A stretch of DNA of 64,000 nucleotides from an uncultured Chloroflexia bacterium (GTDB lineage: Bacteria; Chloroflexota; Limnocylindria; QHBO01): contig CAWGTN010000002.1 in assembly GCA_963825525.1 (NCBI GenBank), positions 672,001 to 736,000 of the forward strand, in the 5' to 3' direction. The position numbers and the translations under genes are program-made. This document shows, one piece after another, positions 1-64,000 of this stretch. Under the pieces are notes generated by a model. The model did no database searches and was not told the origin of the DNA. It saw only the letters and a program-made list of their open reading frames with translations. The number at the start of each line of letters is the position of its first letter. Positions within the stretch are counted from its first letter, which is position 1.

Positions 1-1111
1 CGGTCAGGGTCGCCACGTCCACGATGTGGGTCGCTCCCTGGCGCTCGGCCCAGGTCATGGCATCGGCGAGGATGAGGCGGCCCTCGGCGTCGGTGTTGGT
101 GACCTCGACGGTCATGCCGTTCATCGCCTTCACGACGTCGCCGGGTCGTTGCGCGTTGCCGCCCGGCATGTTCTCGACCATCGGCGCCACGGCCATCAGC
201 GGGGTCTCCGGCGCCAGGCGCGCCACGGTCCGAGCGGCCGCGATGACTGCCGCGGCACCGGACTTGTCGTGCTTCATGTCCCCCATGTTCTCGGCCGGCT
301 TGATGCTGATGCCGCCGGAATCGAAGCACACGCCCTTGCCGACGATCGCCAGCCGCTCGCCACTCGCGGCGGCTTCCCAGCCCGGCAGCTTGATCGCGAT
401 GAGGCGCGGCCCGTGGGTGGCGCCCTGCCCGACGCCGAGGATCAGGTTCATCCCCAGCTTCGCCATCTCGTCGGGATCCAGGATCTCGACCGTGCACCCA
501 TCGGCCTCGAGGGCACGCGCCTCCTCGGCCATGCGCTCGGGGTAGAGGTCGTTCGCCGCGCGGTTGGCGAGGTCGCGGCCGAATGCCACACCGGCACCGA
601 TCTCGGCCCCGCGGTCCAGGGCTTCCTGGGAGCCGGCGCCGACGCACAGGACCTCCTCCACCGAGCGCTTCATGGCGTCGGTGTCCCGCACCCGCCCATA
701 GACGTCGGTGGAGCGGTAGGTACCGGCCACGGCACCGGCCGCGGCCGCCGCCCACGCGTCATCATCCTCGCCGTCGCGCAGCCAGAGCGCCAGGATCCGC
801 GCCGCGCGGCCATTCAGCCGTCGCGTGGCCGCCGCCGCCATGCGTCGCGCTCGCCACGGCCCGCGCCCGCGAGATCCCGCGTTGATCAGAAGCAGGTGGT
901 CGACTGACAGGTCGCCGGCGTCGACCAGGGCCACGGGGTGCTCGATGGGGTTGAACTCACCCCAGCTGATGGCGCGCGAGATGGCGCCGCCGGAGGCCGT
1001 GTCGAGCTCAGCCAGGTCCGCGGCCATGTCCGTGTCCTCTCGGTAGATCGGGACAGCCAGGACGTCTGCCTCGACCGAGGCGGGCGGGCCGGAAATTGCG
1101 CGCAGCCGCAT
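1..1111 (-). CDS. pepA: Leucyl aminopeptidase (M17 family), 3' end runs off window
   Basis: Manual translation from ATG at 1111 (MRLRAISGPP...) contains VGKGVCFDSGGISIKP, MKHDKSGAA and NTDAEGRLILAD M17 motifs; absent from the ORF track because there is no stop in the window. Confidence 0.93.
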   Translation of the reverse strand, partial: MRLRAISGPPASVEADVLAVPIYREDTDMAADLAELDTASGGAISRAISWGEFNPIEHPVALVDAGDLSVDHLLLINAGSRGRGPWRARRMAAAATRRLNGRAARILALWLRDGEDDDAWAAAAAGAVAGTYRSTDVYGRVRDTDAMKRSVEEVLCVGAGSQEALDRGAEIGAGVAFGRDLANRAANDLYPERMAEEARALEADGCTVEILDPDEMAKLGMNLILGVGQGATHGPRLIAIKLPGWEAAASGERLAIVGKGVCFDSGGISIKPAENMGDMKHDKSGAAAVIAAARTVARLAPETPLMAVAPMVENMPGGNAQRPGDVVKAMNGMTVEVTNTDAEGRLILADAMTWAERQGATHIVDVATLT

Positions 1112-1164
1112 GCTGGTAGTGCTCCTCTAGAGTCTTCACTCGGGTGGCGCCGAGTATAGGTCGC

Positions 1165-2547
1165 CTATCGGCAGTCGGAGATGCGTGCGGAGAACATCGT
1201 GAATCTGCTCCCGGGCGGTACCGTCGTGCCGGCCGCAGGTTCCTGGCCGATGATCCCTTCCGGCCGGTCGGGATCTTCGGCACACTGGACGGTCCAGTTC
1301 AGCCCCGCTTGCTGCGCGGCCGCAATGGCGTCCGGGGTCGAGCGGCCGACGAGATCCGGCACCGTGACGCGCCCGGGCACCGCCGACGCCGTGGGCTGCG
1401 CGGACGCGCTCGGGGAGCCGTCACTCCCGCCATTCCCCTGCCCGATGAGCAGCTGAGCCACCAGCACCAGCACGACAGCCACAGCCGCAAGAATCACCAG
1501 GCTGCCGGCGCTCCGGGCCAGCCACGGACGCCGGCCGGGGCTCCCACCACGACGAGGGCGCGGCGCCGATGCGACCGACCGTGGTCGGGGCACGGGCGGC
1601 TCGGGCGGTGCCGCCGGTGGCACGTACCCGGCCCCCATGGCCGGTCGAGGCGCCCGGAGCTCGGCCCGGGCGATGACCCGGGTCTCATCGGCCTCGTTTG
1701 CGGGCGCCGACGGTGTCGGGACCTGCTCAACCACGGACTCGAGCGCTCGGTCCATGGCTTCAGCCGACCCGAAGCGCGAGGCTGGTTCCCGGCGCAGTGC
1801 CTGAAGAATGGCGTCGTCCAGGCGTCCGGGCAGGCCGCCGACAAGCTCGGACGGGCGCTGGACCGCTCCGGCAAGGTGGGCGGCGTCGATCTCCTCCGGA
1901 GTTCGGCCGACGTAGGGCTGGCGACCCGTGAGCGCCTCGTACAGAACCACCCCCAGGCTGAACAGGTCGCTCGCCCCCGTGAGCGCCTCGCCATGAAGTT
2001 GCTCCGGCGACATGTAGGGCAACGATCCGATGCTCGTGTCGCCGGCGAGTGCCTGGTTCGGCGGACGCGCGATGCCGAAGTCGATGAGCTTGGCGGGACC
2101 GGGGCCCAACATCACGTTCCCCGACTTCACGTCGCAATGGACCAGGCCGCGAGCGTGCACCACGCGCAATCCGGCCAGGAGCTCTCGGCCGATGGCCAGG
2201 ACGCGTTCAGCCGGCAGCGGCCCGTCGGACTCGAGCAGCTCTTTCAGCGAGCGGTGCTGATCCAGGAGCTCCATGACGATGTAGTGGGCATCGCCGTCGG
2301 ATCCGGAGTCGTAGACGTGGACCAGGCTGGGGTGCGAGAGCGATCCTGCGGCCCGTGCCTCCGCCAGGAACTGGTCGACAAAGGCAGGGTCGTCCGCGTA
2401 CGGGGGCGAAAGGACCTTGACCGCGACGTCGCGCTCGAGGCGCTCGTCCCGCGCACGGAAGACGCGCGCCATGCCACCCCGTGCCAGCGGGGCGACGATC
2501 CGATAGCGGTCCGCCAGGATGCGGCCGTCGAGCGCCTCGCCGTTCAT
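1165..2547 (-). CDS. Membrane Ser/Thr protein kinase with C-terminal PASTA domain
   Basis: RGGMARV, VAVK, HCDVKSGN, DFG, YMSPE motifs; Pro-rich linker, TM helix, VTVPDLVG...QEPAAG PASTA; ATG overlaps the upstream stop (ATGA). Confidence 0.92.
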   Translation of the reverse strand: MNGEALDGRILADRYRIVAPLARGGMARVFRARDERLERDVAVKVLSPPYADDPAFVDQFLAEARAAGSLSHPSLVHVYDSGSDGDAHYIVMELLDQHRSLKELLESDGPLPAERVLAIGRELLAGLRVVHARGLVHCDVKSGNVMLGPGPAKLIDFGIARPPNQALAGDTSIGSLPYMSPEQLHGEALTGASDLFSLGVVLYEALTGRQPYVGRTPEEIDAAHLAGAVQRPSELVGGLPGRLDDAILQALRREPASRFGSAEAMDRALESVVEQVPTPSAPANEADETRVIARAELRAPRPAMGAGYVPPAAPPEPPVPRPRSVASAPRPRRGGSPGRRPWLARSAGSLVILAAVAVVLVLVAQLLIGQGNGGSDGSPSASAQPTASAVPGRVTVPDLVGRSTPDAIAAAQQAGLNWTVQCAEDPDRPEGIIGQEPAAGTTVPPGSRFTMFSARISDCR

Positions 2548-3398
2548 TCGGCCGCGGCCGCGATGCGAGCGTCCTGGATGTCGGCGAGCGCTGAGGCGAG
2601 TCGTTCCAGTGGCGGGGCGAGCACCGACGAACCGCCTTCTCCCATGGCGATGCGAAGCGCACGGTCGGCGCGCGCGGCATCGGCCCCGAGCGCGGCGAAC
2701 TCCTCGGCGGCGAGCTCGGCGGCGGCCGCGTCCCCCTGGCGAACGGCGTCCACGATGTGCTGCACGGCGCTGATCATGGCATCGGTGGTCTCGAGCCACA
2801 CGGGCAGGGTGACGAGATCAACATCCCAGGCCGCAATCGTCGCGTGATCGGAGCGTGCCCGAGCCACGAGTGCCGAACCACCCTCCACGTCCCCATCCGC
2901 GAGGGCCGCGAGCGCCTCATCGAGGATGGTCGGGATCCCGGTCGCGATCTGGCGCATGGCGGCGAAGGCGTCAGCGGCGTCGGCCGACGCACGCATCTGG
3001 GCCGCGATCGACTCCAGCTCACCGACCGCGGTCGGATACGCGGGGAGCGGCCCTCCCGGACGGCGGGCGTCCGATGCGGCAGCGAGGTCGGCCACCGCGC
3101 TGCGAGCTGCCTGCACGCCGTTCTCGGCCTCCGCCGTCAGCTCGGCGGCGGCGTGGACATGGGTCGAGGGAGCCTCGTCACCCGCCACCACGGCCGCCCC
3201 CGCCCGACGAGCCTCATCGAGCGCGATGGTGACCGCGTCCTCGAGCGCGGCGATCTGCTCCTCGGCGTGCGCTGCCCGAACGGCGACAAGCCTGTCGGAA
3301 ACCGCGGCGAGCCCCGGATCGGCGCCGCGCGGTGACAGGGCCACGATCAGGGCCGTGACGGCCAGCGCGACCACCGGGCGCCGTCCCGTTCGTATCAT
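2544..3398 (-). CDS. Hypothetical Ala-rich helical exported protein
   Basis: 284-aa ORF, hydrophobic N-terminus, stop overlaps kinase start; true start uncertain. Confidence 0.7.
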   Translation of the reverse strand: MIRTGRRPVVALAVTALIVALSPRGADPGLAAVSDRLVAVRAAHAEEQIAALEDAVTIALDEARRAGAAVVAGDEAPSTHVHAAAELTAEAENGVQAARSAVADLAAASDARRPGGPLPAYPTAVGELESIAAQMRASADAADAFAAMRQIATGIPTILDEALAALADGDVEGGSALVARARSDHATIAAWDVDLVTLPVWLETTDAMISAVQHIVDAVRQGDAAAAELAAEEFAALGADAARADRALRIAMGEGGSSVLAPPLERLASALADIQDARIAAAAE

Positions 3399-3404
3399 GG
3401 GCGG

Positions 3405-4445
3405 ATGTACACGGCCGACGAACTCCGGTCACTGCCCAAGGCGGAGCTGCACCAGCACCTCGACGGATCGATGCGCCCGGAGACCGCTGCCGAGCTGGCG
3501 AACGAGCTCGGTATCGACCTGACCGTGGACGATGCGCGGCGCCGCATGGCCGCGCCCGAGCGCTGCGCGAGCCAGGCGGAGTTGCTGACGTATTTCGACC
3601 TGCCGATCTCGCTGCTGCAGACGGAGCGCGCCCTCGAACGGACCAGTGCCGAACTGGTCGAGGATCTCGCGACCGACGGCATCCGGTACGCGGAGATTCG
3701 ATGGGCGCCGCGACTGCATCTCGATGAGGGCCTGGGGGTCCGTGCCGTCCTCGATGCGGTGGGTGCGGGAGTTGCCCGCGGCATCCGGAACGCCGGCGCC
3801 GAGGCACCCGAGATCGGGCTGATCGTGACCGCCATGCGTTCCCACCCGCCCGCGGCGAACGTGGAGCTGGCCCGCACGGCGGGCGCGGCTGGGGCTCCCA
3901 TCGTCGGGTTCGATCTGGCGGGACCGGAGGAAGCCTGGCCGGCCCCGCCCCACGCTGCGGCCTTCGTTGCCGCGCGGGATGCGGGCTTGAGCCTCACCGC
4001 CCACGCCGGCGAGGTGGCGGGCGCGCAGCGTGTCCGCGAGGTCCTGGACTTCGGTGTTCGCCGCGTCGCCCACGGGGTCACGGCCGCCGGCGATGACACG
4101 CTGCTCCAGCTGCTGCGGGCGCGCGACATCACGCTCGATCTGTGTCCCACCTCGAACGTCCAGGCCGGTGTCGTGGCATCGCTGGCTGACCACCCGCTGG
4201 CAGCGCTCCATCGGGCCGGCGTCAGTGTCACGATCTCCACCGACGACCGCACGGTCACCGGCACCACGCTCAGCGACGAGATCGCGCGTACCGCGGGCGC
4301 GCTGGGGATGTCGCGGGCCGAGGTGGCGGCGGTCGCCCTCAATGCCTTCGCGCGTGCCTTCGGTCCGTCGTCGGCCCTTGCGCCACTCCGAGCCGACGCG
4401 GCGCGAGCGTGGGACACCTGGCGCTCGGTGGGTGACATCAGCTGA
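3405..4445 (+). CDS. add: Adenosine/adenine deaminase
   Basis: PKAELHQHLDGS, FDLAGPE, TAHAGE, CPTSN, STDD motifs. Confidence 0.92.
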   Translation: MYTADELRSLPKAELHQHLDGSMRPETAAELANELGIDLTVDDARRRMAAPERCASQAELLTYFDLPISLLQTERALERTSAELVEDLATDGIRYAEIRWAPRLHLDEGLGVRAVLDAVGAGVARGIRNAGAEAPEIGLIVTAMRSHPPAANVELARTAGAAGAPIVGFDLAGPEEAWPAPPHAAAFVAARDAGLSLTAHAGEVAGAQRVREVLDFGVRRVAHGVTAAGDDTLLQLLRARDITLDLCPTSNVQAGVVASLADHPLAALHRAGVSVTISTDDRTVTGTTLSDEIARTAGALGMSRAEVAAVALNAFARAFGPSSALAPLRADAARAWDTWRSVGDIS

Positions 4446-5286
4446 GGCGCGACGCGAGCAGCTCGAGCACCGCCGCGGGATCGGCAGCAACGGCGTCCGG
4501 GCGTCGCTCGCCCGTCAACGCCCCCGCGCTCAGCGCATCGGCGACGCCGGTCAGCACCAGGATCGATCCACAGCCCGCTCGCCTGGCTCCCACGATGTCC
4601 GCGTCGGGGTTGTCACCGACGACCACCGCAGCATCGGCCGGGACACCGCTGGACTCGAGGATCGCCTCGAACATGGCCGGCGATGGTTTGCCGATGACCT
4701 GCGGAACCCTCCCGGTGGCGGTGGCCAGCGCCGCCACGATTGAGCCGGCGCCCGGCAGAAAGCCCTCGGCGGTTGGATAGCGCGCGTCCGCGTTCGTTGC
4801 GATGAGACGAGCCCCGTCGGCCACGGCTCGCATGGCAACGGCCAGCCGGCCGTAGTCGAGCTCCGGGTCGAGGCCAACGATCACGGCGTCGAACCGCTTG
4901 GTCAGGGGTCCTCCGGGCGCGGTCGGCTCCTCATCGGACGCCATGGTCACCGACAGGCCGGCGGTCATCAGCTCCTGTCGCATCCCGTCGGCTCCGATCA
5001 CCAGCACGCTCCGCACATCAGGCTCGTGCCGCCTGAGATGCTCGACGGTCGCCGATGTCGAGGTGACGATCTCCTCGGCGGTGGTCCGTATGCCCATGGC
5101 CGCGAGGCGTTCGACGTATCCCTCGCGGGCAACCATCGAGTTGTTCGTGGCAAAGCGCACCAGGACCCCGCGCCGATGCATCTCCGCCACCAGCTCCGAT
5201 GCGCCGGGCACCGGCTCCGCGCCGCGATAGATCACGCCATCGAGATCGAAGATCACCAGCCGAGCGATGTCGGGAAGCGGGCTCAT
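4438..5286 (-). CDS. HAD-IIA (NagD-like) nucleotide phosphatase
   Basis: IFDLDGVIY, TNNS, GKPS, VGDNPDADI motifs; TATCAT -10 box 8 nt before ATG 5286. Confidence 0.9.
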   Translation of the reverse strand: MSPLPDIARLVIFDLDGVIYRGAEPVPGASELVAEMHRRGVLVRFATNNSMVAREGYVERLAAMGIRTTAEEIVTSTSATVEHLRRHEPDVRSVLVIGADGMRQELMTAGLSVTMASDEEPTAPGGPLTKRFDAVIVGLDPELDYGRLAVAMRAVADGARLIATNADARYPTAEGFLPGAGSIVAALATATGRVPQVIGKPSPAMFEAILESSGVPADAAVVVGDNPDADIVGARRAGCGSILVLTGVADALSAGALTGERRPDAVAADPAAVLELLASRLS

Positions 5287-5323
5287 GCCGCGCGATGATA
5301 CGTGCGCCGGTGCGACCTGGACC

Positions 5324-5352
5324 TTGAGCCTGCGTTGGGCAGGAAGTATGAT
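5324..5352 (+). promoter_or_regulatory. Sigma70-type promoter of the nucleoside ABC operon
   Basis: TTGAGC-17 nt-TATGAT upstream of GGAGG/ATG 5447. Confidence 0.6.
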
Positions 5353-5446
5353 GCCGCAGATTCTGCGCCAGGTGCCCATGGCCCGAGCGCACCGGAGGCG
5401 CCGCGCGATTTGCGGCAGTACGCACCAGTTGGTGTGGAGGAAACAG

Positions 5447-6583
5447 ATGCGGAAGTCCCCCAGCTCAATGATGGCCATCCTGGCCGTCCTGATGCTGATT
5501 CTTGCGGCCTGCACGGGTGGCGGCGAAAGCCCCTCAGCCAGCGCCGAGTCCCAGGCACCGGAGTCGACGGCTCCCCAGAGCGAGGCTCCGAGTGAAAGCG
5601 CGGCGCCCGAAGCCGATTACAAGGCCTGCATGGTGAGCGACACCGGCGGCATCGACGACAACAGCTTCAATGAGAATGCCTGGAAGGGCATGCAGGATGC
5701 GGAGGCCGATCTCGGCGTCGAGGTCAAGTTCCTCGAGTCCCGCAGCACCGAGGACTATGCCCGCAACATCGACCAGTTCGTCAGCGAAGACTGCGACCTG
5801 ATCGTGACGGTCGGCTTCCTCCTCGGCGACGCCACGGCAGCGGCCGCGGCCGCGAACCCCGACACGCGGTTCGCGATCGTCGACTTCGCCTACGACCCGG
5901 CGCTCCCGAACGTCGAGGGCCTCGTCTACAGCACCGCCGAGGGCGCAATGCTCGCCGGCTATGCCTCGGCCTCGTGGTCGAAGACCGGCATCGTCGGCAC
6001 CTTCGGCGGCATCAATATCGGCCCTGGCGTGACCGACTTCATGGACGGCTTCATCGCCGGCGTGAACTACTGGAACGAGCAGAAGGGCGAAGACGTCCGC
6101 GTGCTCGGTGGCCGCGTTCCGACCGATCCCGAGTCGGGCACCTTCACCGGTAACTTCGACAGCACCGACGATGCGAAGAACGTCACCATCGCCATGCTGC
6201 AGGAGGGCGCCGACGTGATCCTCCCGGTCGGTGGCCCGATCGGCGGCGGCACCTTCGCGGCGATCGAGGAGCAGGCAGCTGACGCGGTCGGCCTCGGCGT
6301 CGACGTGGACTGGACGGAGAGCGCTCCGCAGTTCACCGAGCTGCTGCTCACCAGCGTGATCAAGCGGATCGACAACTCCGTCTACCAGGCGATCGAGCGG
6401 GCACTGAACGGCGACGCACCGCAGCCGGTGTTCGTCAGCACGCTCGAGAACGAAGGCGTCGGGATCGCTCCGTTCCACGATTACGAGGACCAGATCGACC
6501 AGGAGGTCAAGGACGAGATCGCAGCCCTCTCGGAGGCGATCATCGCCGGCGACATCGTGCCGTCGGACTTCTACGGCGAATAG
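5447..6583 (+). CDS. BMP-family nucleoside ABC transporter substrate-binding lipoprotein
   Basis: Lipobox LAAC, DTGGIDDNSFNENAWKG, GVDVD, TSVIKRID; SD GGAGG. Confidence 0.92.
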   Translation: MRKSPSSMMAILAVLMLILAACTGGGESPSASAESQAPESTAPQSEAPSESAAPEADYKACMVSDTGGIDDNSFNENAWKGMQDAEADLGVEVKFLESRSTEDYARNIDQFVSEDCDLIVTVGFLLGDATAAAAAANPDTRFAIVDFAYDPALPNVEGLVYSTAEGAMLAGYASASWSKTGIVGTFGGINIGPGVTDFMDGFIAGVNYWNEQKGEDVRVLGGRVPTDPESGTFTGNFDSTDDAKNVTIAMLQEGADVILPVGGPIGGGTFAAIEEQAADAVGLGVDVDWTESAPQFTELLLTSVIKRIDNSVYQAIERALNGDAPQPVFVSTLENEGVGIAPFHDYEDQIDQEVKDEIAALSEAIIAGDIVPSDFYGE

Positions 6584-6612
6584 GGGAACCTGACCACAGG
6601 GTCAGCTAATGT

Positions 6613-6645
6613 GAACGGGCGGCGTCCACCAGGCGCCGCCCGTTC
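6613..6645 (+). terminator. GC-rich stem-loop after the SBP gene (attenuator or mRNA stabiliser)
   Basis: GAACGGGCGGCG...CGCCGCCCGTTC inverted repeat. Confidence 0.65.
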
Positions 6646-6668
6646 TGTACACCGGAGCAGGGATCCAC

Positions 6669-8249
6669 GTGAAGCTCGAGCTGCGGGGAATCACCAAGCG
6701 CTTTCCCGGCGTTGTCGCGAACGAGGACGTCGATCTCGTCGTGCAGCCCGGGGAGATTCACGCGCTGCTCGGTGAGAACGGCGCCGGCAAGTCGACCCTC
6801 ATGAACGTGCTCTACGGCCTGTACCAGCCTGACGAGGGCGAGATCCTGATCGACGGAAAGCCAGTCAGGTTCGGCGGTCCCGCCAATGCGATCGCGGCAG
6901 GCATCGGCATGGTCCACCAGCATTTCATGCTCGTCCCGGTGTTCACGGTGACCGAGAACATCATGCTCGGGGTGGAGTCGACAAAGATGCCGTTCGGCCG
7001 GCTCGACAAGGCGGCGGCCCGGCGCAGGCTCATGGACATCTCGGACCGCCACGGGCTGAAGGTTGATCCCGACGCCGTGGTCGAGGACCTGTCGGTCGGG
7101 GTCCGGCAGCGCGTCGAGATCATCAAGACGCTCTATCGCTGGTCGGACGTTCTCATTCTCGACGAGCCCACCGCCGTCCTCACGCCCCAGGAGACCGACG
7201 AGCTCATCGAGGTCATGCGCTCGCTGATCGAGATCGGAACCTCGATCATCTTCATCACCCACAAGCTCAACGAAGTGCTCGAGATCGCCGATCGCATCAC
7301 CGTGCTGCGACGCGGCAAGGTGGCTGGCACCACCACGCCCGCGGAGACGACCGAGGAAGAGCTGGCGGCCATGATGGTCGGCCGTGACGTCCAGCTGACC
7401 GTCGATCGAGAGCCGGCGAAGCCCGGCGAGCCCGTCCTCGAGGTGCACGATCTCGTCGTCCGAGACGAACGCGGCCACCCGGCGGTCGACCACCTGGACC
7501 TCGTCGTCCACGCGGGCGAGATCCTGGCGATCGCCGGTGTGCAGGGCAATGGACAGAGCGAGCTCGTCCAGGCGCTGACCGGCATGCGCGAGCCGGACAG
7601 CGGAAGCGTCACGCTGAACGGCGAGCCGCTCGGCAAGGACCCGCGCACGGTCTACCGGGCCGGTGTCGCGCACGTGCCGGAGGATCGGATGGAGGACGGG
7701 CTGATCTCGGACTTCACGATCGCGGATAACCTCGTGCTCAACGGGTACTGGAACGAGCCGTTCTCGAATGGGCTCGCGCTGAACGGGGCGGCGATTGCCG
7801 AATCGGCCACCAAGCTGGTGGCCGAATTCGACGTCCGCACCCCGTCGATCTTCAACAGCGTCGGGAACCTGTCGGGCGGTAACCAGCAGAAGGTCATCGC
7901 CGCGCGCGAGTTCTCGCGACCGAACAAGCTCATCGTCGCAGCCCAGCCGACGCGTGGCCTCGACGTCGGTTCGATCGAGTACATCCACCGCCGCATCGTC
8001 GAGAAGCGCGATGAGGGGGCGGCCGTGCTCATCGTGTCGAGCGAGCTCGACGAGGTCCTGGCCCTCGGCGATCGGATCGCCGTCATGTACCAGGGCCGGA
8101 TCGTCGACATCCTCTCGCCGCAGGAGGCGACCATGGAGCGCCTGGGCCTGCTCATGGGCGGGGCAACGCCGAAGGATGCCGATGGCGCAGTCGCAACGCC
8201 ATCGCGGGCGGCCGAGCCCGTGGAAACAGGAGCATCCGATGACAGCTGA
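6669..8249 (+). CDS. Nucleoside/sugar ABC transporter ATP-binding protein (two NBDs)
   Basis: GENGAGKST, ILDEPTAVL, LSGGNQQK, QPTRGLD. Confidence 0.95.
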   Translation: MKLELRGITKRFPGVVANEDVDLVVQPGEIHALLGENGAGKSTLMNVLYGLYQPDEGEILIDGKPVRFGGPANAIAAGIGMVHQHFMLVPVFTVTENIMLGVESTKMPFGRLDKAAARRRLMDISDRHGLKVDPDAVVEDLSVGVRQRVEIIKTLYRWSDVLILDEPTAVLTPQETDELIEVMRSLIEIGTSIIFITHKLNEVLEIADRITVLRRGKVAGTTTPAETTEEELAAMMVGRDVQLTVDREPAKPGEPVLEVHDLVVRDERGHPAVDHLDLVVHAGEILAIAGVQGNGQSELVQALTGMREPDSGSVTLNGEPLGKDPRTVYRAGVAHVPEDRMEDGLISDFTIADNLVLNGYWNEPFSNGLALNGAAIAESATKLVAEFDVRTPSIFNSVGNLSGGNQQKVIAAREFSRPNKLIVAAQPTRGLDVGSIEYIHRRIVEKRDEGAAVLIVSSELDEVLALGDRIAVMYQGRIVDILSPQEATMERLGLLMGGATPKDADGAVATPSRAAEPVETGASDDS

Positions 8250-9519
8250 CACGCCGGAGGCGGCAGTGGCGCCGGAGCCACCAGAGGCACCGGAGCCACC
8301 GGATGCAGCGACCGTGACGGCGCAACGGAGCCGCTGGTCGGCACTGAGCGGAATCCTTCTGCCGGCGCTGGCACTCCTGACGGCGTTCATCGTGGGCGCG
8401 ATCATCCTGATCGCCACGGACTTCGAGCTGCTGGGCCTGTGGACGTCGGATCCGGCGAGCGCGGTGGGTGCGTCATGGAATGCCGTGACCGACACCTATG
8501 GCGCGCTCCTGCGGGGCTCGATCGGCGATCCGGGGCGACTCATCGGGGCACTCCTGGCACTCGATTGGGACGGAGTCCGGTCGGCGTTCGGACCGCTGTC
8601 GGAGACCATTGTCTCGACCACGCCCCTGATCTTCACCGGCCTGTCAGTCGCGCTCGCCTTCCGCGTGGGTCTCTTCAACATCGGCGCCGAGGGCCAGCTC
8701 TACCTCGGAGGCCTCACCGCGGTCATCGTGGGCTTCAGCCTTGTCGGGCTCCCGTGGTTCGTGCATCTGCCGCTGGCCATCCTGGCGGGCTTCGCAGGTG
8801 GGGCCCTGTGGGGTGCCATCCCCGGCATCCTCAAAGCTCGCACCGGTGCGCACGAGGTGATCGTGACGATCATGCTGAACTTCGTCGCGTACAACCTCAT
8901 CAACTGGTCCCTGCGCACCGCACTGGTCCAACGCGAGGGCCGATCCGATCCGATCTCGAAGATCGTGCAGGAGAGCGCGGTCATCCCGTCGCTCATCAAC
9001 GGCCTGCGGGCGAACTGGGGCATCGTTCTGGCCCTGGCAGCCACGCTCGCCGTCTGGTGGCTACTCTTCCGGTCCACCAAGGGCTTCGAGTTCCGGGCCG
9101 TCGGGTTCAACCCGCGCGCCGCGCGCTACGCGGGCATCAGCATCGCGTGGTCGACGGTCATGTCGATGATGATTGCGGGCGGCCTGGCCGGACTGGCTGG
9201 CACCGTGGTCATCCTGGGCGGCTCGGGCAGCCTCTCCCCGGGCTTCTCGCCCGGATACGGGTTTGACGGCATCGTGGTGGCGCTGGTGGGCGCAAATCGG
9301 CCGCTCGGGGTCGTGGCGGCCGCCTTCCTGTTCGGAGCGCTCCGTGCCGGCGCAACGCCGATGCAGGCCGCCACCGGCACGCCGATCGACATCGTGGTCG
9401 TGATCCAGGCGCTCGTGATCATGTTCATCGCCGCCCCGGCCCTGGTCCGCGCGATCTACCGCATCCGGGCCGAGCGGCAGATGAGTGCTGAAGTCTTCGC
9501 GAAGGGATGGGGATCGTGA
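8239..9519 (+). CDS. Nucleoside ABC transporter permease
   Basis: GLFNIGAEGQ, HEVIVTIMLN, GFDGIVVALVG. Confidence 0.93.
   Translation: MTADTPEAAVAPEPPEAPEPPDAATVTAQRSRWSALSGILLPALALLTAFIVGAIILIATDFELLGLWTSDPASAVGASWNAVTDTYGALLRGSIGDPGRLIGALLALDWDGVRSAFGPLSETIVSTTPLIFTGLSVALAFRVGLFNIGAEGQLYLGGLTAVIVGFSLVGLPWFVHLPLAILAGFAGGALWGAIPGILKARTGAHEVIVTIMLNFVAYNLINWSLRTALVQREGRSDPISKIVQESAVIPSLINGLRANWGIVLALAATLAVWWLLFRSTKGFEFRAVGFNPRAARYAGISIAWSTVMSMMIAGGLAGLAGTVVILGGSGSLSPGFSPGYGFDGIVVALVGANRPLGVVAAAFLFGALRAGATPMQAATGTPIDIVVVIQALVIMFIAAPALVRAIYRIRAERQMSAEVFAKGWGS
8272..8307 (+). repeat. Four imperfect 9-bp tandem repeats encoding PEPPEAPEPPDA
   Basis: ccggagcca ccagaggca ccggagcca ccggatgca. Confidence 0.6.
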
Positions 9520-10784
9520 CCGCGGCGACGGCTGTGGGCACGAGCCGAGCGGACCAGCGCACGCGCACCCGCCAGCGCGTCCTGGGGATCGTGTACCTGG
9601 TTCTCGCCGTGCTCATGGTGCTCGGATTCGCGGTCGCCACCGACCTGACCTCGACGTTCACGCTGGCGGCGCCGAACGCCGCGGTCCAGGTTCCGAATCT
9701 CGTCCTGCCATCGGCGGCGACGGTCTACCTGCTGGCGGGCGTGGTGGCGTTCGCCGGTGCCATCCAGCTCACCCGCGGATTCGGCGCACGAACGGCAATG
9801 ATCCTTGGCCTCGTCGCGTTCGCATTCGTCTTCGCATTCCTGACCTGGGTGGCGGCGGGCCAGTCGATGAACCTCACCGGCGTCCTGGAGACCACGGTCC
9901 AGCGATCCGTCCCGATCGCGTTCGGTGCTCTGTCCGGCGTCCTGTGCGAGCGCGCGGGCGTGGTGAACATCGCAATCGAGGGAATGCTGCTGTCCGGGGC
10001 CTTCGTGGCGGCCGTGGTCACCAGCGCGACCGACAACCCATGGATCGGCATCATCGCCGCGGTGGCGACCGGCGGCGTGCTCGCCGCGCTGCTGGCGGTC
10101 CTCGCCATCCGCTATCGGGTGGACCAGATCATCGCCGGCTTCTTCATCAACATTCTTGTGACCGGCCTGACTGCGTTCCTGTCGGTTCGCCTTCTCCAAC
10201 CGTACCAGGCGGAGCTCAACACGCCCGAACGGCTGGGCCCGATCGCCCTGCCGATCCTGTCGGACATCCCGATCATCGGAACCGTGCTCTTCCGGCACAA
10301 CATCTTCGTCTACTCGCTCTTCGTTCTCATCGTGGTGATCCACCTGGGCCTCTTCTACACGCGATGGGGCCTGCGGGTGCGTGCCGTGGGCGAGCATCCC
10401 AAGGCGGCGGACACGGTGGGTATCAACGTCTACTGGGTGCGCTACACGAACGTGATCCTGGGTGGCATGGTGGCCGGCATGGGCGGCGCCTACTTCACCA
10501 TCGGCTCGACCGGAGGATTCGAACGCGAGATGACGGCCGGTCGCGGCTTCATCGGCCTGGCGGCCATGATCTTCGGCGGCTGGAACCCGATCGGCGCATT
10601 CCTGGCGGCACTGGTGTTCGGATTCGCCGATGCCATCCAGTCCCGTCTGTCGATCCTGAGCATTGCCATCCCATCCGAGTTCCTGCTCATGGTGCCGTAC
10701 GTCGTCACCATCATCGTGGTCGCCGGCCTGGTCGGCCGTGCGCGGGCGCCCGCGGCCGACGGGAAGCCGTACATCAAGGAATGA
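9516..10784 (+). CDS. Nucleoside ABC transporter permease
   Basis: ERAGVVNIAIEG, GEHPKAADTVGI, GRGFIGLAAMIFG; GTG start overlapping the upstream TGA (ATG 9507 is an alternative). Confidence 0.92.
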   Translation: MTAATAVGTSRADQRTRTRQRVLGIVYLVLAVLMVLGFAVATDLTSTFTLAAPNAAVQVPNLVLPSAATVYLLAGVVAFAGAIQLTRGFGARTAMILGLVAFAFVFAFLTWVAAGQSMNLTGVLETTVQRSVPIAFGALSGVLCERAGVVNIAIEGMLLSGAFVAAVVTSATDNPWIGIIAAVATGGVLAALLAVLAIRYRVDQIIAGFFINILVTGLTAFLSVRLLQPYQAELNTPERLGPIALPILSDIPIIGTVLFRHNIFVYSLFVLIVVIHLGLFYTRWGLRVRAVGEHPKAADTVGINVYWVRYTNVILGGMVAGMGGAYFTIGSTGGFEREMTAGRGFIGLAAMIFGGWNPIGAFLAALVFGFADAIQSRLSILSIAIPSEFLLMVPYVVTIIVVAGLVGRARAPAADGKPYIKE

Positions 10785-10785
10785 C

Positions 10786-11751
10786 GTGACCGGCCGCCGG
10801 CGCGTCGTCCTGGACTGCGATCCGGGGCACGATGACGCGATGGCCATCCTCCTGGCGGCGGCCTCGCCGGCTCTCGACCTCGTGGCGATCACCACGGTCG
10901 CCGGGAACCAGACGCTCGAGAAGACGACGCTCAACGCTCGGCGCGTCTGCAGTGTGGCGAAGATCGAGAACGTGCCGATTGCCGCCGGCTGCGACCGGCC
11001 CCTGGCGCGCGATCCGATCGGGGCGGCCGATATCCACGGCGAGTCCGGCCTGGACGGCGTGGACTGGGACGAGCCGACGGTCGCCCTCGACCCTCGGCAC
11101 GGTGTCGACCTGATCATCGAGGCGGCCCTGGCGGGGCCGGATCCGCTGACCCTCGTCGCCGTCGGCCCATTGACCAACGTCGCGACCGCGCTGGCTCGCC
11201 GACCCGAGATCGCGCGTCACATCGACCGGATCTCGATCATGGGCGGAGCGATCGGGCTGGGCAACTGGTCCCCGTCGTCCGAGTTCAACATCGTCGAGGA
11301 CCCGGAGGCCGCGGCGGCCGTCATCGGATCCGGCATTCCCATCACCCTGGTTCCACTCGAGGTCACGCACCAGGCCCTGGCCACGCCGGCCGTCCTCGAT
11401 CGGATCCGGGCGCTGGACAGCCCGGTGGCCGAGATGTCCGTGGCGCTCATGCGATTCTTCGCCGAGACCTATGAGCGGGTCTTCGGATTCGATGCCCCGG
11501 CGGTCCACGACCCGTGCGCCGTCGCGGCGGTCATCGACCCATCGATCGTGAGGACGCGGCACATCAACGTCGAGATCGACACGGTGGCGTCGTTCAGCCT
11601 CGGGCGCACGGTCTGCGACGTCCACGGCATCACCGGGCGCACCCCGAACGCGGATGTCGGGCTGGACCTGGACGTTGCTCGGTTCTGGGACCTCATGATC
11701 GAGGCCCTCGATTGCTACTCGGCGGCGCGGCCCGACGCACCGACGCCCTGA
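10786..11751 (+). CDS. Nucleoside hydrolase (IU-NH/Rih family)
   Basis: DCDPGHDDA, IHGESGL, GPLTN, EFNI..DPEAA, HDP motifs. Confidence 0.93.
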   Translation: MTGRRRVVLDCDPGHDDAMAILLAAASPALDLVAITTVAGNQTLEKTTLNARRVCSVAKIENVPIAAGCDRPLARDPIGAADIHGESGLDGVDWDEPTVALDPRHGVDLIIEAALAGPDPLTLVAVGPLTNVATALARRPEIARHIDRISIMGGAIGLGNWSPSSEFNIVEDPEAAAAVIGSGIPITLVPLEVTHQALATPAVLDRIRALDSPVAEMSVALMRFFAETYERVFGFDAPAVHDPCAVAAVIDPSIVRTRHINVEIDTVASFSLGRTVCDVHGITGRTPNADVGLDLDVARFWDLMIEALDCYSAARPDAPTP

Positions 11752-12482
11752 TCGGGCCCAACGTGCGGATGCTGGGACGGCGGAACGCGCAGCAGGTCGA
11801 CTGACAGGCCCTGGGCCGTCATGTCGCGCACCACCGACAGGTGGTCGTAGTCGACCGACCGGAAGCCGATCGCGATCTCCGGATCACCGATGTAGATCAC
11901 TGCGTACCGCGCGCGGGCGTCTCCCTCGGTTCCGCAGCCGACCGAGCCGCAGGCGACGAAGTGCGCCTGGCCCACGACCCGATGGAAGGCTTCATGGGTG
12001 TGGCCGAAGCAGAACAGGTCGTCCGCCTCGTCGCTCGCGATCCGGGCCAGCACGCGCGACGGGCGGTCCGACCACAGGTACTCGTTCGCGCGCAATGGTG
12101 AGCCGTGGAACAGGTGCATCGAGCGCCCGGCGACATCGATCCGCAGGGTCTTCGGGAGCTGACGCAGCCAGGAGCGGTGGTCTTCCAGCATGACGCCAGC
12201 GGTCCAGCGCATCGACGCGTCACCGGTCGCCTCGGCCTCACTGCTGTCCCACGCGGCTCCGGTCTGCTCGCGATCCATGCCCACCGCCTCGTCCCAGTTG
12301 CCCTGCACCGTCGGAATCTCGAGTCCCCGCAGCAGCTCCACGGTCTCGTTGGGGTGTGGCCCGCGACCGACGACATCGCCGGCGCAGTAGATGGCCTCGG
12401 CACCGATCTGCGCGATGTCGGCGAGCACGGCCTTGAGCGCCGGCAGGTTGGCATGGATGTCGGAGATGGCAGCGATCCGCAT
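11715..12482 (-). CDS. Metallophosphoesterase (calcineurin-like, YfcE type)
   Basis: SDIHAN, GDVVG, GNWD, HGSP, GHTH motifs. Confidence 0.9.
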   Translation of the reverse strand: MRIAAISDIHANLPALKAVLADIAQIGAEAIYCAGDVVGRGPHPNETVELLRGLEIPTVQGNWDEAVGMDREQTGAAWDSSEAEATGDASMRWTAGVMLEDHRSWLRQLPKTLRIDVAGRSMHLFHGSPLRANEYLWSDRPSRVLARIASDEADDLFCFGHTHEAFHRVVGQAHFVACGSVGCGTEGDARARYAVIYIGDPEIAIGFRSVDYDHLSVVRDMTAQGLSVDLLRVPPSQHPHVGPDQGVGASGRAAE

Positions 12483-12580
12483 GTCGGGCAGTTTCGCCGC
12501 GCGGCACGCCGTCCGCAATCCCCCACCGCTAGAACTTCCGTCCGGGGGCCCACGAGCGACCGGATGGGTCGGTCAGCGCG

Positions 12581-13669
12581 TCAGATTGCGCCGCTGCCCA
12601 CCGGGATTGGCGCCGCGAGGACGCTCACCTTGCCTGCGACCGTGCGTGCGACCTCGCGCAGCGCGTTCGCCGCGGCCGAGCTTTCGCCGCCGGGATACTG
12701 GGCCGAGGTGATCGGCACCCCGGCGTCGCCGCCGGACCGAACCGCCGGCTCCAGCGGAATGCGGCCGAGAACCTCGAGATCGAGCTCGCGGGCGATCTTC
12801 TCGCCGCCGCCGGAGCCGAAGATGTCGTGCTCCTCACTGCAGTGCGGGCAGACGAAGCCGCTCATGTTCTCGATCACGCCCAGGGTCCGCACGTTCACCT
12901 TGTTGAACATCCCGATCGCCTTGCGCGCATCGAGCAGGCTGACCTCCTGCGGCGTGGTGACGATCACGGCGCCGGTCAACGGAATGAGCTGACTCAGCGA
13001 CAGGGCAGCGTCACCCGTCCCGGGCGGCAGGTCGATGACGAGGTAGTCGAGCTCTCCCCACTCGACGTCGCGCAGGAACTGGGCGATGGCACTGTGGATG
13101 AGGGGGCCGCGCCAGATGACCGGCGCATCGGCCTGGAGGAAGTACTGAATGCTCATCATCTGCACGCCATGGCTGATGACGGGGTTGGGCTTGCCGCCCG
13201 CTCCGGTCACGTGGGCGCCCTGGGTGCCCATCATCATCGGCACGTTCGGCCCGGTGATATCGGCGTCCAGCAGCCCCACCCGCGCACCGTCGCGGGCCAG
13301 GCTGACCGCCAGGTTGACGGCGACCGTGGACTTGCCGACGCCGCCCTTGCCGGACGCGACGGCGATCGTGTTCTTCACTCCCGGGATGAGATCCGCAGCC
13401 GGACCGCCGAACGAGCGCTTCACGTTGCTCGCCCAATCGACCCGGACCGTGGTGGCGCCGAGGGCCGCCAGCGCGTCCCCGATGTCGCTCTCGATCGTTG
13501 CCTTGAGGGGACAGGCGGGCGTGGTCAGTTCGACCGTGAGGTCGACCACGCTGCCGTCAATCGACACGTTCTTGACCATGCCCAGCGAGACGAGGTCACG
13601 ACCGATCTCCGGGTCCTTGACCTCGCCGAGGGCGGCGAGGATGTTCTCATCTGTCAGCTGATTGGGCAT
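12581..13669 (-). CDS. mrp: Mrp/NBP35 (ApbC) Fe-S cluster carrier ATPase
   Basis: N-terminal DUF59-like LTTPACP, SGKGGVGKST, DLPPGTGD, ENMSGFVCPHC. Confidence 0.95.
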   Translation of the reverse strand: MPNQLTDENILAALGEVKDPEIGRDLVSLGMVKNVSIDGSVVDLTVELTTPACPLKATIESDIGDALAALGATTVRVDWASNVKRSFGGPAADLIPGVKNTIAVASGKGGVGKSTVAVNLAVSLARDGARVGLLDADITGPNVPMMMGTQGAHVTGAGGKPNPVISHGVQMMSIQYFLQADAPVIWRGPLIHSAIAQFLRDVEWGELDYLVIDLPPGTGDAALSLSQLIPLTGAVIVTTPQEVSLLDARKAIGMFNKVNVRTLGVIENMSGFVCPHCSEEHDIFGSGGGEKIARELDLEVLGRIPLEPAVRSGGDAGVPITSAQYPGGESSAAANALREVARTVAGKVSVLAAPIPVGSGAI

Positions 13670-13766
13670 GGCTCGGCTCGGAGTTCCTCCATACGGGGCC
13701 GAAGCGGCAGTGTGAGCGTAGCAGGTGCGGTCGCACCCTTCACGCGGGCCACCCGCGCGCCCTGAA

Positions 13767-14621
13767 TCAGGTCAGCCCGTCGAACAGCGAGCGCTCCCCA
13801 TCGACCGCTGCCGGCAGCGCCGATGCGGCCAAGCGGTAGTGCTCGGTCGCCAGCCAGGCGCCGCGCGCATCCGCCCCCCAATCATGGAATGGGCCGGCCG
13901 AACCGGTCTGGGACACGTGGCGGCTGATGGCCGCCAGCTTGAGCTGCGCGAGCTCGCCGAGCTCGAGCGCGAGGGTGGGCTCGCTGGATGACCCGTATCC
14001 CTCCTGTGGCAGCCGTTCCCCAAGCGCGGAGACTACGCTGGGCGGCACCACCAGGTCGTACAGCTTTGCGGCGCGCCACGCCACCTGGTCCTCGTCGAGG
14101 TCGTCCTCGAAGGCAAGCGGCTCGGCTGCTCGATCGTAGGCGGCCCGGACGGCTCGCGACAGGACGACGTGGTCGGTGTCGCCGGTGACTCCATCCGGGC
14201 CGAAGGACAGGATCACCTCGGGTCGGTGCATCCGGATCGGCTCCACGATTCGCCCGACCAGCTGGTCGAAGTCCTGGCGGTCGAGCTCGCCCTCCGCGTA
14301 GTCGAGCATGCGCACGACCCGGACGCCCAGGAGGGCGACCGAGCGACGGAGCTCGTCCTCGCGAACGGTGTCGAGGTTGCGCCACGTCACGGCGCCCAGC
14401 TTCACATCGCGGTTCTTGCCGCCCGGAGCGGGCGACGACACGGCGACGCGGGTGTCGAACCAGCCCCTCGTGACGCACACGACCACCACGTAGGCGCCGC
14501 TCGCGGCGGCCGATGCGATGGCACCGCCGAAGCCAAATGACTCGTCGCCCGGATGGGCGACCACGACCATCAGGCTTCTCGCCGGGGCACGCTCACGAAC
14601 CGGTCGCCAGATCGATGACAC
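13767..14621 (-). CDS. PIG-L/LmbE family protein with degenerate catalytic motifs
   Basis: VAHPGDES (cf. HPDDE), R..EL, GVTGDTDH (cf. GHPDH), HVSQ; TATACT 7 nt before GTG. Confidence 0.85.
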   Translation of the reverse strand: MSSIWRPVRERAPARSLMVVVAHPGDESFGFGGAIASAAASGAYVVVVCVTRGWFDTRVAVSSPAPGGKNRDVKLGAVTWRNLDTVREDELRRSVALLGVRVVRMLDYAEGELDRQDFDQLVGRIVEPIRMHRPEVILSFGPDGVTGDTDHVVLSRAVRAAYDRAAEPLAFEDDLDEDQVAWRAAKLYDLVVPPSVVSALGERLPQEGYGSSSEPTLALELGELAQLKLAAISRHVSQTGSAGPFHDWGADARGAWLATEHYRLAASALPAAVDGERSLFDGLT

Positions 14622-14639
14622 GGCCGGCAGTATACGAGC

Positions 14640-15713
14640 CTAGCCGCCCACCTCGACGGGGATCGGTGCGCCCGGTCGCGCTTCGCTCGACCGCCCCGAG
14701 ACGGACGTCTCGATGGTCGGTGCACGATCCAGGAAGCTGGCCTGCATGCCGACCTCCATGACGCGCTCCACCTCGTCCATGTCCAGGATGTCCTGGCTCA
14801 TGAGCCGGTTGAGCTCGTCGCGCAGATAGGTTCGCAGCATTTCCGGCCCATCGGTGCTGATGGTGAACCTGACCTCGTGCTCGATGAGGGCGCGAACGAC
14901 GCGCTTCACCTCGGCCAAACTCTTCAGCACGCGGGTGCTGAGATTCGAGGTTGGGCAGACCTCGAGGACCGTCCCGCGCTCGCGCAGCATCGCCAGCACG
15001 CGCGGGTCCTCGGCGCTTCGCACGCCATGCCCGATGCGATCCGGCTCGAGCGCCTCGAGCGCATCACGCACCTCGTCGGCGCCTCCGGTTTCACCAGCAT
15101 GGACCGTGAGCCCCAACCCGGCCCGGCGGCACTCGGCGAAGATGTTCGCGTAGTCGGCGAAGCGGAAGCTCGCGGTGACCGGGCCGGCGATGTCGACCCC
15201 GATCACGCCGCGGCTGCGCCAGCTGATGGCCTTGGAGGCGATGATCTCGTTGAGGGCCGGCGCGAAGGACCGATCGAGACAGAAGATCAAGCCCGCCCGA
15301 ACCTGCGGGTACTCCAGGATCGCGCGGTCCATGCCTCGCACGGCCGCCGCGATGATGTGGTCGAGGTCCTGCTCACCACCGCGGTTGCGCTTCATCGGGT
15401 TGAAGCGGAGCTCCAGTCCGGTGACGTTATTCCGGCGGTAGGCGCCCCCGATGACCTCGTAGACGCTGCGTTCGACCGCGATGGGGCTCGACTGGATCAG
15501 CTCGGTCCAATGGAAGAGATCCAGGTACGCCTCGAAGCTGCGGCGGCGGCGGCCGACCGTGATGAGATCGCGGAACGCCCAGTAGTCCTTCGTCGGGAGC
15601 CGGATGCCCTGCGCGTGCGCAATGCCCCACATGATGGCCGGGGTGACCGCGGCCCCTAGGTGCACGTGCAGGTCGGTGAGCGGTGAGCGGCGGTCGAGGC
15701 GTGGACGTTGCAT
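14640..15713 (-). CDS. Adenosine deaminase-family amidohydrolase (second paralogue)
   Basis: DLHVHLG, GVDIAG, TVHAGE, RIGHG, CPTSN, STDGPE. Confidence 0.88.
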   Translation of the reverse strand: MQRPRLDRRSPLTDLHVHLGAAVTPAIMWGIAHAQGIRLPTKDYWAFRDLITVGRRRRSFEAYLDLFHWTELIQSSPIAVERSVYEVIGGAYRRNNVTGLELRFNPMKRNRGGEQDLDHIIAAAVRGMDRAILEYPQVRAGLIFCLDRSFAPALNEIIASKAISWRSRGVIGVDIAGPVTASFRFADYANIFAECRRAGLGLTVHAGETGGADEVRDALEALEPDRIGHGVRSAEDPRVLAMLRERGTVLEVCPTSNLSTRVLKSLAEVKRVVRALIEHEVRFTISTDGPEMLRTYLRDELNRLMSQDILDMDEVERVMEVGMQASFLDRAPTIETSVSGRSSEARPGAPIPVEVGG

Positions 15714-15773
15714 CGGCAGGTTGGTTCGCTGGCGTGTTCGGCGGAGTGTAGCCGATGCTAGAATCGCCCCGCC

Positions 15774-16181
15774 ATGGACCTGATTCGCGATGTCACCGAC
15801 TGGTTAGCCACCGATTGGGGCAACCGGCTCGGCTTCTTCTTCCCACTGGCTCTCGCCGGCCTGCTCGGCCTGTACCTGTTGTGGCTGATCGTCGGATATC
15901 TCCGCGTCAGCCAGGTCGGCGTCGCGGAGCGAGCGCAGGGCGAGCCCGCGGTGGCGCTCCCGTCGGGCGGCGCGGCCGATGCCACCGATCTCCCGCGGGG
16001 CGTTCCGTACTGCGCGTTCGATCGGCTGCAGTACCCGATCGGCGCCAGATTCTGCACGCAATGCGAGCGCGACCTGTCGCTCGACTGCACGAACTGCGGC
16101 GCAACCCTCTCCGCCGGCGACGCGTCCTGCTATCGATGCGGTACGCGAACCGGTGTCGCGGACACCGCCCTCCTGAGCTGA
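15774..16181 (+). CDS. Membrane-anchored double zinc-ribbon protein
   Basis: N-terminal TM helix; CAFD, CTQC, CTNC, CYRC. Confidence 0.8.
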   Translation: MDLIRDVTDWLATDWGNRLGFFFPLALAGLLGLYLLWLIVGYLRVSQVGVAERAQGEPAVALPSGGAADATDLPRGVPYCAFDRLQYPIGARFCTQCERDLSLDCTNCGATLSAGDASCYRCGTRTGVADTALLS

Positions 16182-16203
16182 CGACCACCGTTCGGCACGA
16201 ACG

Positions 16204-17070
16204 ATGACCGGGCTCGTGTCGATCCTCGTCATCGGTTCCCTTGCGGCCCTGCTGGCATCGGCCGCCAGTGGCTTTGGCGCCGTGCTCATCGGCATCGCCG
16301 CGAGGCCACGGATCGCCGACGGGCCGGCTGCCGGTGTCGTCGGCGATTCGTCTCTGGGTCGTGCGTCCACGGTCGCCCTGCTCACCGCGTTGACGTTGCT
16401 CGTGGCCGCGCTGGTCGTGCGATCCCTGCTGATCGGACACGCGCCGTGGTCGAACCTTCACGAGTTCAGCCTGGCGTTCGCCGCGGCCCTGGTGGGCACC
16501 CACGTCGTCCTCGGCCGGTCAGTGTCGCTCGGCGGCCTCTCGGCGGTCACCGCGCTCCTGGCGGCCGGCATCGTGATCTTTGCCCTTGGTCTGGACGATC
16601 GCGTCGACCCCCTCGTCCCCGCCCTCCAGCAGCCACTCCTGCTCACCGTTCACGTCGGCATGGCTGTGCTCGCCTACGCGGTGAGCGGCGTCGCATTCGT
16701 CGCCGCTCTCGGAGAGATCGCGCAGAACCGCGCCGCCGACCGCATTTCCGTGCTCCCGTCGGCGAGCGCCGCGCGGGCGGTCGGCCATCGGGCCGTGCTC
16801 ATCGCCTTCCCGATCCTGACGATTGCCATCGTCCTGGGCTCGGTGTGGGCCAATCTCGCGTGGCGCTCCTACTGGAGCAACGATCCAAAGGAGCTCGCCG
16901 CGGCGGCCACCTGGCTGGTGTTCGGTGCCTACCTGCACGTTGCCGGGCGTCGCGACCGATGGGAGCGCGCCGCGCCGTGGCTCATCGTGCTCGGGTTCGC
17001 CGGCGTGCTGTTCACGTACATCGGGGCAGGGCTGTTCTTCATCGGCGAGCACAGCTACGCGGCTCCCTGA
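16204..17070 (+). CDS. ccsA: Cytochrome c biogenesis protein CcsA/ResC family
   Basis: PWSNLHE, LTVHV, WANLAWRSYWSNDPKE (WWD domain), YLH, HSYA. Confidence 0.88.
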   Translation: MTGLVSILVIGSLAALLASAASGFGAVLIGIAARPRIADGPAAGVVGDSSLGRASTVALLTALTLLVAALVVRSLLIGHAPWSNLHEFSLAFAAALVGTHVVLGRSVSLGGLSAVTALLAAGIVIFALGLDDRVDPLVPALQQPLLLTVHVGMAVLAYAVSGVAFVAALGEIAQNRAADRISVLPSASAARAVGHRAVLIAFPILTIAIVLGSVWANLAWRSYWSNDPKELAAAATWLVFGAYLHVAGRRDRWERAAPWLIVLGFAGVLFTYIGAGLFFIGEHSYAAP

Positions 17071-17074
17071 TTCG

Positions 17075-17488
17075 ATGGAGCACCGCGAGATCGACGTGAC
17101 GACCGGCGGCCAGCCCACGCTGGTCGATCTCACACCCACATGCATCGAGTTCCTCGCCGAGGTCGCCGAGACCGGAGATGGCCTGTTGACCGTGTTCGTG
17201 CCGCACGCGACCGCGGGTGTCGTGATCGTCGAGCTCGGGGCCGGATCGGACTCCGATCTGCTCGCCGCGCTGGATCGCCTTCTGCCGCGCGACGAGCGAT
17301 GGCGTCATCGCCATGGCAGTCCGGGACACGGGGCGGACCACGTCCTTCCGCTCCTCGCCTCGCCCTCGGTGGTGATCCCGGTGATCCAGGGCCGGATGAC
17401 GTTGGGGACGTGGCAGTCGGTGGCCCTGCTGGATCCGAACGGCGACAACCGCAGCCGGCGCGTCCAGCTCGCCTTCGTTGCCGGCTAG
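17075..17488 (+). CDS. yjbQ: YjbQ/UPF0047 family protein
   Basis: [26 protein letters not shown]. Confidence 0.9.
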
Positions 17489-19530
17489 TCCCGCCGAATC
17501 GCCAGCTCCGAGACCTGCGCGCCCAGTCGATCGGGGTCGTGGGTCGGTTCATCGCAGGCGTAGCCCCGACACGCGTACGCCGTCGCGTCAGCACCGCGCG
17601 CGTCCTTGCCGGCGTACAGCGGCCATCCGGCGTGCGGATCGCCGGTCGCCACCGACGTGAGCACGAGGTCCGGGGCGAACGGTCGCATCGCGGATTCGCG
17701 GAGCATGCGCGACCCCGCGCTGCCGGCCTGGCCCGCCACCACCACGTCGACCGGGTCGCCCAGCAAGCGATCGGCGGCGCTCAGCATCCGGCCGAACGCG
17801 CTCGGCTGACGCTCGAGTGCCGTGGCGACCGCACGCAGGATCGACCGTGCCCGGCGCGACAGCACCTCGTCGCCCGTCAGCAGGGCCAGGCGCTGCATCA
17901 CGTCAGCCCCGAGGCTGTTCGCCGATGGCGTGGCGTTGTCCACCACGCCGCGGGGCTGAGCCACGGTGCGATCGTGCTCGGCCGAGGTGTCGTTGAACGT
18001 GCCCGACTCCTCGTCCCAGAAGTCACGGAGTGCTGAATCGACCAGGCTCCTCGCGTCGAGCAACGAGGCGGAATCGCCCAGGGCTCCGTGTGCGACCAGC
18101 AGGCCATCGGCCAGCGACAGGTAGTCCTCGCAGAACGCCGGGGTGTGCGAGCGGCCGTCACGCGCGGTACGCCACAGGCGGTCGCCGTCACGTCGCAGCT
18201 GCTCGTTCACGAACGCGACGAGCTCGCGGGTTGCGTCGGCGTATCGCGGCTCCCGAAGCACCAGCGCCGCATGGCCCATGGCGCGTAGGGCATATCCGTT
18301 CCAGGCGGCGAGCTGCTTGTCATCGCGACCAGGTCGCACGCGGCTCGCGCGCCGAGCCAGGAGCGCCCTGCGACCGCGCTCCACCAGATCGTCGGGAGCA
18401 TCCGACGGACCGGGGCGATGCAGGATGTTGGTGCCCTCCCAATTGCCCGCCGGCAGCACGCCCCAATGGGCCGCCAGCGACGCGACGTCATCGCCGGAGA
18501 TTCCTGCCGCCCCGAGCGCTTCGCTGAACTCGTCGTTGTCCCAGACGTAGAACTTGCCCTCGACCCCTTCGCTGTCGGCGTCGAGCGCGGCCGCAAAGCC
18601 CCCATCGGGCGTTCGCAGCTCCTCGAGCATGAAGTCCAGCGTCGCGCAGGCCACGGTGGCGTATCGCTCCGCTCCGGTGGCCCGATAGGCCTCGAGGTAG
18701 GCGTGGGCCAGGAGGGCGTTGTCGTACAGCATCTTCTCGAAGTGCGGTACCAGCCACTCGGCGTCGGTGCTGTACCGCGAGAAGCCGCCGCCGATCTGGT
18801 CGTTGATGCCGCCGTCGGCCATGGCGTCCAGGGTCCGCACGATCATGTCGAGGAGCTCCGCGTCGCCTGACCGACGCCACGAGCGGAGGAGGAACTCGAT
18901 GGCCATGGGTGCCGGGAACTTCGGGGCGCCACCGAAGCCGCCGTGTGCGGCATCGAACGAGGCGGTGATGCGGCGAGCTGCCGCATCGAGCTGTGCCCTC
19001 TCGGGGTCGCGGTCACCGGCCGGGATCGTCAGCTGCGCCTGGAGGTGGCCCGCCAGCAACCCGGCCTGCTGGTCCACCTCCGATCGGCGCGTGGCGTACG
19101 CGTCGGCGACGGCCGCCAGCACGCGGGGGAACCCTGCCATTCCGTGGCGGTCATCGGGCGGAAAGTAGGTGCCGCCGAAGAACGGACGCAGGTCCGGCGT
19201 GAGGAACACGCTCATCGGCCAGCCGCCGGATCCCGTCATGGCCTGGACTGCCGCCATGTACACGTCGTCGAGATCCGGGCGCTCCTCGCGATCGACCTTG
19301 ATGGACACGAAGTGCTCGTTCATGAGCGCCGCGATCTCCGGGTTCTCGAAGCTTTCGCGCTCCATGACGTGACACCAGTGGCACGCGCTGTAGCCGATGG
19401 ACAGAAAGATCGGCCGGTCGTCCCGGCGTGCCTTCTCCAGGGCTTCAGGACCCCACGGGTGCCAGTCGACCGGGTTGTGAGCGTGCTGGAGGAGGTACGG
19501 GCTCGTCTCGTCGATCAGGCGGTTGGGCAT
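17485..19530 (-). CDS. Thioredoxin-domain/glycosidase-fold protein (YyaL/SSP411 family)
   Basis: [47 protein letters not shown]. Confidence 0.95.
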
Positions 19531-19619
19531 GGTTCCAGTGTGGCAGCCGTTGGTGGTCCGCGCACCAGGCTCGCCAGCCGGGGTAGGCTGGGTCCCCCAC
19601 CCAGGACCAGGAGAACGAC

Positions 19620-19811
19620 ATGGATCAGTTGGTGAAGATGGTGTCAGAGCGAGCCGGCATCGACGAAGGCGCGGCTTCGACGGCAGTTGACACGGTCATC
19701 GGGTTTCTCAAGGACAAGCTTCCGGGCCCCATCGCGGCACAGCTCGATAGCGCGGCGAAGGGCGAGAAGATCGATGCGGGCGATGCGCTGGGCGGCCTCT
19801 TCGGCGGCTGA
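19620..19811 (+). CDS. Small hypothetical protein (DUF2267-like)
   Basis: 63 aa, [22 protein letters not shown]...FLKDKLP pattern. Confidence 0.75.
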
Positions 19812-19817
19812 CGGCTC

Positions 19818-21734
19818 CTAGGGCCGTTCCGCGCTGAACTGCTCGGCTGACAGCTTGGCGTACAGGCCTTCCTGGCGGATCAGCTCGGCGTGGGTGCCTC
19901 GCTCCACGATCCGGCCGCGCGACATCACGAGGATCAGGTCGGCGCGCAGGATCGTCGAGAGCCGATGCGCAATGGCGATCGTCGTCCGACCCTCCATCAG
20001 CTTCTGCAGGGCGGACTGGATGAGTCGCTCGCTGACCGTGTCGAGCGCCGAGGTGGCCTCGTCAAGGATGAGCACCCGGGGGTCCTTGAGCAGAACGCGG
20101 GCGATGGCGACCCGCTGCTTCTCGCCGCCGGACAGCTTGTAGCCGCGCTCGCCGACCACGGTCTCGTAGCCATCCGGGAGCTCGGCGATCCGATCGTGAA
20201 TCGCCGCGGCTCGCGCGGCCTCCTCGATCTCGTCCATCGTGGCGTCCGGCTTCGCGTACTGGAGGTTGGCCAGCACAGTGTCGTGGAACAGGTAGGTCTC
20301 CTGCGTCACGAAGCCGATGACCCGCCCGAGCGACGCGAGGGTCACTCCGCGAACGTCGTGGCCGTCGATGCTCACCGACCCGCGATCCACGTCGTACAGG
20401 CGCGGGATCAGGTACGTGGATGTCGTCTTCCCACTGCCTGACGGACCGACAAGCGCGACGAGCTGGCCGGGCTTGGCGTCGAACGAGATCTCCTCGAGCG
20501 CAAACGGCTGCACGGTCGTCGGGACCGCCCGGCCATCGGCCTCGGCCTCCGCCGCCTCGGGTGCCACCGCCAGCTGGGCCTCTGCCACCGGGTAGCGGAA
20601 TGAGACATCGTCGAAGCGGACGCCGCCCCGCATCACGGTCGGTGACAGATCCACCGCATCGGGGGCATCGGTGATCTCGTGGTCCATCTCGAGGTACTCG
20701 AAGATGCGGTCGAACAGCGCCAGCGCACCCTGGATCTCGACCTGCACGTTGAGCAGCTGCCCCAGCGGGAAGAAGAGCCTGCTCTGGAGGGTGGTGAAGG
20801 CCACGATGGTGCCGATGCTGACGTTCGTGTCGCCGCCGATGATGAGCGACCCGGCCAGCAGGTACACGAACGCCGGCATGATGCTGAAGAAGGTGCCGAT
20901 GAGGGCGAAGAACCAGCGACCGATCATCTGGCCCCGCACCTGGAGGTCGCCCAGGCGCACCGACTCGGCACGGAAGCGCTCGACACTCGCCTCCTGCTGG
21001 CCGAACGTCTTGCTGAGCAGGATGCCCGATACCGACAGCGACTCCTCGGTGATGGCGCTCATCTCGGCCATCGAGCGCTGGGTCAGGGTGCTCACCTCGC
21101 GGCGGACCTTGCCGACGCGGTACGTGATGTAGGCGAAGAACGGCATGAGGCCCAGGCTGAGGAGCGTCAGCCGCCAATCGAGAATCCACATGGCGATGAC
21201 GGTGGTGGCGACCGTTGCGAAGTTCGACAACAGCGAGGACGCGGTGTCCGTCACGACCGACTGCACGCCGCCCACGTCGTTGGCGATCCGGCTCTGAATC
21301 TCGCCGGTGCGCGTCTCGGTGAAGAACCGGAGCGGCATCCACTGCAGGTGGGTGTAGAGCGCCAGGCGCAGGTCGTTCATCACGCGCTGCCCGACGACGT
21401 TCGAGAGGTAGCTCTGCCAGACGCCGATGGCGCTGGTGACGATCGGGAGCACGATCATCAGCCCCGCCTGCAGGTACAGAAGGCCGAGGTCCTGTGGCCC
21501 GGTCAGGTTGTCGATGATGAGCTTGAGCAGGATCGGGTTGACCACGCCCACGCTCACCGTGATCACGATGAGGACGGCGATCAACGACAGCCGGACGCGG
21601 TACGGCGCGAAGAAGCCCCCGATCAGGCGCAGCGTCTTTCTCCCGGTCCCCGGGCGTCGGGTCAGATCCGGGTCCGAGCCACCGCCGAACGGCCCCGACC
21701 AGCCGCCCCGCCCACCGCCGCCGCGTCGCATCAC
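19818..21734 (-). CDS. ABC exporter, fused TMD-NBD (MsbA-like)
   Basis: GPSGSGKT, LSGGEKQR, ILDEATSALD, AHRLST; Gly/Arg-rich N-terminus. Confidence 0.95.
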   Translation of the reverse strand: MMRRGGGGRGGWSGPFGGGSDPDLTRRPGTGRKTLRLIGGFFAPYRVRLSLIAVLIVITVSVGVVNPILLKLIIDNLTGPQDLGLLYLQAGLMIVLPIVTSAIGVWQSYLSNVVGQRVMNDLRLALYTHLQWMPLRFFTETRTGEIQSRIANDVGGVQSVVTDTASSLLSNFATVATTVIAMWILDWRLTLLSLGLMPFFAYITYRVGKVRREVSTLTQRSMAEMSAITEESLSVSGILLSKTFGQQEASVERFRAESVRLGDLQVRGQMIGRWFFALIGTFFSIMPAFVYLLAGSLIIGGDTNVSIGTIVAFTTLQSRLFFPLGQLLNVQVEIQGALALFDRIFEYLEMDHEITDAPDAVDLSPTVMRGGVRFDDVSFRYPVAEAQLAVAPEAAEAEADGRAVPTTVQPFALEEISFDAKPGQLVALVGPSGSGKTTSTYLIPRLYDVDRGSVSIDGHDVRGVTLASLGRVIGFVTQETYLFHDTVLANLQYAKPDATMDEIEEAARAAAIHDRIAELPDGYETVVGERGYKLSGGEKQRVAIARVLLKDPRVLILDEATSALDTVSERLIQSALQKLMEGRTTIAIAHRLSTILRADLILVMSRGRIVERGTHAELIRQEGLYAKLSAEQFSAERP

Positions 21735-22459
21735 TCGAGGATGATCGAGGCGAACGCCTGCGCCAGGCCGATCCCCTGCGGCTCCCCGACGATCTCGGCC
21801 CGCTCGCGCATGCGCTCCCCGACCGTCTCCGGATCGACCTGGCTCTCATGGGCGAGGATCGCGCGGATGCCGATGTCGAAGGTGTCGGCGATGTCGATCC
21901 ACAGGTTGGGCTCCTCGACTCCGAAGAGCAGCACCTGGCGGACCTTCCACGGCTCGAGGTGCTCCTCGCGCCACAGTTCGGGGAAGTTGAGATGATCCCG
22001 GGCGGCGGGATAGACCGCAGCCAGGGTCGCCTCGCCCGTGGCGAGATGGTCCGGGTGCCCGATGAACGGGTTGTAGTCCAGGCGTCTCTGGGGATTCTGG
22101 GTGATCACGAGGTCGGGCCGGAAGCGACGGATCTGGCGCACGATGTCGCGACGCAGGTCGAGTGACGGTTCGAGGTATCCGTCTGGATAGCCGAGATGGA
22201 CGATGTCCCCGACCCCCAGGATGTCGGCGGCGGCCCGCTGCTCCGCGACGCGTGTCGACGAGAGATGCTCAGGGGTCACGGCCGGGTCCTCGGTTCCCTT
22301 GCTGCCGTCCGTGGTCACCACGTAGTCCACCCTGGCCCCGGCGGCCACGAGCGTGGCGATCGTCGACGCGGCGCCGAATTCTGCATCGTCAGGGTGGCTG
22401 ACGATGACCAGGGCGCGCTCGAGAGGCGTGATCAGCTCATGCCGGTCGTGGGGACTCAC
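21731..22459 (-). CDS. PIG-L family deacetylase (intact motifs)
   Basis: SHPDDAEF, GHPDH, HESQ. Confidence 0.92.
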   Translation of the reverse strand: MSPHDRHELITPLERALVIVSHPDDAEFGAASTIATLVAAGARVDYVVTTDGSKGTEDPAVTPEHLSSTRVAEQRAAADILGVGDIVHLGYPDGYLEPSLDLRRDIVRQIRRFRPDLVITQNPQRRLDYNPFIGHPDHLATGEATLAAVYPAARDHLNFPELWREEHLEPWKVRQVLLFGVEEPNLWIDIADTFDIGIRAILAHESQVDPETVGERMRERAEIVGEPQGIGLAQAFASIILE

Positions 22460-22533
22460 CCGGCCATGCTACTGCGATTTGCCGGACGGCAGATTGACCG
22501 TGCTCGGATGCGGCGCGCATACTGCCCACCAGT

Positions 22534-22863
22534 ATGACATCCGATGCACTCCACTTCCGACACAGCTACACCAAGGACAAGGGGTCGCTGGTCACCCGCC
22601 TTCGCCGCATCGAGGGCCAGGCTCGCGGCATTCAGCGCATGGTGGACGAGGAAGCGTACTGCCTCGACATCCTGCAGCAGGTCGAAGCACTCACCGCCGC
22701 GGCCGACCAGGTCGCACTCCTTCTGCTCGAGGACCACATCGACGGCTGCCTGACGCATGCCGTCGAATCCGGGCAGGGACAGCCGTACGTGGATGAGGTC
22801 ATGTCGGTCGTGCGTCGGACGATGGGCCGGCGCGGTCCGCGGAGAACGGGCTCGGGCAGCTGA
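22534..22863 (+). CDS. CsoR/RcnR family metal-sensing repressor
   Basis: RLRRIEGQARGIQRM, YC.DILQQ, H...C ligands. Confidence 0.92.
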   Translation: MTSDALHFRHSYTKDKGSLVTRLRRIEGQARGIQRMVDEEAYCLDILQQVEALTAAADQVALLLLEDHIDGCLTHAVESGQGQPYVDEVMSVVRRTMGRRGPRRTGSGS

Positions 22864-22883
22864 GCCGCTCCGCACTCTGGCAA

Positions 22884-22916
22884 GGGAGTGCCGCAGGGGG
22901 GAACCACGGCACTCCC
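22884..22916. terminator. Stem-loop between convergent genes
   Basis: GGGAGTGCCG-13 nt-CGGCACTCCC perfect 10-bp inverted repeat. Confidence 0.6.
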
Positions 22917-22960
22917 GCCTGCGAGTCTAGCCGTCGCTCACCCGGCGAACAAGCCTCTCC

Positions 22961-25702
22961 TCACTCCCCGAACATGGTCAGCTGGTCGCCTCCGCGCTCG
23001 ATCAGCGGGTCGAGGCCAAGCACCGGCTCCAGCCACTCGAGTCGCGCACCCTGACGCTCGACCAGCGTGTCGAGGTGCTGCCACTTCAGGACGTGCCAGT
23101 TCTGCCGCTCGAGCTCATCTCGCAGCCACGGTGATCGCTGCATCTTCAGTCGCAGCAGCTCGGCGCGCTCAGCCGGAATCACGAGAAAGCGCGCCTGGTC
23201 CTTCCCGACCGGGATCGCGGCACCGCGCCGAAGGACCGCCTCGCCGACCATCGCGGTCCAGTCGACCTCGAACAGGAACGCAAGGCGGCCGCGGACATAC
23301 CACAGTGCGTCGACCTGGCCCAGGAGGTCCGCCGGCGCGCGGATGACCAGCGGGAGGTAGACCCGCCGCTCGTCGTCGGTGAGCCGATCGTCGAGCCGGC
23401 GACCATCAACGACCCGATCGTGCTCTCGCGCGGCCACCCACGCCCGCAGGCCAAGCCGATGGCCGTAGTCGACCAGGGTGGCGATGACGCGCGCATGGTC
23501 GGCGGTCCGGTGCGACAGGTCGTCCTCGGTCGCCAGCGAACCGAGCTCACCCGGGCCGACGTACGCGGCGAGGCACGCCCGCACCAGCTCCTCGTCCGGC
23601 GCCTGGAGCCCGGGAAACAGCCGATACACGCGGTCGAGGAAGCCGGCTTCGTCGATGCGGCCGGCGGTCGAGAGGATCGACCACGTGGCCCACTCGACGC
23701 GATCGGCGAGCGGTCGTTCGGCCAGCTCCGGCTGGCGCAGCCACCACTGCGGCTGGGCGTCGTCTCCCACGCGGACCAGGGACGGATGGTCGTCGCGCCA
23801 CAGCTCCTCGCGGATGAGGCTGGCGACCATCTGCGGTCCGCCCGACTCCAGCCGATCCGGTGTCTCGCTGCCCGCTTCTTCGCGGCCGCCCACCAGCCGC
23901 CCCAGGATGCCGGACGAAGCGAGCTCGTTGACCACGCAGGCAACGACCCGGGTCAGCCCGGCCGGCTCGCCACGGTCGCGCAGCAGGGACGTCACCGAGC
24001 GCTCGATGGCGGATGCCAGGTCCGGGTAGGTCAGATGCCCCGCATCGGCCCCGAGCCGCAAGGGTGCGTCGGGTGTGACCGCGTGTCGCAGCCGGTCCTC
24101 GGCCGAGCGGCGTCGAAAGTGGAGGGCGATCGCGTCGCCCGATCGTCGCGATTCGCGGTGGATGACGGCATCGAGGTCCAGGCCCGCCGCAGCGCCCGCC
24201 ATGGCCACCGCCAGCATCCGCTCTGGCTCCGCGTCTTCGAGCAGCAGCACGCACCATCCACCTGGCTTGAGGGCACCGACGGCCGATGCCATCCCGTGCC
24301 GCAGCGCCGTGATCTCAGCGCCCTCCGGGTGGCCGCTGCCGCCGAAGATCGGCTCGAGGCGCAGGGTCTCCGCCGCCTCCCGCCCCAGGACGACCGCGGT
24401 GGCAAGGTACTCAAGCGCCAGCTCGTCGAGCGTGTGGCTGGCACTCGGCGCCGACAGGACGAGGTCCACGCCATCAGCGGGGAGATACTGGCCAACCACC
24501 GACGCGCGCGCGCGCAGCCAGAGGACATTGGCGGCGGTCATGCCGCCCAGTTCGCCGAAGTCGGCGGCAAACCGCACCGGATGCCGTTCGCCGAGCGCAC
24601 CGATGATGGTCCGGACCTCCCGGTACGCCGTCTCGAACTCCTGCCACAGGTTGACCTCGCGCTGGTGGCGGCTGGCGGGCTGTCGCACGTGACCCGAGGT
24701 GATCCGCAGCGATGCCACTCGCCCGGGGTAGCCATTCAGGCGGCTGCCCGGGAGGAGGCACGACGCGAGTGCCAGGCGCATGACGGCCGCCCCGGGCGAG
24801 TCTCGGAGCTCGCTGTCGATCTTGGTCAGAATCGCGTGGATCGCGTACAGGTTGCGGGGGGTATAGAGCTCGAGGAGCTCGTCCACGAGATCCTCGCGCC
24901 CGTCGAGCACCGGGAAGCGCGCGCGGAGATCCTGGTAGGCCGGACTCTGTCGGACGCCGTCGGCGGCCGCGACCGGGAGCGGATCCGGACGCACCGTTGA
25001 CGCGAATCGAGGCCGCTCCTCGATCGACGTCGGCGGGTCGACCGGCAGGGGCGCCGGCGGCGGTCCTCCCCCCTCGCCGAGATCAAGGTCGGACTCGCCG
25101 GCGGGCGCAATGCCGACCACCGGGTCGACGGGTGGCGGTTCCGCCGGCCGATCGGGAACCGAGATGCCGAGCTTGGCGAGATCCACGTCGTCAACCGGCG
25201 CTGAACGCTCGTCGGGACCGCCGCGGGTGAGGTCGCAGGCAGGGCATCGGTAGATCTTGCGGCCGGGGGCGTCGCCGTCGCGCGGCCAGATGAACTGCTC
25301 GGCCACGACCGGGCTGCGGCACGTGGCACAGCGCGTGGCGTACAGCTCCTCGATGTGCTGGCGGAGTGGCACGTCCACGCGACGCGATGCCGCGAGCTGG
25401 GCGAAGGCGCTGTCGAGCACGGCCGGATCGGGTGCCGTCATCAGGGCGATCGCTGCCATCTGGGCCAGCGGGCTGGCGTCCGCTGCCACGCTCCGCATCC
25501 CGGCGGCCACCGCGCGTCGCGCGGTCCAGCCGGTCCCGGCCCAGGGGTCGAGAACCGTATCGCCCGGCTGTGCGAACGCCGCCAAGGCGGCATCGAGCTG
25601 GTTATCGGCCGGTGACGGATGGGAGCGGTCGAAGAATGCCAGTCCGGGGAGGCGTCGCGGCAGGATGACGTGATCGAGTCCTGTCCGCTCCGCCTCGGTC
25701 AT
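22961..25702 (-). CDS. Zn-ribbon adenine DNA methyltransferase-like protein (catalytic motif degenerate) with C-terminal PD-(D/E)XK-like domain
   Basis: PGDTVLDPWAGTG SAM motif, CATC..CPAC, LYTPRNL, GVDLVLSAPSA at the DPPY position, LKPGG, VDALW...FEVD. Confidence 0.75.
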   Translation of the reverse strand: MTEAERTGLDHVILPRRLPGLAFFDRSHPSPADNQLDAALAAFAQPGDTVLDPWAGTGWTARRAVAAGMRSVAADASPLAQMAAIALMTAPDPAVLDSAFAQLAASRRVDVPLRQHIEELYATRCATCRSPVVAEQFIWPRDGDAPGRKIYRCPACDLTRGGPDERSAPVDDVDLAKLGISVPDRPAEPPPVDPVVGIAPAGESDLDLGEGGGPPPAPLPVDPPTSIEERPRFASTVRPDPLPVAAADGVRQSPAYQDLRARFPVLDGREDLVDELLELYTPRNLYAIHAILTKIDSELRDSPGAAVMRLALASCLLPGSRLNGYPGRVASLRITSGHVRQPASRHQREVNLWQEFETAYREVRTIIGALGERHPVRFAADFGELGGMTAANVLWLRARASVVGQYLPADGVDLVLSAPSASHTLDELALEYLATAVVLGREAAETLRLEPIFGGSGHPEGAEITALRHGMASAVGALKPGGWCVLLLEDAEPERMLAVAMAGAAAGLDLDAVIHRESRRSGDAIALHFRRRSAEDRLRHAVTPDAPLRLGADAGHLTYPDLASAIERSVTSLLRDRGEPAGLTRVVACVVNELASSGILGRLVGGREEAGSETPDRLESGGPQMVASLIREELWRDDHPSLVRVGDDAQPQWWLRQPELAERPLADRVEWATWSILSTAGRIDEAGFLDRVYRLFPGLQAPDEELVRACLAAYVGPGELGSLATEDDLSHRTADHARVIATLVDYGHRLGLRAWVAAREHDRVVDGRRLDDRLTDDERRVYLPLVIRAPADLLGQVDALWYVRGRLAFLFEVDWTAMVGEAVLRRGAAIPVGKDQARFLVIPAERAELLRLKMQRSPWLRDELERQNWHVLKWQHLDTLVERQGARLEWLEPVLGLDPLIERGGDQLTMFGE

Positions 25703-25703
25703 C

Positions 25704-26537
25704 CTATGGCTCTTCTGCCGGCTCCTCTTCGAGCTCGGGCTCACCGGAGTATTCGGGAAGGCTTGTGTCGAGCTCCTCGACCTCCTCCGAGTCCTCGTCG
25801 GTCTCCTCGACCTCTTCGTCGTCATCGTAGCGAAGAGCAGAGCCCTTCATATACGGTCTGACGCTCGTTGCGGCCTGTCCCTGCGTCGGGAAGGAGACCT
25901 TTCCGAAGTTATTCGGGTGGGTGAAGACCTCCCGAATGATGATGAGCAGCTCTCCGCCGCCCTCGTGGATGGTCGTGATGGCCCCCTCGTAGCGGTTGCC
26001 GGCGGCCATCAGCTTGGTGAGGCGAGCGGCAACCCGGGGTTCGACCATGCCGATCTCGGTGGCTCCCACGCTCGCCACGAGCTCATCTCCCCTGGCCTGC
26101 AGCGCAACCGCGTCGCCGGCAGACAACGGGGCGAGCGCACGCGGCGCAGCGAGGTTGATGAGACGCGCGCGACCCGTCTTGCCCATCTCTTCGATGAACA
26201 GCGTCACCGGGGCCTTCTCGGGGCGACCCTTGCCGTTGGCGGCGGGTCGGCTGGCGGCCATCATCACTCGGAGCCGCTCGATGTTCCGCTGAGCGATCCG
26301 GTTGGTGGCGTCGCGCTCGAGCGCCTGCTCGTAGGCCGCGATGGCCTCCGCGTGACGGCCTAGCTCAGCGAGCGCCTTTCCCAGGCGATTCGAGGCATCG
26401 ATATCGGGCCCCAGCTCGAGAAGCTGGCGGTTCGCCGTGACCGCTTCCTCCCATTCGCCCCGCGTCGCATGCGCGATCGCGGCGTCCGCAAGCTGTCGTC
26501 GTTGTCGTGTCGTTGTTTCAGCTTCTCCAAGCGCCAT
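25704..26537 (-). CDS. TPR protein with HIRAN-like middle domain and acidic tail
   Basis: WEEAVTANRQLL..NRLGKAL..AIAAYEQALERD TPR; FIEEMGKT; LSAGDAVAL...IGMVEPRVAARLTKLM..GNRY; D/E-rich C-terminus. Confidence 0.82.
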   Translation of the reverse strand: MALGEAETTTRQRRQLADAAIAHATRGEWEEAVTANRQLLELGPDIDASNRLGKALAELGRHAEAIAAYEQALERDATNRIAQRNIERLRVMMAASRPAANGKGRPEKAPVTLFIEEMGKTGRARLINLAAPRALAPLSAGDAVALQARGDELVASVGATEIGMVEPRVAARLTKLMAAGNRYEGAITTIHEGGGELLIIIREVFTHPNNFGKVSFPTQGQAATSVRPYMKGSALRYDDDEEVEETDEDSEEVEELDTSLPEYSGEPELEEEPAEEP

Positions 26538-26597
26538 GAGCGTTGTGAGCTTCTCCGAGTAGCGGGATTCGCGGCCGAGGCTGGCCGAAAGCGCCCT

Positions 26598-26626
26598 CTT
26601 GTACCACCGGCCCCCAAGGGTGTCAA
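26598..26626 (-). promoter_or_regulatory. Sigma70-type promoter of the TPR / MTase-like pair
   Basis: TTGACA-17 nt-TACAAG with an extended -10 TG. Confidence 0.6.
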
Positions 26627-26648
26627 CGCGACGCCCGCTCGGTGCTCC

Positions 26649-27425
26649 TCAGCCGCGATACAGGAACAGGCCGACGATCAGGCCGATGATGAGCAGGGAG
26701 CCGAATTCGACCGCCACGCTGCGACCGGATGAGCCCTCGCGGAGTGCGTCGACTGCGCCTCCCCACGTGTAGAACGCCAGGGCGATGAGCGCGGCCGAAG
26801 CGATGATCGGGATGTTCAGCAGGGCCACCCCGACACCCACCTGGACGACCACCAGGACGTGGAGCAGCGCCTGGCCCACGCCCTCGACCCCCATCGTCTC
26901 GCGGGCCTCCGCGGCCCGCATGGCAAGCGGGAGCGCGATTGCCGCCACGAGCAGCAGCGGGGTGGGCCAGCTGCGCGAGCCGAACAGGACCAGCAACCCG
27001 GCCGCGGCGCCGAACAGGATGCCGGTGAGCAGCAGGCCACCCACGGTCCGCCCGCCGGTTCCCCGTTCCAGCCGCAGCTCGAGATACGTCACGGCCCACA
27101 GGAGGACGGCGACGATCGGCACCAGGAGGAGGCTCAGCCCGCCGGGAATCAGCCGTCCGAAGACCGTGGCCGAGATGCCCGCCGTGGCGGGAATGGCATA
27201 CCGCGCGAGCCCGAGGTCCGAACGCGCCGGCCCGATGACCCGCACCGCCACGATCCCGCCCAGCACGAGCTGCGCCGCGACCGCCACGGCCAGCCACAGC
27301 GGATCGACGAACCAGCCGACGGCGGCAACCACTGCCTGCACGATCGCCAGGACGGCGGCAGCGGGCCGATCGACGCGACGGAGGATGGCCAGCCGTCGCC
27401 GATCGCCGAAGAGGCGCGCAATCAT
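26649..27425 (-). CDS. Polytopic membrane protein (DUF5656-like)
   Basis: About 8-9 hydrophobic helices; ATGA overlap with the polX stop. Confidence 0.75.
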   Translation of the reverse strand: MIARLFGDRRRLAILRRVDRPAAAVLAIVQAVVAAVGWFVDPLWLAVAVAAQLVLGGIVAVRVIGPARSDLGLARYAIPATAGISATVFGRLIPGGLSLLLVPIVAVLLWAVTYLELRLERGTGGRTVGGLLLTGILFGAAAGLLVLFGSRSWPTPLLLVAAIALPLAMRAAEARETMGVEGVGQALLHVLVVVQVGVGVALLNIPIIASAALIALAFYTWGGAVDALREGSSGRSVAVEFGSLLIIGLIVGLFLYRG

Positions 27426-29173
27426 CGAAGCAGCTCGAGCAGATCGTCGGCGCCGAGCGTGGCCAGGACCTGATCGGATCGCAGCCAGGCGCGCCGAGCG
27501 AGTTCCACCGCGTACCTCTGCTGCCCGAGCTCCTCCGTGCGATGCGCGTCCGAGGCCACCGTGAGCATGGCCCCGGCCTTCCCCGCCGCACGTGCGAGCG
27601 AGTCATCGAGATCCAACCGTGGACTGCCATTGATTTCGAGGGCCGTGTGATGCCGAGCCGCGGCCTCGAACACGCGCGGCCAGTCGAGCGGCAGCGGGTC
27701 GCGACGATTGACGATCTGGCCCGACGGGTGGGCCAGGATGTCGACGTGAGGGTGCTCGATGGCCGCAAGCGCGCGGCGGGTGAGCTGCTCGCTCGTCTGA
27801 CTGCGGCCGGTGTGGATGCTCGCGATCACGACATCGAACCGCGCCAGCAGCTCGTCCGGGTAGTCCAGGGTGGCATCGGCGCGGATCTCGAGCTCCGTTC
27901 CGTGAAGGATCCGGAACGGGGTGAGCTCCGTGTTCAGTCGATCGATCTCAATGCCCTGCTCCGTGACCCGCTCGGGCGACAACCCACGGGCGATCCCGAG
28001 CGACGGTGAGTGGTCAGTCAGCACGATGTACTCCAGGCCGCGATCGCGAGCGGCCCGCGCCATCACCTCGATGGTGTCGACCCCATCGGTCCAGTTCGAA
28101 TGGGTGTGGGTGTCGCCCCGCACGTCGTCGAGCGTCACGAGGTCCGGCAGCGAGCCGGACCGGGCCGCCTCGACCTCGCCATCGCCCTCCCGCATCTCTG
28201 GCGGAATCCACGGCAGGTCGAGACGGCCGTAGGCCTCCTCCTCATCGGCCGCAAGCAGCAGCTCGCCGGTCTCGATGACCTTGAATCCCTTCTCGGACAG
28301 GGACCAGCCGCGATCCAGCGCCATGCCTCGCAGCGCGATGTTGTGGTCCTTGTTGCCCGTGAAATGCACCAGGTGGGTTCCCCACGCGGCGGGACGGCAG
28401 ATCATGAGGTCCACCTGCGGGCCGTCCCGCAGGACGATGCTCGACTTGTCGATGCCCGCACTGAGGACCTTCTCCACCTCCGCCATCCCGTCCAGGGCGG
28501 CGATCAGGCCAGCCGGATCGTCCGCCGCCGCCAGGAGGTCAAGGTCGCCGATGGTGGAGCGACGACGGCGCAGGGACCCTGCAGGCTCGATACGACGCAC
28601 GCCGCGCACCGTCCGAAGCCGATCGACGAGCCCGGAGACCAGGACATCGGCGTCGTGGATGAGGAGGCGACTCTCGCGACGCTCGATCCTGCCGATTGCC
28701 TCGAGCACGTTCTGCTCGGTCCGCTGCGAGAGCCCCTTCACGCCACGCAGGCGACCCTCCTCGGCCGCTGCGCGCAGTGCGTCAACCGAGTCGATCCCGA
28801 GCTCGCCATGGACCAGGCGGACGGTCTTGGGGCCGATGCCCGGAATGCGCAGCAGCCCCAGCACGCCGTCGGGGACCTGCGCCCGCAGCCGGTCGTGGTA
28901 CTCGAGCCTTCCCGTCTCGGCGAGCTCCGCCAGCTTGGCCGTCAATGCCGCACCGGCCCCGGGCAGCTTTGGGGGATCGCCGCGCCGATAGAGGGCTGCC
29001 ACGTCATCGGGATAGCGCTCGACGGCATCGGCGACGCGGCGGTAGGCGACGGCCTTGTACACCACCTCTCCGAGGATCTCGAGCATGTCGCCGATCTCGT
29101 TGAAGATCCGCGCCAGCTCGGCATTGCTGATCACCGTGTCGTCCGTTCGCGACACGCTGCGGGGTCGAGGCAT
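27422..29173 (-). CDS. polX: DNA polymerase X / PHP 3'-5' exonuclease
   Basis: HhH GIGPK, AGSLRR...GDLD, HFTG, PHP HTHS..TDG, TDHS, DAH; TAGAAT 8 nt before ATG. Confidence 0.95.
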   Translation of the reverse strand: MPRPRSVSRTDDTVISNAELARIFNEIGDMLEILGEVVYKAVAYRRVADAVERYPDDVAALYRRGDPPKLPGAGAALTAKLAELAETGRLEYHDRLRAQVPDGVLGLLRIPGIGPKTVRLVHGELGIDSVDALRAAAEEGRLRGVKGLSQRTEQNVLEAIGRIERRESRLLIHDADVLVSGLVDRLRTVRGVRRIEPAGSLRRRRSTIGDLDLLAAADDPAGLIAALDGMAEVEKVLSAGIDKSSIVLRDGPQVDLMICRPAAWGTHLVHFTGNKDHNIALRGMALDRGWSLSEKGFKVIETGELLLAADEEEAYGRLDLPWIPPEMREGDGEVEAARSGSLPDLVTLDDVRGDTHTHSNWTDGVDTIEVMARAARDRGLEYIVLTDHSPSLGIARGLSPERVTEQGIEIDRLNTELTPFRILHGTELEIRADATLDYPDELLARFDVVIASIHTGRSQTSEQLTRRALAAIEHPHVDILAHPSGQIVNRRDPLPLDWPRVFEAAARHHTALEINGSPRLDLDDSLARAAGKAGAMLTVASDAHRTEELGQQRYAVELARRAWLRSDQVLATLGADDLLELLR

Positions 29174-29277
29174 CGCGGGCAATTCTAGGGCCGGTTCGAC
29201 TCGCGGTCAGTTGGCTGCCGGCGGACGACCGCACGCTGGATAGAATGGGCGGCCCAATCGCCACGATCGAGCGACCG

Positions 29278-30279
29278 ATGAAGGCCATTCCCCGACTTCG
29301 ACGCCGCCAGCACCCCGGCCCGACGCTCGCCATCCCCGGCGAGGAGTCGCGCGGAGAGCCGCGCGTGGAGAGCGTCGAGACCCACGCGCTGCGGTGGCTC
29401 AACATCGACGAGCCACGCCTGGTCGATCGCGCCTACCTCAGCGACACCTTCGGGTTCCACGAGCTCGACCTCGAGGACGTGGCCAGCCACAACCAGCGCC
29501 CGAAGGTCGACGAGTACGACGAGTATCTCTTCCTCGTCATGCAGTTCCCCCGCTTCGACCGCGAGTCGGGCAGGCTCCACGCCGCCGAGCTGGATATCTT
29601 CCTCGGGCCTGACTACATCATCACGCTGCCGAACGAGGAGATCCTTCCCCTGCCCGCCCTGTTCGAGCGCGCCCAGATGCGCGAGGACGTGCGTGAGCAG
29701 CTGATGACGAAGGGATCCGGCTACCTGCTGTACCAGATCCTCGACCGCTGCGTGGATGCCAGCTTCCCGATCCTCGGGCAGCTCGGGAGACGGCTGCGGC
29801 GGCTCGAGGACGACATCTTCGAAGGGGGACGATCGTCGGAGATCGTCCGCGACATCAGCAACGCGAAACAGCAGATCATCAACTTCCGCGCGGTGATTCG
29901 GCCGCAGCGTGCTGTCTTCCGCTCGCTCGAGCGGGCGAAGCAGCGCTACCTGACCGACGACCTGGACATCTACTTCGATGACCTGACCGATGCCTCCGAA
30001 CGCATCTGGGACGTGCTCGAGAACTTCATGGAGATCGTCAACGGTCTCGAGAGCACGAATGAATCGGTCCTCTCGCATCGGCTCAACGACGTGCTGCGCA
30101 TCCTCACGGCCGTGACCGTGATCCTGCTGCCGCTCACCCTGCTGACCGGGTTCTTCGGGATGAACGTCGACTTCCCGGGGCAGGAGCACGGAGCACTCTA
30201 CTTCTGGGGCATCGTGGTCACGATGCTCGCGATCCTCATCGGCATGGTCGCCTTCTTTCGGCGGCGTGGCTGGCTGTGA
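29278..30279 (+). CDS. corA: CorA-family Mg/Co transporter
   Basis: QRPKVDEYD, FFGMN signature, two C-terminal TM helices. Confidence 0.93.
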   Translation: MKAIPRLRRRQHPGPTLAIPGEESRGEPRVESVETHALRWLNIDEPRLVDRAYLSDTFGFHELDLEDVASHNQRPKVDEYDEYLFLVMQFPRFDRESGRLHAAELDIFLGPDYIITLPNEEILPLPALFERAQMREDVREQLMTKGSGYLLYQILDRCVDASFPILGQLGRRLRRLEDDIFEGGRSSEIVRDISNAKQQIINFRAVIRPQRAVFRSLERAKQRYLTDDLDIYFDDLTDASERIWDVLENFMEIVNGLESTNESVLSHRLNDVLRILTAVTVILLPLTLLTGFFGMNVDFPGQEHGALYFWGIVVTMLAILIGMVAFFRRRGWL

Positions 30280-30286
30280 CCGCTCC

Positions 30287-31267
30287 TCAGGCGCCGATGG
30301 GGTGCCAGACGGTCTTGATCTCGACGTACTCGCCGATGAGATACGGCGACTGCGCCGTCGCCGACAGCCAGTCGTAGCGCTCCAGACCGGCGGTCGGTGG
30401 TCGGACGAAGCGCTTCACGTTCTCGACCGCCACCTCCTCGAGCACCGCCGCGTCCTCGGCTGACGCGCCGAACGCGTCAAGGGCGTTCACGTCCATGTGG
30501 CCGGCGAGGTGCCCGGAGAGCTCGCGTCGCAGCCCCGTGATCAGGTTGACGACGCCTCCGGGAACATCCGATGTGGCAAGCACCTCGGTCAGTGTGACAG
30601 CCGGCAGGGGCCGCGCCTCCGACGCGAGAACCACCGCCGCGTTGCCGCTGACGATGACCGGCGCCAGGCGGCTCACGAGGCCCAGAAGGCTCGACGTCTC
30701 GGGAGCAATCACACCGACCACGCCGGTCGGCTCGGGGATGCTGAAGTTGAAGTAGCTGCCGGCCACCGGGTTCACGGTGCCGATCGACTGCGCGTACTTG
30801 TCGGCCCATCCGGCGTACCAGACCCAGCGGTCGACGGCCGCATCGACGATCCGGGTGGCTCGCGCGCGGCCCACGCCCTCGGAGATCATCACCTCCGCGA
30901 TGAACTGGTCCCGTCGGCCCTCCATCAGCTCCGCGATTCGGTACAGGATCTGACTGCGGTTGAAGGCCGTCTTGGCGGCCCAACCCGGCTGGGCCTTGCG
31001 CGCCGCGCGGACCGCCTCGCGGACGTCCTTGCGGGTGCCGCGGCAGGCATTCGCCAGCAGCTCGCCCCTGGCACCGAAGATCTCGTAGGAACGGCCCGAT
31101 TCGGTCCGGGGAAACGCGCCGCCGATGTAGAGCTTGTACGTCTTGCGCACGCCGATGCGATCGCCGCGGGTCCCCGCGCCGTTGGTCGTCGCCAGCGGCT
31201 GCGCTGCACGCTGGTCGAGGACGGATGGGCGCTTCGCGCGCGAGGCGGTCTTCGTCCGGGGGCTCAT
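30287..31267 (-). CDS. Short aldehyde dehydrogenase-family protein lacking the catalytic domain
   Basis: KTYKLYIGGAFPRTESGR, YAGWADK, DVPGGVVNLITG, KTVWHPIG; no ELGG/Cys segment. Confidence 0.88.
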   Translation of the reverse strand: MSPRTKTASRAKRPSVLDQRAAQPLATTNGAGTRGDRIGVRKTYKLYIGGAFPRTESGRSYEIFGARGELLANACRGTRKDVREAVRAARKAQPGWAAKTAFNRSQILYRIAELMEGRRDQFIAEVMISEGVGRARATRIVDAAVDRWVWYAGWADKYAQSIGTVNPVAGSYFNFSIPEPTGVVGVIAPETSSLLGLVSRLAPVIVSGNAAVVLASEARPLPAVTLTEVLATSDVPGGVVNLITGLRRELSGHLAGHMDVNALDAFGASAEDAAVLEEVAVENVKRFVRPPTAGLERYDWLSATAQSPYLIGEYVEIKTVWHPIGA

Positions 31268-32787
31268 CGGCCGTTCGACCCGTTGCCCGACAGATCCAGG
31301 TACGCCCCGAGTCCGTGGATGCCGCCCTCGCGCCCGTAGCCGGACTCCTTGTAGCCGCCGAACGGGCTCGTCGGATCGAAGCGATTGAACGTGTTCGCCC
31401 ACACCACGCCGGCGCGCATGGCGTTGATCATCTTGAAGATGCGGCTCCCCTTTTCGGTCCACACCCCTGCCGACAGGCCGTACGGCGTGTTGTTCGCCTT
31501 CTCGATCGCCTCGTCCGGGGTTCGGAACGTCAGCACGGACAGCACCGGGCCGAAGATCTCCTCCTGCGCGATGCGATGGCTCTGGCTCACCCCGGTGAAC
31601 AGCGTGGGCCGGAAGAAGAACCCGCGCGTGGGAAGCTCGCAGTCGGGCTGGAAGATCTCGGCCCCCTCGGCGATGCCCGATTCGACGAGCTCCTGGACCT
31701 TGGCCAGCTGGCCGGCGGAGTTGATGGCGCCGACGTCGGTGTTCTTGTCGAGTGGGTCGCCGACTCGGAGCGTGCCCAGCCGCGCCTTGAGCTTGTCGAT
31801 GAGCTGGTCATACACGCTCTCCTGGACGAAGAGCCGCGAACCGGCACAGCACACCTCGCCCTGGTTGAAGTAGATGCCGTTGATGATGCCCTCGATCGCC
31901 TGGTCCAGCGGTGCGTCGTCGAACACGATGTTGGCTGCCTTGCCGCCCAGCTCGAGGGTCACCTTCTTCCCTGATCCGGCCAGCCTGCGGGCAATCATCT
32001 TCCCCACGGCGGTCGAACCGGTGAAGGCGACCTTGCTGACGTCAGGGTGCGCCACCAGCTCCATGCCGATCTCGCCCGGTCCGGTGATGATGTTCACGAC
32101 GCCCGGCGGCAGGTCCGCCTGCCGCACGACATCGGCGAACAGGTAGGCCGTCAGCGGCGTGGTGGAAGCCGGCTTCAGGACGACGGTGTTGCCTGCCGCC
32201 AGCGCCGGAGCGATCTTCCAGGCCAGCATGAGCAGCGGGAAGTTCCAGGGGATGACCTGGGCAGCAACCCCGAGGGATCGCGGGTCGCGGTTCGGAAAGG
32301 CGTACTCGAGCTTGTCGGCCCAGCCCGCGTAGTAGAAGAAATGGGCGGCTGCCAGTGGCACGTCGACGTCGCGCGACTCCTTGATCGGCTTGCCGGAGTT
32401 CATGCTCTCGACGACCGCGAACTCGCGACTTCGCTCCTGCATGATCCGCGCGATGCGGTAGAGGTACTTCGCTCGCTCGCGACCGGGCAGCTTCGACCAG
32501 GAGGTCCGATGCGCCTCGCGGGCGGCCCCGACTGCCCGGCTGACATCCGCCTTCGAGGCGTGGGCCACCTTGGCCAGCGGCTCCTCCGTGGCGGGATTGA
32601 TCACCGTGAACGTCTTCCGCGGCCGCGACGGACGGAACTCGTTGTCGATGAAGAGCCCGTACTCGGGCTCGATCCGGATGTGATCCGTGGCTTCGGGAGC
32701 CGGCGCGTACTCCCACGGGCTGTCGCCCGCGGCAAGTCCCCACGAATTGGGTGCGGGGCGCGACTCCGGCTTCTGGGTGAGCGTCAT
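31264..32787 (-). CDS. Aldehyde dehydrogenase
   Basis: IPWNFP, FTGST, LELGGK, NQGEVCCAG, EEIFGP, FGGYKESG. Confidence 0.95.
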   Translation of the reverse strand: MTLTQKPESRPAPNSWGLAAGDSPWEYAPAPEATDHIRIEPEYGLFIDNEFRPSRPRKTFTVINPATEEPLAKVAHASKADVSRAVGAAREAHRTSWSKLPGRERAKYLYRIARIMQERSREFAVVESMNSGKPIKESRDVDVPLAAAHFFYYAGWADKLEYAFPNRDPRSLGVAAQVIPWNFPLLMLAWKIAPALAAGNTVVLKPASTTPLTAYLFADVVRQADLPPGVVNIITGPGEIGMELVAHPDVSKVAFTGSTAVGKMIARRLAGSGKKVTLELGGKAANIVFDDAPLDQAIEGIINGIYFNQGEVCCAGSRLFVQESVYDQLIDKLKARLGTLRVGDPLDKNTDVGAINSAGQLAKVQELVESGIAEGAEIFQPDCELPTRGFFFRPTLFTGVSQSHRIAQEEIFGPVLSVLTFRTPDEAIEKANNTPYGLSAGVWTEKGSRIFKMINAMRAGVVWANTFNRFDPTSPFGGYKESGYGREGGIHGLGAYLDLSGNGSNGR

Positions 32788-32863
32788 CGCCGCAGATTAT
32801 CGCACGCACGCCCCGACGGGCCCCATCGGGCCGTCCCGCGCGCTGCGCTACACTCCGCCGGCC

Positions 32864-33499
32864 ATGCCGTCCCTCGCGCCCAGAGCGGGCATCCTCGCCG
32901 CCCTGGCAATCGGCTTCCTCGTCGGCGCCCTCAGCTCATTCGGCGACGGGGCACCCGTAACCGTCGTGAATGCGCTGGCCAATGCCGCCGGGCCGTGGCT
33001 CATCGGCGCGTTCTTCGCCGGTGCTCTCCAGACCGACCACCGACGCGGGGCAGTGGCCGGCGTCGCTGCACTGCTCGTTGCCTTCGGCCTCTACTACGGG
33101 CGGATCTGGCTGGCCGGCAACGGCTTGCCTGTGGCCCTGGCCCTCGGGTGGCTGGTGCTCACGGTCGCTGTCGGCCCGACGATGGGGATGGTCGGCGCCG
33201 CCTGGGTCCGGCGCGATGATCGCTGGAGGACGGTGGCCGTCAGCCTTCTGGCGGCCGGCCTGCTGGCGGAGGCGGCCCACCGCTTCATCCTGCTGGAGGC
33301 GTGGGACGGCATCGACCTGTCACGCACCTACATGCAGCTCGCCGTGGCGAACACCGTGATCGCCGTGGCCCTCCCACTGACGCTGCTCGAGCGACGTCGG
33401 TGGCTCCCAGCGTTCGCGAGTGCCCTCGCGCTCGGCACGGTGTCGCTCGTCATCCTGCTCGGCGTCGCTGCCGTCCTCGCCGCGCTCAGCGGGCGCTGA
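32864..33499 (+). CDS. Membrane protein (DUF6518-like)
   Basis: Multiple TM helices, LANAAGPW motif; TACACT 9 nt before ATG. Confidence 0.7.
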   Translation: MPSLAPRAGILAALAIGFLVGALSSFGDGAPVTVVNALANAAGPWLIGAFFAGALQTDHRRGAVAGVAALLVAFGLYYGRIWLAGNGLPVALALGWLVLTVAVGPTMGMVGAAWVRRDDRWRTVAVSLLAAGLLAEAAHRFILLEAWDGIDLSRTYMQLAVANTVIAVALPLTLLERRRWLPAFASALALGTVSLVILLGVAAVLAALSGR

Positions 33500-33537
33500 G
33501 CCGGCCTACGCGTCCTCCACACTGATCGTGGAGACTG

Positions 33538-33924
33538 TCATTCCCCCACCGTCCCGACCACCTCGACAGATTCGGCCCAGCTCACGTCGTCTGCGGTGTC
33601 GAGCTCCACGCCGGCAAGGTCGAGTCCCAGAATCTCGATTCGATCCCCCGCACACTGCGGCGGGAAGGACTCGGCGATCGCACTGCACAGGAGCACGGTC
33701 CCGTCGCCGTCGACGAAGAGGGCGCCGGTGACCCGGATCGGCAGGTCCGCGCTGACGCCGAGCGCCTGGCCGACCTGCAGCGCCGGAGCCTCCGGGATCG
33801 CGTCGACGATGGTGAGCACGGGAAGGCCAGTCGAGCCTCCCGGAGGTGGCGTGGCGCTCCCCGGTGCGGCGCAGCCCGCGATCAGCAGGGTGCCGCCGAG
33901 CACCAGAGCGGTTCGAATGGACAC
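33538..33924 (-). CDS. Hypothetical lipoprotein
   Basis: Lipobox IAGC; LCSAIAESFPPQC motif. Confidence 0.75.
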   Translation of the reverse strand: MSIRTALVLGGTLLIAGCAAPGSATPPPGGSTGLPVLTIVDAIPEAPALQVGQALGVSADLPIRVTGALFVDGDGTVLLCSAIAESFPPQCAGDRIEILGLDLAGVELDTADDVSWAESVEVVGTVGE

Positions 33925-33964
33925 GGGCGTCGGTCTCCGATGCGAGATGGGATTCGCCGCGTCA

Positions 33965-33990
33965 GACGTGCAGCGGCGTCGCCCGGTTCC
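33965..33990 (-). promoter_or_regulatory. Putative ECF-sigma promoter
   Basis: GGAACC-16 nt-CGTC upstream of the lipoprotein gene. Confidence 0.5.
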
Positions 33991-33992
33991 CT

Positions 33993-34607
33993 TCAGCCGG
34001 ATGTCGCCCCTTCGAGTTCCAGGAGGAAGCGCTTACGGTCGGGCCCGCCCGCGTATCCGCCGAGGCCGCCCGACGCGTGCAGCACGCGGTGACACGGGAC
34101 GACGATGGGGATCGGGTTCGACCCGAGCGCATTGCCCGCGGCCCGGTACGCCTTCGGGGAGCCCGCTGCGGCAGCAACGTCGCGGTACGAGCTCACCGAG
34201 CCGAACGGGATCCGCGCGGTGGCGCGCAGGACGTCGTGAGCGAAGCCACGGATCAGGCGCCAGTCGACCTCGACATCGAACTCGCGCCGCGAGCCGGCGA
34301 AGTACTCCTCAAGCTGCCTCCGGACCGCGTCGGTCCGCTCGGGAGCCCGCAGAACGCGCGGCGAGACGGCGTCGGCGAGCTCGCGGAGCTGCGACTCGGT
34401 CTGCTCGTCGGGATAGGCCACCCGGACGAGTCCGCGCGCCGTCACGAACAGCGTCAGCGGACCGAGCGGAGAGTCGTACGACGCGTAGGCGACGTCCAGC
34501 AGGCCGGCGTGCGTTGCGTCGGCGACCAGCCGCCGGCGCAGCCGATCCAGGTCGAGAGGCTCCGCCGCCACCTGCCGGGCCAGCGCTCGCTCGAGATCGT
34601 CGGTCAC
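33993..34607 (-). CDS. ogt: Methylated-DNA-protein-cysteine methyltransferase with N-terminal extension
   Basis: DSPLGPL, IPFG..SY, RAAGNA, NPIPIVVPCHRV, GGYAGG. Confidence 0.93.
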   Translation of the reverse strand: MTDDLERALARQVAAEPLDLDRLRRRLVADATHAGLLDVAYASYDSPLGPLTLFVTARGLVRVAYPDEQTESQLRELADAVSPRVLRAPERTDAVRRQLEEYFAGSRREFDVEVDWRLIRGFAHDVLRATARIPFGSVSSYRDVAAAAGSPKAYRAAGNALGSNPIPIVVPCHRVLHASGGLGGYAGGPDRKRFLLELEGATSG

Positions 34608-35089
34608 GACGCCACCTCCCGCCGCAGGCGGCGCAGGGCCGTGCTCACGTTCTGGCGTGCGGCCTCCGCGCTCGTTCCCATGCGTTCCCCGATCTCGTCG
34701 TAGGGCAGATCCAGCACGAAGCGATGGACGATCGCCACCCGCTGCTTCGGAGGCAGCGACCGCACCTGCGCCCAGAGCGCGTCGTCGGGCAGCTCGGGAT
34801 GCACCGGCGCCACGGGATCGTGGCCGCCAAGCTCGCTCTCGGGCCGGCGGCCCCGTCGTCGGACCACGTCAGTCGCCTTCCGCTGGGCGATCGTGTACAG
34901 CCACGCTCGCAAGTGATGGGCGTTGCTGAGCTTTGGATAGGCGCGGAGCGCGGACATGTAGGTCTCCTGGAGGCAATCCTCCGCCTCGATCGGGCCGACA
35001 AGCCCCACGAGAAAACGATGGAGCTCGCGGGCATGGGCCTCGATCAGAAGCTCGAACGGCGGCAGGTGCACACGGATGGAACGGCTCAC
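34604..35089 (-). CDS. ECF sigma factor
   Basis: AEDCLQET, LRAWLYTIA, LPPKQR, Y.EIGERMG..ARQN (regions 2 and 4 only). Confidence 0.9.
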   Translation of the reverse strand: MSRSIRVHLPPFELLIEAHARELHRFLVGLVGPIEAEDCLQETYMSALRAYPKLSNAHHLRAWLYTIAQRKATDVVRRRGRRPESELGGHDPVAPVHPELPDDALWAQVRSLPPKQRVAIVHRFVLDLPYDEIGERMGTSAEAARQNVSTALRRLRREVAS

Positions 35090-35784
35090 ATGTCGGCAGC
35101 GTGAGATCGATCCGCCGCGCGACGGACGAGCTCCTCAAGGGCCGTCGGGTCGTCCCGCTCGACCACGTAGGCCCCCTCGGCGCCGCCGGCGCGCCAGCCG
35201 ATCTCGATGCCGGGATTCTGCGCGTTGGTCCCGTCGGGGCAGAAGACGTGCACTGAGCCCCGGACCTCGTCTCCGCGCGCAACGGCCCAGTCGGCAATCA
35301 GGTCGCCGCGCGCAACGCCGGTGTCGAGCGCATCGGCGAGCGCCCCGACATCGACGTCATCGCACTCGTTGGCGACTTCCAGGATCACGTGGCGCAGGCT
35401 GATGCAGCGGCTCTCCCCGAAGAATGCCCGGCGGAGGCCGCGATCGAGCTCGTCGGAGGCTGCCAGGGATTGGAGCTTCGCGGCCTGTACGGCCTCCATC
35501 GGCGGCAGCATGGTGACCGGCCATGCATGATCCGCGGCGCTCCACGCCTGCCAGCCCGCTCGGGGCGCGAGGGTGCGCGCCACCGGCCACTCGGCATCGA
35601 TGCTGGTTCGGGGCGTGGGCTCGCTGTTGAACAGCTCGAGCGGGAAGGCGTGGTGATCGAACGCCACACGGTCCTCGAGGCCCAAGCGCCGACGTGCGTC
35701 GTGGAGTCGCCAGATCACCGCGTGCGACCAGGGGCAGCCAATGTCCGACCACAGCATCATCGTCCCGGGCGCAACGTCGATCAT
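35086..35784 (-). CDS. DsbA/FrnE-like thioredoxin-fold protein (CxxS)
   Basis: WSDIGCPWS, LRRAFF, VRGS. Confidence 0.82.
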   Translation of the reverse strand: MIDVAPGTMMLWSDIGCPWSHAVIWRLHDARRRLGLEDRVAFDHHAFPLELFNSEPTPRTSIDAEWPVARTLAPRAGWQAWSAADHAWPVTMLPPMEAVQAAKLQSLAASDELDRGLRRAFFGESRCISLRHVILEVANECDDVDVGALADALDTGVARGDLIADWAVARGDEVRGSVHVFCPDGTNAQNPGIEIGWRAGGAEGAYVVERDDPTALEELVRRAADRSHAADM

Positions 35785-35812
35785 CGCTCCAACTCTACCG
35801 AGCGGGGGTGGG

Positions 35813-36706
35813 TCAGGGTTCGACCACCACGTTCAGCGCGGTATCGCCGATCTCGACGTTCTGATGATTCCCGGAGAAGCGATTGCCGCGGATCGTGACC
35901 CCGTCGGCGTTCGAGGCGATGATCACGCCCCACCAGCCATTGCGGATCTCGTTTCCCTCGATGAGCAGATTGACCGGGCCCGGGTCATGGAAGACGTGGA
36001 TGGCACCACCGCCCAGGCCGCTCGCATCGAGCACGCTGTTGCGAATCGTGAGGTTGGTGACCGGTCCCGCCCCCGGGTAGATCAGGTGCTCGAGGACCGA
36101 TCCGGGGTCGCCTCCGCTGCTGTTGCCCTCCATGACCAGCCCATCGAGGACAACATCACTGGTCGCTCCCAGGACGAGCAGGATGCCGTTCTGCACGGGC
36201 CGGTAGTTCGTGATCTGGAGATCCTCGATGACCAGGTCGTGCACGTCGCTGAAGATCAGCCACTGCTCGAGCCCGTCCCCGTCGAAGATCGCGGTCTCAC
36301 CGGGGGCCGCCGCGAAGGTGATCGGCGCCTCGGGGGTCCCGCTGGCGACCCACCCGTAGCCTCCCTGCCCGATGTATCGGCCGCCGCGCGCGAGCAGAGT
36401 GTCGCCCGGGCGAAGCTCCCCGGATGCGCGGATGGCCGAGCGCCACGGGTGCTCGCTGCTGCCATCCGCCGCGTCGTCTCCATCCGGCGCGAGGTAGTAC
36501 GTCCGCACGCCGTCGTCGAGGCTCGAGCTCGGAGTGACGATCGGGCGACCGGTGGCCGCGGGCGTGCCCGACGGCGGGTTGCCGGGGAGCACTCCCTCGG
36601 CCGGTGACCGCCACGGCCCGAAGCCCACGATCAGGAGGCCGAGCAACCCCACGGCAACCGCCGGGGCGAGGACGATCAGCCATCGAGGAATCGGGCCAGA
36701 GCGCAT
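35813..36706 (-). CDS. Membrane-anchored right-handed beta-helix protein
   Basis: N-terminal TM, YYLAPDGDDAADGS..PWRS, PGDTLLARGG, repeating I..N beta-helix pattern. Confidence 0.82.
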   Translation of the reverse strand: MRSGPIPRWLIVLAPAVAVGLLGLLIVGFGPWRSPAEGVLPGNPPSGTPAATGRPIVTPSSSLDDGVRTYYLAPDGDDAADGSSEHPWRSAIRASGELRPGDTLLARGGRYIGQGGYGWVASGTPEAPITFAAAPGETAIFDGDGLEQWLIFSDVHDLVIEDLQITNYRPVQNGILLVLGATSDVVLDGLVMEGNSSGGDPGSVLEHLIYPGAGPVTNLTIRNSVLDASGLGGGAIHVFHDPGPVNLLIEGNEIRNGWWGVIIASNADGVTIRGNRFSGNHQNVEIGDTALNVVVEP

Positions 36707-36717
36707 GGGACGCGGAC

Positions 36718-37680
36718 TCAGTCGAGCGTGAAGTAGTCGCTGCCCGAGTAGCGCCCGGTGCGCTCCTTGCGGATCTGCATGAGCACGTCGTTCAGCAGGC
36801 TCGATGCGCCGAAGCGGAAAAGGTCAGGTGTCATCCAACGCGGGCCGAGGGTCTCGTACAGGGTCGTGAGGTACGAGATCGCCTCCTTGGCGGTCTTGAT
36901 CCCACCTGCCGGCTTCATACCCACCACGCGCCCGGTCTGGGCGTGGAAGTCTCGGATCGCCTCGAGCATGACGAGCGTGACCGGGAGCGTGGCCGCGGGC
37001 TGCACCTTTCCGGTCGAGGTCTTGATGAAGTCGGCACCGGCGGCCATGGCCAGGACCGAGGCACGACGCACGTTGTCGTAGGTCTCCAGCTCGCCGGTCT
37101 CGAGGATCACCTTGAGGTGCGCCTCGCCGCACGCGTCCTTGACCGCAACGATCTCGTCGTACACCGATGCGTAGTCCCCCGCCAGGAAGGCGCCGCGGTC
37201 GATGACCATGTCGATCTCGTCGGCTCCCATTTCGACGGCGCCGCGCACGTCAGCCAGCTTGAGCTCGAGGGGCGCCTGTCCAGACGGGAAGTAGGTCGCC
37301 ACCGATGCGACCTTGACTCCCGACCCCTTCAGAGCCTCGACGGCGGTCGGAATCATGTTGGGATACACGCACAGCGCAGCCACCGAGGGAATGCTCGGGT
37401 CCGTGGGATCCGGCCGGCGCGCCTTGCCCGCGAGAGCGCGAATCTTGCCGGGAGTGTCCTTCCCCTCGAGCGTGGTGAGATCCATCATGCGGATCGCCAT
37501 GTCGAGGGCCCACAGCTTGGCGTCCTTCTTGATCGATCGCTTCGCGAGACTCGCGGCCCGCTCCTCCACGCCGACGGCGTCGACGGCCCAGACGCGGCCC
37601 AGCAAACTGCCCAGATGCTGGTGCTGCTTGCCGGTCAGCTCGCGTCGCGAAGTCGTGAGATCGCTGGTGGAGGTGCTCAT
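36718..37680 (-). CDS. deoC: Deoxyribose-phosphate aldolase
   Basis: DLTTLEG, GADEIDMVI, KVILETGEL, FIKTSTGK, KPAGGI, RFGASSLL. Confidence 0.96.
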   Translation of the reverse strand: MSTSTSDLTTSRRELTGKQHQHLGSLLGRVWAVDAVGVEERAASLAKRSIKKDAKLWALDMAIRMMDLTTLEGKDTPGKIRALAGKARRPDPTDPSIPSVAALCVYPNMIPTAVEALKGSGVKVASVATYFPSGQAPLELKLADVRGAVEMGADEIDMVIDRGAFLAGDYASVYDEIVAVKDACGEAHLKVILETGELETYDNVRRASVLAMAAGADFIKTSTGKVQPAATLPVTLVMLEAIRDFHAQTGRVVGMKPAGGIKTAKEAISYLTTLYETLGPRWMTPDLFRFGASSLLNDVLMQIRKERTGRYSGSDYFTLD

Positions 37681-37727
37681 CGGCCGATCATTGTACCGTC
37701 CGCGCAGCCTGCTACCCTTCGAGGCCG

Positions 37728-38099
37728 ATGGCCGCTGAACCGATCGTGTACTGCGTGACCCGTGACCGCGCGCTCGCCGCGGCGCTCGACGGCCGCCTGG
37801 CCGGCGCGATCGCGTTCTTCTATAACGATGCTGCACGCCTGCACCAGGCCGTCATGCTGCGCCGGCCCGATCACGTGGTCGTCGACACTGGCGCGATTCA
37901 TGAGGAGTACGGCGACGCCGGACTGGGCCCGGTGCTGGACTTCCTGCGCCATCGCGCCGCCGGCACGAGGCTGTCGATTCGACCGACGCTCGGCGCCGAG
38001 CACCTGATCCTGGCCGAGGCCGGAACCGACGTGTCGCTCCTGCCGCACGAGATCAACGCGTGCGTGGAAGCCGTTGCCTCCGCCTGTGGCTGCGACTGA
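37728..38099 (+). CDS. Hypothetical protein, possible degenerate receiver-like fold
   Basis: 123-aa alpha/beta pattern with VVVD; fills the gap between deoC and sodX. Confidence 0.6.
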   Translation: MAAEPIVYCVTRDRALAAALDGRLAGAIAFFYNDAARLHQAVMLRRPDHVVVDTGAIHEEYGDAGLGPVLDFLRHRAAGTRLSIRPTLGAEHLILAEAGTDVSLLPHEINACVEAVASACGCD

Positions 38100-38105
38100 C
38101 GGGCG

Positions 38106-38558
38106 TCAGCCGTCCCCCGCGATGAGGGCCGAGGGCACGGCGCAGGCGGACTCGCCGCCGAACTCGGCAGCGACCGGTGCCGGCGGTATCCGGCCGCGGC
38201 GACGCGGAGGCCAGTAGCGCCAGGCGACCACCCAGCTGATGCCGGACGCGGGCACCGCACCGAAGACGCGGCCATCCGTGCTCCAGGCGGGATTGTCGCC
38301 GCGCAGATCCACGCCCGAGGCGCGGACGCGCGCCACCCGCTTGACGATCTCGCGGGATGGCCGCCGAGGGTCAGTGACGACCACCACGTCTCCGGGGCGC
38401 GGTGGCCGTGCCCGTCGAACCAGCAGGAGTCGATCCCCCGGCGCGAGGGTCGGCAGCATCGAACGGCCGCGCACCTCGACGGTGTCGAGCCAACGCCGAG
38501 CGACCCATGCCACCGCGAGGACGAAGAGAGGCGCCACGGCGGCGCCTCTCCATCTCAT
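38106..38558 (-). CDS. sodX: Nickel SOD maturation peptidase (S26)
   Basis: GRSMLPTL, IVKRV, GDN..STDGR.FG; directly downstream of sodN. Confidence 0.9.
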   Translation of the reverse strand: MRWRGAAVAPLFVLAVAWVARRWLDTVEVRGRSMLPTLAPGDRLLLVRRARPPRPGDVVVVTDPRRPSREIVKRVARVRASGVDLRGDNPAWSTDGRVFGAVPASGISWVVAWRYWPPRRRGRIPPAPVAAEFGGESACAVPSALIAGDG

Positions 38559-38571
38559 CGGTGGCCGCCCG

Positions 38572-39003
38572 TCAGGAAGGGCGCCCGTTGACGCGGGTCT
38601 TCTCGAGGCCGCCCGTCGCCTTCCACATCTCATCGACGGTGTCGATCATGGCAAGCAGCTCCTTGGCGGCGCCGGCATCCAGGCTCTGCTTCACCTTGCT
38701 GGCCTGCTTGGTGGCCTTCCAGAATGTGTCGTGCAGGTCCGGGTACTTCTCGAGGTGCTCCGGTTTGAAGTAGTCGTGCCAGAGGACGTCGAGATGATGC
38801 TTGACCAGCTCGGCGCGCTCCTCCTTGACGTGAATGCATCGTGCGCGGAACAGGGCATCATCGCTGGCATCGTGCTTCTCGATGATCCGGAGGCAGGATT
38901 CGGCCTCGATTCGCGCCTGTTCGGGGTCATAGACACCGCATGGGATGTCGCAGTGGGCATCCACGATCCGCGCCGGACGCAGGATGGATCGGAGGGTCAG
39001 CAT
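38572..39003 (-). CDS. sodN: Nickel superoxide dismutase precursor
   Basis: Ni-hook HCDIPCGVYDP after a 16-aa propeptide; LWHDYFKP. Confidence 0.96.
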   Translation of the reverse strand: MLTLRSILRPARIVDAHCDIPCGVYDPEQARIEAESCLRIIEKHDASDDALFRARCIHVKEERAELVKHHLDVLWHDYFKPEHLEKYPDLHDTFWKATKQASKVKQSLDAGAAKELLAMIDTVDEMWKATGGLEKTRVNGRPS

Positions 39004-39087
39004 CGGTCTCCTCTCAGGTAAGGGCTTGCGTGCACTCGTGTTGTCATCTTAGGACGTTGCAAGCAGCCTGCCGAAGACCGCCCGTGA

Positions 39088-39843
39088 TCAGCTGCCCATC
39101 ACGATGCCGCCGTCGACCCCGAGCACCTGTCCTGTGACGTATCGGGCTTCGTCGGAGGCGAAATAGACGGCTGCGGCGGCGACGTCGTCGACCGATCCGA
39201 CGTAGCCGAGGGGCGTCATGTTCGTGAGCGCCTCGGTGGCCGCGACGGGCAGATCCGAGGTGAGGTCGGTGTCGATGAGTCCCGGCGCGATGGCGTTGCA
39301 GGTGATGCCGCGGCTCGCGAGCTCCCTGGCGGTGGTCTTCGTCAGTCCGATGAGTCCTGCCTTGGCGGCCGCGTAGTTCGCCTGGCCCGGATTACCCATC
39401 CGGCCGGCCGCGCTGGACATGTTGATGATCCGCCCCGCGCGGGCCTTCATCATCGGGCGGGCGATCGCGCGCGTCATCCAGAACGGGCCACCCAGATTGG
39501 TGTCGATCACGGCGTCCCACTCCTCGGCGTCCATCCGAACGAGCAGATTGTCCCGGGTGATCCCGGCATTGTTGACGAGGATGTCGACGGATCCGAGGGC
39601 GTCGATGCCGCCCTTCACGATCGCGTCACACGCCTCGCGACCGCCGCTGGTGTCACCCTGGATGGCAACGCCCCGGCGGCCGAGTGCGGCGATCTCGGCG
39701 ACCACGTCGTCGGCCGCCTCCTGGTTCCCCCGATAGTTGACCGCGACATCGGCACCCTGGCGGGCAAGGGCCAGCGCGATCGCCCTCCCGAGTCCCCGAC
39801 TGCCGCCGGTGACCAGCGCCGTCTTCCCCGTCAGGTCGAACAT
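39088..39843 (-). CDS. fabG: 3-oxoacyl-ACP reductase
   Basis: TGGSRGLG, NNAGITRD, GQANYAAAK. Confidence 0.95.
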   Translation of the reverse strand: MFDLTGKTALVTGGSRGLGRAIALALARQGADVAVNYRGNQEAADDVVAEIAALGRRGVAIQGDTSGGREACDAIVKGGIDALGSVDILVNNAGITRDNLLVRMDAEEWDAVIDTNLGGPFWMTRAIARPMMKARAGRIINMSSAAGRMGNPGQANYAAAKAGLIGLTKTTARELASRGITCNAIAPGLIDTDLTSDLPVAATEALTNMTPLGYVGSVDDVAAAAVYFASDEARYVTGQVLGVDGGIVMGS

Positions 39844-40913
39844 CAGGCTGAGGCCCTTTCGAGCTCGCGCTGCGGCTGGCCGAGCCGCGTCTGCGAGCCG
39901 GGAGCCAGGAACGCGCGCGCCGGATCGGCCGTCCACTCGACGACGGCGGCGCCGGCCGTGTAGCCAGCTCCGAAGGCAACCATGAGGATCGTGTCGCCGG
40001 GCTTGATTCGGCCGGCGGCCACGGCCTCCACCAGTGCCATGGGGACCGAGGCCGCACTCGTGTTGCCGTACTTCTCGATGTTGACGTACGTCTTCTCGGG
40101 CGGGATGTTGAGCTGCTTCTGGACGCTCGTGATGATCCGCAGGTTCGCCTGGTGGAAGACGAACTGGTCGACGTCGTCAACGGTCATGCCCGCGTTGCGC
40201 AGGGCCGCCACTGCGGACTCCCCCATCTGGCGGGTTGCGTACTTGTAGACCTCGCTGCCGAGCATCCGGATGGCGTGCTGGTGCGCGTCCACCGTCTCGT
40301 GGCTGGCGGGTCGCGCCGAACCCCCGGCCGGCATGATGATTCCCTCGCAGCCCGTCCCGTCGCTGAACAGGTCGAATCCCAGGAGCCCACCCTCCTTGTC
40401 CGAGGCCTGGAGGAGCACGGCACCCGCACCGTCACCGAAGAGGACGCACGTGCTGCGGTCGGTCCAATCCAGGAACCGGCTCAGCACCTCGACGCCGATG
40501 ACCATGACGTTGCGGTACATCCCGCTCCGGATGAAGCTGTGACCGGTGGCCAGGGCGTACAGGAATCCCGAGCACGCGGCCTGCAGGTCGAATCCCGATG
40601 CCCGCGTGGCCCCGAGCTCGGTGGCAACCAGGACGGCCGTTGCGGGCAGCGGGTAGTCGGGCGTGCAGGTTCCGACGATGATGAGATCCAGCTCGGAGGG
40701 CTGCAGGCCGGCAACCACCAGTGCATCGCGCGCGGCATGGACGGCGAGCGTCGTCGCCGTCTCGTCGTCGGCCGCGATCCGACGTTCGCGGATGCCGGTT
40801 CGAGACGTGATCCACTCGTCCGACGTGTCGACGATGGTGGAGAGCTCATCGTTCGTCATGACTCGCGACGGCGCGTACATCCCCCAGCCGCCGATCAGCG
40901 CATTGGTGGTCAT
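39843..40913 (-). CDS. fabH: 3-oxoacyl-ACP synthase III
   Basis: DTSDEWI, AACSGF, FGDGAGA, HQAN, GNTSAAS. Confidence 0.96.
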   Translation of the reverse strand: MTTNALIGGWGMYAPSRVMTNDELSTIVDTSDEWITSRTGIRERRIAADDETATTLAVHAARDALVVAGLQPSELDLIIVGTCTPDYPLPATAVLVATELGATRASGFDLQAACSGFLYALATGHSFIRSGMYRNVMVIGVEVLSRFLDWTDRSTCVLFGDGAGAVLLQASDKEGGLLGFDLFSDGTGCEGIIMPAGGSARPASHETVDAHQHAIRMLGSEVYKYATRQMGESAVAALRNAGMTVDDVDQFVFHQANLRIITSVQKQLNIPPEKTYVNIEKYGNTSAASVPMALVEAVAAGRIKPGDTILMVAFGAGYTAGAAVVEWTADPARAFLAPGSQTRLGQPQRELERASA

Positions 40914-40947
40914 CGTGGTGCTCCTTGAATGAACTCGGTGCCGAATG

Positions 40948-41415
40948 TCATCGGGGATCGATCTCGAGCAGTGGCTGCTTGCGCTTCACCAGCGTGCCCG
41001 GCTCGACCAGGATCCGGATCACGGTGCCTGCCGCGTCCGACTTGATCTCGTTGAAGAGCTTCATGGCCTCGATCAGGCCGACCACCTGGCCCTGCTGGAC
41101 GCGGTCGCCCTCCGCGACGTACGCCCGCGCGCCGGGCGACGGTGCGGAGTACCAGACCCCGGTGAGCGGCGCGCTCACGAATCGCATGCCGGGTGACGGC
41201 TCCCCGAATGGGGTGAGCTGCTCCGGCGCCCGTTCGGCAACCGGAGCGGGCGCGGGCGCGCTCGGCGCGATGGCTGCCGGCTCGACGGCCACGCGCGTTC
41301 GGGCAAGCCGAACGTGGAGGTCGTCGACCTCGATCTCGAGCTCATCGAGGCCTTCCTCGTCGAACGCGGGGGCAAGCAAGTCCACCGCCCGCAGAATGGA
41401 TTCCGGATCGCCCAT
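40948..41415 (-). CDS. accB: Biotin carboxyl carrier protein
   Basis: IEAMKLFNEI biotinylation motif. Confidence 0.93.
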   Translation of the reverse strand: MGDPESILRAVDLLAPAFDEEGLDELEIEVDDLHVRLARTRVAVEPAAIAPSAPAPAPVAERAPEQLTPFGEPSPGMRFVSAPLTGVWYSAPSPGARAYVAEGDRVQQGQVVGLIEAMKLFNEIKSDAAGTVIRILVEPGTLVKRKQPLLEIDPR

Positions 41416-42677
41416 CAGCGGTCGTACCGCCGGAAGACCACCGTGGCGTTGTGCCCACCGAATCCAAAGCTGTTGCTCATACCGATGGCCACCTCGGTCT
41501 GCCGAGCCTCGTGCGGCACATAGTCGAGATCGCACTCGGGATCCGGATGGTCGAGATTGATGGTGGGGGGCACGATCCCGGTCTTGATAGCCTGGATGGT
41601 GGCGATGGCCTCGATGCCGCCGCCCGCGCCCATCAGGTGACCCGTCATCGACTTCGTGCTGCTGATCGGCACCCGGTATGCGCCCTCGCCGAAGAGGGTC
41701 TTGATCGCTGCCGTCTCGGAGCGGTCGTTGGGGAGCGTGCTCGTGCCATGCGCGTTGATGTAGTCGATGTCGCCCGTCTCGACGCCCGCATCGGCGACGG
41801 CCACTCGCATGCTCTCGACCGCGCCACGACCTCCCGGCGCGGGGAGCGTGATGTGGGAGGCGTCGTCGGTCGCCCCATAGCCGACAACCTCGGCGTGGAT
41901 CGTGGCGCCGCGCGCCTTGGCGTGGTCGAGTGCCTCGAGCACCAGGATGCCCGCGCCGTCGCCCATCACGAAGCCGTCGCGCTCGGCATCGAATGGGCGC
42001 GATGCCTTCTCCGGCTCATGGTTGCGCTTCGTCGAGAGCGCGCGCATGGCGCTGAAGGCCGCGACCGGGATCTCGCCGATGCCCGCCTCCGCGCCGCCGG
42101 CGATCATGATGTCGGCCTCGCCGCGCCGGATGATGTTCATCGAATCACCGATGGCATGATTCGCGCTCGAGCAGGCGCTGACCGTCGCGTAGTTCGGACC
42201 CCGGGCATTGGCATAGATGGCGACGTATCCGGCGGCCATGTCGGGGATGAGCGCCGTCACCAGGAACGGGCCGATCCGTTCGACGCCGTGGAGCGCGGCC
42301 TCGGTGACGTCGCGGATCATCGTGTTGATGCCGCCGATTCCCGAGCCGATGATGCAGCCGGTGCGCCACGCCAGGGCGTCATCGGTGATCGGATTCTCGA
42401 TTCCGGCATCCCGCAGGGCCTCGGCCACGGCAGCCCACGCATAGTGGACGTAGCGGTCGTTGCGACGGACCTCCTTCTTCGGCATGACCGTATCGGCCTC
42501 GAAGCCCTTGATCTCGCCGGCGACCTTGCTGGCGGTCTTCACCGGGTCGAAGGTGGTGATCGGGCCGATGCCACTCCGTCCGTTCACCAGTCCGTCCCAG
42601 AATGCGGGCACGTCATTGCCGATCGGGGTCAGGGCGCCCATCCCGGTCACGACCACCCGTCGCTCGCCGTCACGCAT
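41415..42677 (-). CDS. fabF: 3-oxoacyl-ACP synthase II
   Basis: [35 protein letters not shown]. Confidence 0.96.
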
Positions 42678-43167
42678 CGGTCTGCCCTCCGCCCATCTCC
42701 TGGTCTCGCGGAATGATGATCGACAGCGTCGCCTCGACGGCCACCTCGCCGTCGACGCTGGCGATCCCCCGCACCCGACCGAACATGCCGCGCAGCTTCT
42801 CGACGTTGACCTCGAGCCGAAGGGTATCGCCGGGGATGACCATGCGCCGGAACCGACAGTCGTCGATTCCGGCGAACAGGCCGAGCTTGCCGCGGTACTC
42901 GGGGAGCGTCATCACCGCGACGCCCGCCGTCTGTGCCAGCGCCTCGACCATGAGCACACCCGGCATGATCGGCCTCCCGGGAAAGTGGCCGGTGAACTGC
43001 GGCTCGTTGGCCGTCACCGCCTTGAGCCCGACCGCCCGCCGCCCGGGCTCCAGCTCGACGATCCGATCGACGAGCAGAAACGGGTAGCGGTGCGGAATGA
43101 TGCCCATGATGTCGGCTGCCTCGAGGGGCAGTGTCGGGGTCTCGGTGGACGTGGTATCGGTCGTCAT
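42670..43167 (-). CDS. fabZ: 3-hydroxyacyl-ACP dehydratase
   Basis: [26 protein letters not shown]. Confidence 0.96.
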
Positions 43168-43186
43168 CGGTTCGATTCGGGGCTCC

Positions 43187-44545
<1,359 letters not shown>

Positions 44546-44547
44546 GT

Positions 44548-45501
44548 CTATGCCGATGCCTGCACGGCAGCCGTGGTCCGCAGGAGATCGGCGGCCGCCT
44601 GGACGCTGGCCGCGTCGGTTGCGGGCAGCGCACGGATCTCGGGCGCGATGCGCTTCAGCATGCCGACGAGCGCGGACCCGGCGCCGCACTCGATCGCGAC
44701 GTCGACACCGGCTTCGGCCATTGCCTCTACGCTGCGCACCCACTCGACCGGCGATCGGACCTGCTCGGCCAGCAGGCGGCGGATGCGGTCCGCATCGGTG
44801 AGCAGCTCGGCACTGACGTTGCTGACGACCGGCACGCGGGCGTCGGACCACTCCTCCTGGTCGAACGCGGACGCGAGCGCGTCGGCAACCTCCGACATCT
44901 GCGGCGAGTGGAACGCTCCCGAGACCGGCAGCGGGACGATGCGCTTCGCCCCGGCGGCTCGCAGCGGCTCTTCCGCCGCCTCGAGCGCATCACGCATGCC
45001 GGAGATCACGACCTGGCCGGGCGCATTGTCGTTGGCGACCACCAGCTCGGTCGGCCGGCCCACGCTCGCCACGACCTCGTCGACCGAGGTGCGTGTCAGT
45101 CCGATGACCGCCGACATGCCGCCGCCCGTGCCGGCCTCGGCCATGAGTGCACCGCGTCGTGCGACGAGTCGCAGCGCCGCCGAGAAGTCGAGGACGCCGG
45201 CCGCGACGAGTGCAGCGAACTCCCCCACGGAGTGCCCGGCAACCACGCTCGGCCGGACGGGTGCCAGGGTGTCGAGGACGCGGTACGCGGCGATCGACGT
45301 GGTCAGCAGGCACGGCTGCGTCTGCCGGGTATCGGAGAGGCGCTCGGCCGGGCCATTCCAGCAGGTCTGGCTGACGGACCAGCCCAGCACGCTGTCGGCC
45401 TCGGCGAAGGTGTCGCGGGCGACATCGTGACGCTCGGCGAGCTCACGGCCCATGCCCACGACCTGCGACCCCTGCGGACTGAAGAGCAGCGCAACGCTCA
45501 T
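44548..45501 (-). CDS. fabD: Malonyl-CoA:ACP transacylase
   Basis: PQGSQ, GHSVGE, VSGAFHS. Confidence 0.95.
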   Translation of the reverse strand: MSVALLFSPQGSQVVGMGRELAERHDVARDTFAEADSVLGWSVSQTCWNGPAERLSDTRQTQPCLLTTSIAAYRVLDTLAPVRPSVVAGHSVGEFAALVAAGVLDFSAALRLVARRGALMAEAGTGGGMSAVIGLTRTSVDEVVASVGRPTELVVANDNAPGQVVISGMRDALEAAEEPLRAAGAKRIVPLPVSGAFHSPQMSEVADALASAFDQEEWSDARVPVVSNVSAELLTDADRIRRLLAEQVRSPVEWVRSVEAMAEAGVDVAIECGAGSALVGMLKRIAPEIRALPATDAASVQAAADLLRTTAAVQASA

Positions 45502-45965
45502 GCCCGCGCCGCCGCGTGCTCGAGCTCGAGCACCACCTGTCCGTACTCGACCGCCTCGCCACTCTCGGCCACCAGGTTTCGGACGGTGCCGCCCCGCGGG
45601 GCGCGAACGTCGTGCCGGATGCCGAGCATCTCGACGTGGCCCAGGGCATCCCCCTTCTCGACCTCGAGGCCCGGTCCCAGGCCATCGGCGTAGACGAAGA
45701 ATCCGACGGCCGGCGACGCGACCCCGACCGCTGCGGACTGCTCGGAGCGTGCGGCGGCCGGTTGGGCCTCACTCGTCAGCGAGTCGGCACCGGGTGCGGG
45801 GGCGCGGGTCGGCGCTCCGGCGGCGCGTGCGACGCGGAGCTGGAGGTCATCGGTGGAAACCTCGATCTCCCCCAGGCCATAGCGGGTCAGCCGCTCCGTC
45901 AGGGGTTTGACCAGCTCGGACGCAGCTCGTGCGATGGCCTCCAGCGCCTGCTCGTGATCCGTCAT
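45498..45965 (-). CDS. BCCP-like protein lacking the biotin-acceptor lysine
   Basis: BCCP N-terminal (LGEIEV...LRV), linker, SPAVGFF, G..V, VEMLG instead of EAMK, GEAVEYGQ. Confidence 0.85.
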   Translation of the reverse strand: MTDHEQALEAIARAASELVKPLTERLTRYGLGEIEVSTDDLQLRVARAAGAPTRAPAPGADSLTSEAQPAAARSEQSAAVGVASPAVGFFVYADGLGPGLEVEKGDALGHVEMLGIRHDVRAPRGGTVRNLVAESGEAVEYGQVVLELEHAAARA

Positions 45966-46960
45966 GCGCCTCTCTCGTTCTCGTCGTCGGCATCGTTGCT
46001 CGGCCAGATCTCACTCCAACGCGGGCGCCGTGGCACGCCGGGGAGGTGCAGGATGCGCCCGATCCGACGGCGCAATGAAGGCACCTCAGGATGACCGGAA
46101 CTGCTCGCATCCGTCTCGAGGAAGGCCCCCATGCCGCGCAGCCGAGCATAGCGGGTCGCCAGCAGTTCGGCCGTGTCCTGGTCTGACAGGCGTCGCATGG
46201 CCGAGATGATCGCGGCCTTCACCGCGCGGCCGGTGGCGGCATGATCAGTGTGTGCGCCCTCGCCGGGCTCGGCCACGATCGCGTCGACCACGCCGAGATC
46301 GACCTGGTCGTCGGCCGTCATGCGCATCGCCGCGGCCGCGGTTCGCGCCTCATCACGGGATCGCCACAGGATGGACGCGCAACCCTCCGGGCTGATCACC
46401 GAGTAGACGGCATTCTCGAGCGCCAGGACGATGTCGCCGACGCCCAACGCCAACGCGCCGCCGGAGCCGCCCTCGCCCAGCACCACGACCACGATGGGCA
46501 CCTGGAGCCCGGTCATGAGCTTGATGCTCGAGGCGATGGCCTCCGCCTGACCGCGCTCCTCGGCGGCCGGACCGGGAAAGGCCCCGGCCGTGTCGAGGAA
46601 GGTGACCACGGGCATGCCGAGCTTGTCCGCAAGGCGCATCAGGCGCTGAGCCTTCCGGAACCCCTCGGGATGAGGAGACCCGAAGTTGCGGGCGATGTTC
46701 GATTCGGTGTCGGTCCCCTTCTGGTGGCCGACGACCATGACCGGAACGCCATCCAGCGTGGCGGGTCCGCCGACGATGGCCGGATCCTCCCCGAACGCGC
46801 GATCGCCATGCAGCTCGAAAAAGCCGTCGAAGATGAGGTCGATCAGGTCCAGTGACCGGGGTCGCTGTGGGTGCCGAGCCAGTTGGACCCGACGCCAGGC
46901 GTCCTCGACCGCAGCCTCGGTCGCCGGGCCGGCTCGTTCGACGATCGGCGCGCCGGTCAT
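45962..46960 (-). CDS. accA: Acetyl-CoA carboxylase carboxyltransferase alpha
   Basis: ELHGDR, RNFG..HPEG.RK, AEERGQ, GEGGSGGAL, YSVISPEG. Confidence 0.96.
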   Translation of the reverse strand: MTGAPIVERAGPATEAAVEDAWRRVQLARHPQRPRSLDLIDLIFDGFFELHGDRAFGEDPAIVGGPATLDGVPVMVVGHQKGTDTESNIARNFGSPHPEGFRKAQRLMRLADKLGMPVVTFLDTAGAFPGPAAEERGQAEAIASSIKLMTGLQVPIVVVVLGEGGSGGALALGVGDIVLALENAVYSVISPEGCASILWRSRDEARTAAAAMRMTADDQVDLGVVDAIVAEPGEGAHTDHAATGRAVKAAIISAMRRLSDQDTAELLATRYARLRGMGAFLETDASSSGHPEVPSLRRRIGRILHLPGVPRRPRWSEIWPSNDADDENERGA

Positions 46961-47961
46961 CGGGCCTTCTCGGACGTGGCTTCGGGCACTGCGGGGCTGC
47001 CATTCCCGGCGGCCGGCGGCTGCTCGACGTCGATACCGATCGTTTCGCTCACGGCACCGCCAAAGCGTTCGGCGAAGCCGCTGAGGGCGCCGATCGGACC
47101 CCAGGGTCGCTCCTGCTGGCGCGGCTGTCCGTCATCGACGGCGGCCACCGGCAGCAAGCGAAGAAGCCGCGACAGGCTCGATCGCAGCTCGGGACGTGGC
47201 ACCACGGCGTCGACAAAGCCGTGCTCGAGGAGGAATTCGGCAGTCTGGAAGCCCTCCGGCATCTGCTCGCCGACCGTGTCGGACGCGACGCGCGCGCCGG
47301 CGAAGCCGATGAGTGCCTTCGGCTCGGCCACGATGACGTCGCCCAGGCTCGCGAAGCTGGCGAGCACGCCACCGGTGGTGGGGTCCGTCAGGACGGTGAT
47401 GAAGGGGACGCCGGCGGCGTCGAGGTGCACGAGCGGCGCGGTCGTCTTCGCGAGCTGCATGAGCGCCAGTGTTCCCTCCTGCATGCGCGCGCCCCCGGAG
47501 GCGCTGACGACGATCGCGGGAATCCGCTCCGTCACGGCCGTCTCGAAGCAGCGGGCCAGCTTCTCGCCTACGACGCTTCCCATGCTGCCGCCCATGAAGC
47601 GGAAGTCGAAGATGCCGATTGCCACCCGCTGCCCGTCGATCGAACCGATCCCCCACACCACGGCGTCGCGAAGGCCCGTCTTGAGGCGCGACGCCTCCAG
47701 CCGGTCACCGTACGAGCGATCGTCATGAAAGCCGAGCCGATCGACGGCCTCCAGACCGGCATCGCGCTCCTCGAAGCTCCCCGCGTCGAGCAGCAGATCG
47801 ATTCGCTCACCGACCGACATGCGGAAGTGATGACCGCACGATGGACACAGCCGCTGGTTGCGCTCGAGCTGCTTGTTGAAGACCTGCGCGTCGCAGGTCG
47901 GACATTTCGTCCAGGCATCGGATGGTGCCGCGCGCCGGCTGAATGGGAACTTGATCGGCAA
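46957..47961 (-). CDS. accD: Acetyl-CoA carboxylase carboxyltransferase beta
   Basis: CPTC/CPSC zinc finger, FMGGSMG, SGGARMQEG, DPTTGGV, GFAG.RV; TTG start inferred. Confidence 0.94.
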   Translation of the reverse strand: MPIKFPFSRRAAPSDAWTKCPTCDAQVFNKQLERNQRLCPSCGHHFRMSVGERIDLLLDAGSFEERDAGLEAVDRLGFHDDRSYGDRLEASRLKTGLRDAVVWGIGSIDGQRVAIGIFDFRFMGGSMGSVVGEKLARCFETAVTERIPAIVVSASGGARMQEGTLALMQLAKTTAPLVHLDAAGVPFITVLTDPTTGGVLASFASLGDVIVAEPKALIGFAGARVASDTVGEQMPEGFQTAEFLLEHGFVDAVVPRPELRSSLSRLLRLLPVAAVDDGQPRQQERPWGPIGALSGFAERFGGAVSETIGIDVEQPPAAGNGSPAVPEATSEKAR

Positions 47962-47980
47962 TCTCTTTCTCTCCGTCACG

Positions 47981-48352
47981 CTATCGATGAAGGAGCTTGT
48001 TGGCGATTGGCGCTCGGCGGTTGCTGCGCCACACCGCGTAGGCGGTGACCCCGACACCCACCGCCGACCCCACCGCGCCGGTGACGATCAGCCTGCCGGG
48101 ATGACGCAGCGCCCAGCCCACCGGGTCTCGCGATCCGCCGTTGGAGGCCAGGCGTGTGCCCAGCTGCGCCTCGAAACGCGGCGATGCAACGGGTGCGCGG
48201 AGGTTGTCGCGCAGATCGCTCGCGACGTCGAGCAGGTCACGCTGTTCGGGGTCGATGCGTGCCGAAGCCGCCGCTGCGGCCGGAGAACGGCCCGAGAGAA
48301 CGAGATCGACGGCGCGATCGAGGCGCTCGACGACCGACGGGGAATGGGTCAT
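47981..48352 (-). CDS. Small membrane protein, putative anti-sigma factor
   Basis: Follows an ECF sigma; L.DVA..L...P.P.F...L..RL pattern, single C-terminal TM. Confidence 0.65.
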   Translation of the reverse strand: MTHSPSVVERLDRAVDLVLSGRSPAAAAASARIDPEQRDLLDVASDLRDNLRAPVASPRFEAQLGTRLASNGGSRDPVGWALRHPGRLIVTGAVGSAVGVGVTAYAVWRSNRRAPIANKLLHR

Positions 48353-48363
48353 GACACTCTTGC

Positions 48364-48390
48364 TAACACCGGCGGGGCCGATACGTTACA
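48364..48390 (-). promoter_or_regulatory. Putative ECF-sigma promoter
   Basis: TGTAAC-17 nt-GTT, 12 nt before ATG 48352. Confidence 0.55.
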
Positions 48391-48426
48391 CGCCGCGCCG
48401 GATGCCGGCCACCGAGGCCGCTTCGC

Positions 48427-49011
48427 CTAACCTGGGCTCGGGTGCTCCTCGAGCAGGGCGGCCAGCTCGCGCAGCGCCCGATGCTGCAGCACGCGCACGG
48501 CACCCGGGCTGCGGTCGAGCACCTCCGCGATCTCCGTCGTGGAGAGACCATCCACGAATCGCAGCACGACCACCTGGCGGCGATCCGGCGCAAGCCGCCC
48601 CACGGCGGTCCGCAGCCGGCGCGCGTCATCGGCCTGGTTGGCCAGGCGAGCCGGATCGCTCGCGGCGGAGATCACGGCTCCCTCGTCGAGGGGGCCGGTA
48701 CGCTGCCGTGACCGCGCCCTGAGGGCGTTGACGAGCTCGTTATGAGCGATCCGAAACAGCCACGATCGAAAGCTCGATCCCGTATCGCGGAAGCCATGCA
48801 GGCCGGCCATCGCGGCGAGGAAGCTGCGCTCGGTCACGTCCTCGGCGTCGTGATGGTCGCCCAGGAGGTAGAACGCGTAGCCGTAGACCGGGTCGAGATA
48901 CCGGCGATACAGGGTTGCGAACGCGGCGCGATCGGCCTGCGCGGCGCGAACCGCCGGGAGGTCCGGGTCCCCCTCACCCCTGGGGCGCGCCGCGGGGCGT
49001 GTCGGGCTCAT
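48427..49011 (-). CDS. ECF sigma factor
   Basis: AFATLYRRY, DAEDVT, FRSWLFRIAHN, VVVLRF.DGLS..EIA. Confidence 0.92.
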   Translation of the reverse strand: MSPTRPAARPRGEGDPDLPAVRAAQADRAAFATLYRRYLDPVYGYAFYLLGDHHDAEDVTERSFLAAMAGLHGFRDTGSSFRSWLFRIAHNELVNALRARSRQRTGPLDEGAVISAASDPARLANQADDARRLRTAVGRLAPDRRQVVVLRFVDGLSTTEIAEVLDRSPGAVRVLQHRALRELAALLEEHPSPG

Positions 49012-49790
49012 GCGGGCGCACCGGCACGCAGTGCGACGATCTCCCCACCCGTGACCGTGACCGAGCCGGCCGCGGTCCGCACCACGAGCGCCCCACCCGC
49101 ATCGAGGTCGACGGCACGTCCACTGACGCGAGCGCCTCCGGCGTCGATCTCGACGTCGGTCCCGAGGGTCACGCACGCTGCCCGGTAGCGGTCCAGCGGG
49201 GAATGTCCGGCCTCCAGACGCACGATCTCGTCGTCGAGCGCGTCCAGCAGCCGGCCCAGCAGCGTTTCGCGGTTCAGCGTCACCCCGGCCTCCTCGGCCA
49301 GCGAGGTCGCGAGGTGCGCGATCTCCGGCGGCATATCCCGGCGCATCCAGTTCACGTTGATGCCGACGCCGATGACCGCGGTGGTGATCCGGTCACCATC
49401 GAGCTCCGTCTCGATGAGGAGGCCACCGATCTTGGCGCCGCTGCCCGAGACGAGATCGTTCGGCCACTTGAGGCCGATGGATGCCACCGACCCGCACGCA
49501 TCGCGCGCCGCCAGTGCCGCCGCCAATGAGATGAGCGACGCCTCCCGCGCGGCGATTCGCGGACGAACGCCGACGCTCACGGCCAGGTTGACGCCACCCG
49601 GCGACACCCAGGTCCGGCCACGCCGCCCGCGACCGGCGGTCTGAACTTCGGCGACCACGGCGCGGCCCTCCGCGTCGGGCTCATCGAGGAGGCGCCTCGC
49701 CCGGTCGTTCGTCGACCCGATGCTGTCGTGGACCTCGATTCCACGGCCCGCGCGCCGACGTGGTCGATCGGCGGTCTGCCACGGCGTCAT
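49008..49790 (-). CDS. birA: Biotin-protein ligase (no DNA-binding HTH)
   Basis: GSTND, QTAGRGRRGRTW, KWPND, KIGGLL, GVGIN. Confidence 0.94.
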   Translation of the reverse strand: MTPWQTADRPRRRAGRGIEVHDSIGSTNDRARRLLDEPDAEGRAVVAEVQTAGRGRRGRTWVSPGGVNLAVSVGVRPRIAAREASLISLAAALAARDACGSVASIGLKWPNDLVSGSGAKIGGLLIETELDGDRITTAVIGVGINVNWMRRDMPPEIAHLATSLAEEAGVTLNRETLLGRLLDALDDEIVRLEAGHSPLDRYRAACVTLGTDVEIDAGGARVSGRAVDLDAGGALVVRTAAGSVTVTGGEIVALRAGAPA

Positions 49791-49853
49791 GCGCTCACGA
49801 TACCGCCTCATTGGCCCGGTGAGCACGAGGCGGTGCGCTACACTCGCCGTCCC

Positions 49854-50879
49854 ATGGCCCAGATTCTCGATGCTCGCGACGCCTCGTCCCGCCCGGTGCG
49901 CGAGCGGGTGTTCAGCGGGATCCAGCCATCGGGCGCTTCGCACCTGGGGAACTATCTCGGCGCCCAGGCGAATTTCGTCGCCCTCCAGGATCGGTTTGAC
50001 GCGATCTACGCGATCGTCGACTACCACGCGTTGACGACCGTCCATGACGGCGCGGAGCTCCGCCGACTCGCCCACGAGATGGTCCTCGACCTTCTCGCGG
50101 TCGGCCTCGACCCGGCGCGCTGCGCGCTGATCCGCCAGTCGGACGTTCCCGAGCTCGCCGAGCTGACCTGGATCTTCAACACCGTGACGCCGGTGAGCTG
50201 GGCCGAGCGGACCCCGACCTACAAGGAGAAGCGGGCCCAGGGCATCGAGAACAGCCTCGGCCTGCTCGACTACCCGATTCTTCAGGCAGCGGACATCGTG
50301 ATCTACAAGGCCACCCACGTCCCCGTGGGACGGGACCAGGCAGCCCATCTCGAGCTGTCGCGCGAGGTCGTGCGGGCCTTCAACCGCCGCTACGGACCGA
50401 TCTTCCCGGAGCCGGCGCCCGTGTTCACGGAGGCCCCGACCGTGCTCGGTCTCGACGGGCAGGCAAAGATGAGCAAGAGCGCGAACAACACGATCCCGAT
50501 CTTCGCCGAGCCGGACGAGATTCGACGACTGGTGATGAGCATGGTCACCGACCCGCAGCGCATCAAGCGCACCGACCCGGGTCGACCGGAGATCTGCAAC
50601 GTGTGCCAGCTCCATCGGTTCTTCGGCGAGGACTATCTCCAGATACAGGATGGTGAGCGGACGGCGCGTACCGGTTGCGTCGACACGAAGCAGCTCCTGG
50701 CCGAGCGGATCATCGAGTTCTTCCGGCCGATGCGCGAGGAGCGCGCCCGCATGGCGGCCGATCCGGCGCTGGTCGAGGCCACGCTTGCTGCCGGCGTCGC
50801 GAAGGTGCGGCCGATCGTCGATGCCACGATGCGCGAGGTTCGCGACGCGGTGGGCATCGGACCACACCCACAGCCATGA
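49854..50879 (+). CDS. trpS: Tryptophanyl-tRNA synthetase
   Basis: FSGIQPSG.HLGN, YPILQAADI, VPVG.DQ, KMSKS. Confidence 0.97.
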   Translation: MAQILDARDASSRPVRERVFSGIQPSGASHLGNYLGAQANFVALQDRFDAIYAIVDYHALTTVHDGAELRRLAHEMVLDLLAVGLDPARCALIRQSDVPELAELTWIFNTVTPVSWAERTPTYKEKRAQGIENSLGLLDYPILQAADIVIYKATHVPVGRDQAAHLELSREVVRAFNRRYGPIFPEPAPVFTEAPTVLGLDGQAKMSKSANNTIPIFAEPDEIRRLVMSMVTDPQRIKRTDPGRPEICNVCQLHRFFGEDYLQIQDGERTARTGCVDTKQLLAERIIEFFRPMREERARMAADPALVEATLAAGVAKVRPIVDATMREVRDAVGIGPHPQP

Positions 50880-52162
50880 GCATGAGCGGGCCGGTCTCGG
50901 GCATCGGCCCCCGCGAGCGCTGGTGGCTGGTCGTGTTCCTGGCGCTGGGGAGCGCCTACTTCGCGTTCCTCGTCGTCGAACGCATCCTGGCCCTGCTCGG
51001 CGGATTCGGGACGATCCTGCTCATCCTGTTCCTGGCATGGCTGCTGGCCTTCGTGATGTCGGCCCTCGTGGCCGGGATGACCGAGCGGTTGGACCTCCCC
51101 CGTCCGACAATCGTGGTCGGTGCGTACCTGCTGGCACTCATCGTGTTCGGCTTCGTGGTGTTCTACACCGGGGCGGCGATCACCCAGCAGGTCGCCGAGC
51201 TGGCTCGCAACTATCCTGCAGCGGAGCGAGACATCCTCCGCGTCCTTGCCGAGTGGGAGAGCGGACTCCAGCTCGGGCGCCTTCGCATCGACCTCACGGA
51301 CCTCTACGGGACCGCGCTGGCCGGGCTGGCGCAGATCGGCAGCGACCTCGTGGAGCAGGCCCAGGACATCGCCGGTGTCACCATCGCCGCCCTGGGATCG
51401 CTGCTGCTCATCATCGTCATCTCGCTCTACATGGTGATGGACTCGCAGCGCATCCTCGCGCGGCTGCGCAGCATCGTGCCACGCCGCTACCGGGACGAGG
51501 CCGACCTGCTCGAGCGCAGCATCGTTCGGGCGTTCGGTGGCTTCCTCCGCGCGCAGCTGATCCTGGCCGTGCTGCAGGCGGTGCTGGTGGCGGTCATCGG
51601 CAGCGTGTTCGGTATCCCCTACCTGTTCCTGTGGGCCACCCTGAGCGCCCTGGCCATGCTCATCCCGTTCTTCGGTCCGCCGCTGGCCCTCCTGCCCCCG
51701 ATCCTGGGCGCAGCGCTCTTCGCGGGGAGCTCCCTCATCCCGGTGGCGATCCTGTTGCTGGCCTTTCAGACGCTCATCGTCAACTGGCTCCAGCCTCGAC
51801 TCATGCGCGGAGCCCTGGGCCTCCATCCCATCCTCGTGCTGGTCGGGCTGCTGATCGGCGCCCAGGTGGCTGGCGTGTGGGGCGCGCTGTTCGGCATCCC
51901 CGTCATTGCCGTGCTGTGGGTCTTCGTCAGCTACGCGGTCTTCCGCACCGTCCCCAACGCGGCGCTCCCCGAGCGGGAGCGCCTGACCGATGTCGACGAG
52001 CACGTCATGGTGCGCGTCGCAAAGGAGCAGGTCGGCGACGAGACGCACCCGCACATCCACGTGACCCGAACGCGGCGCGCGGATGGGACCGAGCAGGTCG
52101 AGCTGAGAATGACCGATCGGGAGAACGAGGAGGGATCGGCCCCCAGCGAGGCCGGCGGCTAG
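50876..52162 (+). CDS. AI-2E family transporter
   Basis: Multi-TM; IPFFGP, LQPRLM..ALGLHP, G..GALFGIP. Confidence 0.9.
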
Positions 52163-53295
52163 ACGGCCCGGTCGGCCCGGTCGGTCGCGAGCGGCGTGAC
52201 CTCTTCGGCGAAGTGGCACGCGCTGAGATGCCCGCCGCCCACATCGCGCAGAAGCGGCTCCTCGATCGAGCAGATCTCCTGCGCCATCGGGCAGCGCGTG
52301 TGGAACCGACAGCCCGACGGCGGGTTGGCCGGAGACGGCAGGTCACCCTTCAGCACGATCCGCTCACGACGCACGGTCGGGTCGGGAACGGGGATGGCCG
52401 ACAGGAGCGCCTTGGTATACGGGTGAGCCGGTGCGCGGTAGAGCTCGTCGGCATCCGAGAGCTCGACAATCTTGCCCAGGTACATGACGCCGACGCGGGT
52501 CGAAAGATGCTTCACCACGGCCAGGTTGTGCGCGATGAACAGGTAGGTCAGCTGGAACTCGTCCTGGAGGTCGGACAGCAGGTTGAGGACCTGAGACTGG
52601 ATGCTCACGTCCAGCGCGCTGACCGGCTCGTCGCACACGATGAAGCGAGGCCGGAGCGCCAGGGCGCGAGCGATGCCGATGCGCTGCCGCTGGCCACCGC
52701 TGAACTCGTGGGGATAGCGGTGGATGTGGGCCTGGTTGAGCCCGACCCGCTTCAACAGCTCGCGGACCGCGGACTCCCGCTCCTTCTTGTTCGTCATGCC
52801 ATGGACGTACAGCCCCTCGCCCACGATCTCGCCAACGCTCATCCGTGGGTTCAGGCTGGCGTACGGATCCTGGAACACGACCTGGATATCGCGTCGCGCG
52901 GCCTTCAGCTCGCGCGAGCTGAGGTCGAAGAGCGGCTTGCCCTCGAAGCTCACGCTTCCCGAGGTCGGCGGGATCAGGCGCAGGATCACCTTGCCCAGGG
53001 TGGTCTTGCCACAGCCCGACTCGCCCACCAGGCCCAGGGTCTCGCCCTCGGTCACGCTGAAGCTGACTCCATCGACCGCCCGCACAGCCCCGAGCTTGCT
53101 GATGCCAAGCAGGCCACCCCGGATATCGAAGTGCTTGACGAGGTTGTCGACCTCGAGGAGGGGGCCGCCTGAGCTCCCTCCGCGCGCGGCGGTTCGCTGT
53201 TCGCTCGACTGCCCGCTGCTCATCTGGTCGCCCTCGATCACCGCCGGCCCACCGGCGGTGGTGGCGTCGATGCGATTCGTCGCCTCGTTGTTCAT
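52159..53295 (-). CDS. oppF: Oligo/dipeptide ABC transporter ATP-binding protein
   Basis: [26 protein letters not shown]-terminal Cys motif. Confidence 0.93.
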
Positions 53296-54356
53296 CGGGC
53301 GGCCACCGTCAGCGCCTCTGCGGCCTGCTCGGCCTCTGGACCCGTGGCGTCCGCCCCGACGTCCGGCGCCTCACCGGCTGGGGTGAGCCAACAGCGACTC
53401 ACGTGGCCCGGCGCGACCTCCTGGTAGGGAGGCGGGGTGTCGCAGATCTTCATCCGGTTCGGGCAGCGGCGCTTGAAGAGGCACCCCTCCGGCAGGTTGA
53501 GCGGCGACGGCACGGTGCCCTTGATGACCTGGAGCCGCTCGCGCCGCTCGTCGAGCCGTGGAATCGAAAGCAGCAGTCCCTGGGTGTACGGATGGTGCGG
53601 CGACCCGAAGACCGTCCGCACGTCCGCCCGTTCAACCACCTTGCCGGCGTACATGACGACAACCTCGTCGGCCATCTCGGCCACCACACCGAGATCGTGG
53701 GTGATGAGCATGATCGCCATCCGGTTCTTCTCGCGAAGGTCGCGCATGACCTCGAGGATCTGGGCCTGGATCGTGACGTCGAGCGCGGTCGTCGGCTCGT
53801 CGGCGATCAGCAGGTCCGGATTCGTCGACAGAGCCATGGCGATCATGACTCGCTGGCGCATACCGCCGGACAGCTGATGGGGGTGTTCGGCGGCCCGGCG
53901 CTTGGCATCCGGGATTCCGACGACCTGGAGCATCTCGACGGCGCGATCCCAGGCCTCACGGCGGCTGACCGCCGTGTGCTGCTGGACGGCCTCGGCGATC
54001 TGGTCGCCACAGGTGAAGACCGGGTTGAGGCTCGTCATCGGCTCCTGGAAGATCATGCTCACCTGGTCACCCCGGATATCGCGCATGTCCGCGTCCGACT
54101 TGTCGAGCAGGTTCTCGCCGTTGAGCCGAATCTCGCCGGCCACGATCTGGCCGGGCCGCTCGATGAGCCGCATGACGCTCAGGCTGGTGATGCTCTTCCC
54201 GCAGCCGGACTCGCCCACCACCCCGAGCGTCTGGCCATGGCCGATCTCGAACGTCACATCATCGACGGCCTTCACCACCCCGTCCTGGGTGAAGAAGTGA
54301 GTCTTGATGCCCTTGATCTCGAGAAGCGGGCCCGCATTGCGCGCGGTCAGCGTCAC
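53292..54356 (-). CDS. oppD: Oligo/dipeptide ABC transporter ATP-binding protein
   Basis: [26 protein letters not shown]. Confidence 0.93.
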
Positions 54357-55315
54357 TTCTCTACCCGCTGGCGGGGATCGAGCGCATCGCGCAGGCCGTC
54401 ACCCAGGAAGCTCGCCGACAACACGATGAGGATGAGGACTACCCCCGGATAAACGACCTTCAGCGGGCCGCTGAAGAAGTATTCGCGGGCATTCTGCAAC
54501 ATCGTGCCCAGGCTCGCGCTGTCGCGCCCGATGCCGAAGCCCAGGAAGCTCAGCGCCGATTCGACGACCACCGAGTCGGCGATGCCCAGGGTCGCGGCGA
54601 CGACGATCGGCGCCATGGCCGGCGGCAGCATGTGCCGCAGCATGATCCGCTGCGGCGAGGCACCGAGGGCGCGCGCCGCCTGGACGTAGTCGACCTCGCG
54701 CAGGCTCAGGAACTCCGCTCGCACGAGCCGTGCCGCGGTCGTCCAGCCCGTCAATCCGATCGCGAAGACCACCACCCACACGTTTCCCTGCCCGAAGAAG
54801 GCAGTGATCATGAGAATGATGAACAGGCCGGGTAACGACAACATGATGTCGACGAAGCGCATGAGAAGGTTGTCGAGCCACCCTCCCACGTACCCGGCGA
54901 TCGAGCCGATGAACACGCCGATGACCACGATGATGATCACGGCCGCCAGGCCGATCGTCAGCGACGTCTGGGTCGCCTTTCCGAGACGCGCGAACAGGTT
55001 CTGCCCGTACTCGTTGTAGCCAAGGATGGCGAACGTGAAGTCCCCGTCCTCGTTGAAGAGCTCCGGCGGCGCATCGTCGCGGAAGAGCTGCGTCTTCTGC
55101 CATGCGTCGCCGGTGACGGTCGGCACGATGATCGCGTAGGTGGCGAGGATGATCAGCATGACCACGGCGAACACCGCGAGCCGATGCTTGAGGAAGCGCT
55201 GCCGCACCAGCTGCCAGTACGTCCTGACGGGCGTGCGGTCGATCTCGGCCGAGTCGGCCTCCGCCTCTTCTGCGCGCCGTCGCTCGATCTCGGCGGCGGT
55301 GGTGTCGCTGACCAT
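54353..55315 (-). CDS. oppC: Oligopeptide ABC permease
   Basis: LMRFVD, YVQAARALGA, LSFLGFG, GDGLRDALDP. Confidence 0.93.
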   Translation of the reverse strand: MVSDTTAAEIERRRAEEAEADSAEIDRTPVRTYWQLVRQRFLKHRLAVFAVVMLIILATYAIIVPTVTGDAWQKTQLFRDDAPPELFNEDGDFTFAILGYNEYGQNLFARLGKATQTSLTIGLAAVIIIVVIGVFIGSIAGYVGGWLDNLLMRFVDIMLSLPGLFIILMITAFFGQGNVWVVVFAIGLTGWTTAARLVRAEFLSLREVDYVQAARALGASPQRIMLRHMLPPAMAPIVVAATLGIADSVVVESALSFLGFGIGRDSASLGTMLQNAREYFFSGPLKVVYPGVVLILIVLSASFLGDGLRDALDPRQRVEK

Positions 55316-55327
55316 CTCGAGCGTCCT

Positions 55328-56299
55328 CTAGTACTTGATGCGGGGATCGACCACGCCGTACAGGATGTCGGCGAGGAGGTTGCCCATCACGACCCCGAAG
55401 CCGCCCACCATCACGAAGGCGAGGACGACCGGGTAGTCGCGCTGGGTGACGGCAGTCACGCCAAGCAGCCCGAGACCGGGCCAGCTGAAGATGGTCTCGG
55501 TGATGACGGCGCCCGAGAGCAGGCCGGGAAGAGTCAGCCCGAACAGTGTGATGACGGGGATGAGCGCGTTGCGCAGCGCGTGCTTGTACGTGACCTTCGC
55601 CGAGCTGAGGCCCTTGGCCTTTGCGGTCCGGACGTAGTCCTGGTTCAGGACTTCGAGCATCTTGGCGCGCACGTAGCGGCTCCACCCGGCGATCTGCTGG
55701 ATGGCGAGCGACGTCACGGGTAACACCATGTGCCACGCAACGTCGAGCGGAGTTCCTCGGCCCTCGGTCCCTGGAAGGCTGACCATCCCGAATCCCGGGA
55801 AGAGCCCGCGGAACACGACCGTGCCGAGATAGGCGATGTAGAGGCCGAGAAGGAATGACGGGATCGCGTAGCCGATGGTGGCGAAGGTCGTGATCGCCTT
55901 GTCGGCCCAGCTGTACTGGCGGACCGCGGCGAGGATTCCGATCGGGATGGCGACGACGATGGTGATGAGAAGTGCCGTGCCGCCGAGCAGCAGGGTGGCG
56001 GGCATGCGGTCGACCAGGGTGTCACGGACGGAACGCCCGTCGACGAGGCTGTAGCCCCACGCTTCGACGTTCCAGAACTGCACGAACGCGGTGATCCAGC
56101 GCACGAACTGTTCCCACCACGGCTTGTCCAGGCCGTAGAGCCGAATCAGATTCTCGAGGGTCTCGGGACGCACGTTGGGAGTCCGAAAGCGGTCGATCGG
56201 GCTCCCAGGGGCAAGCTGGATGATGGCAAAGCTGACCAGCGCGACACCGAACAGGATCGGGATCGACTGCAGCGTTCGTCGGAGGATATAGGTTGCCAT
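55328..56299 (-). CDS. oppB: Oligopeptide ABC permease
   Basis: YGLDKP, DYVRTAKAKGL, HALRNA, ETIFSWPGLG, DPRI. Confidence 0.93.
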   Translation of the reverse strand: MATYILRRTLQSIPILFGVALVSFAIIQLAPGSPIDRFRTPNVRPETLENLIRLYGLDKPWWEQFVRWITAFVQFWNVEAWGYSLVDGRSVRDTLVDRMPATLLLGGTALLITIVVAIPIGILAAVRQYSWADKAITTFATIGYAIPSFLLGLYIAYLGTVVFRGLFPGFGMVSLPGTEGRGTPLDVAWHMVLPVTSLAIQQIAGWSRYVRAKMLEVLNQDYVRTAKAKGLSSAKVTYKHALRNALIPVITLFGLTLPGLLSGAVITETIFSWPGLGLLGVTAVTQRDYPVVLAFVMVGGFGVVMGNLLADILYGVVDPRIKY

Positions 56300-56416
56300 G
56301 TCTCTGGGCCCCTGCTCCCTCTATCCGTTGTCCCGTCCACTCTTCGGCGGGCATCCGCGCCAGAGCGGGAATTGTGCCAGACGGAAGCCCGCTCGCGGGC
56401 CTCGGATGATGGGGTG

Positions 56417-56452
56417 GACCGCTGGTGGCACCCGGGGGTGCCACCAGCGGTC
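56417..56452 (-). terminator. Long perfect hairpin downstream of the SBP gene
   Basis: GACCGCTGGTGGCACCC-GG-GGGTGCCACCAGCGGTC. Confidence 0.75.
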
Positions 56453-56487
56453 GCGGTCAATCGGACCTGAGTTGCCGGTCGATCCGG

Positions 56488-58527
56488 TTACTCAGAAACG
56501 AGCAGGGTCTCGAGCTGCCAGTGCCACAGCGGTGACCCCAGCTGAAGCTCGCCGGCATTGCTCTGCAGGTTGGCGTTGAGCGCCTCGCGCGCAACGTCAG
56601 ACCATGCGAACAGGTACGGCTGCTCGTCGAACATGATCTGCTCGAACTCCTGGTAGATCGCTGCTCGCTCGTCCTGGTTGCTGGTAACCAGGCCCTCGTC
56701 GATCAGGCGGTCCGCCTCGTCGTTCTGGAAGCAGATGTAGTTGTAGAGCTCAGGAGCGTCTTCCGTCGTGCACTGGCTCGAGTGGAAGAGGCTGAACGGA
56801 TCGGGGTCGAGGCTCGTGCCCCAGCCACCGAAGTACGCGTCATAGGGCTCCGTCGCGTTCGGCGGAATGTGCGGGAAGGTCAGGAGCGGCAGCAGCACCG
56901 TCGCGAAGTCGCCTTCGATGACGTTGAGGGTCATGCCGCAGTCGACCACCTGGTCTCGCAACAGCTCCATGAACGCGATGCGGTCCGGACGGCCAGCACG
57001 CACGTAGACATCGGTCTCGAACGTTGCACCGTCGCGGGTGGCAGGCCCGGTGGCATTGCCTTCCGCATCGGTCTCGACCGTCCATCCAGCCTCCTCGAGG
57101 AAGCCGATGGCGGCAGCGACGTCACGCTCGACGGGCTGCAGGTCGGGGTTGTATGCCCACGAGGCCGGCGGGATGTCGGCTTCGATCGGCACGCCCTGGC
57201 CGTTGGTCGCCTGGTCGACGGTGGCCGCCTTGTCGATGCAGTACTGCACCGCCTTGCGGGCGCCGAGATCGGCGAACAGCCGGCCTTCGCGCAGGTTGTA
57301 CTGGAGGCCGAAGTAGCCGAAGTCCGGATACTCGGCGAACTGGAGGTTCGGGTCGTCCTTGAGCGCGTCATAGGCATCCGCGGTCAGGGAATACTTCCAG
57401 TCGACCTGACCTGCCTGCACGGCGTTCGCACCCTGGATGTCATCGGTGATGATCGGCATCACGATGGTCTCCGTGGCGGGTGCGCCACCGTAGTAGTCCG
57501 CATAGGCGGTCAGGGTCAGGCTCTCGCCCGGCTGCAGGCAGCCCGGCTCGCACATCCAGGGACCGGTGCCGACCGGCTCGGTGTTGAAGGAGAGCAGCGG
57601 GTAGGTCGCCGCGATGGCATCGATGCCCTCGCTCTCCTGCGTCACCTGGATCTGGCTCAGGAGGTCGCCCAGTGCTGTGGCGTAGTCACACGGGACGAAC
57701 TCGTCGCCCGCGTCACCGCCGGTGTTGAAGTCGTCCCGGTTCGGCAGCTCCACGCCGGCATCCCCGATGACGCTCTCGGCGTCGGCGGCGGCCGCTTCGC
57801 AGACCGCCGGATCTGCCTCAAACGTGTCCTCTTCGCCTTCCGGGGCAACCGTCGCCGCGGTGATCGCATCCGCAGCGGCAGCAACTGCCGCCGGATCGGC
57901 ACCCTCGGCCGCGCCTGCGAAGTCATCGTAGGCAGCCGTGACGACGGCCTCCGAGTCGATCGCAATGCCCGGCAGGATGACCGTCGCGAACGGCGCGTAC
58001 GGCTCGATCAAGGTGAACTCGACCGTCTTGTCATCGACCGCGGTGGCCGACTCGAGGAACGGCCCGAGGCAGATCGACGGGTTCAGCCGGCAGTTGTCGC
58101 TCTTTGCGATGTTGTAGGTGAAGACGACGTCCGCCGCGGTGACCGGATCACCGTTGTGGAACGTTGCGTCCTGCAGGGTGCAGGTCCACGTGATCTCGTC
58201 CTCGCTCGTCTCGCAGAGGTCTGCGGCGAGGTCCGGAACCGGCGTCAGCGACTCGTCGTACTGATAGAGGCCAGTGCCGATGAACTGGTAGGCCTCGGAT
58301 GTCGGAACGTCCGAATTGGCGTTCGACAAGGTGGTGATCTGGCCGTCGACGATCATCGTGATCGTTCCGGTGCCGGTACCACCGTCGCTCGGATCGGCCG
58401 ACGTCCCGGGTCCCTCGGACTCGGGTGCATCGGTCGCTCCGGAGTCACCTGGCTGCGTTCCACACGCCGCCAGGACGAGCGCTCCGGAGAAGAGGAACGC
58501 CAATGCGTTCCATCTGGTCCGTCTCAT
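56488..58527 (-). CDS. oppA: Family 5 peptide ABC substrate-binding lipoprotein
   Basis: Lipobox LAAC, PDLA, FHNGDPVTAADVVFT, PVGTGPW. Confidence 0.92.
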   Translation of the reverse strand: MRRTRWNALAFLFSGALVLAACGTQPGDSGATDAPESEGPGTSADPSDGGTGTGTITMIVDGQITTLSNANSDVPTSEAYQFIGTGLYQYDESLTPVPDLAADLCETSEDEITWTCTLQDATFHNGDPVTAADVVFTYNIAKSDNCRLNPSICLGPFLESATAVDDKTVEFTLIEPYAPFATVILPGIAIDSEAVVTAAYDDFAGAAEGADPAAVAAAADAITAATVAPEGEEDTFEADPAVCEAAAADAESVIGDAGVELPNRDDFNTGGDAGDEFVPCDYATALGDLLSQIQVTQESEGIDAIAATYPLLSFNTEPVGTGPWMCEPGCLQPGESLTLTAYADYYGGAPATETIVMPIITDDIQGANAVQAGQVDWKYSLTADAYDALKDDPNLQFAEYPDFGYFGLQYNLREGRLFADLGARKAVQYCIDKAATVDQATNGQGVPIEADIPPASWAYNPDLQPVERDVAAAIGFLEEAGWTVETDAEGNATGPATRDGATFETDVYVRAGRPDRIAFMELLRDQVVDCGMTLNVIEGDFATVLLPLLTFPHIPPNATEPYDAYFGGWGTSLDPDPFSLFHSSQCTTEDAPELYNYICFQNDEADRLIDEGLVTSNQDERAAIYQEFEQIMFDEQPYLFAWSDVAREALNANLQSNAGELQLGSPLWHWQLETLLVSE

Positions 58528-58608
58528 TACTCCCTCCAGTGATGGGGATGTACGGTGAATGGGGTCGCGCACGGCCTGATACCGCGGCGGGAGCCCAACG
58601 GGCAGTGG

Positions 58609-58614
58609 ATTATA
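58609..58614 (-). promoter_or_regulatory. -10 box of the opp operon within a short palindrome
   Basis: TATAAT on the minus strand inside GGATTATATCC; no clear -35. Confidence 0.45.
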
Positions 58615-58716
58615 TCCGCTTGTCCACCTCCTTGAAGGTCCGTTGATCAGCTGGGCGAATCAAGCTCGGAAACACCGCCCGCTTCGGGGCAGCAGCACCC
58701 CATCCCCCGTTGGGTG

Positions 58717-59556
58717 TCATCTCTTCATACCACGCGACTGCGCAGAAGGTTCAATCTGGCGCTCAATCCCGGCCCGAGGCACCAGGAAGCGGCGTCCATC
58801 GTCCGTGTGCGCCTCGTCGACGGCGACGCCGAAGGCCTCCCGAACGAGGTCGGGCCGCAGGACGACCTCCGGGGGTCCGTCCGCCACCACCCGGCCGCCA
58901 CCCAGGACGGCGATGCGTGGCGCATGTGCCGCTGCCAGGTTGAGGTCGTGGAGGACCGCGATGACCGTCAGGCGGCGGCGCCTCCGGAGGCGGGCGACGG
59001 TCGAAAGCAGGCCGGCCTGGTGTGCGATGTCCAGGTGGAGTGTCGGCTCGTCGAGCAGAAGCAGCTCGGGTTCCTGCGCCAGAGCCATGGCCACGATGAC
59101 CCGCTGACGCTCACCGCCGGAGAGTTCGTCGGCGCGCCGCTCCGCGAGGTCGGTTGCATCGGCGTCGGCCAGTGCGCGCTCGACTGACTCGGCATCGCTC
59201 GCCGATGCGCCGAGCCAGCGAGTGGCGTGCGGCGCGCGCCCCATCTCGACCAGCTCGGCCACCCGGAACCCGTCCGGGAGCGTGAGCGACTGCGGGAGGA
59301 CGGCCACTCGGCGCGCCAACGCCTGGCGCGTCCATGCCCCGATGTCGCGGTCGAACAGCGTGATACGTCCGGCATCGGGGCGCAGTGTTCCGGCGATGGC
59401 ACGCAGGAGGGTCGTCTTGCCGCTGCCGTTCGGCCCCAGCAGCGCGACGAACTCCCCCGCCTCGACCGTCAATGCGAGCCCGCGCAGCACGGGGCGACGC
59501 GCATCGTCGGCCTCGTACGAGACCTCGAGATCCCGGATCTCGACGACCGCGGTCAT
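58717..59556 (-). CDS. btuD: Cobalamin/iron-chelate ABC ATP-binding protein
   Basis: GPNGSGKTT, LSGGERQR, DEPT.HLD, LHDLNLA; under a B12 riboswitch. Confidence 0.88.
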   Translation of the reverse strand: MTAVVEIRDLEVSYEADDARRPVLRGLALTVEAGEFVALLGPNGSGKTTLLRAIAGTLRPDAGRITLFDRDIGAWTRQALARRVAVLPQSLTLPDGFRVAELVEMGRAPHATRWLGASASDAESVERALADADATDLAERRADELSGGERQRVIVAMALAQEPELLLLDEPTLHLDIAHQAGLLSTVARLRRRRRLTVIAVLHDLNLAAAHAPRIAVLGGGRVVADGPPEVVLRPDLVREAFGVAVDEAHTDDGRRFLVPRAGIERQIEPSAQSRGMKR

Positions 59557-60653
59557 GCGCTGACCGGCACGCCCGTCCGGCGTGATCGGCGGAGCAGCCA
59601 CAGGAAGAAGGGGGCGCCGACGAAGGCGGTGACGACGCCGACCGGAATCCCGCCGGCGAGTCGCGCCCCGAGGTCCGCCAGCACCAGCAGGGTGGCGCCC
59701 ACCACGGCGCTGGCGGGCAGCAGAAGCCGATGATCCGGCCCGATCAGCAGCCGCAGGAGGTGCGGGACCACGAGGCCCACGAACCCGATGGTGCCGGAGA
59801 TGGCGACCGCAGCCGAGGTCGCAAGGGTGGCGAGCAGCGTCAATGCCAACTTCTCGCGCCCGATGTCGAGCCCGAGGTGAGCCGCCGGCGCATCTCCCAG
59901 GCTCAGCAGGTTGAGGCTGCGCCACCGGGCAACGAGGGCCACGAAGACCGCCGCCACCACCGGAGCGGCGATCGCCAGGTCGATCCAGCTCACGGCGGCC
60001 AGCGAACCCATCAGCCACGAGAAGATTGCGGCCAGGGCCCGGCCGGACGAGATCATCAGCAGCGCAACGCCGGCGGCCAGCAACGACGAGATCGCGTAAC
60101 CGGTCAGCAACAGCGTGACCGACGGCAGCTGGCCGCCGCTGCGGGCGACGGCGATCACCACGAGGACGGTGACGGTGCCGCCGACGAACGCGAGTATCTG
60201 GACGATCCCCAGCCCCAGCCACACACTGCCGATGCCGATCGCCAGGCCCGGCACGAGGAGCGGCAACGCAATCCCGGCGGTGGCGCCGAGCGATGCTCCC
60301 GCGGCGGTGCCGATGATGTACGGGTCCGCCATGGGGTTGCGCAGGACGGCCTGGAAGACGGTCCCCGCACAGGCGAGTCCGGCGCCGACCACCATGGCAC
60401 CGAGGACGCGGGGAAGCCGCAGGTCGACCACGATGGTCTGGACGCTATCGCTGATCCCCGCGCCGGTGCCGATGCCGAGCAGCCGATGGGCCAGGATGCG
60501 GATGACCTCGTCCGGCGCGATCGCGACGCTTCCGAGCCCGACGGCAACGATCATGGCCGCCACCAGGAGTGCGAGGCTGCCGCCCAGGACCATCCCGGTC
60601 CGGGCCAGCGCTGGGCCGCGGACCAGGGGACGCGGCGCGACGCCGGCACGCAT
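59553..60653 (-). CDS. btuC: Cobalamin ABC permease (FecCD family)
   Basis: LRLPR, RNPMADP, IGFVGLVVPH, PVGVVTA..GAPFF. Confidence 0.88.
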   Translation of the reverse strand: MRAGVAPRPLVRGPALARTGMVLGGSLALLVAAMIVAVGLGSVAIAPDEVIRILAHRLLGIGTGAGISDSVQTIVVDLRLPRVLGAMVVGAGLACAGTVFQAVLRNPMADPYIIGTAAGASLGATAGIALPLLVPGLAIGIGSVWLGLGIVQILAFVGGTVTVLVVIAVARSGGQLPSVTLLLTGYAISSLLAAGVALLMISSGRALAAIFSWLMGSLAAVSWIDLAIAAPVVAAVFVALVARWRSLNLLSLGDAPAAHLGLDIGREKLALTLLATLATSAAVAISGTIGFVGLVVPHLLRLLIGPDHRLLLPASAVVGATLLVLADLGARLAGGIPVGVVTAFVGAPFFLWLLRRSRRTGVPVSA

Positions 60654-60656
60654 CGG

Positions 60657-61646
60657 CTAGTCGTCCGCGATCGCGCCCGGGTGGATCGCCCGGACGAGCG
60701 CCTCCAGCCCGTCGACGATCCGAGGACCGGGACGCGTGATCAGCAGGTCGTCGGTGATGACCACCACCGATCCGGAGGTCACCGCGGTCATGCTGTCCCA
60801 GCCGGGTCGGGCGGCCACCGTGTCAGGCGTGATCGTCGGGTCGTACGTCGCGTCGCCCAGGAGGATGAGCTCAGGATCGGCAGCCACGAGGTCCTCGATC
60901 TCGATCGAGGTCGACAGCGCATCGCCGGTGATGGGATCGCCGCCCGCGATCTCGATGAGGCTGGCCAGGAACGATCCCTCGCCCGCCGTGTAGATCGTGC
61001 CCTCGAACACGCTCACCTCGTAGAAGGTGCGAGGCCGCTCGAGTCCCGCGACGGCGTCCTCGACGTCGTCGACTCGCATCGTCATCTCGTCGACCATGGC
61101 ATTGGCCGCATCGGTGCGATCCAGCGCCGTGCCGACCATCGCGATGTCGGCGGCGACCTCGTCGAGCGATTCCGGATACAGCACCAGCACCGACATGCCC
61201 AGCTCCACGAGCTGGTCGATGACGCTCGTCGGTGTCAGCTCATTGCCGGCTGCAAGCACGAGGTCCGGTTCAGCGGCGACCACGGCCTCGACGTCAACGG
61301 TCGCCATGGTCACGACCTTGTCGACATCGGCGACTTCTGCTGGATAGTCGTCGAAGTCGGTGACACCGACGAGCCGATCGCACGCGTCGAGCGCGCACAC
61401 GATCTCGGTGTTGCTCGGTGCCAGCGAGACGATCCGCTGCGGCACCTCCGTGATCGCGACCTCTCGGCCCGCGTCGTCGGTGAGCGTCACCGGGAACGCG
61501 GCCGGCCGGTCGTCGGTCGAGGCAATCGGCGAGGCATCGGCTGATCGAGGGGCATCGGTGCTGCTCGTCGAGGGGGCACAACCCACCAGGGTCATGGCTG
61601 CGGCGAGGGGGAGGGCGAGGAGGCGGTTGGAGTACTGCGGAGTCAT
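60657..61646 (-). CDS. btuF: Cobalamin ABC substrate-binding lipoprotein
   Basis: Lipobox LVGC, PQRIVSLAPSNTE, RPGPR. Confidence 0.88.
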   Translation of the reverse strand: MTPQYSNRLLALPLAAAMTLVGCAPSTSSTDAPRSADASPIASTDDRPAAFPVTLTDDAGREVAITEVPQRIVSLAPSNTEIVCALDACDRLVGVTDFDDYPAEVADVDKVVTMATVDVEAVVAAEPDLVLAAGNELTPTSVIDQLVELGMSVLVLYPESLDEVAADIAMVGTALDRTDAANAMVDEMTMRVDDVEDAVAGLERPRTFYEVSVFEGTIYTAGEGSFLASLIEIAGGDPITGDALSTSIEIEDLVAADPELILLGDATYDPTITPDTVAARPGWDSMTAVTSGSVVVITDDLLITRPGPRIVDGLEALVRAIHPGAIADD

Positions 61647-61687
61647 GGTGATGGCTTCCCTTTCACGCGAGGGCGAGCGACATCGCG

Positions 61688-61836
61688 ATCGGGCTGGCGA
61701 CCTGACTCCCGTGCTCATCGTCTCCCCGGACCCAGCGGTCCGGGACGGCGGCGCGGTTACAGTAGCGGGACTGTGCCGGCATCTCACCGGCTTCTCCATT
61801 TGCCCGTGGTCCTTGCGGCCACGGCACCCGTCGGCG
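61688..61836 (-). ncRNA. Cobalamin riboswitch
   Basis: Minus strand GGTG...AATGGAGAAGCCGGTGAGATGCCGGCACAGTCCCGCTACTGTAA...GAGTCAGG..GCC, B12-box features upstream of btuF; ends approximate. Confidence 0.9.
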
Positions 61837-61856
61837 TCTCTTCGGTTGGTGACGCG

Positions 61857-61865
61857 ATCCTAGCA
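61857..61865 (-). promoter_or_regulatory. Extended -10 promoter of the riboswitch-btu operon
   Basis: TGCTAGGAT just 5' of the riboswitch. Confidence 0.5.
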
Positions 61866-62008
61866 GAGCGCTCAGATCACCGGTCGAAGAGGCGGGCGTG
61901 CCGTCGAATGCTGAGTGCTGCGATTCCCGCGTGAACGGCATCGGCCAGCCACCCGATAGCATGCCGCGGCGTGATCGATTCGCGCGACGCCCGACGTGAC
62001 ACGCAGAA

Positions 62009-62034
62009 CCCGCCGGCGAGCTGGCGCCGGCGGG
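62009..62034 (-). terminator. Intrinsic terminator-like hairpin
   Basis: CCCGCCGGCG-6 nt-CGCCGGCGGG followed by TTCTG on the minus strand. Confidence 0.6.
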
Positions 62035-62054
62035 CCTCGACATCGACGGCGGAC

Positions 62055-62348
62055 CTAGGCGGGGACGGGTTCCTCGTCGCGCGCCTCGGCATGCCCATAC
62101 AGCGGGGTCTCTCGAGCGGCCTCGCTCAGCATCGGGTCGAGCATCTTCTGGACGGCCAGCGTGTGGCTGCAGCCGCCGGCAGATTCATAGAGATGACAGT
62201 CACAGTGCCAAGCATCGGCGTCGAGGGTGACGGTGTGGGTGCCGTTGTCGCCGGCGAAGCTGGCCCGCAGGGCCTCGATCTTCACGCGGTCCGGCTCATG
62301 CCCGTAGCGCATGGCCTTCTCGACCTTGCCGATCATGCTCGAATGCAC
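62055..62348 (-). CDS. Small SWIM-type zinc-finger protein
   Basis: WHCDC...GCSH (CxC-xn-CxH); SD GGAGGT. Confidence 0.82.
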   Translation of the reverse strand: MHSSMIGKVEKAMRYGHEPDRVKIEALRASFAGDNGTHTVTLDADAWHCDCHLYESAGGCSHTLAVQKMLDPMLSEAARETPLYGHAEARDEEPVPA

Positions 62349-62392
62349 TCGCGGTTACCTCCATCTGGCGCCGGAACATCCCCGGCGCGCTA

Positions 62393-63589
62393 CTACGTGG
62401 CGCCCGTCGGGTCTGATCCGGTGGCCCTGGCGAGCCGCTCCTTGAGCATCGCGAGCAGTGTAACCGGGGTGGGATCGGTCTGGTAGAGAATTGCGAGATA
62501 TACGCTCACCAGGTCGCCATATGCGACGGTCGACAGCACCCGTGCGAGCGCCGACGGGCCCTCCGCCCAGACCTCGCTGCGGCTGGTTGCCCGCTCGCCG
62601 AGGAGCTCCTCTACGACCCGATAGCGGTCGGCGATGGCCTCGGGCTCGCCACGGTCGCGCAGCTGGATGACGTGGAGCGCGTCGCTCAGCTCGCGGGGGT
62701 TGAGGCTCCCCTCGATCGCGTTGTGATTCGCCTCCGGCATCGCCTCCCATGAGGCCCACGCCTTGGCGTTCTCGTTCATCTGGGTCTTCCACCGATGCGC
62801 GACCGGCGCCATGGCTCCGTGACCGTAGATGACCGGGATCCTGCCGAAGATGGACCACGCCAGCTGCTTGGCCGGGTTGGCCTCGGTGTCGACCGCCGGC
62901 CCGGTCCGTTCCAGCAGCTCCTCGAGCGCGGCCGCAGCCGGCCCGACGGGATCAGGATCGACGATCAGGCCCGCACGCGACAGGACCTCGTGCATGAGCC
63001 CGATGCCGAAGCCGATGGCAGCCCTCGGTTGACCCGGGAGCCGGTAGCGCAGCAGCGGGATGTCCGCCTCGCCGGCGGCGGCTCCCATCCCGCCCCCCGT
63101 CGTGATGATGGCAAGCGGCAGGTCGCGCTCGCGTGCCGCGCGCAGTCCGGAGAGGGTCTCCGCAGTCTCCCCGGAATGGCTGGCAGCGATGACCAGCGTC
63201 CGTGGTCCGGTGCCGGCCGGCAACCCGTAGTCGCGGTGCACCAGCAGCGGCACGCGCAGCCGCTCCCCGGCAACTGCCGCCACCAGCTCGGCGCCGATCG
63301 CCGACCCACCCATGGCGAGCACGACGACATGGTCCACATCGGTGTGGCGATCGTCGAGGCGCAGCGTCGCACCCAGTCGTCGGGCTTCCGAGAGCTGGCG
63401 CGGCAGGTCCATGACCCGCCCGAGCATGTCCTCCGGGTCGATCCGCTTGCGGGTCGCCGGGTCGTCCAGGGTGACGGCCTCCTCGAACAGCGGCGGACGC
63501 TGGTCGTCGCCCTCGCCCTCGGCCGCCGGATCGGGACGCCCGGGCTCCTCGTCAGGGTTCTTGTAGCCGAAGTAGTCGCGGGCATCCAT
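62393..63589 (-). CDS. Bifunctional phosphoglucose/phosphomannose isomerase (SIS)
   Basis: MGGSAIG, SHSGETAET, QPRAA, RWKTQMNENAK, PEANHN. Confidence 0.93.
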   Translation of the reverse strand: MDARDYFGYKNPDEEPGRPDPAAEGEGDDQRPPLFEEAVTLDDPATRKRIDPEDMLGRVMDLPRQLSEARRLGATLRLDDRHTDVDHVVVLAMGGSAIGAELVAAVAGERLRVPLLVHRDYGLPAGTGPRTLVIAASHSGETAETLSGLRAARERDLPLAIITTGGGMGAAAGEADIPLLRYRLPGQPRAAIGFGIGLMHEVLSRAGLIVDPDPVGPAAAALEELLERTGPAVDTEANPAKQLAWSIFGRIPVIYGHGAMAPVAHRWKTQMNENAKAWASWEAMPEANHNAIEGSLNPRELSDALHVIQLRDRGEPEAIADRYRVVEELLGERATSRSEVWAEGPSALARVLSTVAYGDLVSVYLAILYQTDPTPVTLLAMLKERLARATGSDPTGAT

Positions 63590-63591
63590 GC

Positions 63592-64000
63592 CTATGTCGC
63601 GCCCGCGATGACGCGGCCTTCGGAGAGCAGCGTCTCCACGTCCCCGGGAGAGCGAGCCTCGGCATAGACGCGCAGCAGCGCTTCGGTCCCGCTGAAGCGA
63701 ATCAGCATCCATGATCCATCGGCCCGGTAGAACTTGAAGCCGTCGCCCGTGTCGAGGGTCGTCCGCTCCACCACCTCCTGGCCGCCGAGGCTGCTCGGGG
63801 CCTGCTCGGCCAGGCGGCCCAGGGTGTCTGATTTCACGCGGTCGTACCCCTCACGAGGAAACCTGAAGTCGAGGCGGTTGTAATAGCTCGGACCGGCCAG
63901 CGCCTGGAGCTCGGCGAGCACCTCGGACGCCTTGCCGCCGCGCGTCAGCCACAGGTCGAGCAGGAAGAGGCCCGAGGCGATCCCGTCGCGTTCCGGGATA
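63592..64000 (-). CDS. Phosphoglucomutase/phosphomannomutase, 3' part
   Basis: PERDGI, DGFKF, WMLIRFSGTEALLRVYAE. Confidence 0.9.
   Translation of the reverse strand, partial: IPERDGIASGLFLLDLWLTRGGKASEVLAELQALAGPSYYNRLDFRFPREGYDRVKSDTLGRLAEQAPSSLGGQEVVERTTLDTGDGFKFYRADGSWMLIRFSGTEALLRVYAEARSPGDVETLLSEGRVIAGAT

Follow-up and report, generated by a model that had tools for sequence, protein, structure and literature searches.

What keeps a methyltransferase-like protein under selection after its catalytic loop has been lost? This question is raised by a gene of an uncultured Chloroflexia bacterium (Limnocylindria; QHBO01; assembly GCA_963825525.1), located in the 64,000-nt stretch of contig CAWGTN010000002.1 analyzed here (positions 672,001-736,000; "the window"). 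A first-pass annotation had described the product as a pseudo-DNA-methyltransferase fused to a restriction-like nuclease domain, with an intact reading frame and genome-typical composition, and had proposed a domesticated restriction-modification (R-M) derivative. The reading frame is indeed uninterrupted, and its GC content (0.695-0.703) is typical of the window (0.653-0.719). The start was placed at 25702, where the N-terminus M(T/S)(E/D)AER is found in 12 of 12 genus-level orthologues; a longer frame opens at an ATG at 25825. All sequence landmarks named earlier were found in the translation, with the correction that the spacer between VDALW and FEVD has 9 residues instead of 8. The coding sequence and the features of its methyltransferase half are as follows.

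22961..25702, minus strand: whole coding sequence (P0001), translated as 913 aa and a stop
24068..25663, minus strand: class I (Rossmann) methyltransferase-fold region with insertions, residues ~14-545 (AlphaFold model and VIA-align)
25529..25549, minus strand: motif I SAM-binding loop DPWAGTG, residues 52-58 (translation)
25235..25330, minus strand: four-cysteine Zn ribbon CATC / CPAC, C125/C128 ... C153/C156 (translation)
24968..25138, minus strand: proline-rich insert, residues 189-245, predicted to be disordered (pLDDT < 50 at 189-238)
Residues 279-285, minus strand: LYTPRNL (translation)
24440..24454, minus strand: SAPSA, relic of catalytic motif IV, residues 417-421 (alignment A1)
Residues 478-482, minus strand: LKPGG (translation)

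Homology searches with the protein returned 418 homologues at E <= 0.001 among 8000 candidates scored, and a separate search matched 1266 cluster representatives. Because of these numbers, and because the cysteines of the ribbon are near-invariant in 58 family representatives (58, 58, 58 and 57 of 58), the features are unlikely to have arisen by chance. The AlphaFold model (pLDDT 87.7, pTM 0.87) bears out the proposed methyltransferase fold, which aligned in VIA-align with Trm11 (6zxv_A; Z 19.9, rmsd 3.1, 177 aligned residues), Trm14 (Z 19.5) and TrmN (Z 19.4). The solved folds nearest to this region are tRNA m2G methyltransferases. The Pfam model N6_N4_Mtase (PF01555) matched residues 40-76 with 16.9 bits, below its gathering threshold of 26.7, and M.RsrI was matched at E 6.9e-5 over residues 17-82. 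The motif I variants listed for 121 close sequences all fit DPW(A/G)G(T/S/I)G, and the clade of the target also conserves the acidic residue that follows strand 2 (AAD); both glycines are kept in only 5 of the 58 representatives. The proline-rich insert shows the lowest conservation in the protein (dN/dS 0.36).

SAPSA aligns exactly with the column block TDPPY of three relatives with intact motifs. It does not match (D/N/S)PP(Y/F/W), as the aromatic residue is gone and no conserved polar residue is present. The loop is hypervariable in the 121 close sequences: no variant occurs more than 6 times, and (S/G)(A/S)P is all that the variants listed have in common. Its dN/dS (residues 414-430) is 0.40, compared with 0.20 elsewhere in the methyltransferase core. 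Of the 58 representatives, 5 still have the aspartate of motif IV, and 47 and 52 have the two prolines; only 3 combine DPFxGSG with TDPPY. The loss of the catalytic motif, previously noted for this copy, thus extends throughout the Chloroflexota branch and is not a decay of one copy among orthologues that retain DPPY. As far as the sequence can tell, the 913-aa protein is methylation-dead, having lost the catalytic (D/N/S)PP(Y/F) loop and retained the fold, the SAM-loop glycines and the Zn ribbon.

The C-terminus had been described as helical repeats and a PD-(D/E)XK-like core. The following features were assigned to it.

23522..24034, minus strand: two winged-helix domains, residues ~557-659 and ~660-727 (structural alignment of the C-terminal model)
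23027..23521, minus strand: restriction-endonuclease-like domain, residues ~728-892 (fold match; NmeDI_C of Pfam 38.1 via precomputed annotation of homologues)
Residues 797-801 and 811-814, minus strand: VDALW and FEVD (translation)
23261..23311, minus strand: putative metal-binding triad D798 ... E812-V-D814 (translation and conservation)
22964..23026, minus strand: C-terminal tail PVLGLDPLIERGGDQLTMFGE, residues 893-913, flexible and of low confidence in the models
22970..22984, minus strand: beta-clamp-binding-type motif QLTMF, residues 907-911, two residues from the C-terminus (motif conservation)

By structural alignment of the C-terminal model (pLDDT 92.7), the supposed helical repeats are two winged-helix domains, a pair that had been overlooked. 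They matched the cullin WHB domain (3rtr_A) and 6zmo_CE (a 72-residue chain of ribosome entry 6zmo), both at Z 9.0, the C-terminal domain of MutYX (Z 8.8) and the winged helices of ORC/Cdc6 (Z 7-8.4). The resemblance of the C-terminus to PD-(D/E)XK enzymes held up: the next domain aligned with the small subunit of R.BspD6I (2p14_A; Z 7.8, rmsd 4.0, 143 aligned residues), and further matches were EcoT38I (6.7-7.0), AF1548 (6.9), N.BspD6I (6.5), BstEII (6.4) and AF2093 (within 6.4-7.0), although Z values of 6.4-7.8 are moderate and lie in the range where, according to the warning of the tool, a common arrangement alone can score. Foldseek searches with the protein models gave nothing at E <= 0.001. 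Precomputed annotation places NmeDI_C (PF27126.1) on 45 of the 120 close homologues listed, and also on homologue fragments spanning only residues ~722-913.

The position of the canonical lysine in the putative triad is occupied by an acidic residue, giving E-x-D/E and not E-x-K. The pattern [ED]-V-[ED] is found in 120 of 121 close sequences, and D..W..[FY]E[VI]E, with E-x-E, in 42 of 43 intact-motif relatives. The E-x-E variant is active in BamHI. The full D-E-[ED] triad is complete in 20 of the 58 representatives and incomplete in 38. The dN/dS of this domain (0.18) is the lowest among the folded domains.

The tail occurs in just 4 variants in the 121 close sequences and has a dN of 0 in 66 pairs; the final two blocks of the AlphaFold model have declining pLDDT values of 66 and 47. 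QLT[MI]F is present in 120 of 120 close homologues. More widely, Q[LIMV]x[LMIF][FLIMW] occurs in the last 25 residues of 52 of 58 representatives, versus 9 internal matches per 46,682 residues. The DinB protein of the same genome bears QLTLF, and the available text of PMC4549789 gives QLxLF and QxxIxxFF as consensus clamp motifs; for the PCNA-interacting (PIP) type we followed the definition in the available text of PMC4929162. Among the intact-motif relatives, the tail is of PIP type in 10 of 11 archaeal members (beta type in 0 of 11) and of beta type in 20 of 32 bacterial members (PIP type in 0 of 32), two of these 20 pattern matches (L080, L082) being doubtful; in the other 12 bacterial members, the motif is absent from the last 22 residues. 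The match between tail type and host is borne out by a tree on which the archaeal label must have changed 5 times or more.

Complex prediction of the organism's own DnaN with residues 866-913 scored 0.32 versus 0.00 for the best of three controls, a "weak support" grade that proves wrong in most cases, except where the interaction was already probable. In the calibration, 58 of 80 solved complexes passed the mark, as did 2 of 110 mismatched pairs; with scores of 0.60 or lower, only 7 of the 80 solved complexes passed, along with both of those mismatches. Contacts agreed between runs to at least 61%, the partner pLDDT was at least 33, and the output specified no interface; clamp-peptide complexes have already been solved, so the prediction may echo memorised structures. 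No part of the protein is more conserved than the QLTMF tail, which, through its putative clamp motif, is also the best clue to where the protein would act. This sliding-clamp-type motif had been overlooked in the first-pass annotation, and its recognition from the sequence is a new observation of this analysis.

The target is a near-universal, vertically inherited core gene of its Chloroflexota class. Of 151 class genomes, 148 have a match; in the high-quality subset the figure is 109 of 110, and the carriers include genomes of 1.0-1.4 Mb. The phyletic profile and dN/dS, which had been named earlier as checks, both speak for maintenance of the gene: the whole-gene dN/dS is 0.21 over 66 pairs of 12 genus-level orthologues, which are all intact, and all domains are under purifying selection. 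Strongly conserved in the 58 representatives are the four cysteines, D52-P53-F54, P419-P420, W801, R846, K/R853, W869, G896 and Q907..L910-F911. The intact-motif relatives (603 confirmed stretches) are dispersed over many phyla of both bacteria and archaea. That the target is vertical and core and these relatives so dispersed fits the domestication of a methyltransferase-nuclease fusion. Two parts of the earlier proposal gained no support from the analysis: the base-flipping reader of damaged or modified DNA, and the R-M origin in its usual sense, as the parent family is unlike a classical R-M operon.

The surroundings of the gene include two features of note.

25704..26537, minus strand: upstream partner gene for a 277-aa TPR protein with an acidic tail; TAG stop, one base, then the ATG of the target
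27422..29182, minus strand: DNA polymerase/3'-5' exonuclease PolX, two genes upstream (NCBIfam NF006375, 466.6 bits versus a cut-off of 426; Pfam)

The TPR gene, which had also escaped the first-pass annotation, adjoins the target or lies just upstream of it in 18 of 18 class loci and in the reduced-genome locus L064, and was not found in 87 loci outside the class. Synteny with PolX is seen in four of the 7 long class loci (L014, L015, L018, L019), and we take it as genomic context. The target sits amid housekeeping genes with stable synteny in the class. No methyltransferase, restriction or mobile-element genes were found among the neighbours scanned (14.6-35.1 kb of the window), in line with the earlier claim that cognate methyltransferase and mobile genes are absent nearby; the sole above-threshold N6_N4_Mtase match in the genome lies ~650 kb away on the same contig.

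The repair genes of the lineage were also surveyed. MutL domains were found neither in the organism's own genome nor in any of 28 sampled class genomes, and neither MutS1 nor NucS was found in its own genome (no match to NucS_C, PF01939). This makes the target a testable candidate for replication-fidelity or genome-surveillance machinery. In the Chloroflexota family f11, 16 of 16 genomes carry MutL and 15 of 16 the target family. Because the target family coexists with MutL elsewhere, we put forward a repair role of the 913-aa protein only as a hypothesis.

One alternative, in our view rather unlikely, is that both the methyltransferase and the nuclease modules are pseudo-enzymes that offer no more than surfaces for binding DNA or proteins. 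The target would then be a non-catalytic scaffold or DNA-binding protein associated with the clamp, working with the TPR partner in, for instance, the organisation or regulation of the chromosome during replication. The two winged helices and the TPR partner would suit such a role, as would the incomplete triads and motif I glycine pairs of most representatives alongside other conserved positions (the four cysteines, D52-P53-F54, the tail and others); the lineages f11 and f35 have even lost the triad and kept the gene and its tail. In its own clade, however, the target family keeps both [ED]-V-[ED] and DPWAG(T/S)G, the genus-level copies are all intact, and a kept triad in a domain with a dN/dS of 0.18 would be unexpected if those residues were functionless. 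That the methyltransferase is still active on DNA or RNA through an unorthodox catalytic loop is highly improbable: the fold is complete, with tRNA m2G methyltransferases as nearest solved folds, and DPWAGTG and the acidic residue of AAD are conserved in the clade, but motif IV has neither an aromatic nor a conserved polar residue and is the most variable structured segment, and the N6_N4_Mtase score stays below threshold.

An anti-phage or anti-plasmid nuclease derived from an R-M enzyme, delivered to replicating foreign DNA by the clamp tether and with the dead module reading modification state or sequence, is decidedly unlikely. The patchy, cross-domain occurrence of the intact members (at least 5 domain switches) is typical for defence genes, PADLOC reports weak MTase_II matches (best E 3.6e-7, residues 41-123), and "restriction endonuclease" clusters of the ESM Atlas (Mrr_cat + N6_N4_Mtase) are similar in architecture (score 0.92). 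The target itself behaves differently: it is carried by nearly all class genomes, those of 1.0-1.4 Mb included, in stable synteny with housekeeping genes and with neither mobile nor defence genes beside it. Apart from the generic methyltransferase part, PADLOC system models were unmatched, and the full-length architecture (at least 80% coverage) was seen in 0 of 70 matching plasmid records, with one partial record among phages. Moreover, a sequence-specific nuclease with no working cognate methyltransferase would threaten the host chromosome.

We lean towards the reading that the target, which is methylation-dead and inherited vertically, descends from a widespread family of clamp-tethered fusions of methyltransferase, winged helices and NmeDI_C-type nuclease. 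It is probably a domesticated, clamp-tethered DNA surveillance protein that is nuclease-competent; DnaN binding, DNA cleavage and SAM binding are all activities that we infer. The QLTMF tail would bind the hydrophobic cleft of DnaN, and the protein would therefore be brought to clamps that remain on DNA after replication or repair. There, the dead methyltransferase module, the Zn ribbon and the winged helices would form the DNA-binding or reading part, possibly with SAM still bound as a ligand, and the NmeDI_C domain would cut or nick DNA with a divalent metal. Candidates for the DNA feature being read are a mismatch, a lesion, a modification state or a foreign replicon. The TPR protein encoded directly upstream may be a partner or regulator. 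As 38 of 58 representatives are without the full triad and 53 of 58 without the G-x-G pair, a function common to the whole Chloroflexota branch would need neither activity.

A bolder extension, which we consider unlikely, is that the whole family, active and dead, is a clamp-coupled methyltransferase-nuclease machine whose PIP or beta motif was swapped at each crossing between archaea and bacteria, and that in this class the methylation-dead, nuclease-competent descendant and its TPR partner form a replication-coupled strand-incision or error/lesion-surveillance nuclease. If true, an R-M-like enzyme family would for the first time be seen wired permanently to the sliding clamp, and post-replicative repair would have a third solution, unrelated to MutS-MutL and to NucS.

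Sliding clamps act as hubs through which enzymes reach freshly synthesised DNA. A tail matched to the clamp of the host, on a methyltransferase-nuclease fusion, would couple an R-M-like activity to replication itself in bacteria and archaea alike, and our literature search found no paper on such a fusion. The Chloroflexota branch, an abundant soil lineage, would show the domesticated outcome, in which the catalytic loop decays and selection still acts on the fold, the Zn ribbon, the triad of the nuclease and the clamp tail; it also offers a clean natural example of pseudo-enzyme evolution. Even a conservative reading would add an unrecognised client to the clamp interactome.

Among known systems, the closest are the intact-motif relatives, ~800-900-aa fusions of N6_N4_Mtase, Zn ribbon, winged helices and NmeDI_C that are labelled "DNA modification methylase" or hypothetical. 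They share with the target the domain order, Zn ribbon, D..W..FEVE motif and C-terminal clamp-type tail, with HMMER homology over the full length. In contrast to the target, which lacks motif IV, they carry DPFxGSG in 38 of 43 and DPPY in 43 of 43 members, the latter count being biased because the search pattern required DPP, and they are scattered across phyla, whereas the target is a core gene of one class. They consist of a single fused gene amid housekeeping neighbours, with no second methyltransferase or nuclease gene, and our literature search found no experimental study of any member. The DUF1156 / Zn-ribbon adenine methyltransferases, to which the target had been compared, have motif I, Zn ribbon and motif IV in the same order. 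The intact relative P0259 matches NCBIfam DUF1156_antiphage at E 5.4e-8 (31.4 bits, far under the cut-off of 1000), and the target protein had no DUF1156 match in the family-model search. It also lacks HK[FY]W[AT]RKP, an N-terminal motif of the intact relatives that resembles the DUF1156 signature.

A classical R-M system was considered and rejected: the target has lost its own motif IV, no other methyltransferase was found among the neighbours scanned, and it combines near-universal presence in the class with conserved synteny. A patchy, horizontally mobile distribution was seen for the intact-motif relatives only. R.NmeDI is described in the available text of PMC2095814 as a characterised type II restriction enzyme, a stand-alone nuclease of 351 aa whose gene adjoins that of its C5 methyltransferase and which cuts on both sides of RCCGGY. 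The target resembles it and other type II and IIG PD-(D/E)XK enzymes in the NmeDI_C domain at the C-terminus of its homologues and in a fold like that of R.BspD6I, EcoT38I and BstEII; unlike R.NmeDI as described there, it is fused to a dead amino-methyltransferase, bears a clamp-type tail and has no cognate methyltransferase nearby.

MutL is a beta-clamp-binding nicking endonuclease of post-replicative repair, and its endonuclease fold is unrelated to that of the target. NucS/EndoMS, according to the available text of PMC4929162, is a nuclease of the PD-(D/E)XK type that bears a sliding-clamp motif at its C-terminus and acts on replicated DNA. It is an analogue in how the target would work, by a DNA-reading domain, a nuclease and a clamp tail. 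NucS measures ~250 aa, has no methyltransferase or winged-helix modules and is unrelated in sequence and family. A precedent for the motif logic only is provided by the IS1634-family transposases, for which the available text of PMC4549789 describes C-terminal QLxLF in bacterial copies and a PCNA motif in euryarchaeal copies, with binding shown: these proteins are unrelated to the target, and they display the same host-matched tail switch as its family.

The gene for the 913-aa protein lies at 22961–25702 on the (-) strand, and its frame was open throughout the 913 codons when translated, in agreement with the first-pass annotation, which had described the ORF as intact. An alternative in-frame ATG at 25825 would give a product of 954 aa; the start at 25702 is matched by M(T/S)(E/D)AER N-termini in 12 of 12 genus-level orthologues. 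Close homologues are 913–930 aa long and align with a coverage of 100%, and the names of their source organisms (Chloroflexota, 'Candidatus Limnocylindria') support the placement in Limnocylindria, below referred to as the class. The gene was also said to be genome-typical in composition, and its GC content (0.695–0.703, against 0.653–0.719 across the window) bears this out. All of the sequence landmarks named earlier were present in the translation; the spacer between VDALW and FEVD had to be corrected, from eight residues to nine.

Landmarks and predicted domains of the 913-aa protein (residue numbers)
~14–545: class I methyltransferase fold with insertions (Trm11, Z 19.9, rmsd 3.1, 177 aligned)
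52–58: DPWAGTG, motif I
C125, C128, C153, C156: Cys ribbon CATC/CPAC, an insertion in the methyltransferase fold
189–245: Pro-rich segment, a further insertion, predicted to be disordered
279–285: LYTPRNL
417–421: SAPSA, at the position of motif IV
478–482: LKPGG
~557–727: two winged helices (cullin WHB, Z 9.0; MutYX C-terminal domain, 8.8; ORC/Cdc6, 7–8.4)
~728–892: restriction-enzyme-like catalytic domain (R.BspD6I small subunit, Z 7.8, rmsd 4.0, 143 aligned)
797–801 and 811–814: VDALW and FEVD (VDALW-x9-FEVD)

This domain order was read from a full-length AlphaFold model (pLDDT 87.7, pTM 0.87) and from a separate model of residues 556–913 (pLDDT 92.7). The methyltransferase-fold region also matched Trm14 and TrmN at Z 19.4–19.5. 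For the nuclease-like domain, further matches were obtained to AF1548, AF2093, EcoT38I, N.BspD6I and BstEII at Z 6.4–7.0, all of them moderate. Foldseek returned no match in the PDB at E ≤ 0.001 with either the whole or the C-terminal model, and a PDB sequence search with the C-terminal profile gave one uninformative match (E 0.22). Independent support for the nuclease-like domain, beside these moderate Z values, comes from Pfam entry PF27126.1, which the precomputed annotation places on 45 of the 120 close homologues listed and also on fragments holding only the C-terminal part. The nuclease-like C-terminus proposed from the sequence alone is thereby supported. PF27126 bears the name NmeDI_C in the ESM Atlas, and no mention of it was found in the papers searched; R.NmeDI is presented as a characterised type II restriction enzyme in excerpts of PMC2095814. 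Whole-protein scans against Pfam and NCBIfam gave sub-threshold methyltransferase matches only. PADLOC matched none of its defence-system models and gave generic MTase_II matches at residues 41–123.

The state of the catalytic motifs was compared between an alignment of 58 full-length family representatives and a set of 121 close sequences. The four ribbon cysteines are kept in 58, 58, 58 and 57 of the 58 representatives. In motif I, the D, P and F are kept in 51, 51 and 46 representatives and both glycines of GxG in five; DPWAG(T/S)G with the following AAD is conserved in the close sequences. The two prolines of motif IV, the catalytic (D/N/S)PP(Y/F) loop, are found in 47 and 52 representatives, its aspartate in five and its aromatic residue almost nowhere. 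DPFxGSG occurs together with TDPPY in only three of the 58 (P0236, P0259 and P0262). Among the 121 close sequences the loop is hypervariable: the commonest variant occurs six times, and only (S/G)(A/S)P is common to the variants listed. The decay of motif IV, first noted in this one protein, consequently extends well beyond this copy. The acidic triad of the nuclease-like domain (D798 ... E812-V-D814) is complete as D-E-(E/D) in 20 representatives and lost in 38, and [ED]-V-[ED] is present in 120 of the 121 close sequences. By lineage, families f1 and f3 keep the triad, E812 is replaced in f2 and f5, and the triad is lost in f11 and f35.

Selection was estimated with the NG86 method from 66 pairs among 12 genus-level copies, one of them from the unpublished genome G120. 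The dN/dS was 0.21 for the whole gene, 0.20 for the methyltransferase core, 0.23 for the winged helices, 0.18 for the nuclease domain, 0.36 for the disordered insert and 0.40 for the motif IV loop. With the loop at 0.40 against 0.20 for the core, selection has preserved the methyltransferase fold and let what was once the catalytic loop drift, as the term "pseudo-methyltransferase" predicts. BamHI-type sites are active although they carry an acidic residue in place of the lysine of E-x-K. By analogy with such sites only, the E-x-D of the present protein would be compatible with nuclease activity.

Conservation is highest over the 21 C-terminal residues of the protein, for which only four variants occur in the 121 close sequences and dN is 0. 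The tail ends in QLTMF-GE; QLTMF fits QLxLF, given in the available text of PMC4549789 as the bacterial beta-clamp-binding consensus, usually located at the C-terminus. QLT[MI]F was found in 120 of 120 close homologues, and 52 of the 58 representatives have the broader pattern Q[LIMV]x[LMIF][FLIMW] within their last 25 residues, 32 of them at the very end; internal matches to this pattern numbered nine in 46,682 residues. Model confidence is low in the tail, as expected of a flexible linear motif. DinB of the same genome carries QLTLF, nearly the same pentapeptide. This Y-family polymerase homologue is encoded on contig C2 (L065:1480–2688, (+) strand), and its QLTLF is internal, with about 50 residues after it.

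A complex was predicted between DnaN of the genome (376 aa, with an alignment of 25 Chloroflexota sequences) and residues 866–913 of the protein. The score was 0.32 (0.00 for the best of three controls), with a verdict of weak support; the runs agreed in at least 61% of contacts, the pLDDT of the partner was at least 33, and no interface was given. In calibration, 58 of 80 solved complexes passed the mark, as did 2 of 110 mismatched pairs, and a score ≤ 0.60 with the mark reached is seen in only seven of the 80 solved complexes and in both passing mismatches. Because clamp-peptide complexes have already been solved, the prediction could reflect likeness to known structures, and it adds little on its own.

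The strongest evidence on the tail comes from relatives that keep motif I and DPPY. A query built from the three intact proteins gave 603 confirmed stretches in species-representative genomes, from which 80 loci were kept. The archaeal hosts are DPANN, Nitrosopumilaceae, Bathyarchaeia, Methanosarcinales and Thermoplasmatota, and the bacterial hosts are Planctomycetota, Verrucomicrobiota, Nitrospinota, Bacteroidota, Omnitrophota, Pelagibacter, CPR and others. The tail analysis covered the 47 loci whose match reaches the C-terminal region, leaving out 33 methyltransferase-only loci. Of these 47, 43 were used after removal of a fragment (L078), a locus running off its contig (L086), one with a garbled C-terminal frame (L088) and a second, truncated copy (L083) from the same assembly as L084. 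Of the 43 copies, 38 carry DPFxGSG, 38 the CxxC...CxxC ribbon, 42 D..W..[FY]E[VI]E and all 43 DPPY, the last a count biased by a search pattern that demanded DPP.

Within the last 22 residues, tails were classed as PIP-box type (Qxx[LIMV]xx[FYW]; the PIP box is defined as QXXhXXaa in a passage of PMC4929162) or beta type (Qxx[LMIF][FLWI]). Ten of the 11 archaeal copies had a PIP-box type tail (e.g., ...QTDMSDFFS, ...QNSLNIYL and ...QNSVNDFMK), none a beta type and one neither. Among the 32 bacterial copies the counts were 0 PIP-box type, 20 beta type (e.g., ...QLNLF, ...QGRLF, ...QMNLF, QLSLF.. and QLDLF...; two, L080 and L082, are doubtful regex matches) and 12 neither, several of which have Q(S/R)LMEF, QVLF or QAIF further in, at about 25 residues before the C-terminus, with an acidic extension after it. 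On a quick maximum-likelihood IQ-TREE phylogeny, built with the tails excluded, the archaeal label requires at least five changes, and none of 500 shuffles was as low. Bacterial copies (Pirellulales, Planctomycetota) nested among archaeal ones have beta-type tails, and the Thermoplasmatota copy that is sister to the large bacterial clade has a PIP-type tail. IS1634 transposases show the same host-matched switch of clamp motif, and in their case binding has been demonstrated (PMC4549789). We regard the co-variation of tail type with host domain as the best evidence for a sliding-clamp motif in the tail and for clamp tethering as an ancestral trait of the family.

Two candidate partner proteins were noted beside other family members. 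Directly upstream of six of 16 intact-motif relatives (L093, L095, L102, L105, L110 and L112, with gaps of 0, 1, -14, -14, -44 and -8 nt) lies a 98–187 aa UPF0758_N protein (the RadC N-terminal helix-hairpin-helix); within one bacterial subclade it may act as a conserved partner. Outside the class, in the Chloroflexota genome G152 of family f7, a 693-aa ORF with an N6_N4_Mtase match (L060:10122–12200, (-) strand, E 2.8e-14) adjoins a family member, of which it may be a paralogue or partner methyltransferase.

The protein has 418 homologues at E ≤ 0.001 among 8000 candidates scored, the best 120 of which are full-length and 69–98% identical to it; 1266 cluster representatives match at E ≤ 0.001, including 182 at E ≤ 1e-30. 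A family match was found in 148 of 151 sampled genomes of the class (six of them flagged as unpublished: G120, G093, G084, G133, G100 and G067), in 109 of 110 high-quality genomes and in 35 of 35 genera, and the matching genomes include ones of 1.0–1.4 Mb. Across 251 Chloroflexota genomes, the profile of the 58 representatives gave full-length matches (E < 1e-100) in 57, clustered in whole families (f1, 14/14; f3, 13/13; f11, 15/16; and several smaller ones); other families had none (f9, 0/10; f21, 0/8). Such whole-family presence or absence points to vertical inheritance, with the gene core to certain lineages, and is not how a mobile defence gene is distributed.

The genes around the TPR gene, which adjoins the gene of the 913-aa protein, are the following:

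22456–22875, (-): 139-aa ORF directly downstream of the gene for the 913-aa protein, no family match
25704–26537, (-): TPR protein, 277 aa, immediately upstream of that gene
26623–27768, (-): 381-aa ORF flanking PolX, no Pfam match
27422–29182, (-): PolX (DNA polymerase/3'-5' exonuclease), above the NCBIfam equivalog cut-off, two genes upstream
29185–30189, (-): 334-aa ORF flanking PolX, no Pfam match

The annotated genes to either side have housekeeping functions (adenosine deaminase, cytochrome c assembly, DsbH-type thioredoxin, ABC transporter, PIG-L deacetylase, aldehyde dehydrogenase and PolX). No methyltransferase, restriction or mobile-element gene was found among the scanned neighbours, in line with the first-pass annotation, which had seen neither a cognate methyltransferase nor mobile genes nearby. 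Elsewhere in Chloroflexota the family member also sits among housekeeping genes, though unrelated ones. The TPR protein has a long, strongly acidic C-terminal tail (DDDEEVEETDEDSEEVEE...), and a single base separates the TAG stop of its gene from the ATG of the gene for the 913-aa protein. It adjoins or sits just upstream in 18 of 18 class loci (one of them, L005, from unpublished G120), and it also lies beside the family member in the reduced-genome locus L064, giving 19 class loci in total. Outside the class, tblastn found no match to it in seven Chloroflexota loci (E ≤ 1e-4) or in 87 loci (E ≤ 1), and the ESM Atlas returned 'TPR protein' clusters only. PolX is syntenic with the pair in four of seven long class loci (families f1 and f3). 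The downstream 139-aa ORF is 39–60% identical in 12 of 13 f1 loci and was not detected in those of f2, f3 and f5. As listed, the ORF at 26623–27768 runs ~350 nt into the 3' end of PolX, so it probably starts further downstream than given.

The genome (2.58 Mb, 4 contigs, 91.8% complete) encodes MutS2 (MutS_V + Smr) as its only MutS-family protein, and no match to MutL_C (PF08676), the MutL DNA_mis_repair domain (PF01119) or NucS_C (PF01939) was found in it at this completeness. Of 251 Chloroflexota genomes, 214 have the MutL domain (a tally that takes in unpublished G185, G312 and G295); none of the 28 sampled from the class is among them (f1, 0/14; f3, 0/13; f4, 0/1). It is suggestive that a putative clamp-tethered nuclease should be core in a class in which MutL was not found. 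A replacement of mismatch repair by the family was rejected as the main reading and seems improbable to us, because family f11 has both MutL (16/16) and the target family (15/16), so that complementarity is not clean. The literature on mismatch repair in Limnocylindria came to one paper, on the loss of base-excision repair, whose available text does not mention this gene.

The protein combines its fusion architecture with a dead motif IV, core status, purifying selection and a clamp-type tail, and the SAM loop, ribbon and acidic triad are kept in its clade. We propose that DnaN would recruit it to clamps on newly synthesised DNA, where the methyltransferase-fold module, ribbon and winged helices may read the DNA and the NmeDI_C domain may cut or nick it. 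The main rival is a clamp-associated DNA-binding protein without any catalysis, which would agree with the loss of the triad in most representatives; strict conservation of the triad in the target's clade and the low dN/dS of the nuclease domain argue against it.

A role in defence would suit the ancestry of the family; it does not suit a core gene with conserved synteny among housekeeping genes, nor the missing cognate methyltransferase. Nor was the full architecture found on mobile elements: 70 plasmid records matched the intact-motif family, none over at least 80% of the query (the methyltransferase part only), and the one matching phage record was partial. An active methyltransferase with an odd motif IV loop is unlikely because the loop is hypervariable. 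A clamp-recruited protein that reads and cuts or nicks DNA is the reading we prefer.

The literature, supplements aside, yielded no methyltransferase-nuclease fusion family with host-matched sliding-clamp motifs and no methylation-dead, vertically inherited Chloroflexota branch of the fusion family. Papers on the PIP box with methyltransferase and restriction endonuclease did not concern this family by title or abstract, and nothing was found in the papers searched that pairs a clamp-binding motif with restriction-modification, or with both an inactive methyltransferase and a restriction endonuclease-like domain. The clamp link makes the function of the protein directly testable, and the repair genes missing from the lineage give the question weight. 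Fused methyltransferase-nuclease restriction enzymes, pseudo-methyltransferases and the NmeDI_C domain are already known, as are clamp-binding nucleases, such as NucS and MutL, and host-matched clamp motifs in transposases.

Follow-up and report, generated by a model that had tools for sequence, protein, structure and literature searches.

Non-biotinylated look-alikes of BCCP, the biotin carboxyl carrier protein, are currently viewed as a plant peculiarity, and the role of the plant BADC proteins is debated: they may act as 'glue' and/or as a brake, so that an inhibitor of acetyl-CoA carboxylase (ACC) is set against an assembly factor. In the portion of PMC11926652 available, BADC1-3 are BCCP homologues that lack the biotinylation motif, are ~25-30% identical to true BCCP and coexist with the functional BCCP of a multi-subunit ACC, and they are called 'unique to the plant htACCase'. 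Their binding to biotin carboxylase (BC) and BCCP has been shown experimentally, and they have been kept long-term as non-catalytic proteins.

Among bacteria, the epsilon subunits of actinobacterial acyl-CoA carboxylases are not known to be BCCP homologues. They are presented in the same portion of PMC11926652 as small non-catalytic 'glue' for holoenzyme assembly, a role similar to the one proposed below for a carrier. Another bacterial accessory complex reduces the activity of a biotin-dependent carboxylase to which it binds; according to the excerpt of PMC13012033, the complex has an unrelated fold and sequesters the biotin of BCCP domains rather than mimicking BCCP. YqhY/RfaA of B. subtilis is an ACC-linked accessory protein encoded with accB-accC, but it belongs to the Asp23 family, is not a BCCP homologue and reportedly targets AccC for degradation (excerpts of PMC5437119 and bioRxiv 10.1101/2024.02.19.580884). 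No description of a bacterial lysine-less BCCP paralogue was found in the literature searched. A paper on Chloroflexus ACC, which has a fused BC-BCCP, does not mention lysine-less carriers (PMC11077971), and they are absent from the accessible sections of Lombard and Moreira 2011 (PMC3199775).

Here we analyzed a stretch of 64,000 nucleotides (the window; contig CAWGTN010000002.1) from a member of the class Candidatus Limnocylindria, phylum Chloroflexota. The window contains a combined ACC and fatty acid synthesis operon, in which a lysine-less BCCP paralogue, designated AccB*, is encoded in addition to a canonical AccB. The genes are listed below from high to low coordinates; (-) denotes the minus strand.

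49011..49808 (-): biotin protein ligase (PF03099, PF02237), ~1 kb upstream of the cluster
46957..48057 (-): accD, carboxyltransferase beta with Zn ribbon (PF01039, PF17848)
45962..46960 (-): accA, carboxyltransferase alpha (PF03255, 386 bits); stop overlaps the AccB* start
45498..45965 (-): AccB*, lysine-less BCCP paralogue, 155 aa (ORF; PF00364, 27 bits; family-versus-family hhalign; dN/dS)
44548..45501 (-): fabD, malonyl-CoA:ACP transacylase (PF00698); start overlaps the AccB* stop
43187..44545 (-): accC, biotin carboxylase, 452 aa (PF02786, PF02785, PF00289), starting 2 nt past the fabD stop
39088..43197 (-): remaining cluster, assigned by Pfam
42670-43197 (-): fabZ (Pfam)
41415-42677 (-): fabF (Pfam)
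40948..41415 (-): canonical AccB (type 2, fabF-linked), hairpin IEAMKLFNEIK (PF00364, 56.7 bits; TIGR00531, 104.8 bits)
39843-40913 (-): fabH (Pfam)
39088-39843 (-): fabG (Pfam)

Overlaps of 4 nt flank the AccB* gene on both sides. According to the ORF calls and the sequence, an ATGA is shared between its start and the accA stop (45962-45965), and another between its stop and the fabD start (45498-45501), in line with the coupling to both neighbors claimed in a preliminary description of this DNA. A purine-rich GAGAGAGG is located 5 nt ahead of the ATG. Gly115, which occupies the column of the biotinyl-lysine, is encoded by GGC (45621-45623), a codon two base changes away from AAR, and a single-base error is therefore excluded. 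Decay, a different genetic code and a frameshift were each weighed and dismissed, as table 11 gives an open frame, the start (MTDH/MSDE) is conserved and the glycine codon is GGC. Terminator-like sites did not exceed chance between 38500 and 49500, and Pfam detected no DNA-binding domain in the biotin protein ligase.

The preliminary description had also assigned AccB* a complete BCCP layout with a biotinylation hairpin devoid of lysine. This layout was recovered in full, with EMLGI in the place of IEAMKL, and the parts are delimited as follows.

45828..45965 (-): N-terminal segment, residues 1-46; helix 2-29 and beta-hairpin 33-38/41-46, homologous to the E. coli BCCP N-terminal segment
45732..45827 (-): Ala/Pro-rich flexible linker, residues 47-78; pLDDT 46-66, no secondary structure, length variable across the family
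45516..45731 (-): biotinyl-domain fold, residues 79-150, with 6 'thumb' residues missing (pLDDT 97-98; Foldseek)
45618..45632 (-): hairpin tip E112-M-L-G115-I116, Gly in place of the biotinyl-lysine

Homology to BCCP was evident at the level of sequence, profile and predicted structure. Residues 97-148 match PF00364 (Biotin_lipoyl) above the gathering threshold (27 bits versus 22.1). The best NCBIfam match is the BCCP model TIGR00531, at 37 bits below its equivalog cut-off of 115.2, and the true AccB of the window, at 104.8 bits, likewise falls slightly under this value. By BLASTP, AccB* is 28% identical to the window AccB (40948-41415; E 2e-9), with Gly115 opposite Lys119, while a phmmer search of PDB sequences aligned residues 18-146 to E. 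coli BCCP (4hr7_B), placing VEMLGI opposite VEAMKM. A comparison of the AccB* family with the AccB family using hhalign yielded a probability of 99.2% (E 2.9e-19, 134 columns). The best structural matches of the AF2 model in Foldseek were BCCP domains, namely 2ejf_C (TM 0.90), 4hr7_G (TM 0.84) and 1bdo (TM 0.82; rmsd 1.7 A over 76 columns). The N-terminal segment, modelled with pLDDT 78-90, was aligned to 4hr7_B residues 25-53, and its residues L31, E33, E35 and R44 are invariant among 30 diverse family members. Invariant in the same set are L114 and G115 at the hairpin tip, which in the model are flanked by strands 107-113 and 116-121.

A gap of 6 columns at the thumb position appeared in both the phmmer alignment with 4hr7_B and the hhalign alignment with the AccB family. 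Furthermore, xPxVG and the hairpin are 23 residues apart in all 18 class members parsed, versus 29 in lysine-bearing forms. As judged from these alignments, the thumb loop, which in ACC-type BCCP lies between the second strand and the hairpin, is absent from AccB* in the window's class. Akin to bacterial AccB (E. coli AccB; TIGR00531), AccB* thus has the three-part architecture, the fold, a C-terminus of the VEYGQ type and, as outlined below, the genomic slots efp-accB and upstream of accC, but it differs in the missing biotinyl-lysine, the 6 missing thumb residues and the low TIGR00531 score. The canonical AccB of the window ends in ...GTLVKRKQPLLEIDPR and is without VEYG, a peculiarity that had been noticed previously and was borne out here.

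Biotin protein ligases and lipoyl ligases modify the lysine at the hairpin tip. In AccB* this position is Gly, so that a lipoyl-lysine is also absent from the tip, and the matches to E2 and GcvH proteins were weak (NCBIfam, phmmer). Membership of the biotinyl/lipoyl domain family, together with a biotin protein ligase gene ~3 kb away, raises the possibility that AccB* carries biotin, lipoate or some other acyl group as a cofactor on a different residue. The only lysines of the protein are K20 and K104, neither of which is conserved, and the 30 diverse members contain no invariant or near-invariant lysine. Attachment at another lysine was rejected for this reason, and a cofactor on any other residue is scarcely credible. 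AccB*, with neither a hairpin lysine nor a conserved one elsewhere, is presumably not biotinylated.

The conservation of AccB* was then compared with that of its neighbors. In a profile-based count, Gly was found at the lysine column in 80/80 related genome loci and in 417 of the 440 database relatives (120/120, 130/150, 105/105 and 62/65 in the individual searches). The median dN/dS was 0.351 for AccB*, 0.288 for accB, 0.319 for fabD, 0.233 for accA and 0.154 for accC, values that are meaningful only as a between-gene comparison because GC-driven codon bias may lower dS. Fourteen positions are invariant among the 30 diverse members, although these are only 31-69% identical to the window protein. 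AccB* is present across the class sample (n = 301 genomes), including a family with reduced genomes of 1.0-1.4 Mb, in which a match was obtained in 12/12 genomes and both sequences read were without Lys. In 76 of the 80 loci accA lies directly upstream, the other 4 ending at a contig edge; on the downstream side fabD follows in 71, accC directly in 6 and a contig end in 3. The EAMKL of the canonical AccB was found in 55/80 loci, counted where the locus stretch extends to this gene. A decaying, functionless relic of a duplicated accB might be suspected from the score far under the BCCP cut-off and from the loss of both the catalytic lysine and the thumb. Such a relic is nevertheless very improbable, given the intact frame, the glycine fixed in all loci, a dN/dS like that of the neighbors, the invariant positions, the retention across the class down to its reduced genomes and the lysine-less forms of many further families described below. 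Decay is already contradicted by these conservation data, and the earlier statement that the gene is not obviously decayed held up.

Lysine-less carriers are not restricted to the window's class. Among 40 other Chloroflexota genomes read, the lysine-less copy was the best match in 29, with G, N, Q, R, S, M or A at the site, and lysine-less forms occurred in 14 other families. As the residue differs between families, the tip is possibly unimportant at the scale of the phylum. The named relatives of AccB* are almost all Chloroflexota, and an ESM Atlas look-up likewise returned Chloroflexota and PF00364. One record labelled Deinococcus sp. hints at lysine-less, efp-linked AccB in other phyla as well. 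Outside the class, in 6 genomes of 5 families, the lysine-less gene adjoins efp with no ACC gene adjacent, and the link to ACC there consequently rests on homology. The slot pepP-efp-X holds the lysine-less gene in 4 other families, 2 further cases being efp-linked, and the same pepP-efp slot holds a normal, lysine-bearing AccB in 4 lysine-only lineages. An X-xseA adjacency is common to one lysine form and one lysine-less form, and in the window's own genome 5 nt separate efp from xseA, no carrier gene lying in between. Judged by position, AccB* is orthologous to the primary AccB that other Chloroflexota carry beside efp. The preliminary description of a paralogue belonging to one ACC operon applies to the window, where AccB* does lie inside the ACC/FAS operon beside the true AccB, but it was too narrow, as the family extends through the phylum and is efp-linked elsewhere.

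A fabF-linked, lysine-bearing AccB was found in 14/14 lysine-less genomes examined (window included) and in 0/6 lysine-only genomes, although these tallies are kin-dependent and the genomes were hand-chosen. It had been asked earlier whether orthologues retain MK, as evidence against a lysine-less role. MK is kept only in lineages without the second, fabF-linked AccB, a distribution that explains the loss of the lysine and does not refute such a role. A tree built by quick search from the 151 columns of this short domain placed the fabF-linked AccBs on one side of a branch (SH-aLRT 93) and grouped all 50 lysine-less rows with 5 lysine-bearing rows (SH-aLRT 94). A single lysine-less clade was not rejected by the AU test (p 0.74). 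In the free tree the 5 lysine-bearing proteins, 2 of them Armatimonadota by name, were nested in the lysine-less group, which indicates that the lysine may have been lost repeatedly or that the short-domain tree is unreliable. From gene order and distribution we infer that a second, fabF-linked AccB took over catalysis and that, in lineages holding it, the original AccB would have lost its lysine and become a dead carrier. In Candidatus Limnocylindria, AccB* would subsequently have left the junction of efp and xseA for that of accA and accC.

The efp neighborhood raises the question of a role outside ACC catalysis. E. coli AccB reportedly autoregulates the expression of its operon through the N-terminal segment. 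AccB* might do likewise through its own segment with the four invariant residues, or might have an EF-P-linked function, as the position beside efp in the 6 genomes could suggest, the biotinyl-like domain serving as a generic interaction module. Yet the pepP-efp slot also houses lysine-bearing AccB, so that the adjacency is inherited and provides no evidence of an EF-P function. The relocation of the gene into the ACC operon in the window's class, and the preservation of the entire BCCP architecture and not of the N-terminus alone, further argue against a non-ACC role, which we regard as improbable.

In E. coli BCCP, the N-terminal helix and hairpin mediate contacts with biotin carboxylase and with further BCCP chains. 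According to the model, AccB* keeps these contact parts: the N-terminal helix and hairpin, the linker and the biotinyl fold with its rigidly conserved hairpin. We propose, with a probability of roughly 0.5, that AccB*, formerly the primary AccB, is retained as a non-catalytic, BADC-like subunit that sets the assembly or stoichiometry of ACC. Expression from a single, tightly coupled operon would keep its production matched to that of AccD, AccA, FabD and AccC; in the BC-BCCP subcomplex it would occupy BCCP places beside the true AccB and would there set the assembly or stoichiometry of the enzyme without a catalytic part. Its binding to BC and BCCP is putative, as is any effect on ACC activity.

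Although they carry no cofactor, the hairpin and the residues flanking it show tight conservation, as would be expected of a tip still docking in an active site. AccB* could hence be a pure decoy or brake, which competes with holo-AccB for the docking sites on BC and carboxyltransferase and lowers malonyl-CoA output, possibly modulated by PII or by growth conditions; the BADCs, too, were first described as inhibitors (available parts of PMC12706156 and PMC11926652). However, translational coupling in mid-operon implies that AccB* is made constitutively with the very enzyme it would inhibit, the gene is retained in 1-Mb reduced genomes and no condition-specific control element was seen in the cluster (38500 to 49500). 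A brake is thus unlikely in our view. Nothing in the present data separates a brake from a scaffold.

An assembly or stoichiometry-setting subunit would resemble plant BADC in several respects. Both are BCCP homologues without the biotinylation motif at a comparable distance from true BCCP (28% identity for AccB*), and both coexist with a functional BCCP, here the IEAMKL AccB of the same operon (compare the cited portion of PMC11926652). Both have also been kept long-term as non-catalytic proteins. By analogy, AccB* follows the same evolutionary logic, that of a conserved, selected, lysine-less paralogue beside a true AccB. Unlike BADC, AccB* is bacterial, almost confined to Chloroflexota, operon-encoded and translationally coupled, and it is known from its sequence and predicted structure, whereas for BADC binding to BC and BCCP was demonstrated by experiment. 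The almost exclusive occurrence of relatives in Chloroflexota suggests that AccB* probably originated independently of plant BADC, and descent from BADC is unlikely.

A wider and more tentative reading, to which we give somewhat less than even odds, is that the Chloroflexota independently invented a BADC-like ACC subunit, a permanently apo, dead carrier that serves as a scaffold setting the number of live carriers per BC-BCCP complex. Included in these odds is the suggestion that the dead carrier is indispensable, being kept even in 1-Mb genomes. If true, mixing of live and dead carriers would be a general, convergent way to build or throttle multi-subunit ACC, open to study in a simple bacterial operon, and a bacterial family with the logic of BADC would mean that the arrangement evolved at least twice. 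The AccB* family, conserved across the phylum and in one class located between the genes for carboxyltransferase and biotin carboxylase, offers a system of four to five proteins, expressible in E. coli, for settling the question of the dead carrier. Public records widely give genes of the AccB* type the name 'acetyl-CoA carboxylase biotin carboxyl carrier protein', which is misleading for AccB*, since the real carrier in lysine-less genomes is the fabF-linked gene.

Ten close-set genes occupy the minus strand of the window from 48057 to 39088, in the order accD, accA, the gene for AccB* (a lysine-less BCCP paralogue; BCCP, biotin carboxyl carrier protein), fabD, accC, fabZ, fabF, accB, fabH and fabG. 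Neighbouring genes overlap by 1-11 nt or are separated by gaps of 2-34 nt, and no terminator-like or promoter-like site exceeding chance was found inside the cluster. The two carrier genes are:

45498-45965, minus strand: AccB*, lysine-less BCCP paralogue, 155 aa
40948-41415, minus strand: AccB, canonical lysine-bearing carrier

ATGA overlaps join the AccB* gene to accA on one side and to fabD on the other. Its product matched Pfam Biotin_lipoyl with 27 bits (cut-off 22.1), and the top NCBIfam match, the BCCP equivalog, scored 37 bits where the cut-off is 115.2. In the alignment with AccB (28% identity, E 2e-9), Lys119 is faced by Gly115. E. coli BCCP, as present in the BC-BCCP crystal structure, aligns to residues 18-146 with its EAMKM motif opposite EMLGI, and two 3-residue stretches of the E. 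coli thumb are missing from AccB*. The only lysines of AccB* are K20 and K104. The open reading frame, the overlaps, the domain matches and the Gly-versus-Lys alignments therefore bear out every element of the lysine-less BCCP paralogue noticed in the preliminary description. The true AccB also scores slightly under the TIGR00531 cut-off (104.8 versus 115.2 bits).

An AlphaFold2 model of AccB*, built on 30 family members, reached a mean pLDDT of 84.8. It comprises a helix (2-29) and a beta-hairpin (33-38/41-46) in the N-terminal part, a disordered linker (47-78) and a biotinyl domain (79-150, pLDDT 97-98), in which the tip L114-G115 lies between strands 107-113 and 116-121. Foldseek searches with this model ranked BCCP domains first (1bdo, rmsd 1.7 A over 76 columns; 2ejf_C, the thumbless P. 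horikoshii BCCP, TM 0.90; also 4hr7_G and 9a87, Arabidopsis BCCP1). The window's true AccB was modelled less confidently (pLDDT 68.2) with an identical architecture, whose tip is M118-K119. When the two families were compared as profiles, the alignment (99.2% probability, E 2.9e-19, 134 columns) covered the N-terminal segment and showed a gap of 6 columns at the thumb. The spacing from the xPxVG motif to the hairpin was 23 in 18 of 18 parsed AccB* members of the window's class, and 29 in all ten lysine-bearing type-1 (efp-linked) forms, 17 of 18 fabF-linked AccBs and 14 of the 19 lysine-less proteins from other classes that could be parsed; 18 unparsable rows stand outside these counts. Judged from these spacings, the loss of 6 thumb residues is a trait specific to the window's class. 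AccB* retains every contact-making feature of BCCP and has lost the carrier residue; it is presumably not biotinylated. Its N-terminal segment would permit entry into the BC-BCCP subcomplex beside AccB.

A word-indexed protein search with AccB* returned at least 1677 relatives at E <= 1e-3 from 8000 scored candidates; identity was 64-96% in the top 120, which, where named, came from Chloroflexota or Candidatus Limnocylindria. An exhaustive representative search yielded 1669 clusters at E <= 1e-3, of which 146 reached E <= 1e-10. In four sets of relatives, profile alignment served to read the lysine column. Glycine was found in 120/120 of the best word-indexed matches, in 130 of the 150 top-ranking representatives (K 9, R 2, S 1; 8 fragments miss the column) and, in two further sets, in 105/105 and 62/65, the other three being fragments. 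A genome scan matched 599 stretches, 333 of them encoding a relative; 80 loci were kept, all with a Gly-type ORF (EMLGV 47, EMLGI 13, DVLGV 10, EVLGV 7, DVLGI 2, DCLGV 1), and in 55 an EAMKL AccB also lay inside the fetched stretch. A 30-sequence family alignment, in which the members share only 31-69% identity with the window protein, has 14 invariant positions, four of them in the N-terminal segment (L31, E33, E35, R44) and ten in the domain (V87, G88, G105, G109, L114, G115, G126, G136, E140, G142). None of its invariant or near-invariant residues is a lysine. Median pairwise dN/dS (Nei-Gojobori, pairs with dS < 1.5), trustworthy in this GC-rich group only as a between-gene comparison, was 0.351 for AccB* (67 sequences), 0.319 for fabD, 0.288 for accB, 0.233 for accA, 0.230 for fabZ and 0.154 for accC. 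A decayed copy was rejected on the grounds of the glycine in all 80 loci, the 14 invariant positions and a dN/dS like that of the neighbours; AccB* is under purifying selection as they are. The invariance of the Leu-Gly tip within the class suggests that the hairpin still docks at a site accepting only a small residue. In four loci (L063, L065, L071, L074) the lysine-less gene, and in some also its neighbours, is frame-shifted or split over two tblastn pieces, which look like assembly indel errors; each contains a Gly-type ORF piece.

All detected genes in the 80 loci follow the window's order. Immediately upstream of AccB* lies accA in 76, the remaining four starting at the AccB* gene; downstream lies fabD in 71, while three loci (L062, L074, L079) end at the gene. 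Six more distant loci (L072, L073, L076, L077, L078, L080) have accC directly after AccB*, which is the classical accB-accC arrangement. In the same six, fabZ is separated from fabF by about 750-1000 nt that match no protein of the window's cluster and may hold an extra gene. Four loci that keep the window's gene order and are 60-66% identical to the query bear titles naming foreign taxa (L010, L024, L027, L037; Steroidobacteraceae twice, Solirubrobacterales, Candidatus Binatia), probably through binning or labelling errors. A whole-genome profile search of the class gave a match in 301/301 genomes at E <= 1e-5, a tally including 12 unpublished genomes that were counted only. Since the class profile also matches true AccB, sequences from five genomes were inspected, and all five also encode an IEAMKLFNEI AccB. 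Family f4 (genomes of 1.0-1.4 Mb) matched in 12/12 and, as read in the inspected genomes, has VDVLGV-type proteins; families f2 and f5 carry a more divergent VQSLG form of AccB*.

Across the phylum, 235 of 401 sampled genomes (>=80% complete, E <= 1e-8, one unpublished genome counted only) had a match and 166 had none; entire families were without a match at this threshold, e.g. f9 (0/18) and f21 (0/9). The best match was inspected in 40 genomes outside the class, a non-random choice of list-top and family-spread picks from 21 family codes. The lysine was missing in 29 and kept in 11 (f69, f66, f51, f54, f83, f11, f15). In its place were Gly (f22, f27, f34, f48), Asn (f25, f10, f38, f29, f47, f33), Gln (f8, f18), Arg (f41, f10), Met (f33), Ala (f29) or Ser (f81), a variety which argues that no single residue at this site is required in general. 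Nearly all 40 retain the C-terminal VEYGQ-type ending. A lysine-less representative with an EALGI hairpin (P0260; 41% identity over 68 residues) is labelled Deinococcus sp., and the closest lysine-bearing representatives are labelled Armatimonadota; lysine-less AccB may therefore also occur outside Chloroflexota.

In complete or near-complete genomes of f22, f38, f25 and f14, Pfam matches gave the order pepP (M24 peptidase), efp, lysine-less gene, and no ACC gene adjoined the latter. The lysine-less gene is likewise efp-linked in two f18 genomes. In the Lys-only lineages f69, f66, f51 and f83 the pepP-efp slot is occupied by a normal AccB, and a carrier-xseA junction is common to a Lys form (f15) and a lysine-less form (f25). 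In the window's own genome (L155, C2:446000-452000) pepP, efp and xseA are contiguous; the efp-xseA gap is only 5 nt and contains no carrier gene, a slot filled by AccB or the lysine-less form in other Chloroflexota. Most likely, the AccB* gene was relocated to the accA-accC junction in the window's class. Because the gene lies outside the ACC operon in other classes, a role unrelated to ACC has to be considered; within the window's class the AccB* gene sits, translationally coupled, between those for the carboxyltransferase and for biotin carboxylase, and we regard such a role as quite improbable.

A quick maximum-likelihood tree (89 rows, 151 columns) was computed after two duplicates and three near-duplicates had been dropped, together with a row greatly extended at its C-terminus, two fused BC-BCCPs and one lipoyl E2. 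A branch with SH-aLRT 93 has the 19 fabF-linked AccBs to one side, and all 50 lysine-less rows formed one group (SH-aLRT 94) that also takes in five representatives bearing Lys; at the base, the efp-linked Lys forms showed no resolution. Constraining the 50 lysine-less rows together gave a likelihood 12.16 log units higher than the free search, and the AU test did not reject a single lysine-less group (p 0.74). Hence, the lysine may have been lost just once, which is compatible with the data at the moderate support that this short domain affords.

AccB* always coexists with a live carrier in the lysine-less genomes examined: a distinct type of AccB that bears the lysine (xEAMK[LVSI]FNE...) and has no VEYGQ ending was present in 14/14 (the window's own, G011, G044, G001, G004, G013, G477, G575, G396, G645, G356, G404, G370, G326), and the fabF-type AccB in 0/6 Lys-only genomes at E <= 1e-3, tallies from related, hand-picked genomes that describe a pattern and no statistic. 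This AccB adjoins fabF wherever the fetched stretch included its neighbours. One of the six Lys-only genomes contains a further small carrier that is of a different kind. The window's true AccB, also without a VEYGQ-type ending, belongs to this fabF-linked type, which is widespread in Chloroflexota.

The closest analogue of AccB* is plant BADC. The plant literature describes BADC as non-catalytic BCCP homologues, 25-30% identical to BCCP and without the AMKL motif, acting both as inhibitors and as 'glue' of the BC-BCCP subcomplex, and one abstract terms them 'unique to the plant htACCase' (PMC11926652; PMC12706156; PMC11889953). The likeness is one of 'works like', not 'is a', and membership of AccB* in the plant BADC clade is unlikely. 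We prefer to view AccB* as a structural or stoichiometry-setting subunit, with a probability of about 0.5, over a competitive brake, which we consider unlikely. The regulator likened to BADC in the preliminary description is upheld in part: the lysine-less paralogue, its purifying selection, its place in the ACC operon and the live AccB alongside stand, and the lysine-less gene is not peculiar to this operon, as it occurs across the phylum and elsewhere uses the efp slot. The bacterial carboxylase accessory proteins MSMEG_0435-0436 (KipA/KipI-like) and YqhY/RfaA have folds unrelated to AccB*. No bacterial lysine-less BCCP was found described in the full texts searched, outside which lie most subscription journals and all supplements, and an earlier mention is possible. 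AccB* is a new bacterial form of an already known protein type; its evolutionary history is clearer than first seen, and its mechanism can be tested directly.

Further genes flank the cluster:

48427-49176, minus strand: ECF-type sigma factor
47981-48352, minus strand: small ORF
38572-39003, minus strand: nickel superoxide dismutase (SodN; PF09055, 139 bits)
38106-38633, minus strand: S26/S24-type peptidase

The first two are located between accD and the gene for the biotin ligase. The small ORF could be an anti-sigma partner of the sigma factor; it overlaps the annotated 5' end of accD, whose start may thus be further downstream. SodN and its maturation protease, a usual pair, adjoin each other directly downstream of fabG. 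Elsewhere in the window's own genome (L156, C1:232500-238000), a separate acyl-CoA carboxylase cluster encodes a carboxyltransferase (516 aa), a biotin carboxylase (506 aa) and, as its own carrier, a protein of 155 aa; methylmalonyl-CoA mutase comes next, and the cluster probably represents a propionyl-CoA carboxylase pathway.
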